From IMG/VR virus record IMGVR_UViG_3300034341_000088, positions 1 to 39,353 of that record: a stretch of 39,353 nucleotides of DNA. One strand, 5' to 3'. The notes beneath the pieces are model-generated. The model was not told where the DNA came from. It did no database searches and saw only the letters and a program-made list of their open reading frames with translations. A program made the position numbers and the translations under genes. Source of the stretch: a virus (Duplodnaviria > Caudoviricetes). Positions 1-39,353 of the stretch are shown piece after piece (the first letter of the stretch is position 1; every line of letters begins with the position of its first letter).

Positions 1-76
1 AAGCTAGGGGTAAAGTAGTAACGGCTGGTTTAGTTGCTCTTGGATTAGCGGAGGCGATAAGCGACTCTAACGGAGG
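1..76. repeat. Terminal overlap with 39278-39353 (circular assembly junction)
   Basis: The first 54 nt are identical; 73/76 match overall, with mismatches at 55, 57 and 61. Confidence 0.95.
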
Positions 77-1061
77 AATTACAGGGGGAGGTCCGAAAAA
101 CGAAAAGGAAAAGAAAGCGTTACAAGCTGCTGGCTGGCAACCGTATAGTATTAAATTGGGAGATACTTATTATAGTTATCAAAGATTAGACCCATTGGCT
201 ACTCCTCTAGGTATCATCGCTGACTTAGTGGAGACTGGTAGAGATATATCAGCATTAGAGAGTAAAGATTCAGAAAAAATATTAGAACACGCTTATCAAT
301 CTTTTATTATATCTCTTACCAGAAACATTACTAATAAATCGTACTTAACAGGTATACAAAACTTCATAGATGCTGCAAGTAATCCTGAGCGTTTCGCTGG
401 TAAATTCAGTAAGAACTTTGCTTCTTCTTTTGTGCCTAATATTATATCTCAAATGGCAGATAGCGATGAGCAGGTAATGAGAGAAACCAGAGGCGTTATG
501 GACGCTGTTAAGAGGAAGTTAGGAGCAAGAGGAGGTTTAGATGCTAAAAGAAATGCACTTGGAGAAGAGATAATGGCAGAGACGTTGTTAGCTTCTCCCA
601 TGCAAGCCCTTAATCCTATAGCCGTATCTACTAAAAAGGATGATCCTGTATTACAAGCTATGGCTGAATTGAAACATGGCTTTAGAAATCCTATACCTAA
701 TTTAGGCGGAGATATTGACTTGTTAGACTACGAAACAGAAAACGGTCAATCAGCTTACGATAGATGGTTGCAGTTATCTTCTGAGATTAGAGTTAAAGGG
801 GATACATTAAGACAGAGATTAAATAGACTTGTTAAATCTAGAGAGTTTAAAGATATGACTCCGTTATCTGAGCCGGGACTTCCTAGCCCTAGAATACAGA
901 TGATAAGTAGTATATTAGATGAATATAGAAAAGCGGCTAGAACGAAGATGTTAAAAGAGTTTCCTGAATTAGATCGCAAGTATTCTTTGTTAACTCTTGC
1001 TAGAACTAGACTTAAAACCGGAGTATCCCGTGAAGATGTACTTGCTCTTCTCTCTCAATAA
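1..1061 (+). CDS. C-terminal part of the large internal virion protein (T7 gp16-like), continuing from 35812 across the circular junction
   Basis: The frame is open from the window start (ARGKVVTAG...GWQPYSIKLGDTYYSYQRLDP) to TAA at 1059-1061 and in frame with the ORF at 35812 via the 76-bp terminal overlap. It lies directly before the tail fibre. Confidence 0.85.
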   Translation, partial: ARGKVVTAGLVALGLAEAISDSNGGITGGGPKNEKEKKALQAAGWQPYSIKLGDTYYSYQRLDPLATPLGIIADLVETGRDISALESKDSEKILEHAYQSFIISLTRNITNKSYLTGIQNFIDAASNPERFAGKFSKNFASSFVPNIISQMADSDEQVMRETRGVMDAVKRKLGARGGLDAKRNALGEEIMAETLLASPMQALNPIAVSTKKDDPVLQAMAELKHGFRNPIPNLGGDIDLLDYETENGQSAYDRWLQLSSEIRVKGDTLRQRLNRLVKSREFKDMTPLSEPGLPSPRIQMISSILDEYRKAARTKMLKEFPELDRKYSLLTLARTRLKTGVSREDVLALLSQ

Positions 1062-1077
1062 TTAATAATATATCATC

Positions 1078-3036
1078 ATGGCTGTCACATACATAGACCA
1101 CGCAGGAACCCAAGGGCAAACTGACTTTACATTTACTTTCCCTTATCTCGAAGACGAACACATCAAAGTAGAAATTGACGGGATAAACACTACTGACTTT
1201 ACTGTAGTAGTTACACCTACCGCTAAAGTTGTACTTGATACAGGATTAAGTGCTGCGGCTAACGTACGTGTAAGACGACGCAGTGCTCCTAATGAGAACC
1301 TCGTAGACTTTGTAAACGGTTCTGTATTAACGGAAGCTGAGTTAGACTTATCTTATCGACACAACCGTTACTTAGCTGAAGAGATTGCAGAGCTGAACGA
1401 TCAATCGTTACAGTTTGAAAACGGCGGTACAGAGTGGGACGCTAAGACTAAACGTATAAAGAATGTAGGTACAGCTGTTGATAGTACGGACGCAGTAACG
1501 AAGGCATACTTAGATAACAAAGTTGCTCAGGTATCTACAGGAGCTGCACAGCCTCCAATCAAGTGGGTATTCTCTGCTACACCTGGTACTAATAATACAT
1601 ACACTGTTACAGGTGCTGAGGTCTTAGGAGATACAGCTTATGAAGTAAGTATCGACGGACTGATTAAAGAACCAACTGTTGAGTACACCGTAGACCCAAG
1701 TACTGATACACTTACTATCATACCTAACATGACAGGTAGTGAAGATATAGTTGTTATACAGCGTGGGTTTGGAGTAGCCATTGCAGGTACAGTAGGTACG
1801 AACTCTTTAGTGGATGGTAGCGTTACAAATGCTAAGTTAGCTAGTGGTAGCGTTACAAATGCTAAGTTAGCCAATGGTGCCGTTACAACGACTAAGTTAG
1901 CTGACGGTAATGTTACAGCTGCTAAGATTAGTAATACAGATTCTACGTTTAGTATAGATGGTAATGGTAACATGGGCCTTGGTATATCGGCTACTTCAGC
2001 GGCAAAGCTATACATAGCAGGAACTGGTGGTAATACTTTTTTAGCTGTCAAATCAGATACTATGGCGGCTATTGACCTAGAGGATAGCGGTGCGGGTGTT
2101 AACCAAAAGCATTATCAAATGGTCAGCTTAGATGGTGCTTTTGAAGTCAGACAAATAAACGACGACTTAACTCTTAAAGCCACGCCCTTAAAGGTAGATG
2201 CTAATGGTGATGTCGACATCACAGGAGCCTACAAAGTAAATAATACAGAGCTGTTATTAGACGAAGATGACATGGTGTCTAACTCCGCTACACAAGGCGT
2301 TACTCAACAAAGCATTAAGGCGTATGTAGATAGTAATAGTGGTGGAGGCGGATCAGGTGGTACTCCGAATTGGAATAGTGGCTGGTTTAACGACACTACA
2401 GGTTTATCTAATGGAGGTACTTATACTTTTACTCACAACTTAGGCTCTGAAAACTTAACATTTGATCTATATGTATCCAGTTCGTCTAGCGGTACAAACC
2501 CTCAATCTTTAGTTAACGAATCGGGCGGTTCAACTGCTACGAGTGATATGTACGGTGCTGTTGTCACTAACATTACGAGTACAGAAATAACTGTACAACT
2601 TGGTAACTTAGGTTATTTAGATGCAAACTCTTTAGGTGCTGTTGCTACCGGTAACTTCTCAGGGGTTTACATCAAAGTAGTAGCGAGTGCTAGTGCGACG
2701 GTTGGTGCTTTATCTAAGTACAGCAGTTCGTGGTTTAACGACAGCGGTACAGGATTAACTAACGGAAGTAATTATACATTTAATCACGGCCTTGGTACAA
2801 GTGATGTAGATTTTAAAGTATACGTATCATCATCTTCCTCTGGGACTAATCCGCAGTCATTAACATTTATGTCCCAAACTCTAAGCATAAACTACGGATT
2901 ATCAGCAACAAATGTAACTTCTAGTAATATCACAATCCAATTAGGAGCTTCTGGTTATGCCGATGTTAACTCAACTGGAACTGTGAGTGTCGAAACTTTT
3001 GCAGGTAAATTCATCAAAGTAGTAGTAATAGGATAA
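1078..3036 (+). CDS. Tail fibre protein (T7 gp17-like N-terminal attachment domain)
   Basis: N-terminal FTFTFPYL..EHIKV...VRRRS...DFVNGSVLTEAELD matches the T7 tail fibre N-domain. It carries GSVTNAKLA repeats and a duplicated C-terminal domain, and lies in the expected syntenic position after gp16. Confidence 0.9.
   Translation: MAVTYIDHAGTQGQTDFTFTFPYLEDEHIKVEIDGINTTDFTVVVTPTAKVVLDTGLSAAANVRVRRRSAPNENLVDFVNGSVLTEAELDLSYRHNRYLAEEIAELNDQSLQFENGGTEWDAKTKRIKNVGTAVDSTDAVTKAYLDNKVAQVSTGAAQPPIKWVFSATPGTNNTYTVTGAEVLGDTAYEVSIDGLIKEPTVEYTVDPSTDTLTIIPNMTGSEDIVVIQRGFGVAIAGTVGTNSLVDGSVTNAKLASGSVTNAKLANGAVTTTKLADGNVTAAKISNTDSTFSIDGNGNMGLGISATSAAKLYIAGTGGNTFLAVKSDTMAAIDLEDSGAGVNQKHYQMVSLDGAFEVRQINDDLTLKATPLKVDANGDVDITGAYKVNNTELLLDEDDMVSNSATQGVTQQSIKAYVDSNSGGGGSGGTPNWNSGWFNDTTGLSNGGTYTFTHNLGSENLTFDLYVSSSSSGTNPQSLVNESGGSTATSDMYGAVVTNITSTEITVQLGNLGYLDANSLGAVATGNFSGVYIKVVASASATVGALSKYSSSWFNDSGTGLTNGSNYTFNHGLGTSDVDFKVYVSSSSSGTNPQSLTFMSQTLSINYGLSATNVTSSNITIQLGASGYADVNSTGTVSVETFAGKFIKVVVIG
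1815..1930 (+). repeat. 30-bp period tandem repeat encoding GSVTNAKLA-type decapeptides
   Basis: tggtagcgttacaaatgctaagttagc is identical at 1815-1841 and 1845-1871, followed by two degenerate copies (GAVTTTKLAD, GNVTAAKIS). Confidence 0.9.
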
Positions 3037-3039
3037 ACG

Positions 3040-3291
3040 ATGATCGATTCCCTGCCTAGCCTTCTTAACACCATCCTCATCGTAGCTCTAGGCGTGATCG
3101 GGTGGATTATTAAACGTGTTATAGAACGCTTAGACCTTGGTGATAAACGACTTACAAAGATAGAGGTAGAACTGGCAGCACAACGAGAAAGAGACGCTGC
3201 TGTTGAAAGTAGAATAGGTAAAGTTGAAACTGCAATAAACGAGATGCACAACAAACTTGACCGAATGATGGAAATATTAGTGAGGAAATAA
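3040..3291 (+). CDS. Small membrane protein, single TM plus coiled coil (possible holin-like protein)
   Basis: Hydrophobic LLNTILIVALGVIGWII followed by a heptad-rich charged segment; located after the tail fibre, where T7-like phages often carry the holin. Confidence 0.5.
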   Translation: MIDSLPSLLNTILIVALGVIGWIIKRVIERLDLGDKRLTKIEVELAAQRERDAAVESRIGKVETAINEMHNKLDRMMEILVRK

Positions 3292-3297
3292 ACGATA

Positions 3298-3423
3298 ATG
3301 AGCTTATATAAAAACATTAACAAACGTAAGAGCTTAGGCATTAGCCGTAGCAAGAAGAAGTCAACCATTACTCCTAAAGCGTACGCTAATATGAAGCGTG
3401 GGTTTCCTAAGAAGAAGAAGTGA
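3298..3423 (+). CDS. 41-aa highly basic hypothetical protein (absent from ORF track)
   Basis: MSLYKNINKRKSLGISRSKKKSTITPKAYANMKRGFPKKKK; fills the gap exactly and has a GTGA overlap with the next ORF. Confidence 0.7.
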   Translation: MSLYKNINKRKSLGISRSKKKSTITPKAYANMKRGFPKKKK

Positions 3424-3656
3424 GTGTATCGTTGTCGATAGGTAGAGGTGAGAAAAGCAAGAAGGGCGGACTCACTGCGAAGGGTAGACGGAAGTATAAC
3501 AGAGCTACTGGTTCTAAACTGAAAGCCCCTCAACCCGGCGGTGGTCCTCGTAAGCGTTCTTTCTGTGCTCGTATGAGTGGTAACAAAGGGCCTATGAAAG
3601 ACAGTAAGGGTCGTCCTACTCGTAAGGCTTTAGCGTTGCGTAGGTGGAAGTGTTAA
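3420..3656 (+). CDS. Basic phage protein, DUF6321-like
   Basis: GGLTAKGR...RKRSFCARM...RKALALRRWKC pattern recognised from aquatic phage small proteins. Confidence 0.65.
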   Translation: MSVSLSIGRGEKSKKGGLTAKGRRKYNRATGSKLKAPQPGGGPRKRSFCARMSGNKGPMKDSKGRPTRKALALRRWKC

Positions 3657-3659
3657 CAG

Positions 3660-3893
3660 ATGGCTAGAAGACCTGCTAGAAGACCTGTTGTTCGTCCTAA
3701 TCCTTTAGCGTTCCAGCAACGTACTATTGCTGCTGGTTCTTCGGCTACTGCAAAAGAGAACAAAGAGAAAGCGGACAACTTGCAAACTAAAGTAACATCC
3801 TTAGAGAGTGATCCATTCTTTGTTACTATTGACGGAGGTGGACCAGTTTTAGAAGACACTGATATATTTGACGGAGGACAACCTGATGCCTAG
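3660..3893 (+). CDS. Hypothetical structural protein (Arg-rich N-terminus, two C-terminal DGG motifs)
   Basis: MARRPARRP... then IDGGGP and FDGGQP; overlaps the start of the next gene. Confidence 0.65.
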   Translation: MARRPARRPVVRPNPLAFQQRTIAAGSSATAKENKEKADNLQTKVTSLESDPFFVTIDGGGPVLEDTDIFDGGQPDA

Positions 3894-4122
3894 CTTTACC
3901 AAACGTATACAATTAAGACGAGGTACTCGTACTGAGTGGCAAGAAGAGAACCCGGTACTTCTAGAAGGTGAGATAGCTATTGAGTTAGACACCTACCGCA
4001 ACCGTATTAAGATAGGTGACGGCACTACTGCCTGGAACTCTTTACCTTACTTCTTAGATGCTCGTGAAGAAGAGGTTGGGGATTATGATGAATTTATTGA
4101 AGGCTTGACAGGTGATCCGTGA
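3886..4122 (+). CDS. Stand-alone Mtd-N / hyaluronidase-N-like beta-prism protein
   Basis: RIQLRRGT..EW...NPVLLEGEIAIELDT...KIGDGTTAWNSLPY is the typical Mtd N-terminal pattern; ATG at 3886 is the likely start. Confidence 0.8.
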   Translation: MPSFTKRIQLRRGTRTEWQEENPVLLEGEIAIELDTYRNRIKIGDGTTAWNSLPYFLDAREEEVGDYDEFIEGLTGDP

Positions 4123-4166
4123 TTTACTAACAAGTGTCACAGTTAACCAATTAAGCAAAACAAGAT

Positions 4167-4361
4167 ATGAGTGTATGGTATCAAATGGGACAAAGTGTTA
4201 GAAATTTACTAATATCTCTTACTAGTACGAGTAAGGCAATTTTAGACACCGAAAGTAATATACAAGCAAGGACAGATGATGAGTTAGGAACTATGGCTTT
4301 TGCCACAGACACTAATAAATTATATGTATTTACAGATTCCGGTTGGCAGCACGCTCAATAA
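4167..4361 (+). CDS. Small fibre-module protein (QMGQ N-motif plus beta-prism-like repeat)
   Basis: VWYQMGQSVR...GTMAFATDTNKLYVFTDSGW; paralogous to 4402..4659. Confidence 0.75.
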   Translation: MSVWYQMGQSVRNLLISLTSTSKAILDTESNIQARTDDELGTMAFATDTNKLYVFTDSGWQHAQ

Positions 4362-4401
4362 TTTTGACAATCAATAACCACTAACATAATAATTATAAAC
4401 G

Positions 4402-4659
4402 ATGGCTAACATACTTCAACAAATAGGAACAACTGTTAAATCGAAGTTGGATGAAAAGGTAGATAAGTCGGACGCAGTTTCGGACTTTTTAAAGTCTGTA
4501 CTTGGGTTCCCTCAAGATACCGTTTCTCCTTCAGTAGACACAGCAGCTAACATAACGGCTCGATCTAGCGACGACGCAGGTACAATCATGTACGGAAGCG
4601 ACTCTACAAAGCTTTACGTTTTTGACGGCAGTGATTGGCAAATATTTAACAACAGTTAA
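4402..4659 (+). CDS. Small fibre-module protein (QIG N-motif plus beta-prism-like repeat)
   Basis: ILQQIGTTVK...NITARSSDDAGTIMYGSDSTKLYVFDGSDW. Confidence 0.75.
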   Translation: MANILQQIGTTVKSKLDEKVDKSDAVSDFLKSVLGFPQDTVSPSVDTAANITARSSDDAGTIMYGSDSTKLYVFDGSDWQIFNNS

Positions 4660-4664
4660 AAGAT

Positions 4665-5486
4665 ATGAGTGATATAACAATCATTAACGATACTCAACAA
4701 TCACAGCTAGTAACAAATGGACTTGCTGTAAACGGTGAGTTATATTTAAAAGCAGAGGGCAGTACAGACGAAGGTTCTGTAGTTGTCTACGACAGTGGTT
4801 CTTGGAGAACATTTGCTAACGAAGCTACTGTTGGGTTTCCTAACGGATATAGTGCAAGCTTTGACGGTACTAATGACTATGTAAGTATAAGCTCTTCTAG
4901 TTATTCTATATCTGGGAACAAAAGTTTTTCGACTTGGGTTAAACCTACGTCAGGCTCTTACCACTATCTGTGGGGTTACGGCACAAATTTATATGCTTTG
5001 TATTTGGACTCTTCCGCAGTTTCGATAAGAATGTGGCCCTCCGGTCAAGGCGGAGGATCAGGAAGAACTTATCAACGTATGGTTTCACCAGTAACATTTA
5101 CAAACGGTTCTTGGTACAACATCATCATTACTGGAGACGGAACTGATTTAAAGTTATATGTTAACGGACAAGCCGCAGCGAGTACTTACACAGACAATGA
5201 CGACTGGTATTTCCAAACAGCTTTGAGGGCTGGAAGTTCGGGTTCTTCTTTTGCGGGTCTTGTAGATGAATTTGCGTTTTTTAGTTCTACTTTAAGTAGT
5301 TCGGATGTTAGTTCTATCTACGGAAGCGGTGTACCTTCTAGTCTTTCTTCTTACAATCCACACTTATGGTGGAGAATGGGAGACGACAACTCAGGATCAG
5401 GCACGACAATAACAGATCAAGGAAGCGGTGGAAACCACGGAACTCTTACTAATGGAGCTTCTTTTTCAACTGATGTACCTTCTTAA
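4665..5486 (+). CDS. LamG / concanavalin-A-like lectin domain virion protein
   Basis: SASFDGTNDY, STWVKP, WYNIIIT..G..LKLYVNG, FAGLVDEFAFF..TLS..DV..IY, WWRMGD...TITDQGSGGNHGTL. Confidence 0.8.
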   Translation: MSDITIINDTQQSQLVTNGLAVNGELYLKAEGSTDEGSVVVYDSGSWRTFANEATVGFPNGYSASFDGTNDYVSISSSSYSISGNKSFSTWVKPTSGSYHYLWGYGTNLYALYLDSSAVSIRMWPSGQGGGSGRTYQRMVSPVTFTNGSWYNIIITGDGTDLKLYVNGQAAASTYTDNDDWYFQTALRAGSSGSSFAGLVDEFAFFSSTLSSSDVSSIYGSGVPSSLSSYNPHLWWRMGDDNSGSGTTITDQGSGGNHGTLTNGASFSTDVPS

Positions 5487-5491
5487 TAATT

Positions 5492-5728
5492 ATGAGCACT
5501 AGACAATATGTAATTCTAAACGAGGACGAAGTAAGCACTGTTAACTTTGATGAAGTGCTTGAAGCGTCGGTTAATACACTAAGATATAATGTAGCCGGAA
5601 ATAAAACCTTTGTTAAATACGAAGGACCAAAACCACGCTGCTTATACGGAAAAGATACAATCAGTCACTCAGCTATGCTTACTGTACTAGCTGATGAATC
5701 GTGGACACAAGTAGATGAAGGGGAATAA
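5492..5728 (+). CDS. Conserved small partner protein of the LamG gene (paralog of 23650..23877)
   Basis: RQYVILN...VNFDEVLE...LRY...KTFVKYE...W aligns by eye with 23650..23877. Confidence 0.8.
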   Translation: MSTRQYVILNEDEVSTVNFDEVLEASVNTLRYNVAGNKTFVKYEGPKPRCLYGKDTISHSAMLTVLADESWTQVDEGE

Positions 5729-5731
5729 ATA

Positions 5732-5875
5732 ATGGCTAAATTAGACACAATCACAGCTTCAAACCGTCCATCTTCACCAGTTGCTGGTAAAGCGTACTAC
5801 GAGACGGATACTAATAAAGTTATCATCTGGTCAGGTTCTGAATGGATAGAGCTTGTCTCAGACGGTACTGCTTAA
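5732..5875 (+). CDS. 47-aa beta-prism-like mini-protein (absent from ORF track)
   Basis: MAKLDTITASNRPSSPVAGKAYYETDTNKVIIWSGSEWIELVSDGTA; matches the N-terminus of 22793..23650 (GKSYFETDTNKILVWDGS). Confidence 0.8.
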   Translation: MAKLDTITASNRPSSPVAGKAYYETDTNKVIIWSGSEWIELVSDGTA

Positions 5876-5919
5876 CATCTTGATTTATTATAATCACTAA
5901 CTAACTAAATACTAATAAT

Positions 5920-7155
5920 ATGCCAGATACATCATCTATATTCTATCAAATCGGTCAATCGACTAAAGCTGCCATTGCAGTAGAAGAAACAAGAGCGTTA
6001 GCCGCTGAGGCTACTCTCCAGTCGAACATCACTGCTGAAGCTTCTAGCCGTGCAAGTGCCGATTCGACCCTTCAAGCTAACATCGACAGTGAGGCTTCAA
6101 GCCGCTCGTCTGCTGTCTCTACCTTACAAGGTAATATTGACACAGAAGCAAGCAGCAGAGCATCCGCTGATGCCGCGATCCAATCCGAACTTGACGCTAC
6201 TCAAAGCGGTGCTGGTCTTGCTGCTGGTGGTTCGTACTCCGCTAACTCCTCCACTAACTACATTACATCAGTAAGTTCTTTGGTTGGAGCCGACGAAGCT
6301 CTTGACGGACAAATCAAAACTAACGCTGACGCTATCGCTTCTGAAGCTAGCTCACGTGCCTCTGCTGATTCCGCTTTACAAGCTGAGATTGACGCTGAAG
6401 AAACAGCTCGTGCATCCGCCGATACAACTCTTCAAAGCAACATCACAAGTGAAGCTTCCTCAAGAGCCAGTGCTGATACTGCCCTCCAAAGCAACATTGA
6501 TGCTGAAGAGACTGCACGTCAAGCTGCTGACTCCACGCTTCAAACTAACATTGACGACGAAGAGACCGCCAGGCAATCAGCTGATACGGCCTTACAGTCC
6601 AACATCGACGCTGAAGAAACTGCTCGTATTGCTGCTGTTAGTGGTGAAGCTACTGCCCGTGCATCTGCTGACACTACTCTTCAGTCTAACATTACTGCTG
6701 AAGCTTCGACTGCCCGTGCTGCTGAATCGGCTCTTGACGTTGCCAAAGCTAACCTTAGCGGAGCTTCCTTCACCGGAGATGTAAGCGGAACTAACCTTGT
6801 ACTTAGCGGTAACTTAACTGTTCAAGGTACAACTACCTCCATCGAAACAACAAACTCCCAAGTATCTGACGCTATCATGCTTCTTAATGACGGAGCTGCT
6901 GGTGGTGCTAACAACGGTAACGACGCTGGTTTTATCATTGAGCGTGGTTCTTCCGACGACGGAAACATCGCTGTTGTATACGACGAAGGTGACGACAAGT
7001 TTGCTTTCTACAAAACCTCAGCTGGTGCTACTTCTACTGACATCAGTGGAGACGACTCATCTGCTTCCTTGATCGACGTTAAAGCAAACGACGTTGTTCT
7101 TGGAGACGGTAACAATCTTGGATCATTGGCTGACTTTACAGCTGCAATGGCCTAA
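5920..7155 (+). CDS. Long coiled-coil fibre protein with 18-residue repeats
   Basis: Repeated EASSRASADSTLQANIDS-type units; fibre-like GNLTVQGTTT...DAGFIIERG region; N-terminal FYQIGQS motif. Confidence 0.8.
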   Translation: MPDTSSIFYQIGQSTKAAIAVEETRALAAEATLQSNITAEASSRASADSTLQANIDSEASSRSSAVSTLQGNIDTEASSRASADAAIQSELDATQSGAGLAAGGSYSANSSTNYITSVSSLVGADEALDGQIKTNADAIASEASSRASADSALQAEIDAEETARASADTTLQSNITSEASSRASADTALQSNIDAEETARQAADSTLQTNIDDEETARQSADTALQSNIDAEETARIAAVSGEATARASADTTLQSNITAEASTARAAESALDVAKANLSGASFTGDVSGTNLVLSGNLTVQGTTTSIETTNSQVSDAIMLLNDGAAGGANNGNDAGFIIERGSSDDGNIAVVYDEGDDKFAFYKTSAGATSTDISGDDSSASLIDVKANDVVLGDGNNLGSLADFTAAMA

Positions 7156-7175
7156 TATTGAATTAATAACACCAT

Positions 7176-7373
7176 ATGAGCACGAAAGAGAAAAAAGGTG
7201 ATATGTCATCTATATCTTTTCGTCTCAAACGGTCACAGAAGAAGGATGTGGCTGGCATCGCTAATAAACTCGGTGTCAGCTCATCCGCTCTTTTGAACAC
7301 ATGGATCACTAGGATACTCAATAATATGAACGGACTAGGTGATCACAGTGAAGAAATACCGAGAGATAATTAA
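7176..7373 (+). CDS. Ribbon-helix-helix DNA-binding protein
   Basis: SSISFRL (beta strand) then KKDVAGIANKLGVSSSALLNTWI (two helices with the G-x-S turn). Confidence 0.65.
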   Translation: MSTKEKKGDMSSISFRLKRSQKKDVAGIANKLGVSSSALLNTWITRILNNMNGLGDHSEEIPRDN

Positions 7374-7402
7374 AAGGATAAGTTTACTCATATCATACAT
7401 TA

Positions 7403-7432
7403 AGGGGTGGTTCTTAGGAGCTGCCTCTTTTT
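7403..7432 (+). terminator. Intrinsic terminator
   Basis: aggggtggttc-ttag-gagctgcctct stem (with G-U pairs) followed by a T run. Confidence 0.65.
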
Positions 7433-7433
7433 G

Positions 7434-7462
7434 TTTACAAAGATAACAAGCTTTATTACTAT
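7434..7462 (+). promoter_or_regulatory. sigma70-like promoter for the terminase genes
   Basis: TTTACA-17 bp-TACTAT directly after the terminator and 6 nt before the terS ATG (possibly a leaderless transcript). Confidence 0.5.
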
Positions 7463-7468
7463 AACATC

Positions 7469-7726
7469 ATGCTGAGTCATAAAGAGGGAAGTAAGCTGCA
7501 CGACAAGATTGCAGACGCATATAGGAACAGTATAGATATGATGGACGAACACGGAGAGTACAACGCTGCTCTACTTAACGGTGCTCGTCAGTTCCTTAAA
7601 GATAACAATGTAACTATGGACAGTGGCTTAGGCACACCCTTACAAGCGTTAAACAGTCAGATAGAAGCGTTACCATTTGAAGAAGAACAACAACATCGAG
7701 ATACCACCCAAGCTCAAGGACTTTAG
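7469..7726 (+). CDS. terS: Terminase small subunit (T7 gp18-like)
   Basis: LH...AALLNGARQFLKDNNV...L...LPF pattern; directly upstream of terL. Confidence 0.8.
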   Translation: MLSHKEGSKLHDKIADAYRNSIDMMDEHGEYNAALLNGARQFLKDNNVTMDSGLGTPLQALNSQIEALPFEEEQQHRDTTQAQGL

Positions 7727-9368
7727 AAACTTTCTATACCTAGTTTGGAAGCACCTTAACCTACCAGATCCTACACCGCTTCAATACGATATAGCGGAGT
7801 ATATGCAACACGGTCCGAAGAGATCGTTAATCATGGCGTTCCGTGGTGTAGGTAAGTCCTGGGTGTGTAGTGCCTATGTAGTACATCAACTACTGCTAGA
7901 CCCATCTAAGAACATACTTGTTGTATCAGCCAGTAAGAATAGATCGGATGACTTCTCTACCTTTACTCTTCGGATCATCCAAGAGATTCCCATCCTTCAA
8001 GGATTAAAACCATCTGAGAACCAACGCTTCAGTAAGATAGCTTTTGATGTAGGCCCTGCTCCGGCAGCTCACGCTCCCTCCGTTAAGTCATTAGGTATAA
8101 CATCACAGCTTACAGGTTCTCGTGCTGATATAATCGTAGCAGACGACGTAGAAGTTCCTAATAACTCAGCTACTCAAGGTATGCGGGACAAGCTAGACGA
8201 ACAAGTAAAAGAGTTTGAAGCTATCCTTAAACCCCTAGACACCTCTCGTATCCTCTTCCTAGGTACTCCACAATGTGAAGACTCTATCTATAACAAATTA
8301 AGAGAGAGGGGCTACAACGCTCGTATATGGCCTTCTGAGTATCCTAACGCTAAAGAAGCTAGTTATAACTATGCAGGGGATTTAGCACCCCTTCTAGCGG
8401 ACGCTATAGACGAAGACACTGTAGGTACTACAACAGAACCTCTTAGATTCTCTGACTTAGACCTAGAAGAACGTAAGATGAGTTATGGACGTACAGGATA
8501 CGCCTTACAGTTCATGCTTAATCCTAAGCTATCAGATGCTGATCGATACCCATTAAAGATTAACGATCTTATTATAATGGATATAGATGTAGACTTAGCT
8601 CCTGAAAAAGTAGTGTGGTCCAGTGACGATGATAACACAGACAAAGAGTTACCTAATGTAGGACTTAGTGGAGACCGCTATAGACGACCTTCTAATACTG
8701 TAGGTGATATGATACCTTATACAGGTTCTGTACTCTCTATTGATCCCTCTGGACGTGGTAAGGATGAAACAGGTTATGCAGTAGTTAAGATGCTTAACGG
8801 TCAACTATACGTTCCAGATGCCGGAGGTATAAAAGGAGGCTATGACGAAAAGACATTAAAACATCTAGTCGCTATAGCTAAGGATAACAAAGTTAATAAA
8901 GTAGTTATAGAGTCTAACTTTGGTGACGGTATGTTTATGGAGCTTATAAAGCCGATATTTAGAACAACATATCCTGTAACTATAGAAGAGGTACGTCATA
9001 ATAAACAAAAGGAACTTCGTATAGTAGATACTTTAGAACCAGTTCTTAATAGCCATCGCTTAATCATAGACCCTTCTGTTATAACTTATGATTACAAATC
9101 AGCTCTTACATATCCTATAGAACAACAAACTAGATATATGCTAATGTATCAACTATCTAGGATAACAAGAGATAGAGGTAGCTTAGTTCATGACGACCGT
9201 CTAGATGCTCTATCTATAGCTGTAGCTTATTGGGTAGAACAAATGGCTAATGATGTAGATCAAAGTATGTTAGATCGTAAACAAGAGCTACTACATAAAG
9301 AACTTCAAACGTTTACTGATAGCTTCCATAAGACCAATAACAAAGTTGTAGCTAACCTATGGATGTGA
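7677..9368 (+). CDS. terL: Terminase large subunit (T7 gp19-like)
   Basis: AFRGVGKS Walker A, TGSRADIIVADDVE Walker B, LGTPQ, IDPSGRGKDETG, ESNFGDGM, HDDRLDAL. Confidence 0.97.
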   Translation: MKKNNNIEIPPKLKDFRNFLYLVWKHLNLPDPTPLQYDIAEYMQHGPKRSLIMAFRGVGKSWVCSAYVVHQLLLDPSKNILVVSASKNRSDDFSTFTLRIIQEIPILQGLKPSENQRFSKIAFDVGPAPAAHAPSVKSLGITSQLTGSRADIIVADDVEVPNNSATQGMRDKLDEQVKEFEAILKPLDTSRILFLGTPQCEDSIYNKLRERGYNARIWPSEYPNAKEASYNYAGDLAPLLADAIDEDTVGTTTEPLRFSDLDLEERKMSYGRTGYALQFMLNPKLSDADRYPLKINDLIIMDIDVDLAPEKVVWSSDDDNTDKELPNVGLSGDRYRRPSNTVGDMIPYTGSVLSIDPSGRGKDETGYAVVKMLNGQLYVPDAGGIKGGYDEKTLKHLVAIAKDNKVNKVVIESNFGDGMFMELIKPIFRTTYPVTIEEVRHNKQKELRIVDTLEPVLNSHRLIIDPSVITYDYKSALTYPIEQQTRYMLMYQLSRITRDRGSLVHDDRLDALSIAVAYWVEQMANDVDQSMLDRKQELLHKELQTFTDSFHKTNNKVVANLWM

Positions 9369-9500
9369 GCTGCTCTACTGTTGTAGACACACCTATCCTT
9401 AAAAACGTACGTTATAACGAAACCTTCAATACTTAAAACGTATAAAGCTGTTAGAGGTAACGATTGAAGGAACCAAGTAGCTATAGTAGCTTTACCGTTA

Positions 9501-9623
9501 ACACTGTACTTACGCTGTACTTTCTCTTAAAGAGTTTACGAGCTAATGTACCTTATAGATATAGCTATAGCTTATGAAACATCTAACGAAACGCTGTACT
9601 GACGTTGTACTTACGTAGTACTA
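9501..9623 (+). repeat. Five 11-bp iteron-like repeats (approximately ACGYTGTACTW)
   Basis: acactgtactt, acgctgtactt at 9501-9522; acgctgtactg, acgttgtactt, acgtagtacta at 9591-9623. Confidence 0.8.
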
Positions 9624-9724
9624 ATTATAACGATCTCAAGCCGAAGGAAAATTGTCAACCCTTAAAAGTAAATCACTAAGTAAAAAACTTAATAACTTAT
9701 AACCTAGTACATCGTCTCAACTTT

Positions 9725-9733
9725 TGTTATAGT
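9725..9733 (+). promoter_or_regulatory. Extended -10 promoter candidate
   Basis: TGtTATAGT located 9 nt upstream of the ATG at 9743. Confidence 0.4.
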
Positions 9734-9742
9734 ACAGTCGTT

Positions 9743-9961
9743 ATGGATATAAACGAACAGACAGACACCTTTCAATACGAGCTATTCAAACTTATACATA
9801 GGTTCAAGAATGAATACGATCTTAACGATTACACGATAGCGGGTAGCCTGGACTTCGCTAAGTTGTCTGTACTGACTGAAACAGATGATGTTATCTTTAC
9901 AGGGGACGATACTATATTAGAAGAAGATAACGATACGGACGACCTATCTCCTAACTTCTAA
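9743..9961 (+). CDS. Acidic hypothetical protein
   Basis: 72-aa ORF, D/E-rich C-terminus, upstream promoter candidate. Confidence 0.6.
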   Translation: MDINEQTDTFQYELFKLIHRFKNEYDLNDYTIAGSLDFAKLSVLTETDDVIFTGDDTILEEDNDTDDLSPNF

Positions 9962-10051
9962 AGACGTAGCACAGACGACACACGCACACATTAGGCGAAA
10001 AGTTTCTGAGAAAAAATCTGAGGGGCTTACGCTATATACGCGAGCGTTAAT

Positions 10052-10094
10052 TACCCCCTCGTGTGCCCGCAAGATTCTTATAGGGGAGGGGGTA
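10052..10094. repeat. Inverted repeat in the putative genome-terminus region
   Basis: taccccctc (10052-10060) is the reverse complement of gagggggta (10086-10094). Confidence 0.6.
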
Positions 10095-10126
10095 TTAATT
10101 CGCACTATAGTCATTATGTCTAATAG

Positions 10127-10139
10127 TAAGTACTTGATA
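10127..10139 (-). promoter_or_regulatory. IHF consensus site
   Basis: Minus strand TATCAAGTACTTA matches WATCAANNNNTTR exactly. Confidence 0.55.
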
Positions 10140-10291
10140 GTCAGCACTTTAGTGTTATTCTGTTGTAAATACAGGCAGTTTGACGGCCATTAAATAAGTA
10201 TGGACTTATGTAGTTAGTATAAGTTGTTCGCTTATTGCCAGTAAGTTGCGTTTAGTCGTATATGTGTTTTTCGCTTTCTTGGTTCAGCTTT

Positions 10292-10340
10292 TGTGTCGTT
10301 TTGTCACACTGTGCCGTCACACCTGTGCCATTATGTCACA
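10292..10340. promoter_or_regulatory. Tandem enhancer-like sites (UAS candidates), TGTG-N9-CACA x2
   Basis: tgtgtcgttttgtcaca (10292-10308) and tgtgccattatgtcaca (10324-10340); 14/17 identical, 32 bp apart. Confidence 0.65.
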
Positions 10341-10364
10341 CTTATAATTAGTAGTTTTGTTGAT

Positions 10365-10377
10365 AATCAACGACTTA
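10365..10377 (+). promoter_or_regulatory. IHF consensus site
   Basis: AATCAACGACTTA matches WATCAANNNNTTR exactly, with an AT-rich 5' flank; lies between the UAS candidates and the -24/-12 element. Confidence 0.7.
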
Positions 10378-10391
10378 TGAATCGGTAATAA

Positions 10392-10408
10392 CTGGCACGG
10401 CCTCTGCT
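10392..10408 (+). promoter_or_regulatory. sigma54 (RpoN) -24/-12 promoter
   Basis: CTGGCACGGCCTCTGCT versus consensus YTGGCACGRNNNTTGCW: one mismatch, exact GG-N10-GC spacing. Confidence 0.75.
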
Positions 10409-10477
10409 TAATAGGGGCAGTTCTTTCTCAGTCCTCCGGGACTTCATATAAATAAACCAAACCAATAAATAAATAAT

Positions 10478-10759
10478 ATGAACAACACACAAAACGCTAC
10501 CGCTACGATTAATGACATCATTGCCAAAGTTCGTTCCATGAACGACAAGCTAGACGCTAAGATTAATCAATCAAAGCACGCAAAGATGACTAAGGATTTA
10601 CGCCACATTATGCGTGGCAACCAACCTCAGCCGTCCACCAGTAAAGTGGACATCATTGACGCTCTTAGCGATATACAGAAAGCCTACACCAAAATAGGCC
10701 GGAATATTCCAAACTTCACCGACAGCATGAATTTAATCGGTAAGCCTTATTCTTCTTAA
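10478..10759 (+). CDS. First early protein, hypothetical
   Basis: 93-aa ORF with an A-rich leader, between the sigma54 promoter and a terminator. Confidence 0.7.
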   Translation: MNNTQNATATINDIIAKVRSMNDKLDAKINQSKHAKMTKDLRHIMRGNQPQPSTSKVDIIDALSDIQKAYTKIGRNIPNFTDSMNLIGKPYSS

Positions 10760-10764
10760 CACTA

Positions 10765-10796
10765 GAGCCTCACCTTTAATCGGGTGGGGCTTTTTT
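10765..10796 (+). terminator. Intrinsic terminator
   Basis: gagcctcacct-ttaatc-gggtggggctt followed by a T run. Confidence 0.8.
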
Positions 10797-10847
10797 GTAC
10801 CCAGGTAAATCGCTGTGAATAACTTTTATGATTATGTGTTTGACAGC

Positions 10848-10902
10848 TTACCTGTCCGTATATTTAACCGAGCAATTGACGGGTGCAGTTTACCTGTCCG
10901 TA
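10848..10902 (+). repeat. 13-bp direct repeat ttacctgtccgta x2
   Basis: Exact copies at 10848-10860 and 10890-10902 (42 bp apart), each preceded by TTGAC. Confidence 0.8.
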
Positions 10903-10922
10903 GAAACCAAAAAACCAATAAT

Positions 10923-11087
10923 ATGAAAAAAACTCTATCAATCGTTGTAATAACTGGCGACAATATTCACCATGTCGAACAAATCAAATCAACTCATCCT
11001 TCACCTATTTCGCAAGCTATGGCAAATGTAGCTTATCGATACAGGAAAGCGGGTAAAGGATCACCTACAATCTTAAAAGCTTACTAA
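10923..11087 (+). CDS. Early hypothetical protein
   Basis: ATG at 10923 after an A-rich leader is a more plausible start than GTG at 10815. Confidence 0.55.
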   Translation: MKKTLSIVVITGDNIHHVEQIKSTHPSPISQAMANVAYRYRKAGKGSPTILKAY

Positions 11088-11088
11088 T

Positions 11089-11211
11089 ATGAGAGACAAC
11101 ATGAACAACACCAAACCAACTAAACTTGACCGTATCATCTGTAATTCCTTCCCTTTGTTATATTTAGGGGGATGGGCTGTTGTTGTCCTTTGCATTATCT
11201 TCGGAGCGTAG
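11089..11211 (+). CDS. 40-aa early membrane peptide (absent from ORF track)
   Basis: MRDNMNNTKPTKLDRIICNSFPLLYLGGWAVVVLCIIFGA; abuts the flanking genes. Confidence 0.55.
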   Translation: MRDNMNNTKPTKLDRIICNSFPLLYLGGWAVVVLCIIFGA

Positions 11212-11215
11212 TGAT

Positions 11216-11374
11216 ATGAGAAAAGATTACAACATCATCTGTCTAGATAAGGATGACAAACCGAAACAAGTGGCCACGATAGAATCGGCTAGTCCTGCGA
11301 AAGCGAGGCTTGCGGGTCAACGGCTTGCGACTAGCTTGAACCTTCGTTTCCACTTAGCTAAACCTACTAAATAA
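11216..11374 (+). CDS. Early hypothetical protein
   Basis: MRKDYNIICLD...; tight packing with neighbours. Confidence 0.55.
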   Translation: MRKDYNIICLDKDDKPKQVATIESASPAKARLAGQRLATSLNLRFHLAKPTK

Positions 11375-11376
11375 CC

Positions 11377-11673
11377 ATGTCAGTAACCATCTACCTAACT
11401 GATCATAACGGGCAACAGATAGCGTTCTTCTATAGAATCGAGTCCGAGCGATACAACACCTGTCCGAATATCCTTTGGGCGTGCCGTCAGTACCCTCAGT
11501 TTCAAGGCAGTGCCAGTAGCAAGGGCGACTTCATAGAGCAAGCTAAACAAACGCTCAAAGAAATTAAGAAGCTAAGTGTACCTGTCTGCAAAGATTGTGG
11601 ATTGACAAACCCTAAGCTTGAGTCTCAAGATGCGTGCCCCGAATGCTTAACCGATAAAACTACTACTAAATAA
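11377..11673 (+). CDS. Early protein with C-terminal zinc ribbon
   Basis: CKDC...CPEC. Confidence 0.65.
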   Translation: MSVTIYLTDHNGQQIAFFYRIESERYNTCPNILWACRQYPQFQGSASSKGDFIEQAKQTLKEIKKLSVPVCKDCGLTNPKLESQDACPECLTDKTTTK

Positions 11674-12269
11674 TGAATACTACTACAACATTACCCGACC
11701 AAATCGAGCTATGTTCCTTTCCTTTTCAAGACGAAGGGAAGTGGCACAACGCAACCATATTCTTCTTCACTAATGATACCTACACCATTTATCAGTACGA
11801 AGATCACTACGATATATCTAAGGAAGAAGCAGACAAGTATTGTGACGAGCATGACCAACGTCTTAAAGAATACGATCAGTATGTGTTAGACACAGGTTCT
11901 GACCCATTAGGAAACCATCATGTTGATCGCACCGAAACTAAAAAGAGTGAGGTCAAAGTTCAGTATGGATTATATATTGGAGTAGAAAAGCGAGGTGTAC
12001 AAGTCACACAAGTAGAGTTTGAAGGTGTTACTTACGGACGTTTAGAAATAAATAAACTACCGAGCAAGGTTAAAGATTACCTGCACATAGAATACGCTTA
12101 TTGCCGATACTACTTAGACAGCATACAACGGAAAGATTTATACGACTACGATAATTGCTACGATGTAACGGACAACTCTTTTAAATGCATGATCGAATAC
12201 AAAGTTGATCGTCCGTCGGATGTGGTCGCTTCAGAGTTACGTGCTATTGCTAAAAAATCTTTATTATGA
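11673..12269 (+). CDS. Early hypothetical protein
   Basis: 198-aa ORF, TAATG coupling with the upstream gene. Confidence 0.7.
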   Translation: MNTTTTLPDQIELCSFPFQDEGKWHNATIFFFTNDTYTIYQYEDHYDISKEEADKYCDEHDQRLKEYDQYVLDTGSDPLGNHHVDRTETKKSEVKVQYGLYIGVEKRGVQVTQVEFEGVTYGRLEINKLPSKVKDYLHIEYAYCRYYLDSIQRKDLYDYDNCYDVTDNSFKCMIEYKVDRPSDVVASELRAIAKKSLL

Positions 12270-12481
12270 CAACTGACCCAGAAAACTTACCGAGCTTAGA
12301 TGACGCAAGCATTGACGCTCTTATCCAACATTACCTGTCCTTGAAGCAAAGACTAACCGACAATTTACGTGTCCGTGAAAGACTGGTAGAGCTACAAGAC
12401 GAGCAGTTAAAACGACAGATCGAAGCACTCGGTAATTACGAACCAATCGGTGACGATATAAAGGATCGCTTGAACCAATGA
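12266..12481 (+). CDS. Early hypothetical protein (helical)
   Basis: ATGA overlaps on both sides. Confidence 0.65.
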   Translation: MTTDPENLPSLDDASIDALIQHYLSLKQRLTDNLRVRERLVELQDEQLKRQIEALGNYEPIGDDIKDRLNQ

Positions 12482-12573
12482 CCGAAGGAGAATACATAAT
12501 TATGACAAGCCTTACATTCCTATCTATCATCTTAGTAATAATAATCTTTACAGCTTGGATGTACCGTGATTAA
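12478..12573 (+). CDS. 31-aa early membrane peptide (absent from ORF track)
   Basis: MTEGEYIIMTSLTFLSIILVIIIFTAWMYRD; ATGA overlap with the upstream gene. Confidence 0.6.
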   Translation: MTEGEYIIMTSLTFLSIILVIIIFTAWMYRD

Positions 12574-12811
12574 TACAGGCTTATTTACTACTAACCGATC
12601 TTGGGACATACCCGAAGAGATAAAATATAATAAAATGAACAACTACGACAACTGGCTGAACAGCAACAACCCCATCGATCTTGAACATGAAGAAGAAAGA
12701 AGAGAAGAAGAAAAAAGAGAATTACTACTGGACGATCTTGCGGGTTTTGATACCGAAGAAGAAATCCAAGAGTACCTGTCTGAAAACAACCTTGAAGACC
12801 CAAGAGATTGA
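12566..12811 (+). CDS. Acidic early hypothetical protein
   Basis: E/D-rich ORF; the true start may be the internal ATG (MNNYDNW). Confidence 0.55.
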   Translation: MINTGLFTTNRSWDIPEEIKYNKMNNYDNWLNSNNPIDLEHEEERREEEKRELLLDDLAGFDTEEEIQEYLSENNLEDPRD

Positions 12812-12867
12812 TAAACCGTTCGTAGTGGACGGGCAGTTTTGGGAGGCGGAGAACGACATACTGAGAC

Positions 12868-13116
12868 ATGAGTAAATTTGACATAAACGAGGAGATAACT
12901 GACTGTCCGTTTGATTGGAGTAGTATCGATCATCGAGCTATAGCAGATGGATGGTATCACTTTTGGGGCAACACTCAGATCACTAGCTTTGAGACGGATA
13001 AGAAGGGTAAGTATGTACGGGATGTGGACGGCAAACTAATTGCTCATCGTACTAAAATACCACGCAAGCTACCTCGTACATGGTTCAACAAACAACAAGA
13101 AGGACAAGAATACTGA
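12868..13116 (+). CDS. Early hypothetical protein
   Basis: 82-aa ORF whose TGA overlaps the RNAP ATG (TGATG). Confidence 0.65.
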   Translation: MSKFDINEEITDCPFDWSSIDHRAIADGWYHFWGNTQITSFETDKKGKYVRDVDGKLIAHRTKIPRKLPRTWFNKQQEGQEY

Positions 13117-15467
13117 TGACCGAAGAGAAGAAAACAAAGGGTAAAGCTTGGCGTATGCGTGAGTGGGGACGGACACAATATCGTAACCGACAAGCAAAGC
13201 TAAGGATGGATGGCGAGTCCAGTAAGACCGAAGCATCTAAGCGTATGTTACGGGTCATGGCTCCGAAGTTAGGAAAGAAAGTGGAGGACTTTATAGATAC
13301 CTTTGGTGGCAGTACAGAGCATACGACTCCTTTGTTTCTTACCTTCGTACTTGATATGTGTCCGTACCAAATAGCTAGTCTAGCTCTTCAAACTTTTCTT
13401 GATAACTTACAGTTCAATTTACCGGTGGGTAGGATGGCGTATAAGATAGGCAAAGCTTTCGAGAACCAAGCACGATGGGACAAAGCATTAGATACTATGC
13501 ACCCTAGTAAGCTTGACCTACTGGCTATGGATGACCGCTCTAAAGCGATGAAACTGAAACAGTTCTACGACTACGAAGAGGAACGATTTACACTGTGGGA
13601 CAGCAAGTGCAAGGCGGGTCTAGGTGCTTGGTTGTTAGAGGAAATAAGAATAGAGACTGGCTTATGGGTCATGGACTTTGCTACAGGCAGACAGAAAGGA
13701 CACAAAGCCGAGCGTATTGTCCGTGCGACTAATGAATTTACGGATTGGGTGAGTCGTTTTGATAGTTGGAAGGAGACTACTCGTGTATTTAAGATGGCAC
13801 TACCAGAAGAACCAGTTGATTGGTACGGTTTAGTAGGTGGAGGATACAGCGTTAAACATATGCCACCACAAAAGCTATTCACGGGTAAACCTGTAGCTAA
13901 TTTCAAACCTTACGAGAGTTCTTACCAACACGCCATGTCTGCTCTTAACAAGTTACAGAAGGTAAGCTGGAAAATTAACAAAGAGATTTTAGATATTACT
14001 CTAAAGTGTTGGGAAAACAAACGAGTCATTGGAAACATACCAAACTTTGGTGAGATAGACGAGCAACCTAGATACACTGGTGATTGTCCGCATGAGTTCA
14101 GAGCTTGGAAGTTAAAGCAAAAGGATATTAGAACTGCGAACGAATCAAACAGTAGTAAGAGGTATCAAACCTGTCGTATCTTACACTTAGGCAAAGTATA
14201 TAGTGAGTGGGACAAGTTCTACTTTCCGTATCGTTGTGACTACCGAGGTAGAGTGTACGCTTTACCGTACTACTTACATCCACAAGGCAGTGACTTAGCT
14301 AAGAGTTTGTTAGACTTCAGCAGAGGTGAGCAAGTAGTAGATGAAGATGACCTCATGTCGATATTAGTCCACGGTGCGAACACGTGGGGAGTAAAAGGTA
14401 CACGCGATGAACGTATTGAATGGGTAGGTAAACGACAGAAGTTTATATTGGAGGCAGCGAATGATCCACACGGTACTGACTGGTGGACCGAAGCTAGTGA
14501 TCCGTTCTGTTTCCTACGCTTTTGCTTGGAGTATAAACAGTTTACAGAAGAAGGTTACGGCTATGTTAGTTACCTACCTGTCCGTCAAGATTGTAGTAAC
14601 AACGGTATGCAAATCCTATCGTTATTACTACGGGACAAGGACACAGGTAGGATGTGTAACTTAGTAGATAGAGACAAGGCTAACGATATGTACGCTGAGT
14701 TTGCTGACAGGGTGTACGAAGAACTAAAGAAAGATGGCGGTGTACTGGCCCAGGAGTGGATGAAGTATGGCTTCTCTCGTAAGTTAGCTAAGTTAGCTGT
14801 GATGAATAAACCATACGGAGCTACACATTATAATTTAGTACAAGATATATTTAAAAGTATAGGTATCAATCATCCTTGGACAGGGGTAGGTGAGATGTTA
14901 ACAGCTGTTATCTGGATAAGTAAGATAGTAAATAGATTAGCTAATGAAATGTGCCGGCCCGTTAATCAAGTCATGAAGTTCTTACGTGAAAGCGTACGAG
15001 CTATAGGCTACGATCAACCGATCATTTGGACTACACCTACAGGCTTCAAAGTAATACAAAGTTTTCACAGGTACAAGAAGGTGAATGTAGACTCTGTTTT
15101 TCAAAACCTAAGTATAACTATACAGACTAATGACTTTGAAGATAACATCGACCCGAAGGGACAAACCAATGCAGTCACCGCTAACTTTATACACAGCTTA
15201 GACGCATCAATCGTACATCAAGTTGCAAACTTTGTTGACTTCGATGCTTGTTATATACATGACTGTTTTGTAACACACGCTTGTAACGCCAGAGCTATGA
15301 ACGCAATCGTAAGAAGAACCTACTCTCAAACATTTAACGTTGATCTCCTGACCGAGTTCCGAATGGAGCAAATCAACACCAACCCAGAAGCAGAACTTCC
15401 GTCAGTGCCGGAGCTTGGAGACTTAGATGTCTCTGCAATAACACAGATGAAGTATCTGCTTTCTTAA
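13116..15467 (+). CDS. Single-subunit T7-like DNA-directed RNA polymerase
   Basis: DYRGRVY, PQGSDLAKSLL, motif A QDCSNNGMQ, motif B RKLAKLAVMNKPYG, ANFIHSLDA, motif C IHDCF. Confidence 0.95.
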   Translation: MTEEKKTKGKAWRMREWGRTQYRNRQAKLRMDGESSKTEASKRMLRVMAPKLGKKVEDFIDTFGGSTEHTTPLFLTFVLDMCPYQIASLALQTFLDNLQFNLPVGRMAYKIGKAFENQARWDKALDTMHPSKLDLLAMDDRSKAMKLKQFYDYEEERFTLWDSKCKAGLGAWLLEEIRIETGLWVMDFATGRQKGHKAERIVRATNEFTDWVSRFDSWKETTRVFKMALPEEPVDWYGLVGGGYSVKHMPPQKLFTGKPVANFKPYESSYQHAMSALNKLQKVSWKINKEILDITLKCWENKRVIGNIPNFGEIDEQPRYTGDCPHEFRAWKLKQKDIRTANESNSSKRYQTCRILHLGKVYSEWDKFYFPYRCDYRGRVYALPYYLHPQGSDLAKSLLDFSRGEQVVDEDDLMSILVHGANTWGVKGTRDERIEWVGKRQKFILEAANDPHGTDWWTEASDPFCFLRFCLEYKQFTEEGYGYVSYLPVRQDCSNNGMQILSLLLRDKDTGRMCNLVDRDKANDMYAEFADRVYEELKKDGGVLAQEWMKYGFSRKLAKLAVMNKPYGATHYNLVQDIFKSIGINHPWTGVGEMLTAVIWISKIVNRLANEMCRPVNQVMKFLRESVRAIGYDQPIIWTTPTGFKVIQSFHRYKKVNVDSVFQNLSITIQTNDFEDNIDPKGQTNAVTANFIHSLDASIVHQVANFVDFDACYIHDCFVTHACNARAMNAIVRRTYSQTFNVDLLTEFRMEQINTNPEAELPSVPELGDLDVSAITQMKYLLS

Positions 15468-15489
15468 AAACATAAACACCCATAGAGAT

Positions 15490-16116
15490 ATGACAGTAAA
15501 AGCACGAAAGAAACACGACATAATAAAAGTAGGAGGTACTACAAAGTTCTGTGCCTTGAATGAACCGAACAAAAGGTTTAAGAAGAAGTACGGTGAGTAC
15601 CAATGTGAAGTAATTGTAACGCAAGAGTTAGCTGATCAAGTTAAGAAACAACTACGCCCTATATATGAGCAAGAGTTAAAGGCTAAACAAGATGAGTTAG
15701 GTAAAGAAGTAAAGAAGGCTGAGATTCCTATCGTTGAGAAGGAAGGTAAAATTATCATCAACACTAAATTAAAAGGAGGACATAAAACAGAAGATGGAAA
15801 GGAATACTTTTTCAGTGTAGCTATGTTCGATGCAGCACTCCGACCTTTACCCAAAGATGTACAGGTATGGGGAGGTAGTAAAGTAAACGTATCTTTTAGA
15901 CCTCACTTCTGGTATACAGATTTAATGGGTTTCGGGGTAAGGTTTGAGATCGCAGCCGTCCAGGTATTAGAGTTAGCTAACGGTGGAGTGAGTGAACAGT
16001 CCGCTGAATCGTTTGGCTTCACAGCTGAAGAAGGATACATAGCTAACGGCGGTGAAACACTTGACTCAGCATTCGATGCGGAAGAGACGGAAGAAACGCC
16101 CACAGCGAACTTCTAA
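15490..16116 (+). CDS. ssDNA-binding protein (T7 gp2.5-like)
   Basis: VWGGSKV...GV....AVQVLEL; acidic tail ending in Phe; syntenic position. Confidence 0.88.
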   Translation: MTVKARKKHDIIKVGGTTKFCALNEPNKRFKKKYGEYQCEVIVTQELADQVKKQLRPIYEQELKAKQDELGKEVKKAEIPIVEKEGKIIINTKLKGGHKTEDGKEYFFSVAMFDAALRPLPKDVQVWGGSKVNVSFRPHFWYTDLMGFGVRFEIAAVQVLELANGGVSEQSAESFGFTAEEGYIANGGETLDSAFDAEETEETPTANF

Positions 16117-16576
16117 TTACCGTTCTGGATTTGAAGAGACATTAGCATCTCAGCTTAAGCGAGGTGGTGTTAACTTTGAATACGAAACAGTTAAGTTAAA
16201 GTATGTTAAGACAGCTACATACACTCCCGACTTCATCTTACCTAACGGCATTATCATAGAAGCTAAAGGTTTATGGACGGCGGAGGATAGAACTAAACAT
16301 ATACTTATAAGAGAGCAACATCCTCACCTTGATATACGCATGGTGTTTATGAATGCTAACAATAAGTTACGTAAAGGAAGTAACACCACCTACGCTCGCT
16401 GGTGCGAAAAGAAAAACATACAATATGCACACAAAACTATACCTAAATCATGGCTTTTACAGCAACACACCAACCATGCAATAAGTGCGGAAGTTCAGAC
16501 GCCCTCTCCATTAACGACGACGGTAGCACCCATTGTTTCAGTTGCGACGATCACACTGGAGGAGACAGAGGAATAA
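16076..16576 (+). CDS. Endonuclease I / Holliday junction resolvase (T7 gp3-like)
   Basis: YRSGFE, YTPDFILPNGIIIEAKG, DR.KH, HP.LDIRMVF, TYA.WC. Start uncertain (16052 or 16076). Confidence 0.93.
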   Translation: MRKRRKKRPQRTSNYRSGFEETLASQLKRGGVNFEYETVKLKYVKTATYTPDFILPNGIIIEAKGLWTAEDRTKHILIREQHPHLDIRMVFMNANNKLRKGSNTTYARWCEKKNIQYAHKTIPKSWLLQQHTNHAISAEVQTPSPLTTTVAPIVSVATITLEETEE

Positions 16577-18033
16577 ATAAACAAACCAACACCCCAACAC
16601 CGAGAGATTATGTACAAGGAGAACCCGAAGCGATAGCCCGACGCAGTCTTACCGAAGACACCTGTCGGAAGTGGGGCTACTGGTTGGGCAGTCATAACGG
16701 ACAGCCTTGCCAGATAGCTAACTATAAAACTAGAGACGGTAAGACTTGCGGTCAGAAGATACGCTACGCCAACAAACAATTCGCTATTAAAGGAGAGCTG
16801 ATCGGGTTATATGGTCAGCACCTATGGCGTGACGGAGGACGGCGTGTCGTGGTAGTGGAAGGAGAGATCGATGCACTTAGTACGTCCCAAGCTATGGATA
16901 ACAAGTGGCCTGTAGTATCTGTGCCTAACGGAGCCGGAGCAGCAAAAAAATTTGTAGCTCAAGCTATCGATTGGTTAGACAGGTACGAACAAGTAGTCTT
17001 CTGTTTTGATATGGACGATGTCGGACGCAAGGGAGCAGCTGAATGTGCAGCACTTCTAACCCCAGGCAAAGCACGAATCGCAGAGCTACCACTCAAAGAC
17101 CCGAACGATATGTTAGTAGCTGGACGAGCTAAGGAGTTAGTCAGTTGCTTGTTCGATGCACGTGAGTACAGACCAGACGGTATCGTAAACGGGCAAGAGT
17201 TGTGGGATGTTATAGCTGATAAAGAACACAGTAAATCTATACCGTATCCTTACAATGGATTGAATGAGTTAACTCTAGGTATGCGACAAGGCGAACTAGT
17301 AACCGTATGTGCGGGTAGTGGGATTGGGAAGTCCTTGTTCTGTCGAGAGATCGCTCATCATATACTAGGGTTAAACGAGAAGGTAGGATACATAGCACTA
17401 GAGGAGTCAGTCAGGCGGACGGCACTTGGTATCATGGGTATCCACATCAACAAACCTATCCACTTAGAAGAGGACGACACAAGTGAGGAGGTACTACGAC
17501 CTGCGTTTGAAGAGACGGTAGGTAACGGGAACTTCTACACCTACGATCATTTCGGTAGTATGGATAGCGATAACCTGTTAAGTAAGATCAAGTATCTAAT
17601 TAAAGGATACGATTGTAAGTGGATATTCTTGGACCATCTATCTATTGTAGTTAGTGGTATCCAAGGAGACGACGAGCGTCGCTTGATTGATAACACAATG
17701 ACCAAGCTTAGAAGTCTAGTCGAAGAGACAGGCTGCGGTATGGTACTAGTGTCTCACCTAAAGCGTGTCGATAGCGGACACGAAGAAGGAGGACGAGTAA
17801 GTCTTCACCACCTACGTGGGTCACAAGCTATAGCACAACTCTCTGATATTGTTATAGGACTGGAGCGTAACCAACAGAGTGAGACAATCAGTAACGAAAC
17901 AAGAGTACGTGTATTGAAGAATAGATTCAGCGGACAGACAGGACACTGTGACACACTACACTACGACAATGCTTCTGGACGATACAGTCCTGATGTGTTT
18001 AAACCAAGCGATGAAACCAATAACCCATTCTAA
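16450..18033 (+). CDS. Primase-helicase (T7 gp4-like)
   Basis: CNKCGSSD...CFSC zinc finger, TOPRIM EGEIDA / FDMD..G, AGSGIGKS, LDHL, VSHL, LRGS, KNRFSG. Confidence 0.97.
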   Translation: MAFTATHQPCNKCGSSDALSINDDGSTHCFSCDDHTGGDRGINKQTNTPTPRDYVQGEPEAIARRSLTEDTCRKWGYWLGSHNGQPCQIANYKTRDGKTCGQKIRYANKQFAIKGELIGLYGQHLWRDGGRRVVVVEGEIDALSTSQAMDNKWPVVSVPNGAGAAKKFVAQAIDWLDRYEQVVFCFDMDDVGRKGAAECAALLTPGKARIAELPLKDPNDMLVAGRAKELVSCLFDAREYRPDGIVNGQELWDVIADKEHSKSIPYPYNGLNELTLGMRQGELVTVCAGSGIGKSLFCREIAHHILGLNEKVGYIALEESVRRTALGIMGIHINKPIHLEEDDTSEEVLRPAFEETVGNGNFYTYDHFGSMDSDNLLSKIKYLIKGYDCKWIFLDHLSIVVSGIQGDDERRLIDNTMTKLRSLVEETGCGMVLVSHLKRVDSGHEEGGRVSLHHLRGSQAIAQLSDIVIGLERNQQSETISNETRVRVLKNRFSGQTGHCDTLHYDNASGRYSPDVFKPSDETNNPF

Positions 18034-18038
18034 ATAAT

Positions 18039-19904
18039 ATGACACGAACACTATTCTTTGATATAGAGACCAACAAGATTAACGATTGGGCTACACTCTC
18101 TGACGTACACACCTGCCATTGCTTATCGATCTACGATCCTATGCTCCCTAAGATGCTGACGTTTCACGGGGAAAGTATAGAGCGTGGCCTACTGATGCTA
18201 TCACAAGCAGAACGATTAGTCGGACACAACGTTATCGACTTCGATATACCGGCACTGAAGAAGCTCTACGGTTTCTCACCTCCACTAGTTAATGTACTTG
18301 ATACTCTTGTACTATCTAGGTGTACCTTCCCTGACCTTCGTAACGATGACTGGTCCCGCAACAACTTCGATAAGGAGTTAGTAGGTAGTCACAGCTTGAA
18401 GGCTTGGGGACACAGGATGGGTAGTGCTACTAAGTTAACATACGGAGAGGACGATGATGCGTTCGAGGTGTACGATGAAGAGATGCGTAAGTACTGTGAG
18501 CGAGATGTTATAGTAACACAGTTGTTATACGATCACTTGTTCAAACAAAACCCTAGCCCACAGATGATAGCCATCGAACATTGGTTTAAGTTTATCATCA
18601 GTCAACAGGAACGACACGGGTTTAAGTTAGACATGGACAAGGCTGACTACTTAACTGCCAAGCTTATGGGTATACGAGCCAAGCTAACTACTGACTTACA
18701 GACTCAATGGAAACCTACAAAGGTAGAGATGAAGAGTCCGGCAGGTTGGACGTTAACAACAGACCAAGCAACCTACGCAGGTAAGACTAAGAACGACATC
18801 AAGTTGAAGTTAAAGGAAGCGGGTGAAGTACAAGCTCTAGTTAAGAACGCAGTCAAGACAGGCAACGCAGTCAAAGAGATACCGTTTAATCCAGGCAGTC
18901 GTAAGCAGATAGCTGAACGCTTGATGTCTTTAGGTTACGAACTTCCCACTGAGAACGACGGTAAGACATACAAGGTAGATGAAGCTGTACTCAAAGGTAT
19001 CGATCATCCTATAGCAGCTGACTTGTTATCTTTTCTTTTAGTACAGAAGAGACTAGGTCAGTTAGCTGAAGGTCAACAAGCTTGGTTAAAGCTACAGAAG
19101 AACGGAGTTATACACGGGAGAGTAAATACTAACGGTGCAGTAACAGGTAGATGTACACACAGCACACCCAATGTAGCACAAGTACCAAGTGTACGAGCTG
19201 ACTACGGTAAGGAGTGTCGTGAGTTATTCACAGTGCGTAAAGGTTACAAGTTAGTAGGCTGTGACGCTAGCGGTTTAGAACTACGTATGCTTGCACATTA
19301 CATGGCGTTCTACGATCGTGGTGAGTACGCTAAGATTGTAACTGAAGGAGATGTACATACCGTCAATCAGAAGGCAGCAGGACTAGAGACTAGAGACCAA
19401 GCTAAGACTATGATCTATGCACTTCTCTACGGAGCGGGTGACCACAAGATGGGAGAAATTATAGGAGGCGGTGCAAGAGAAGGACAACAACTCAAGCGTA
19501 AGTTCTTCAGTAGTCTACCAGCACTCGCTCGTTTACAAACTGATGTACAACGCAAGACGAAAGCAGGTGGAGAACTTAAAGGTTTAGACGGACGCATCCT
19601 GCCTATACGCAGCAGTCACGCAGCTCTCAATATGTTATTACAAAGTGCTGGTGCTGTATGTATGAAGGTAGCTTTGATCCAATTGTTTCATAAGCTTAAC
19701 CAACTGAAGTGGCAACACGGTAGAGAGTATAGCTTTGTAGCTAACGTACACGATGAGTTCCAAGCTGAGGTAGTGCCAGATAAAGCACAGACGTTTGGAG
19801 TGTTAGCAGTCGAAGCTATAGCAGCAGCAGGTAGACAGTTGAAGATGAACGTACAGTTAGATGGTGAGTTCAAGATCGGTAACAACTGGGCGGAGACACA
19901 CTAA
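18039..19904 (+). CDS. Family A DNA polymerase (T7 gp5-like)
   Basis: Exonuclease FDIET, GHN...FD, YC..DV; polymerase DASGLELR, RDQAKTMIYALLYG (Tyr at the T7 Y526-equivalent site), NVHDE. Confidence 0.97.
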   Translation: MTRTLFFDIETNKINDWATLSDVHTCHCLSIYDPMLPKMLTFHGESIERGLLMLSQAERLVGHNVIDFDIPALKKLYGFSPPLVNVLDTLVLSRCTFPDLRNDDWSRNNFDKELVGSHSLKAWGHRMGSATKLTYGEDDDAFEVYDEEMRKYCERDVIVTQLLYDHLFKQNPSPQMIAIEHWFKFIISQQERHGFKLDMDKADYLTAKLMGIRAKLTTDLQTQWKPTKVEMKSPAGWTLTTDQATYAGKTKNDIKLKLKEAGEVQALVKNAVKTGNAVKEIPFNPGSRKQIAERLMSLGYELPTENDGKTYKVDEAVLKGIDHPIAADLLSFLLVQKRLGQLAEGQQAWLKLQKNGVIHGRVNTNGAVTGRCTHSTPNVAQVPSVRADYGKECRELFTVRKGYKLVGCDASGLELRMLAHYMAFYDRGEYAKIVTEGDVHTVNQKAAGLETRDQAKTMIYALLYGAGDHKMGEIIGGGAREGQQLKRKFFSSLPALARLQTDVQRKTKAGGELKGLDGRILPIRSSHAALNMLLQSAGAVCMKVALIQLFHKLNQLKWQHGREYSFVANVHDEFQAEVVPDKAQTFGVLAVEAIAAAGRQLKMNVQLDGEFKIGNNWAETH

Positions 19905-19907
19905 CAG

Positions 19908-20369
19908 ATGGACGAAATACAATACGATAGTTACACTACGCTTGCCACCCTATACGACACCCAAGACTTAACCATGCCATCATCAAACGCACAGAGAATA
20001 GGAGCTATAGCAGAGACACGTTTCGTAGCTGAATGCTTAGAGAGAGACTTCGAGCCGCACACACCTACAACACCTATGCCTTGGGACTTCATCGTTCACT
20101 GTCCGGCAGGTGATCTAAAGGTGCAAGTAAAGAGTACGTCAACGAAAGTTGGAAACCACTACGCAGTTAACACAGGTACAGGCACAGGCACTAAGGAACA
20201 TATGTCAGATGTTATCGATGTAGTAGCTATATACATAGCACCTCTTAAACAATGGTGGATGATGCCAAGGAATGCAGTGACTAGTAAAACAATTAAGCTG
20301 TATCCTATCAACCCAACTAAATCAAGATTCAAAAAATACCAAGACAACTGGAGCATATATTATGAGTAA
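19908..20369 (+). CDS. PD-(D/E)XK endonuclease (homing-type, PDDEXK_5-like)
   Basis: GAIAE..F, PWDFIV, KVQVKS, D..A.Y pattern; start may be the internal MPSS. Confidence 0.75.
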   Translation: MDEIQYDSYTTLATLYDTQDLTMPSSNAQRIGAIAETRFVAECLERDFEPHTPTTPMPWDFIVHCPAGDLKVQVKSTSTKVGNHYAVNTGTGTGTKEHMSDVIDVVAIYIAPLKQWWMMPRNAVTSKTIKLYPINPTKSRFKKYQDNWSIYYE

Positions 20370-21279
20370 AACAACATTATTAATAGACGCAGATGTCCTA
20401 GCTTTTGAAGCATCTGTTGTCGCAGAAGAATCAATCAACTGGAAGGACGAGATGTGGACAGTACACGCAGACATGGCCTTAGCTAAAGCTCGTGTGATTA
20501 ACAGGATAGAAGAGTTCAAGGAACAATTAAAGACTGAGTATGTCGTACTGTGCTTGAGTGATCGTGCTAACTTCCGTCGTAAACTTAATCCTGACTACAA
20601 ATCCAATCGTTCTAAGTCTCGTTTGCCTATCATCTTACGACAGGTAAAGAAGTGGATCATCGATGAACTAGGTGGTGTGATGTGGGATAACTTAGAAGCT
20701 GATGATGTTATATCTATCTTAGCTACCGACAAAGGCATGGATGAAGAAACGATTATAGTATCTATAGACAAGGACTTCAAAGGAGTACCTGGAATATACT
20801 ACGACTATAACCGTGGAGAGTACCATCAACCAAGTGAAGAGGAAGCGGATAACTTTCATTTGATACAAGCAATAACAGGAGATGTAACAGATGGATTCAA
20901 GGGAGTACCTAAGATGGGACCAGTCACAGCTAAGAAAGCTTTAGAGAAAGACGGGTACACTTGGGAGACTGTAGTAAAGTGCTACGAGAAAGCAGGACTC
21001 ACAGAACAAGACGCATTGATGAACGCTTGGATGGCACGACTACTACGAGCAGATAACTATTGCTTCAGAACAAATACAATTAAAAAATTATGGATACCAA
21101 AGAACTACCAAACCAAGGATATACTAAAGATTTCTCAACAGGGGCTAAGCGTGACGGGGACATTGGACGGGGACGACCCAGCCTTATTCCTCCAATCGCC
21201 TTACGCAGTCTCGCCAAACGATTTGAAGATGGCGGAAAGCTTTACGGAGACAACAACTGGAAGCAAGGCTTCCCACTAA
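20362..21279 (+). CDS. 5'-3' exonuclease (T7 gp6-like)
   Basis: LLIDAD, NFR...PDYKSNR, LEADD, SIDKD, GD.TDG..GVP..G. Confidence 0.93.
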   Translation: MSKTTLLIDADVLAFEASVVAEESINWKDEMWTVHADMALAKARVINRIEEFKEQLKTEYVVLCLSDRANFRRKLNPDYKSNRSKSRLPIILRQVKKWIIDELGGVMWDNLEADDVISILATDKGMDEETIIVSIDKDFKGVPGIYYDYNRGEYHQPSEEEADNFHLIQAITGDVTDGFKGVPKMGPVTAKKALEKDGYTWETVVKCYEKAGLTEQDALMNAWMARLLRADNYCFRTNTIKKLWIPKNYQTKDILKISQQGLSVTGTLDGDDPALFLQSPYAVSPNDLKMAESFTETTTGSKASH

Positions 21280-21458
21280 GTAGATTGTATGATAGTATTT
21301 TTAGACATCTGTTGGCGTTGGGGGAGGGCGATAGTACTGAGGACCATGCGGCAGCTATCCTTTGGAATGCGTCAGCTTGGGCGTGGACAGAAGAACAAAT
21401 CAAGAACGGTAAACTCCCGAAGGAGCTAGACGATCTAGGATATAGAGAACATGAGTAA
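21090..21458 (+). CDS. dATP/dGTP diphosphohydrolase-domain protein (DUF5664-like)
   Basis: FSTGAKRD...GRPSLIPP, G..LYG..NW.QG, DS..RH, EDHAAAILWN. Confidence 0.75.
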   Translation: MDTKELPNQGYTKDFSTGAKRDGDIGRGRPSLIPPIALRSLAKRFEDGGKLYGDNNWKQGFPLSRLYDSIFRHLLALGEGDSTEDHAAAILWNASAWAWTEEQIKNGKLPKELDDLGYREHE

Positions 21459-21654
21459 CGAAGAAATAGTACTACCTGCTCTGTCACAAGAGCTTATCAA
21501 TAAACTTGACAAACTGTTCCCACATAAATGTCCCCTCTTGACAGACGAAGACAGAGTGATATGGTATAAGTCAGGACAACGTCATGTAATTGACTACCTC
21601 CAACAGACTTACGACGAACAACTTCAACAAGATATAGTAACCAAACAAGTATAG
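21451..21654 (+). CDS. Conserved small podovirus protein (gp6.5-position)
   Basis: LINKLDKLFP...IWYKSGQRHVIDYL pattern seen at this position in T7-like phages. Confidence 0.65.
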   Translation: MSNEEIVLPALSQELINKLDKLFPHKCPLLTDEDRVIWYKSGQRHVIDYLQQTYDEQLQQDIVTKQV

Positions 21655-21662
21655 AATTAGCC

Positions 21663-21887
21663 ATGTGTTTTTCACAACCTAAGATGCCAGCGATGCCAGA
21701 GATTCCACCACCTCCGCCGCCTCCTGCACCACCTCCACCTCCATTAGCTATGGCTAAGAAAGCACCAACAAAGCGAGCTACTCAACCTACTAAACGTCGT
21801 AGAGGTACGGCTCAAGTTACTGCTCGTCGTCGTCCTAGTATCGGAATGGGTGGAAGCGGCGGTACTGGCGTACAGTTTTCTCCATAG
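21663..21887 (+). CDS. Pro-rich virion protein (gp6.7/7.3-like)
   Basis: MCF..PKMP, poly-Pro, RRRGT...G-rich end; upstream of the portal. Confidence 0.65.
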   Translation: MCFSQPKMPAMPEIPPPPPPPAPPPPPLAMAKKAPTKRATQPTKRRRGTAQVTARRRPSIGMGGSGGTGVQFSP

Positions 21888-21917
21888 TAGTAAATAAACA
21901 AAGTAATATAAATAAAT

Positions 21918-22241
21918 ATGAGTCTTCGCACACTTGATAAAAAGACTTTACTCTCAGATGGCACTTCGTCAGGGGCGGGTAATAGTTTCTCAGTTGAGCG
22001 TTCTAAGGGATGGACGTTCTTAATAGCAACCACAGTAGCAGGTACTGCAACAGTAGACATCGAAGCCTACTTCAGTGAGTCCTCAGCTTGGCACGTTATT
22101 CACAGTCAATCTGTTACAACGGACGGATCAATTATGATTCGTGACGACCACGGACACTACGAAAAGATTAGAGCTAACATCAGTGCTTACACATCTGGAA
22201 CTCATAGCGTCTACGCTTCCGGTACTGTTGACTCTCTATAA
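21918..22241 (+). CDS. All-beta hypothetical structural protein
   Basis: 107 aa, alternating beta pattern, first gene of the inserted cassette. Confidence 0.6.
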   Translation: MSLRTLDKKTLLSDGTSSGAGNSFSVERSKGWTFLIATTVAGTATVDIEAYFSESSAWHVIHSQSVTTDGSIMIRDDHGHYEKIRANISAYTSGTHSVYASGTVDSL

Positions 22242-22244
22242 GGA

Positions 22245-22790
22245 ATGTCATTACTTCTCACACCGTCGATAGAGAAACCTAGCAACATAACACCGTTGCC
22301 CGGTAACTTCGTTCGACCTGCTTTTGAAAAGCTCTACGGATTTGACGCTGTAGTTGAAGGTTTAGGTTCGTCTACTATAACAGCTACTCTCGACGCTAAC
22401 CTAGAAGATGTAGACTTATCTTGTACGACTGTTACTAATGCCGTCAGCTACGAGTTTCAAAGGGACGATAACAGTGGTTTTAGTTCACCTACTACATTAC
22501 AAAACACATCGTCTACTACATTTACAGATAGTCCTACTCCCGGTTCTACTTATTATTATAGGGTGATAGCTACCGACGGTGTCGATACAAGTACTTCTAA
22601 TACAGCTTCTTTGCTTGTGACTGGTATATTTGATAGCTCTCTAACATTCCCTACTATTCAAGTGTTCGATTTACAAGCTACATTTATTAAGAAAACCTAC
22701 GCCCCTAATTACACTATCGTCCACGCTAAAGACACGGACAACATATGCGTTTACAACGGCACACAATGGGCAACCTTTAACAACGATTAG
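22245..22790 (+). CDS. Fibronectin type III domain protein with C-terminal beta-prism-like repeat
   Basis: VDLS....AVSYEFQR...TFTD...PGSTYYYRVIA; C-terminal IVHAKDTDNICVYNGTQW. Confidence 0.75.
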   Translation: MSLLLTPSIEKPSNITPLPGNFVRPAFEKLYGFDAVVEGLGSSTITATLDANLEDVDLSCTTVTNAVSYEFQRDDNSGFSSPTTLQNTSSTTFTDSPTPGSTYYYRVIATDGVDTSTSNTASLLVTGIFDSSLTFPTIQVFDLQATFIKKTYAPNYTIVHAKDTDNICVYNGTQWATFNND

Positions 22791-22792
22791 AC

Positions 22793-23650
22793 ATGAGTAC
22801 ATTAACAGCAACAACTGAAGGCAACAATCCAACGCTAGGTGCGGGTGATGTAGGTAAAAGTTATTTCGAGACAGATACTAATAAGATTCTAGTTTGGGAC
22901 GGTTCCAACTTTATGAAGTATGAAACTGATAGTGCGATTGGAGGTGCTTTCAATAACGAATACGCGGTACGATTTGATGGAGCAAGCGACTACTTTCAAA
23001 GCTCATCAAGTCAGTCATACACATTAGGAACGCTGTCGCTTTGGTTCAAGTTAGATAACGCTGAAGCCTCTGACCATAATCCTCCTCAAGCTTTAATGGG
23101 ATTTAATGGTAGTTACTTTGGTTTAGTTATAGGGGGCGACACAGGTTCAGTTGCGAATGAGTTAATCATGTTTAGATCTCCCACAGGCCATGATTATGCT
23201 TATACTATTTCAGGTGGCTCGATGAACACAGATTGGCACTTCTTAGCAGTCACCTGGAATAGTTCTAGTAGTGAATATGAAATCTACATCGACCAATCAG
23301 GAACAATGACTCAGGTTCAAAATACCAAGACAGGTACAGGACACACTCAAGCAACAGTTAACGATGTTATGATAGGACATCGAGATATAAATACTGGATA
23401 CTTAGACGGTTTGATTGATGAAGTAGCTATCTTTAGTCAGTCCATGACACAATCACAGATTCAAGCCCTTTATAACAGCGGAGTGCCTAGTGATCTTACC
23501 AGTCTAACTCCTACATCGTGGTGGAGAATGGATAGCGGCTCTTCTGTTATTGATCAAAACACAACAACTGGAAATAATCTTAGCGTGGGAGGAGGGTCGC
23601 CTTCGCTGCATGATTTAAGTTTAGCCCCAGACCCCATCTATATACCGTAA
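22793..23650 (+). CDS. Second LamG / concanavalin-A-like protein
   Basis: AVRFDGASDY, SLWFK, WHFLAVTW, GLIDEVAIF.....QI.ALYNSG, WWRMD. Confidence 0.8.
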   Translation: MSTLTATTEGNNPTLGAGDVGKSYFETDTNKILVWDGSNFMKYETDSAIGGAFNNEYAVRFDGASDYFQSSSSQSYTLGTLSLWFKLDNAEASDHNPPQALMGFNGSYFGLVIGGDTGSVANELIMFRSPTGHDYAYTISGGSMNTDWHFLAVTWNSSSSEYEIYIDQSGTMTQVQNTKTGTGHTQATVNDVMIGHRDINTGYLDGLIDEVAIFSQSMTQSQIQALYNSGVPSDLTSLTPTSWWRMDSGSSVIDQNTTTGNNLSVGGGSPSLHDLSLAPDPIYIP

Positions 23651-23877
23651 TGAGAAAATATGTAATTATTAACACATCCGATTTAAGTGCTGTGGACTTT
23701 AATCAAGTATTAGAAGCGGATGAAACTAAACTTCGTTACTCTGTGGACGGCACTAAGACATTTGTAAAGTACGAAGAGGAACAGCCCTCATCCCTAACAG
23801 GTAAAACGGAACATACAAACTCCGAGATACTTGCGATTCTAGCGGGTGACGAGTGGACGACCGAACAGCAAGACTGA
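23650..23877 (+). CDS. Conserved small partner protein of the LamG gene (paralog of 5492..5728)
   Basis: RKYVIIN...VDFNQVLE...LRYSVDG.KTFVKYE...EW. Confidence 0.8.
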   Translation: MRKYVIINTSDLSAVDFNQVLEADETKLRYSVDGTKTFVKYEEEQPSSLTGKTEHTNSEILAILAGDEWTTEQQD

Positions 23878-25436
23878 TGCACGAGACAGCTCAAGGGTTA
23901 TACCACAGTTTAGAGAACCAACGTCACTCTTTCTTAGATCGAGGTCGTACTTCTTCTGAGCTTACACTTCCTTATGTCTTACCACCTGACGGTCATAGTC
24001 ACGCTAGTAAGTACTACACACCTTATCAAGGTATAGGAGCTAGAGGTGTACTCAATCTAAGTAGTAAGTTATTACTGGCATTACTTCCACCTAACGCTCC
24101 CTTCTTCCGACTTGTTATAGATAAGTATGAGTTGGATAAAGCTAGGGAAGACTTAGGAGCAGAAGGAGCCGAACAACTACGAACTGATTTAGAGAAAGCA
24201 TTAGCTGATGTAGAGCGTAGTGTATCACAAGAAGTAGAAGTACAGAACTTTAGGAACGGTATCTTTCAAGCACTTAAGAACTTACTGGTTACTGGCAACT
24301 CTTTGTTATATCTACCTGACGAAGGTGGTATGCGTGTCTTTAAACTTGATCGTTATGTTATTAAGCGTGATCCAATGGGTAACGTTACACACATAGCTAT
24401 TAAAGAAACTGTAGCTCCAATGATGCTCCCTGAGAGTGTACGTGAAGAAGTATACAGACAGGAAAAGGAAAACACTTGTGATCTATACACAGCGGTAATA
24501 CGAGAAGGCGATCACTTCAATGTACATCAAGATGTCAAAGGTATCCTCATCGAAGAAAGTGTGGGTAAGTATCCAATCGATAAGTCCCCGTGGCTCCCGT
24601 TACGTTACACCCAGATTGATGGAGAGGACTACGGCAGGGGATTTGTTGAAGAGTACATCGGAGACCTCAAGTCGTTGGAAGCACTTACAAAAGCTATCGT
24701 CGAAGGTAGTGCAGCTGCTGCTAAAGTATTGTTCATGGTCAACCCGAATGGTACAACAAGATCGAGAACCTTAGCAGAAGCACCTAACGGAGCAATCGTA
24801 CAAGGTAGTGAAGCAGATGTATCTGTATTACAGCTTAATAAGTTTAACGACTTCCGTACTGCTCAAGCTACTATGGCTGGTATAACAGATAGGTTGAGCC
24901 AAGCTTTCTTACTTACATCAGGAGTAGTTAGAGATGCAGAACGTGTAACAGCTGAAGAGATACGTATGCTCAGTCAAGAGTTAGAAGCTGCATTAGGTGG
25001 TCTTTACTCTTTGTTATCCCAGGAGCTACAGCTACCAATTGTTAATCGATTGATGGCTAAGATGTCTAAGGATAAACGACTACCTAAGATACCTAAAGAT
25101 ATTGTTAAGCCTACTATTGTTACTGGTGTTGAAGCTCTAGGTCGTGGTAATGATCTTAATAGATTAGATATGTTCCTAGCTGGAGCTAACCAAGTAGTAG
25201 GACCAGAAGCTGTAACTCAATACTTAAACGTTAGTGATTACTTTAAACGTCGTGCTACTGCTCTAGGTATAGAGACTGAAGGACTAATCAAGACGGAAGA
25301 AGAAATTCAACAAGCTATGCAGCAAGCTCAACAACAAGAGATGATGATGAAGTTGGGCGGACCTGCTGTAGCACCTGCTATCAATGCTGCACAAGAGCAG
25401 TACATGGCTCAACAAGCACCACCTCAAGAGGAATAA
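23877..25436 (+). CDS. Portal / head-to-tail connector (T7 gp8-like)
   Basis: LTLP, QGIGARG..NL.SKL.LAL.PP, GEDYGRG.VEEY.GDL, RDAERVTAEEIR, LGGLYS.LSQELQLP; ATG at 23877 via TGATG overlap. Confidence 0.97.
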   Translation: MHETAQGLYHSLENQRHSFLDRGRTSSELTLPYVLPPDGHSHASKYYTPYQGIGARGVLNLSSKLLLALLPPNAPFFRLVIDKYELDKAREDLGAEGAEQLRTDLEKALADVERSVSQEVEVQNFRNGIFQALKNLLVTGNSLLYLPDEGGMRVFKLDRYVIKRDPMGNVTHIAIKETVAPMMLPESVREEVYRQEKENTCDLYTAVIREGDHFNVHQDVKGILIEESVGKYPIDKSPWLPLRYTQIDGEDYGRGFVEEYIGDLKSLEALTKAIVEGSAAAAKVLFMVNPNGTTRSRTLAEAPNGAIVQGSEADVSVLQLNKFNDFRTAQATMAGITDRLSQAFLLTSGVVRDAERVTAEEIRMLSQELEAALGGLYSLLSQELQLPIVNRLMAKMSKDKRLPKIPKDIVKPTIVTGVEALGRGNDLNRLDMFLAGANQVVGPEAVTQYLNVSDYFKRRATALGIETEGLIKTEEEIQQAMQQAQQQEMMMKLGGPAVAPAINAAQEQYMAQQAPPQEE

Positions 25437-25442
25437 CAAACA

Positions 25443-26213
25443 ATGGCTGAATTACACCGAGTAGAGATAAATGAAAAAGCACCAAGCGAAATCGAACCCG
25501 AAGAAGAAACCAACACCGAGAGCGAGGAACTACCGCAAGAGCAAAGCGACCGCCCGGAATGGCTCCCAGAAAAGTTCAAGAGTCCAGAGGATATGTCGAA
25601 AGCGTACTCCGAATTGGAAAAGAAACTTGGACAAAGTCCTGAAGAAGGTACGGAAGAGTCTGAACAAGTTGAAGAGAAAGCTGAGGACCAAGAAGAACAA
25701 AGTGAAGAGAATACTAGTGAAGCATACCAAGCGGTTGCGGAAGCGAGTAAAGAGTTCTTTGAAAACGACGGTCAACTTAGTGAGGAAACTTATAACACTT
25801 TAGAAAAGGCTGGACTACCTAGAGACTTAGTAGATAGCTACGCCGCTGGTCAACAAGCTCTACAACAATCTGAAGAAGGACAAATCAAAAGCGTGGCTCA
25901 AGGGAACTACGAAGCGATGGCTGAGTGGGCGAACGACAATTTACCACAAGAAGAAATCGATGCTTTTGATGAAGCCGTCACAGGTGGTACAGTTTCGCAA
26001 GCTAAGTTAGCAGTCCAAGGACTGTACGCACGTTATCAAAACGAAGTAGGTGCAAAGCCAAAGCTTACGCAAGGAGGAGTCAATGGTGCATCTACTATGC
26101 CTTTTCGTTCTATGCAAGAACTTGCTCGTGCTCAATCAGACCCTCGATATAAGAGTGGAGATAAAGCTTATCACGAAGAGGTTGACAGACGTTTGCAAGT
26201 AAGTAGTATTTAG
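25443..26213 (+). CDS. Capsid scaffolding protein (T7 gp9-like)
   Basis: Acidic; RPEWLPEKF, AYSELEKKL, WA..NL, DPRY..GD.AY..EV. Confidence 0.92.
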   Translation: MAELHRVEINEKAPSEIEPEEETNTESEELPQEQSDRPEWLPEKFKSPEDMSKAYSELEKKLGQSPEEGTEESEQVEEKAEDQEEQSEENTSEAYQAVAEASKEFFENDGQLSEETYNTLEKAGLPRDLVDSYAAGQQALQQSEEGQIKSVAQGNYEAMAEWANDNLPQEEIDAFDEAVTGGTVSQAKLAVQGLYARYQNEVGAKPKLTQGGVNGASTMPFRSMQELARAQSDPRYKSGDKAYHEEVDRRLQVSSI

Positions 26214-26239
26214 TTGTTCATTCATATATAGGTAGAGTT

Positions 26240-26281
26240 CCCCTAGCGTTGGTTATTGGTTTGCTGACGCTAGGGGTTTTT
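26240..26281 (+). terminator. Intrinsic terminator after the scaffold gene
   Basis: cccctagcgttgg...ctgacgctagggg followed by ttttt. Confidence 0.8.
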
Positions 26282-26285
26282 CGTT

Positions 26286-26609
26286 ATGATGACTGTAATG
26301 AAAGAGTTAAACGAGAACACACAGGTTAAAGCTAACCTTGCATTTGTTGCTAAAGTAATAGGTATAGTTGGTACAGCTGTGTGGGGTTATAGCGTACTAT
26401 GGAACAAGCTTAATGCGTTAGACCTAGAGATCATGCGTATCAAACACGACGTAGAACTTAATGCGGAGTTCCGGGTAAAGTGGCCCAGGGGCGAGTTAGG
26501 TGCATTACCTGCCGACGCTACTCAAGATATGCGTTTAATGTTCATGGAGAAGCAAGTAGGCAAACATGAAGAACTACTTGAGAACTTACGATACGGAGAC
26601 TTGAAGTGA
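26286..26609 (+). CDS. Hypothetical single-TM plus coiled-coil protein
   Basis: Hydrophobic LAFVAKVIGIVGTAVWGY; WPRG..G.LP.D..QD motif. Confidence 0.65.
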   Translation: MMTVMKELNENTQVKANLAFVAKVIGIVGTAVWGYSVLWNKLNALDLEIMRIKHDVELNAEFRVKWPRGELGALPADATQDMRLMFMEKQVGKHEELLENLRYGDLK

Positions 26610-26610
26610 G

Positions 26611-27078
26611 ATGGGCGAATTACTTATGTTATTTATTACGGGCGGTGGTAGCACTGCTATGGGGGCGATTCTTAAAGGCGTGTTCGGATATGTCTTTGAA
26701 GCCAAACAGAACAAGCATGATCTTGAAATGGCGAGAGAGGCTCGTTCGTCTGATAATTTCCTTAGACTACAAGCTGAAATCGCTAAAGGAGGTACTGGTG
26801 AGTTTGTTTCTTTTACTCGTCGTATTCTTGCTGTTATCGGGGTGTCTACGCTCTGTAGCTGTATCATCCTTTGCACCCTCTATCCCCAAGCAGAAATCGT
26901 TACCTTTACAAACGCAGACGGAGAAGGTGTCAACGAGTTCTTCTTTGGACTCATCAGTTTCCAAGCCCACCAAACACCGATCACCATCTCTTCTGGACAC
27001 ATCAGCCTTATGGGATGTACGGTAATATTGCCTTGTATCTTAGGGTTTTACTTTGGTCCGAGTGGTCGAAGAGGTTGA
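26611..27078 (+). CDS. Membrane protein, putative 3-TM holin-like
   Basis: Three hydrophobic segments, KHDLEM linker, TRRIL, C-terminal ILGFYFG. Confidence 0.55.
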   Translation: MGELLMLFITGGGSTAMGAILKGVFGYVFEAKQNKHDLEMAREARSSDNFLRLQAEIAKGGTGEFVSFTRRILAVIGVSTLCSCIILCTLYPQAEIVTFTNADGEGVNEFFFGLISFQAHQTPITISSGHISLMGCTVILPCILGFYFGPSGRRG

Positions 27079-27145
27079 CAGTCAAGCATTTTTCCTGTTT
27101 ACTAATAGATAAATTTAATCGACAACTAGCAACAACTAGTCCCTC

Positions 27146-27166
27146 GACCCGCTGCGGCGGACAATC
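27146..27166 (+). promoter_or_regulatory. Structured element in the capsid 5' leader
   Basis: gac-ccgc-tgcg-gcgg-acaatc: a GC-rich hairpin in an otherwise AT-rich 171-nt intergenic region. Confidence 0.5.
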
Positions 27167-27249
27167 CTGTGAAGACGAACGAAGTGAAAGTCAATCGGTA
27201 ATCATATAACACATACATTCACACACATTAACATAGGAGATCATATATT

Positions 27250-28323
27250 ATGGCAAATGGATTAACAGTCCCCTCTCGTGTAGGTCTTGATGAAAATAAT
27301 ACTGGAGCTGGTAACGACCACCTTTTCCTTAAAAAGTTCAGCGGAGAAATTCTGCAAACCTTTGAGGAGTCTAATATTTTCAAACCTCTACACACAATCA
27401 GAACAATCGACAGCGGTAAGTCTGCACAGTTCCCTGTAACTGGAATTGCTACCGCTAACTACCACACTCCAGGTGAGAACATTGCCGAGCAAGGTGGAAG
27501 TCCTGACAAATACCTCAGCGATATCGGCAAGACCGAGAAGATCATCAACATCGATAAGATGCTTGTTGCTTCTACTTTCTTGGCTAACATCGACGACGTA
27601 AAGAACCACTACGACATCCGCAGCGTCTACGCTAACGAGTTGGGTAAAGCTCTTGCCGTTCGTTTCGATACTGCTGTAGCTAAGACATTCTTAGGTGCTG
27701 CTCGTGACTCGGCTAACTTATCCGCTACTTCCGCTGGTTCTACCTACGATGTAGCTGGTGAAGCTTTTGGTCGTGGTAACCTTGACCCAACTGCTGTTGA
27801 TACCTTCACCGGTGCTCAGTTAGTAGGTGCTTTGTTTGCTGCTGCTCAAAGGCTTGACGAACAAGACGTTCCTTCTGACGGTCGTTTCTGCGTTCTTCGC
27901 CCTGCTGAATACTACAAGTTAGTAACAGGTGCAGACAGCAATAACACCTTCAGCCTTACTTCTGTTATTAACTCCGACATTGGAGGTCAAGGAAGTATCG
28001 CTTCTGGTAACGTTCCACAAATCGCTGGTATCAGCCTCTACAAGTCCAACCACCTCCCATCAACTGATTTGTCTGGTGGAGCTGGAGTTGACGCTGGTAG
28101 TAACAATGATATCTTTGCGGGTAACGGAGTAGGGTACGACGGAGACTTCCGTAATACCTTCGGTATCGTTTCTCACAGTGCTGCTGTAGGAACCGTTAAG
28201 TTGCTCGACTTGGCTACTGAGTCTGAATATCAGATTGAGCGTCAAGGTACATTGTTTGTTGCTAAGTACGCAATGGGTCACGGAATCCTCCGTCCTGAGT
28301 GTGCTATCGAACTAGCTTCGTAA
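27250..28323 (+). CDS. Major capsid protein (T7 gp10-like)
   Basis: LFLKKFSGEIL..F, RTI.SGKSAQFP..G, IDK.L, YDIRS.Y..ELG.ALA..FD, AKYAMGHG.LRPECA; AGGAG upstream. Confidence 0.97.
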   Translation: MANGLTVPSRVGLDENNTGAGNDHLFLKKFSGEILQTFEESNIFKPLHTIRTIDSGKSAQFPVTGIATANYHTPGENIAEQGGSPDKYLSDIGKTEKIINIDKMLVASTFLANIDDVKNHYDIRSVYANELGKALAVRFDTAVAKTFLGAARDSANLSATSAGSTYDVAGEAFGRGNLDPTAVDTFTGAQLVGALFAAAQRLDEQDVPSDGRFCVLRPAEYYKLVTGADSNNTFSLTSVINSDIGGQGSIASGNVPQIAGISLYKSNHLPSTDLSGGAGVDAGSNNDIFAGNGVGYDGDFRNTFGIVSHSAAVGTVKLLDLATESEYQIERQGTLFVAKYAMGHGILRPECAIELAS

Positions 28324-28330
28324 CTCTTCT

Positions 28331-28384
28331 CTCGGTGTTGGGGAGGTCTGGATTCGTTCCGCTCCCCTCACTGAGTATTTTTTT
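28331..28384 (+). terminator. Post-capsid terminator (T-phi equivalent)
   Basis: ctcggtg/cactgag and ggggag/ctcccc stems followed by a T7 run. Confidence 0.8.
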
Positions 28385-28400
28385 ATACTTATAACTTATC

Positions 28401-28979
28401 ATGGCTCTGACGACTAAACTAAACGCAGTAAATACAATGATCAGTGTTATCGGGGAAGCTCCTGTTAATACGTTAGGAGGTACAGCAGTACCCGTATCAG
28501 TCGTCCAAGCCGAAGCCGTACTCGACGAGACTAGTAAAGCTATACAGTCAGAGGGTTGGCATTTTAATACAGAGCACGAGTATCCACTTACTCCCGATGC
28601 TTCAACGTCTAAGATTAACTTACCAAGCAACACGCTAAGAGTAGACTTAGACCCAGAAATTTATACAGACAGCGATCCAGTACAACGTGGACTTTTGTTA
28701 TACGACAGAAAGAATCACACGGATGTATGGACGAAAGAGGTGAAAGCCTCTATTACTTTTGATTTAGACTTCACGGATATACCCGAACAATTCCGTCATT
28801 ACATAACAGTTAAAGCAGCTCGTATCTTTGCTAATAGATTCTTAGGTAGTAGAGAGATAGAAGGGTTTGCTTTGCGGGACGAGATAGAAGCAAAAGCACG
28901 TGCTATTGATAGTGACTCTGAGAATGCTGACAGAACGATCTTTGACCACTACAGCGTACTAAGAGTATTAGATAGATAA
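28401..28979 (+). CDS. Tail tubular protein A (T7 gp11-like)
   Basis: LNAVN.M...IGEAPVN.L, QSEGWHFN.E, P..FR.YI...AAR.F. Confidence 0.95.
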   Translation: MALTTKLNAVNTMISVIGEAPVNTLGGTAVPVSVVQAEAVLDETSKAIQSEGWHFNTEHEYPLTPDASTSKINLPSNTLRVDLDPEIYTDSDPVQRGLLLYDRKNHTDVWTKEVKASITFDLDFTDIPEQFRHYITVKAARIFANRFLGSREIEGFALRDEIEAKARAIDSDSENADRTIFDHYSVLRVLDR

Positions 28980-28982
28980 GAG

Positions 28983-31900
28983 ATGCCTCTGTTAGTAAAC
29001 AGTGTACCGAATCTCGCACAGGGCGTATCACAACAGCCTGACAACTTACGGTTTCCCGGTCAGTGTGACGAACAAATAAACGCTTGGGCTACGGTAGTTG
29101 AAGGGCTGGTAAAGAGACCTCCTACTGAATATACGAAGAAGATAGATAGTAGCAGTACGAATGCTGATAAGTTATTCACACACTTCGTTAAACGATCTGA
29201 ACAGAATCAATACTGTGTAGCTGTATCGTTAGGCGGTATAGGTGTTATTAACACAGGAGACGGTACACAAGTATCTATAGCTGTAACTTCTATAGCTAAT
29301 AGTTATCTGAGTTTAGGAGGACAAGCATCGTTAGGTGGTGTAGCTAATCCGTTAGCCGACTTACGAGCGTTAACAGTAGCTGACTATACGTTCCTTGTTA
29401 ATAAGAATAGATTCATACAACGAAGTGAAGCTGCTGGACAAAAGTCTACACCACCTGCTGATGAAGCTTTAATTGTTGTTAAGTTAGGAGACTACGAGAA
29501 AGCTTACAGTATATATGTAGATGATAAGTTGGTACCTATAGCTACAGCTTTACAAGGACAGCATCACGACTACAGTAGTTCAAGTCACGGTAATACATCT
29601 GTTCAACCTGCTACTTATATCTCAGGACCAGCAGATGTAGAGCCGAAAGGTAACCACGCAGATACAGGTTTTATAGCTAGGGATTTGTACGATTGTATAG
29701 ATGAAAGCGTAGTTAATACAAACTCAGGTGTATCTGCTATCACTATAAATCCAGGACCATCTGCTACAGGTGACGGTTGGTTAGGCGGACACTCTACAGG
29801 TACTTATACTTTAGAAACTAACGAACCTGTTAAGAGGAGTGGAGCTAGTGCTAGAATAGGCTATACCAGTAAAAGCAGGAAAGTTAAGACTGAGTACCAA
29901 GTAAAACTACAAGTTAATATCATACAGTCAGGAGCTGCTACTGCATCAGCTGAATTAATAGTAACTAAAGGAGTTATAACAGCTTTTAGAAATTTAAAGA
30001 AAGGCAGCGGTTTCGATCCGTCTAATCCTGTATCTTTACAGTACAAAGCATATAGGAGGGCAAAGAAAAAAAGTATTTTTGGTGAAGGCTGGCACGGCTG
30101 GACGGAAGTAAAAACAGGAGATAGAGATTACTACGTACCCCCAGCTACCTTTAACTTGTCAACTAATGTAAGCACTGACCCTGTACAAGTAACCACTGTA
30201 TCGTTTGTTGATGGAGGTTTCCAAGTAAGCTTAGGTGGTTCTGTTATTAAACTTACAAGTACGGAAGGCCCTTTTAACATACGAGCAGAAGACGGTTTGG
30301 GAGACCAAGCGTTAGGTATTGTATACAGAGAAGTAAGCAACATTACAGAGTTACCTATAAAGTGTTACAATGGGTTCGGCCCTGTTAAAGTAATAGGTGA
30401 TGCAGACATCGACCAAGACGATTACTATGTACGGTTTTCTACTAAAGATAAGACTGACTTTGGTGATGGTAGCTGGATAGAAACAGTTGGTTATTTCCAA
30501 GACGAATCAGAAACTAGTGCGTTAGAAGGTATCGATACATTGTTAACAACTGATACGATGCCTGTAACTCTTACTCCATTCTTTAATGGTAATACAATAA
30601 CAGACTTTAGACTATCTACTCCTAATGATGTTTTATATGTAAAGCACAATAGCAACTACTATAGATTAGATGTAGAAAACAGAGCAGCTGCTGATACTGA
30701 GCCTGGTGTAGGTACTGACTGGGAAGATGTATGGACTGAGGTAGACGAGACAAAAGATACAGCAGCTACTGTAGGTTATCTACCTTGGAAGTTGGGTACA
30801 TTATACTATGGTCCTACTGACAGAAACGCACGAGGTGGTTGGGCACCAAGATCAGCAGGTGACGACAACACCAATCCCTTTCCGTCGTTCGTCGGTAAAC
30901 GTATACGAGACATCTTCTTCTTTAAGAACCGGTTAGGTATACTTACAGACAGCAATATTATCTTCTCTGAAGCTGATGAATACTTTAACTTCTTCCGTAC
31001 TACCACACAGCAACTATTAGACAGTGCTGTTATCGATGTAGGACTTAGTCACACAAAGGTAGCTATACTAGAACACGCTGTACCATTCCAAGAGAAGCTG
31101 ATGTTATTCAGTCAAGGCTCACAGTTCGTACTTCGTGGAGCAGATGTGTTATCACCTAGGACGGTAGCTATATCTCCTGTAACTGAGTACGATCTATCAG
31201 ACGGTATACAACCAGTAGCACTAGGTAACTATATATACTTCCCATTTAAACGAAAAGACTTTGAAGGAGTATATGAATACTTTGTTGATAACAATACTGA
31301 GACGTTTAACGCTGAAGAGATAACTCAACAAGTACCTAAGTATATTACATCTGATGTAAATAGAATCGTAGGTTCACAGTCTGAGAATACTATTGTTATA
31401 GGTACATCTAAAGACCCTAAGACTTTATTCATATATAAATACTTTTGGAGTAATAAAGAGAAAGTACAAAGTGCTTGGATGAAGTTTACCTTTGAACGTG
31501 ATGTTAGGGGCTTTGACTTTATCGACAGTGAGTTGCATTTAATAACAGCAGACACTGACGGTTTACATCTAGAGAAACTTACACTTGAAGACGGTATAAC
31601 AGACACCGACTTAGATTATACTTTGTATCTTGATAGTAAGGTAGATGGAGATTTATTCACTCCTACATACAGTGCTGCTTCTAAGACTACAGAAATAACA
31701 GGTATACCATACGACAGTACAGGAGTTGAGTTATATACTAAGCAAGGCACAGAAAGAGCTGTGAGTATATCAGGGTCTAATTCAATAACGGTTTCAGGGT
31801 ATCTAGCCAGCTATGCTGATAACGGTGGTTCTTATGTGTCATACAGCGGTAAGACTTACTACTGCATAGAAACCCACACATCTTCATCTGTTTTTGAAAG

Positions 31901-32513
31901 TCAAAAGTGGAGATTAGCGTTGAACGCTCCCGCTGATCCTGATGTATGGGCTGCCTCAACTAGTTACACACAAGGAACTTTATATAAATGTTTAAAGAAC
32001 CACACATCACCTAGCACTTTTAGTACTACTATAGAGAGTGATACTGTATGGCAAATAACAACAGAAGTTAATAGTGCTACAGAGTGGGTTCCGAGTAAGT
32101 TCTACAACAACGATAAGTATTTCTTTATTGGTAAGCCGTACAATATGTTGTACAGGTTCTCCAATCAAACGTTAAAGCAACCAACAGAACGAGGTGGTCG
32201 TAGTGCATCTGACTATGCTTATCAAACAATACGTAACGGTAGTATAGACTATGCAGACACCGGACACTTTACTGTTGAAGTAACTCCGAAGTACAGGGAT
32301 ACATATAGCTACGCTTTTAATCCTGACATTGTAGGAGCTAACTTAACACTTAATCAATTCACACCACAGAACGGACACTTTAGATTCCCAGTACAAGCAC
32401 AACCTAATGAAGCTACTATCGAAGTTAAAAGCGATAGTGCATTGCCAGTTAAGTTATTAGGTGCAGAGTTTGAATCGATGTTCATACCGAGAAGTAGAAG
32501 ATATGGAGCTTAG
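28983..32513 (+). CDS. Tail tubular protein B / nozzle (T7 gp12-like), enlarged by insertions
   Basis: S.PNL.QGVSQQPD..R, GL.KRPP, VADYTF.VN, GDD.TNP.PSF, FFKNRLG.L, QSAW; 1176 aa. Confidence 0.95.
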   Translation: MPLLVNSVPNLAQGVSQQPDNLRFPGQCDEQINAWATVVEGLVKRPPTEYTKKIDSSSTNADKLFTHFVKRSEQNQYCVAVSLGGIGVINTGDGTQVSIAVTSIANSYLSLGGQASLGGVANPLADLRALTVADYTFLVNKNRFIQRSEAAGQKSTPPADEALIVVKLGDYEKAYSIYVDDKLVPIATALQGQHHDYSSSSHGNTSVQPATYISGPADVEPKGNHADTGFIARDLYDCIDESVVNTNSGVSAITINPGPSATGDGWLGGHSTGTYTLETNEPVKRSGASARIGYTSKSRKVKTEYQVKLQVNIIQSGAATASAELIVTKGVITAFRNLKKGSGFDPSNPVSLQYKAYRRAKKKSIFGEGWHGWTEVKTGDRDYYVPPATFNLSTNVSTDPVQVTTVSFVDGGFQVSLGGSVIKLTSTEGPFNIRAEDGLGDQALGIVYREVSNITELPIKCYNGFGPVKVIGDADIDQDDYYVRFSTKDKTDFGDGSWIETVGYFQDESETSALEGIDTLLTTDTMPVTLTPFFNGNTITDFRLSTPNDVLYVKHNSNYYRLDVENRAAADTEPGVGTDWEDVWTEVDETKDTAATVGYLPWKLGTLYYGPTDRNARGGWAPRSAGDDNTNPFPSFVGKRIRDIFFFKNRLGILTDSNIIFSEADEYFNFFRTTTQQLLDSAVIDVGLSHTKVAILEHAVPFQEKLMLFSQGSQFVLRGADVLSPRTVAISPVTEYDLSDGIQPVALGNYIYFPFKRKDFEGVYEYFVDNNTETFNAEEITQQVPKYITSDVNRIVGSQSENTIVIGTSKDPKTLFIYKYFWSNKEKVQSAWMKFTFERDVRGFDFIDSELHLITADTDGLHLEKLTLEDGITDTDLDYTLYLDSKVDGDLFTPTYSAASKTTEITGIPYDSTGVELYTKQGTERAVSISGSNSITVSGYLASYADNGGSYVSYSGKTYYCIETHTSSSVFESQKWRLALNAPADPDVWAASTSYTQGTLYKCLKNHTSPSTFSTTIESDTVWQITTEVNSATEWVPSKFYNNDKYFFIGKPYNMLYRFSNQTLKQPTERGGRSASDYAYQTIRNGSIDYADTGHFTVEVTPKYRDTYSYAFNPDIVGANLTLNQFTPQNGHFRFPVQAQPNEATIEVKSDSALPVKLLGAEFESMFIPRSRRYGA

Positions 32514-32949
32514 GATAGATGAAGCACAACTTGATATTGATGCTGTTGATTTGTACGAAGACTTACGGGAAGACGATATGTTAGAGATACTAGGACTTAT
32601 GCACCACCCTAGAGATGCTGTATATACATCGTATAGCTGTTCTACTAAGTGCTACAGTGTAAAGGATGAGATGAATAACTTGTATTGTTCCTTTGGCGTA
32701 GCTCCTATTGAAGGTACTAATATCGGAAGTGCTTGGTTATTAGGTACTAGAAGATTACCGACGATTAAGAAGTTCTTCTTGAAACACTCCAAGGAACGTA
32801 TGGAAGGATTGTTAGACGGCTTTGATTACCTAACTAACTTTGTTATGAAGAGTAACACGTTGAGCTATAGGTGGTTGAAGTGGTTAGGTGCTGAGTTTAA
32901 CGATTGTCACTTGGACGGCTATATGTCATTTATATTAGAAAGGAAGTAA
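32503..32949 (+). CDS. Internal virion protein A-like (T7 gp13 / DUF2833, GNAT-like)
   Basis: LREDD..E, FGV, AWLLGT, LTNFV...N....RWLKWLG..F; syntenic position. Confidence 0.8.
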   Translation: MELRIDEAQLDIDAVDLYEDLREDDMLEILGLMHHPRDAVYTSYSCSTKCYSVKDEMNNLYCSFGVAPIEGTNIGSAWLLGTRRLPTIKKFFLKHSKERMEGLLDGFDYLTNFVMKSNTLSYRWLKWLGAEFNDCHLDGYMSFILERK

Positions 32950-32953
32950 GTAT

Positions 32954-33634
32954 ATGTGTGATCCAGTATCGTTAGGTTGGGCAGGTTTAGCCATGGGAGC
33001 AGCGTCAGCTGGTGCTCAGGCCGTCGGTCAACAACAACAAGCTAAGGCACAGTATCAAGCACAGCTGCAACAGAATGAGATGCAACGTCGTATGCAAGCA
33101 CAAGCAGCAGCGGCGGAACGACAAAGGGCTTTACAGGAACAGACATCACTTCGTATGCGTCAAGCACAAGAGCAAGAAGCAGTGGGACGTGAGCTTGAAC
33201 AAGTAAGTCGTAAATCACAAGCAGCACTTGCTAGAGCTAGAGTATCAGCAGGTGAGTCGGGCGTTGCGGGAGCTTCGGTTGACGCTTTGATGGGAGACTA
33301 CATGAGACAAGAAGCTGGGTATCGTAGTGCATTACTTCGCCAACAAGAACTTAGTGGAGTAGGTACAGGACTTGGTCTTGAACAGATAGGACTAGCTTCT
33401 CAACAACGATTGATCGGTATTAAACAGCCTATAGCAGAACCAATACGTCCTAGAGGTTTAGGCATCTCTGATGTATTGAGCGTGGCTAGTGGCGGTCTTC
33501 AAGGGTATATGGCAGGTAGGTCCTTAAGCGGTGGAGGCGGCGGTACTAGCGGTGTTACTCAATCTCCCGTTAGGGGAGTAAGTCGTGGAGGCACTGGCGG
33601 TACTTACTTAGATGGAGGTTACAAAATACTTTAA
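32954..33634 (+). CDS. Internal virion protein B (T7 gp14-like)
   Basis: MCDPVS, A/Q-rich helices, AGESGVAG.SV; syntenic position. Confidence 0.85.
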   Translation: MCDPVSLGWAGLAMGAASAGAQAVGQQQQAKAQYQAQLQQNEMQRRMQAQAAAAERQRALQEQTSLRMRQAQEQEAVGRELEQVSRKSQAALARARVSAGESGVAGASVDALMGDYMRQEAGYRSALLRQQELSGVGTGLGLEQIGLASQQRLIGIKQPIAEPIRPRGLGISDVLSVASGGLQGYMAGRSLSGGGGGTSGVTQSPVRGVSRGGTGGTYLDGGYKIL

Positions 33635-33636
33635 TT

Positions 33637-35802
33637 ATGGCTAAAGAACGAGTACAAGTACAAGGCTTAGGGGACGTTGTTCCTGGTATTCAGCCGACCA
33701 TTCAACGAGCCGGACAGTACGCTGTTGCTCAAGTTAGAGCGGCTCCTGTACAAGCACCTCGTAGTAAGTTGTTAGATTTAGCGGACACTTTAAAAGCTGG
33801 TCAAGATGTATTACAACAGTACGGATTAGCTGCTAAACAAGAAGCGGAAATATTTGAAGATGAGCTAAGTCGTAAGAGTCCTGAAGAAGTACAGGCTATG
33901 CTCAAGAAGACGGAAGGAGAGCTGGACAAGCAAGTACGTCGTGGAGCGATGGGGTGGTTGACTTCTCCGTTGAATCAGAAGAGGAAGCTTAGGGCGGTAG
34001 GTAAGTTAGCAAGTAATGGTCTTATTAACGAAATCGAGGCAAGGATGATTAATCCGAACGCTGACGACCCAGAAGACCTTACTGAACTAGCTAACAAAGT
34101 AAGACAAGAATACATCGAAAATACACCTAGTTTGCAAACTTCTGTGTTTACACAAGAGGGCCTTAATGAAGCGTCTAATGCAAGAATCAATGCTCTTGTA
34201 ACAAACTATGGTAGGCAGAAGGAAGTTGAAGCTAAAGCTAACACCGCAAGCCAGGTAATGGATACTATGTATCAACTAGTTAACCACGGTTACGACGGTT
34301 CGACAGTTAGCGGTTTTAAAGAGGATGGCACAACGGAAGAGCTACTTAATCAGTGGTCCGATTTGGGCGGATTTAACGCTAAACAACAAGCAGCTTTCTT
34401 AGAACAAACAGTAGTAGCATTAGCTAGGGATGGAGGAGAAGTTAAGGCGGATTCGTTTCTTGAGTGGGCAAGCGTAAACCTAAAACTAGGAAATGCTAAG
34501 ATGTCGCTAATAGAGAAGAGTCGGCTTAGTGCTCAGATAGATAGTGCTGCTAGAGGATTTGAACAGTTAGAAGATAAACAAAGAGCTGATCGTGTTATTG
34601 ATAAATTAGCCGAGTATAAGAAAGCACACAACGCTATACAAGTGCCAGGCGGAAAGGGAACGTATAACGGAAAAGAATATACAGATGTTACCCAACTACA
34701 ATTAGCTGCTGAGAATCAAGCATCGTACACAGACACTTTTCAACAAGATAATAGAGGCTTTACTGCATTAACAGACCAGATCAATAACTTTGTTAGAGTA
34801 GATGTTGACCCAATAGAACGTATGACTCAGGAGTTACAAAGAAATACTCCGGGATTAAATATCGTTACTGGTACTTTTTACAGGGACCTTATCCTTCCTT
34901 CTTTTAAAAATGTAGAAAGATTACAAACCGACGCAGAAGCACTTGAGCTTGGTTACAGTTTCGATGCTCAATTAAAGCAAGCTATTGAAATTGAGTCTGG
35001 GAAATTAGCTATGTCTAATTTGACGGAACCCGAAAAGAAACAAGCTTTACTAACATTTGCTCAAGAAGAAAGTAATCGGTTATACAAAGAGTACACGAAA
35101 GACTTAAACACTAGAGCTGCGGCGTTTGATAAAGAAACACAGGACGAAGAAAGAGTAGCTAGGACTCTCACCGAAAGCACTGAAAAAGCCGTTGAAGCTC
35201 CAGAAAGAGGTATGTTTGATAAAATGCTTGAGGGGGTTTTTGGATACAAACAAGACGATGGAGATATAAGTGAAGCGAACAAGGCTATAAGCGTACTAGG
35301 TAATAAACAAGCAGCTTCTGAAGAAAAACAAAAATCTATGGAGTATCTTAAATCCTACGGGGTAGCTGCTTCTACTGCGTTAGCTAAAAAACTTAAACCT
35401 AACGCTTGGAAAAGAGAGCCTAATTTCAGCGTAGATCGATTTGGTAGTTCGGTTTTCAGAGGAGGTGTCAGATATACTGAGGATGAGAATGAAGATTTAA
35501 GGAGAAAATGGATGCACATCAACAGTTTTCTAGAGACGTTTACTAATCTGCAAACATTAGAAACAGGCGTTGCTTCATTCCTAGATACTACAGTTAGATT
35601 TGATCCTACTATATTTGCAGGTCGAACACGCATCACTCGCCTACTTACTCCAACTGAATTAGAACAAGCAGAAGGTATAACAAACGATGCTGATATGCCT
35701 ACTTCTATAAAAAGCAAAGCTCAACTTATTGGTGTTGATGATCTCGTACAGTTTGTTAAAGATCAACGAGAGTTCGCAAAAAGATTACAAGTTATAAAAT
35801 AA
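33637..35802 (+). CDS. Internal virion protein C (T7 gp15-like)
   Basis: 721-aa helical protein between the gp14- and gp16-like genes; assignment by synteny. Confidence 0.7.
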   Translation: MAKERVQVQGLGDVVPGIQPTIQRAGQYAVAQVRAAPVQAPRSKLLDLADTLKAGQDVLQQYGLAAKQEAEIFEDELSRKSPEEVQAMLKKTEGELDKQVRRGAMGWLTSPLNQKRKLRAVGKLASNGLINEIEARMINPNADDPEDLTELANKVRQEYIENTPSLQTSVFTQEGLNEASNARINALVTNYGRQKEVEAKANTASQVMDTMYQLVNHGYDGSTVSGFKEDGTTEELLNQWSDLGGFNAKQQAAFLEQTVVALARDGGEVKADSFLEWASVNLKLGNAKMSLIEKSRLSAQIDSAARGFEQLEDKQRADRVIDKLAEYKKAHNAIQVPGGKGTYNGKEYTDVTQLQLAAENQASYTDTFQQDNRGFTALTDQINNFVRVDVDPIERMTQELQRNTPGLNIVTGTFYRDLILPSFKNVERLQTDAEALELGYSFDAQLKQAIEIESGKLAMSNLTEPEKKQALLTFAQEESNRLYKEYTKDLNTRAAAFDKETQDEERVARTLTESTEKAVEAPERGMFDKMLEGVFGYKQDDGDISEANKAISVLGNKQAASEEKQKSMEYLKSYGVAASTALAKKLKPNAWKREPNFSVDRFGSSVFRGGVRYTEDENEDLRRKWMHINSFLETFTNLQTLETGVASFLDTTVRFDPTIFAGRTRITRLLTPTELEQAEGITNDADMPTSIKSKAQLIGVDDLVQFVKDQREFAKRLQVIK

Positions 35803-35811
35803 TATATTGTT

Positions 35812-38800
35812 ATGGCACTTCCCGAAGACCAGCAGCCCGTAGAGGACGAAAACGATTTCTTTGATTACGCATCAGATGCTTTAATGGGTATACCCAGAGG
35901 TGTAGAAGGTGCAGTGCAAGGTGCTTACAACTTAGCTGATTACTTAGCTTTTGACTCACTTCCTGATTACGATACTCGTTTCCTTGGTACTTCTAAGACT
36001 TTAGCTGGCGGTCTTGTAGAAGGTGTTACTCAGTTTGCTACAGGTTTTATTCCTGTTTTTGGAGCTGCTGGCAGGGTGGGTGCGTTAGCTAAAGCAGGTA
36101 CTGCTGCTAAAGCTGTCACCGCTGGTGCTATTACCGACTTCACATTTTTTAACGGACAAGAAGCTAGGCTATCTAATCTTATACAGCAATACCCAGCTTT
36201 ACAGAATCCTGTTAATGAGTTCCTCGCACACGATGCAGATGAAGGAGAGATTGAAGGACGTTTAAAGAATGTCTTGGAAGGGTTAGGTATTGAAGCTGTA
36301 GCTGGTGTGTTTATCAGTGGGCTTAAAGGTGTTAAGAAAGTACGAGACATACGAAACAACGGAGGAACTCCAGAAGAAGCAGCAGCAGCTGCGGATGAAG
36401 TCTTTCAAGGTGGTCGAGTGTTTGTTGACGATGAAGCACAGATAGCTGCTAGAAGACAGATGGAAGAAGACGAAGCTGCCTTACTAGAAGGCGGTATAGA
36501 AGTTGGTGATATTCCAGAGGTTGATCTTAGTAAAGTTAACTGGGACGAGGTAGATTTAGAAGATGTAGCGGAAGTTGCTCCTCGGTTATCAAGAGAAGAA
36601 TTAGAAACGCTTGAAGCTGGTGGTAAGTTAATCAGTGAACAAACTACTAGTACTGGTATAGTTAAAACTTACGAATTACCTAGTGGCAGTAAGCGTACTG
36701 TTATGGTTGATGTTAATGACCCAGAACGAGTCATAGCAGCTGATGTTGCATTCGCTCCTAAAATGGCAGCAGATTTAGATGCGACCTACGGAAAAATAAG
36801 TGCAGGTTTAAAGAAAGAATTTTACGATAAGACATTAGTTGAGGAAGTTTCAAATCGTATGCAGACCGGGAAACCGATGACTGCTCGTGAAGCTATTCAA
36901 GACCTATCTGATAGAACAAATGGAAACTTAGGTGAATATAGTCCTGTTGTTAAAAGGTTGTTAGAGTTAGGAAAAGAAACTGGTATAGACGCTAGAATTG
37001 AAGAAAGGTCTTTTGCTAGTAATTTACCTGAAGCAGTTTCAAAAATAAAAGGATCGTTTTACGACGCAGCAGGACGACGTATAGTACTAGATGCACAAGA
37101 TTCCTCAGTAAAAAACAACCCAGTATATAACTTACTACACGAATCGACACACGCTGTAACAGTTGATAACGTAAGTAAGCATTACGATAGAAATGTGTTT
37201 GATGGTATTGAGATAGAGGATGTAGCTGGTAGAGCTGCTTTTGTTGACAACGTATTAAAACAAAAAGACTTACCTAAACCAATCGCAGAAATGTTCCGTA
37301 TGTTTAAGAAAGCGGACGGTATGCGTGATGAGATTGCATCTAAAGGTAAGCTCGTTAACACAAAGGGTGAATCTGATCTATACTGGATTAAGAACCCAAT
37401 GGAGTTTATGTCTATGGCCTTCTCTGACCCACAACTACAAAGAGCATTAAAGGGTATTCAGTATACTCCGAAGATGACTATGTGGGAAAAGGTTGTTAAT
37501 ACAGTTAAAAGTTTCTTTGGTAAAGGAGTAAGCACAGACTTAGCTGATAACATCGTTAGTCGTGTGGGTGAGATAGCACAGATGAAACTGCCAAGTAGAA
37601 AAGGTAAGGGTGTTTCTATGTTGCCTGAAGAAGAAGCTAGGGGTGTACCGAAGTTTGATCCTAAGAAACCTAATGAGTTCCTTGATTCTGTACCTGAGAA
37701 GTTCCGTGGATACGCTGATGAATTACTTAAAGGTGGTACACCTAGGCTTCCACAGTTTGCATTAGAAACAGGCGATGATGTTGTTGTACTCAAAAATTTA
37801 CTGGAAAGTTACTACAAAGAAAACCCTGATAAGATCACAGTACAAGGAGCAGTAACCGAAGTAGGAGAAGAGATTGAAAAGCAATTAATGCTACAACAAG
37901 GTAAGGATACTGCTACTAAGATCGCTGAAGCACGTGTAATACAACAAAGCTTAAGAGACCAAGGAGCGGCTGTTATCAACAACTTAACTGAATCTATAAG
38001 AAAGTACGACGATGCTGACGGGAGTGGTGTAGCAGTAGCTGAGATAAAGAACAACTTTCAACAACTACTTAGTGTAGCTGATGTATATAGGCAATTAGGT
38101 AGGGAAGGTAGTTTACTTTTAGGTGCTAGAAGAGAAAACTACGGAAGTAGTAAGATAGGTCTTAGTGAATCTGATTTTAAAATAGAAGGTATACGTAAAG
38201 AGTTTGCTAACGCTTCTGGTTCCGATCCTAAAAAGATGGTTAATATTATCAAAGAGAACATCGACGAAAACGATCCTGAAGCTACGTTTAATAAACTATT
38301 TAAGGTATCCAAACAAGCACAAGGTAAAAACTTCTTAGATATGCCTACTGAGTATTGGATGAATGCTATACTTAGTGGACCTAAAACCCAAGTAGTCAAT
38401 GCGATGGGTAACAGTCTTACTCAGATATGGTCTTCTATTGAGTCTGTCTTAGGCGGCATAGCAAGCGGTAATATGGATGTTGTACGTGCTGTTATGGCTT
38501 CTTGGTCAGATAAAGAAATGTTTAAGGAGGCTGGTAAATTTGCTAAGAAAGCTTTTAAACAATCCGATAATGTCTTAGACCCAGAAGCTCGTGCATTTAG
38601 TGATCGTCCATCTGTAGCTATAACAGGTAAAAGAGTATCTGAAGCTTTGCCTGGACAAGGATTATCAATCAAGCAAGAACAAGGTTTAGATTGGTTTGCT
38701 AATAATGTTATAAGAATACCAAGTCGTTTGTTGATGACCACTGATGAGTTCTTTAAACAGTTAGCTTATCGTAGAGCGGCTCGATTAAAAGCAGCTATGT

Positions 38801-39353
38801 CTGGTATACAGCAAGGAGTAAATGATCCTAAGAACCTAGCAGAATATATAAATAAAACATTAGACGGTGTTATTACTCAAGGAGGACGCATGGCTTCTAA
38901 GGAAGGACTTGCTAGAGAAGCTAATGAAATAGCAGTTACAAAAGGAATTAAAGATACTACAGAAAAGAATAAATTTATATTGGATTACGTAGAAAAGAAC
39001 TTTGATGAAGATAAGTCTGCACTTATACAATATGCACAAGAAGAAGCTAGGTATCTTACTTTTACAAAAGAATTAGAAGAAGGTATAGGTAAAACAATGC
39101 AGGACTTTACTAACAGGCATCCTGGTTTTCGTTTCATATTACCGTTTGTTAGAACTCCAACCAACATTCTTACCTTTGCTATAGAACGTACTCCACTGAT
39201 GGTTAATCCATTAATGAAGCAAGAGTTTGCTATATTACGAAAAGAGTTTGCTAGTGCCGATCCTATTGTAAAAGCACAAGCTAGGGGTAAAGTAGTAACG
39301 GCTGGTTTAGTTGCTCTTGGATTAGCGGAGGGGGTAAACGACTCTAACGGAGG
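35812..39353 (+). CDS. Large internal virion protein D (T7 gp16-like), about 1508 aa with the 1..1061 part; contains an HExxH motif
   Basis: ATG at 35812 (MALPEDQQ...). Frame checked at several points (LHESTH 37135-37152, junction); it also reads LMTTDEFFK and PFVRTPTN. Absent from the ORF track, presumably because there is no stop inside the window. Confidence 0.85.
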   Translation, partial: MALPEDQQPVEDENDFFDYASDALMGIPRGVEGAVQGAYNLADYLAFDSLPDYDTRFLGTSKTLAGGLVEGVTQFATGFIPVFGAAGRVGALAKAGTAAKAVTAGAITDFTFFNGQEARLSNLIQQYPALQNPVNEFLAHDADEGEIEGRLKNVLEGLGIEAVAGVFISGLKGVKKVRDIRNNGGTPEEAAAAADEVFQGGRVFVDDEAQIAARRQMEEDEAALLEGGIEVGDIPEVDLSKVNWDEVDLEDVAEVAPRLSREELETLEAGGKLISEQTTSTGIVKTYELPSGSKRTVMVDVNDPERVIAADVAFAPKMAADLDATYGKISAGLKKEFYDKTLVEEVSNRMQTGKPMTAREAIQDLSDRTNGNLGEYSPVVKRLLELGKETGIDARIEERSFASNLPEAVSKIKGSFYDAAGRRIVLDAQDSSVKNNPVYNLLHESTHAVTVDNVSKHYDRNVFDGIEIEDVAGRAAFVDNVLKQKDLPKPIAEMFRMFKKADGMRDEIASKGKLVNTKGESDLYWIKNPMEFMSMAFSDPQLQRALKGIQYTPKMTMWEKVVNTVKSFFGKGVSTDLADNIVSRVGEIAQMKLPSRKGKGVSMLPEEEARGVPKFDPKKPNEFLDSVPEKFRGYADELLKGGTPRLPQFALETGDDVVVLKNLLESYYKENPDKITVQGAVTEVGEEIEKQLMLQQGKDTATKIAEARVIQQSLRDQGAAVINNLTESIRKYDDADGSGVAVAEIKNNFQQLLSVADVYRQLGREGSLLLGARRENYGSSKIGLSESDFKIEGIRKEFANASGSDPKKMVNIIKENIDENDPEATFNKLFKVSKQAQGKNFLDMPTEYWMNAILSGPKTQVVNAMGNSLTQIWSSIESVLGGIASGNMDVVRAVMASWSDKEMFKEAGKFAKKAFKQSDNVLDPEARAFSDRPSVAITGKRVSEALPGQGLSIKQEQGLDWFANNVIRIPSRLLMTTDEFFKQLAYRRAARLKAAMSGIQQGVNDPKNLAEYINKTLDGVITQGGRMASKEGLAREANEIAVTKGIKDTTEKNKFILDYVEKNFDEDKSALIQYAQEEARYLTFTKELEEGIGKTMQDFTNRHPGFRFILPFVRTPTNILTFAIERTPLMVNPLMKQEFAILRKEFASADPIVKAQARGKVVTAGLVALGLAEGVNDSNG

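Follow-up and report, generated by a model that had tools for sequence, protein, structure and literature searches.

The window analyzed here is a stretch of 39,353 nucleotides (IMG/VR record IMGVR_UViG_3300034341_000088; Caudoviricetes) that holds a T7-like phage genome with a single-subunit RNA polymerase gene at 13080-15467 and terL at 7677-9368. The single-subunit polymerase, together with T7-type replication and structural genes lying on one strand, places the phage among the Autographiviridae-like viruses. The closest annotated terL is that of MedDCM-OCT-S45-C18 (66% identical), and the public runs in which at least half of the region is present come from seawater or marine metagenomes. 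Because the contig ends (1-72 and 39282-39353) overlap by about 70 nt, the contig is circularly permuted, with the permutation point inside a large internal-virion gene starting at 35812 (35812-39353). A search of Rfam over 9300-13200 gave no matches. The features between terL and the early genes are given below, where type A denotes the cassette form found in the window.

10010..10110, no strand assigned: conserved block in the terL-early region interval, used as BLAST anchor across terL relatives
10292..10308, no strand assigned: enhancer dyad 1, TGTGTCGTTTTGTCACA, of the form TGTGNC-N5-GTCACA, starting 101 nt 5' of TGGCA (92 nt in L092/L151)
10310..10321, no strand assigned: third palindrome, spacer-less, TGTG(C/A)CGTCACA, near-invariant in seven of seven aligned copies
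10324..10340, no strand assigned: enhancer dyad 2, TGTGCCATTATGTCACA, starting 69 nt 5' of TGGCA
10365..10377, plus strand: IHF consensus AATCAACGACTTA, with a conserved T-rich 5' flank
10392..10408, plus strand: sigma54 -24/-12 box CTGGCACGGCCTCTGCT, unique in the genome, with GGCA and TGCT invariant and the inner bases variable
10420..10430, plus strand: boxA-like leader GTTCTTTCTCA, covering transcript positions +2 to +12 (predicted +1 at 10419)
10478..10759, plus strand: ORF1, 93 aa, helical, with the family motif LxxIM...K(V/A)DI(I/V)(D/E)(A/V)L
10764..10796, plus strand: intrinsic terminator-like hairpin with a U tail, present in type A copies, L094 and L083
10814..10905, plus strand: second promoter-like element, comprising TGTGAATAA, TTGACA (10840-10845) and two copies of TACCTGTCC (10849 and 10891), with no clear -10

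The conserved block is probably a terminal repeat or genome end; a 78-nt contig covering 10010-10087 in run X5 had a depth of 1909, compared with about 45 in its flanks.

The first-pass annotation had read 10292-10408 as a sigma54 promoter served by two upstream dyads and an IHF site, and all of its motif coordinates are correct on the sequence; the third palindrome, which is perfect in L082/L084, and the leader were missing from its list. The -24 GG and -12 GC elements are separated by the 10 nt expected of a sigma54 promoter, and this spacing is conserved. The dyad centres lie at -119 and -87 from the predicted +1, within the range of about 80-150 nt expected of enhancers, and are likewise conserved, and in type A the IHF site falls between enhancer and box. 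The pattern TGGCAC-N6-TGC occurs once in 39 kb, against 0.1 expected from 100 Markov simulations, and TGTG-N9-CACA occurs at three places (six counts on both strands, against 0.88 expected), the third of which, at 4969, is intragenic. The IHF consensus by itself is not rare, with seven sites found against 3.2 expected. Scoring with an RpoN weight matrix had been proposed as a check, and with matrices built from 14 host heat-shock promoters the two phage dyads scored 25.8 and 22.2 bits, ahead of every other site (next 8.2), and the phage box, at 20.3 bits, likewise led the genome (next 11.1); this ranking is partly circular because a phage-derived pattern had served to find 10 of the 14 training promoters.

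Scanning viral contigs with a motif pattern returned 20 loci, of which 15 were real cassettes, some of them duplicates, and five were rejected as chance matches inside genes of unrelated phages. The alignment of seven type-A copies shows little or no variation in the half-sites, the middle palindrome, the IHF site, GGCA and TGCT, while the spacers and inner box bases vary. Such fixed boxes with variable inner bases indicate that the proposed enhancer-IHF-sigma54 layout is under selection. The alignment of relatives suggested by the first-pass annotation also found the spacing conserved, with offsets of -101, -69 and -28 from TGGCA; in L092/L151 all three elements lie 9 nt closer to the box, a shift of about one helical turn. 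The IHF site has at most one mismatch in 11 of 13 type-A rows, being degenerate in L231 and falling in missing upstream DNA in L165.

Other cassettes carry different upstream arrays. In type B, four to six copies of TGTATA-N5-TATACA directly abut the sigma54 box (L085/L054, L094/L077, L299, L292, L296, L297, L300); no IHF site was seen between array and box, and most copies share the type-A leader. L296 and L300 have three type B sigma54 promoters each, one of them 3' of the first terminator, and in L292/L296/L297/L300 the type B promoters precede differing first genes. A type C cassette (L083, 2870-3060) has TAGGTA...TTCCTA repeats, a sigma54 box and the same leader before a different first gene, and sits downstream of a related terL. 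In L011 (7060-7421; same contig as L087 and L291), type A and type B promoters stand in tandem before the first gene.

These comparisons bear on a reading in which a phage or host repressor uses the palindromes as operators next to a sigma70 promoter, with the sigma54-like box being incidental. Such a reading could draw on TATAAT at 10343-10348, on a weak CopG-like repressor match at 7176-7373 (E 4e-4) and on the abundance of the IHF consensus in the genome, but the TATAAT, which the first-pass annotation had itself offered as the sigma70 alternative, persists in only one of seven aligned copies, three distinct upstream arrays all retain the same GG-N10-GC box and leader, and the dyad-to-box spacing recurs at bacterial hsp20 genes. 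We consider it highly improbable; the unit is very likely a functional sigma54 promoter. As previously noted for this genome, the phage has no activator of its own, since the sigma54-activator domain (PF00158) was found neither in the genome nor among its 48 ORFs. The conserved sigma54/IHF/enhancer unit in a phage without a bacterial enhancer-binding protein (bEBP) therefore points to an rpoN-containing host with a cognate activator, which supports the host prediction made earlier.

The predicted transcript starts with the boxA-like sequence AGUUCUUUCUCA. All three cassette types (A, B and C) carry the same leader sequence, and its position slides by 3 nt in L011 and L181, for which reason it is likely an RNA element. 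Its sequence fits the boxA core G(T/C)TCTTT-NN-NA and matches the Legionella CRISPR boxA at eight of 11 bases and the rRNA-leader site of L399 at nine of 11. The small hairpin that follows it (10430-10443) is not conserved across cassette types. ORF1 belongs to a family of 48 protein clusters, which were aligned, and no convincing match was obtained for it in Pfam, PHROG, PDB or Foldseek: no Pfam family was common to more than six of 36 members, no PDB sequence match fell below E 0.019 and no Foldseek match below E 3, and an Atlas feature search gave nothing usable. Its predicted structure has a mean pLDDT of 79 and a pTM of 0.38, and our guess is that it may be a small helical host-interference protein. 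The hairpin after ORF1 (-21.8 kcal/mol, z -4.3, U6 tail) bears out the terminator that had been proposed to close the first transcript.

The second promoter-like element is conserved behind type A cassettes and in L054, and from TTGACA onwards it is the sole element before the first gene in the cassette-less L025/L026; a promoter scan did not detect the element at 10840. In L077, a sister-type sigma70-like site lies 3' of the cassette. The sequence TGTGAATAA (10814-10822) is conserved directly behind the terminator in type A copies and resembles the DnaA-box consensus. The 9-mer TACCTGTCC, present in the window at 10849, 10891, 12332 and 14575, is polar: early-side DNA (119 kb, early regions of L001-L080) has 83 copies on the plus strand and none on the minus strand, and late-side DNA (400 kb) has none on the plus strand and five on the minus strand. 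It was found in 34 of 35 relatives with at least 2 kb of early DNA, is often intragenic and, given its place on the DNA that enters first, may be a Chi-like or another orientation-dependent signal of the host.

The occurrence of the unit in sister phages was surveyed in 81 sequences (80 terL relatives and the window), anchored by BLAST on the conserved block, with 33 sequences excluded because the anchor block was missing (21) or too little downstream DNA was present (12). The sigma54 cassette is present in nine of the 48 informative sequences (six type A, two type B, one both) and absent in 39, and after merging near-identical slots it occupies seven of 41 distinct slots. ORF1 lies 3' of the cassette in eight of the nine carriers, the contig of the ninth ending there, and in none of the 39 non-carriers. 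On a terL tree the seven carriers require seven changes, no fewer than with shuffled labels, gain and loss being indistinguishable because the tree is quick and unrooted; L001, with the cassette, and L003, without it, have identical terL over the aligned part. Many cassette-less sisters, not all of them classified, show sigma70-like promoters in the slot, and sister-phage promoters fit TTG(C/A)-N16/17 types. The best explanation for this distribution is that the unit is an optional, exchangeable one-gene cassette heading the early region. Among the cassette-less phages, L003, L008-L010, L013, L014, L018, L022, L068, L072 and L074 have a sigma70-like TTGC(A/T)(A/T)-N13-TG(G/T/A)CA with an unusual -10, CAnnn(T/G/C), in some cases 8-11 nt 5' of the start codon.

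The first-pass annotation had also suggested looking for the phage dyad upstream of bacterial sigma54 promoters, and it was found there at hsp20, clpB and dnaK, as a 17-bp palindrome of the form TGTGNCA-N3-TGNCACA. When metagenome contigs were searched for a dyad lying 35-65 nt 5' of a sigma54 box, at least 119 loci were obtained, and the matches listed were dereplicated to at least 75 clusters: one is this phage family, one is a repeat (18 members, without a downstream gene) that was set aside, and 73 are others. Among the matches listed, dyad and sigma54 box precede hsp20, clpB or dnaK in 10 of the 73 other clusters and two more are probably chaperone-associated; 61 to 63 of the 73 are not heat-shock genes, and chaperone genes are the largest named class. 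Chaperone calls were made by Pfam, NCBIfam or tblastx; Pfam was run on 65 of 104 extracted downstream ORFs, chosen by eye so as to omit those of this phage family, those of the repeat and those of matches that seemed to lie within genes. The dyad of L090 is identical in every base to the one preceding hsp20 in L194, from which dyad 2 of the window differs by one base.

In the phylum of G102, both pattern matches in 35 genomes are hsp20 promoters, and a gene-first survey found dyad and box at four of 30 hsp20 loci compared with none of 20 control loci, three of the four dyads lying at -69 to -71 from TGGCA, as in the phage; within the fetched flanks, the combination was absent from 26 of the 30 hsp20 and from all 30 dnaK loci. 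The pattern occurs in one of 401 genomes of G001's phylum, and a narrower pattern in none of 151 genomes of G526's phylum. The two genomes with the hsp20-promoter matches of G102's phylum, G129 and G130, contain 95 and 63 sigma54-like matches, respectively. Of 21 viral matches, 10 belong to this family and six of the other 11 (four distinct) precede hsp20. Other phage or phage-like contigs (L276/L284/L288, L278, L286, L289/L227 and L219) carry their own hsp20 behind dyad and sigma54 box; no annotated phage yielded a match to the phage hsp20, which has two homologues. One such contig, G527 (114 kb), encodes an ECF sigma factor and has numerous sugar-nucleotide genes, and it matches the Akkermansia Amuc_1098 family weakly, with a score below the cut-off.

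Since the same palindrome and sigma54 box precede bacterial chaperone genes, the activator is likely a host bEBP that responds to protein stress, and a heat-shock-type activator is the reading we favor with reasonable confidence. Alternatively, the promoter may work with an autoregulated NtrC-family response regulator (AtoC/ZraR-like) that answers another signal and shares the TGT-N11-ACA format. Among the matches listed, two-component genes lie downstream in six of the 73 clusters (L174, L210, L213, L224, L230 and L241), where dyad and sigma54 box precede kinase or NtrC-family regulator genes, and these regulators are candidates for autoregulated activators. The proteins of L224 and L213 score best, though below the cut-off, against AtoC, NtrC and ZraR, and a comparison of the L224 helix-turn-helix with the bEBPs of G129, G130 and G526 found generic similarity only. 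According to the accessible text of PMC4641369, TGT...ACA half-sites serve several unrelated bEBPs, and TGT-N11-ACA is common to several of them. Against these points, chaperone genes outnumber any other named class among the matches listed, the L090 dyad is the one found before hsp20 in L194, and other phages pair the box with hsp20; a response regulator with a different signal is thus unlikely, and there would be no conflict between the two readings if a regulator of this kind were the heat-shock activator.

Under the favored reading, host sigma54 polymerase would sit as a closed complex on 10392-10408 once this end of the genome is inside the cell, the three palindromes would be occupied by stress-bEBP dimers, and IHF at 10365-10377 would loop them onto the polymerase. 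Transcription would start near 10419, the boxA-like site may load NusB/S10, and the transcript would span ORF1 and end at 10764-10796. Transcription of the phage RNA polymerase gene and the other early genes would probably begin at the element at 10840. Synthesis of ORF1 would thus take place in cells where protein stress already exists or is brought on by infection. RNA runs X16, X17 and X19 were set aside as evidence of expression or transcription start, given that their assembled contigs cover upstream non-coding DNA too. As a whole, it seems somewhat more probable than not that an optional, exchangeable cassette lets a host protein-stress activator, helped by IHF, switch on ORF1.

The first-pass annotation had proposed that the first transcript is gated by a host signal-responsive activator. 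The match between enhancer and chaperone box agrees with such an activator; a gate on the infection is too strong, being weakened by the optional nature of the unit (seven of 41 slots), the conserved terminator and the independent element behind it. Because the terminator is conserved and the TTGACA element stands alone in L025/L026, the cassette is most likely an add-on that controls one small gene and not the whole early programme. In the contrary reading, Nus factors loaded at boxA, possibly assisted by ORF1 as an N-like cofactor, let transcription pass the terminator and reach the RNA polymerase gene, and infection proceeds only in stressed hosts. The invariant boxA-like site (+2 to +12) with the hairpin behind it, the fact that the cassette takes the place of the first promoter of sister phages, and the three sigma54 promoters of L296 and L300, one behind the first terminator, would suit it. 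The terminator is nevertheless strong as well as conserved, a promoter-like element follows it and L077 has a sigma70-like site there, and the hairpin after boxA varies across cassette types. Moreover, rRNA-type antitermination acts mainly on Rho-dependent stops, which also argues against this reading. Some read-through into the early genes may occur, and a gate on the whole infection is quite unlikely.

A broader but doubtful interpretation is that the clade keeps interchangeable sensors of host state in the first-promoter slot, with boxA read-through, so that sister virions hedge over the state of the host. The sensors would then be the type A heat-shock enhancer, types B and C, the stacked form of L011 and the plain sigma70-like promoters, swapped between near-identical genomes, a scheme we regard as improbable.

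Several indirect hints suggest a host that is poor in Shine-Dalgarno sites and non-proteobacterial. Such sites precede only eight of 42 plus-strand ORFs, the upstream DNA being A-rich; the best-matching hsp20 box, that of L194, has a DUF1501 gene next to it; the weak Amuc_1098-like match occurs in a further phage that carries the box; and the sister promoters are unlike the Bacteroidota -7 box. Verrucomicrobiota is our guess for the host, with about even chances of being right. Marine Verrucomicrobia carry podoviruses (PMC4611503; PMC3861242), and the accessible text of neither source links them to this clade. The best capsid match in named genomes (65%) pointed to a Gammaproteobacteria-titled metagenome-assembled genome, which was rejected as host: 30 of its 37 sigma54-like sites were examined and showed no type-A dyad, and its single dyad, before an Fe-S scaffold-like gene, had no sigma54 box in sight. 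Tandem dyads were found in none of 101 genomes of its order. A search of 37 loci found no tRNA, and for the Verrucomicrobia LexA box there was no matching site in the window and single-mismatch matches occurred in five of 81 sequences.

The T7 early promoters A1-A3 are the textbook case of constitutive sigma70 promoters. As in T7, a host-polymerase promoter lies here at the first-entering end, before small host-interference genes and the phage RNA polymerase; unlike in T7, the unit is predicted to depend on an activator, has its own terminator and occurs in a minority of sisters. NifA-type upstream activating sequences have the form TGT-N10-ACA, and no such site occurs in 10292-10408, the phage dyads being TGT-N11-ACA. 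The PEP-CTERM (PrsR) box is also a 17-nt motif, often repeated and placed tens of bases 5' of a sigma54 box, but it ends in TTTACA and, in the accessible text of PMC1569441, is reported only for Proteobacteria; the phage dyads lack that ending and have GTCACA (type A) or TATACA (type B). The leader shares with the boxA/NusB-S10 elements of rRNA and CRISPR leaders a GTTCTTT core and an 11-nt element near the 5' end of the transcript, and differs from them, as far as the available text of PMC7862264 describes them, in ending with CTCA, starting at +2 and preceding a short protein gene and an intrinsic terminator.

Among phages, Pseudomonas phage YuA has a sigma54-like promoter, P015 (PMC10914365, citing Ceyssens 2008), and is likewise a lytic phage with a host sigma54-type promoter beside sigma70-type ones. 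YuA is not T7-like, and the accessible text describes no enhancer, IHF site, activator or exchange for it. In Flavobacterium psychrophilum, sigma54 (SM4) promoters precede groES-EL, dnaK, grpE-dnaJ, htpG, lon and clpB (PMC9723704), and sigma54 control of chaperone genes is enriched in Planctomycetota and Bacteroidota (PMC12316311). Both cases place chaperone genes under sigma54, with a bEBP not identified in the text available; no upstream box is described in that text, and here the promoter precedes a phage gene of no known family. The sister-phage promoters (TTG(C/A)-N16/17) do not fit the Bacteroidota TAnnTTTG box as it appears in the accessible sources. Phage proteins, and not promoters, that resemble sigma54 or bEBPs are the subject of PMC7693777 and the Htm preprint, to judge from their accessible parts. 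In the main texts of the open-access literature, supplements aside, no T7-like phage with a full enhancer-IHF-sigma54 unit and no type-A box was reported, and YuA was the only phage sigma54 promoter found.

The box marks a sigma54 heat-shock regulon outside the Proteobacteria for which the activator appears to be unidentified in the literature found, and the triple site of the phage offers a ready bait to pull this activator down. Besides, the box gives a way to trace, from sequence, the host of a phage group that has no cultured members. Taken together, if the proposed reading is true, a widespread marine clade would add a stress-activator promoter to its first gene and swap the enhancer between sisters, and lytic-type phages would read the state of their host through swappable cis modules.
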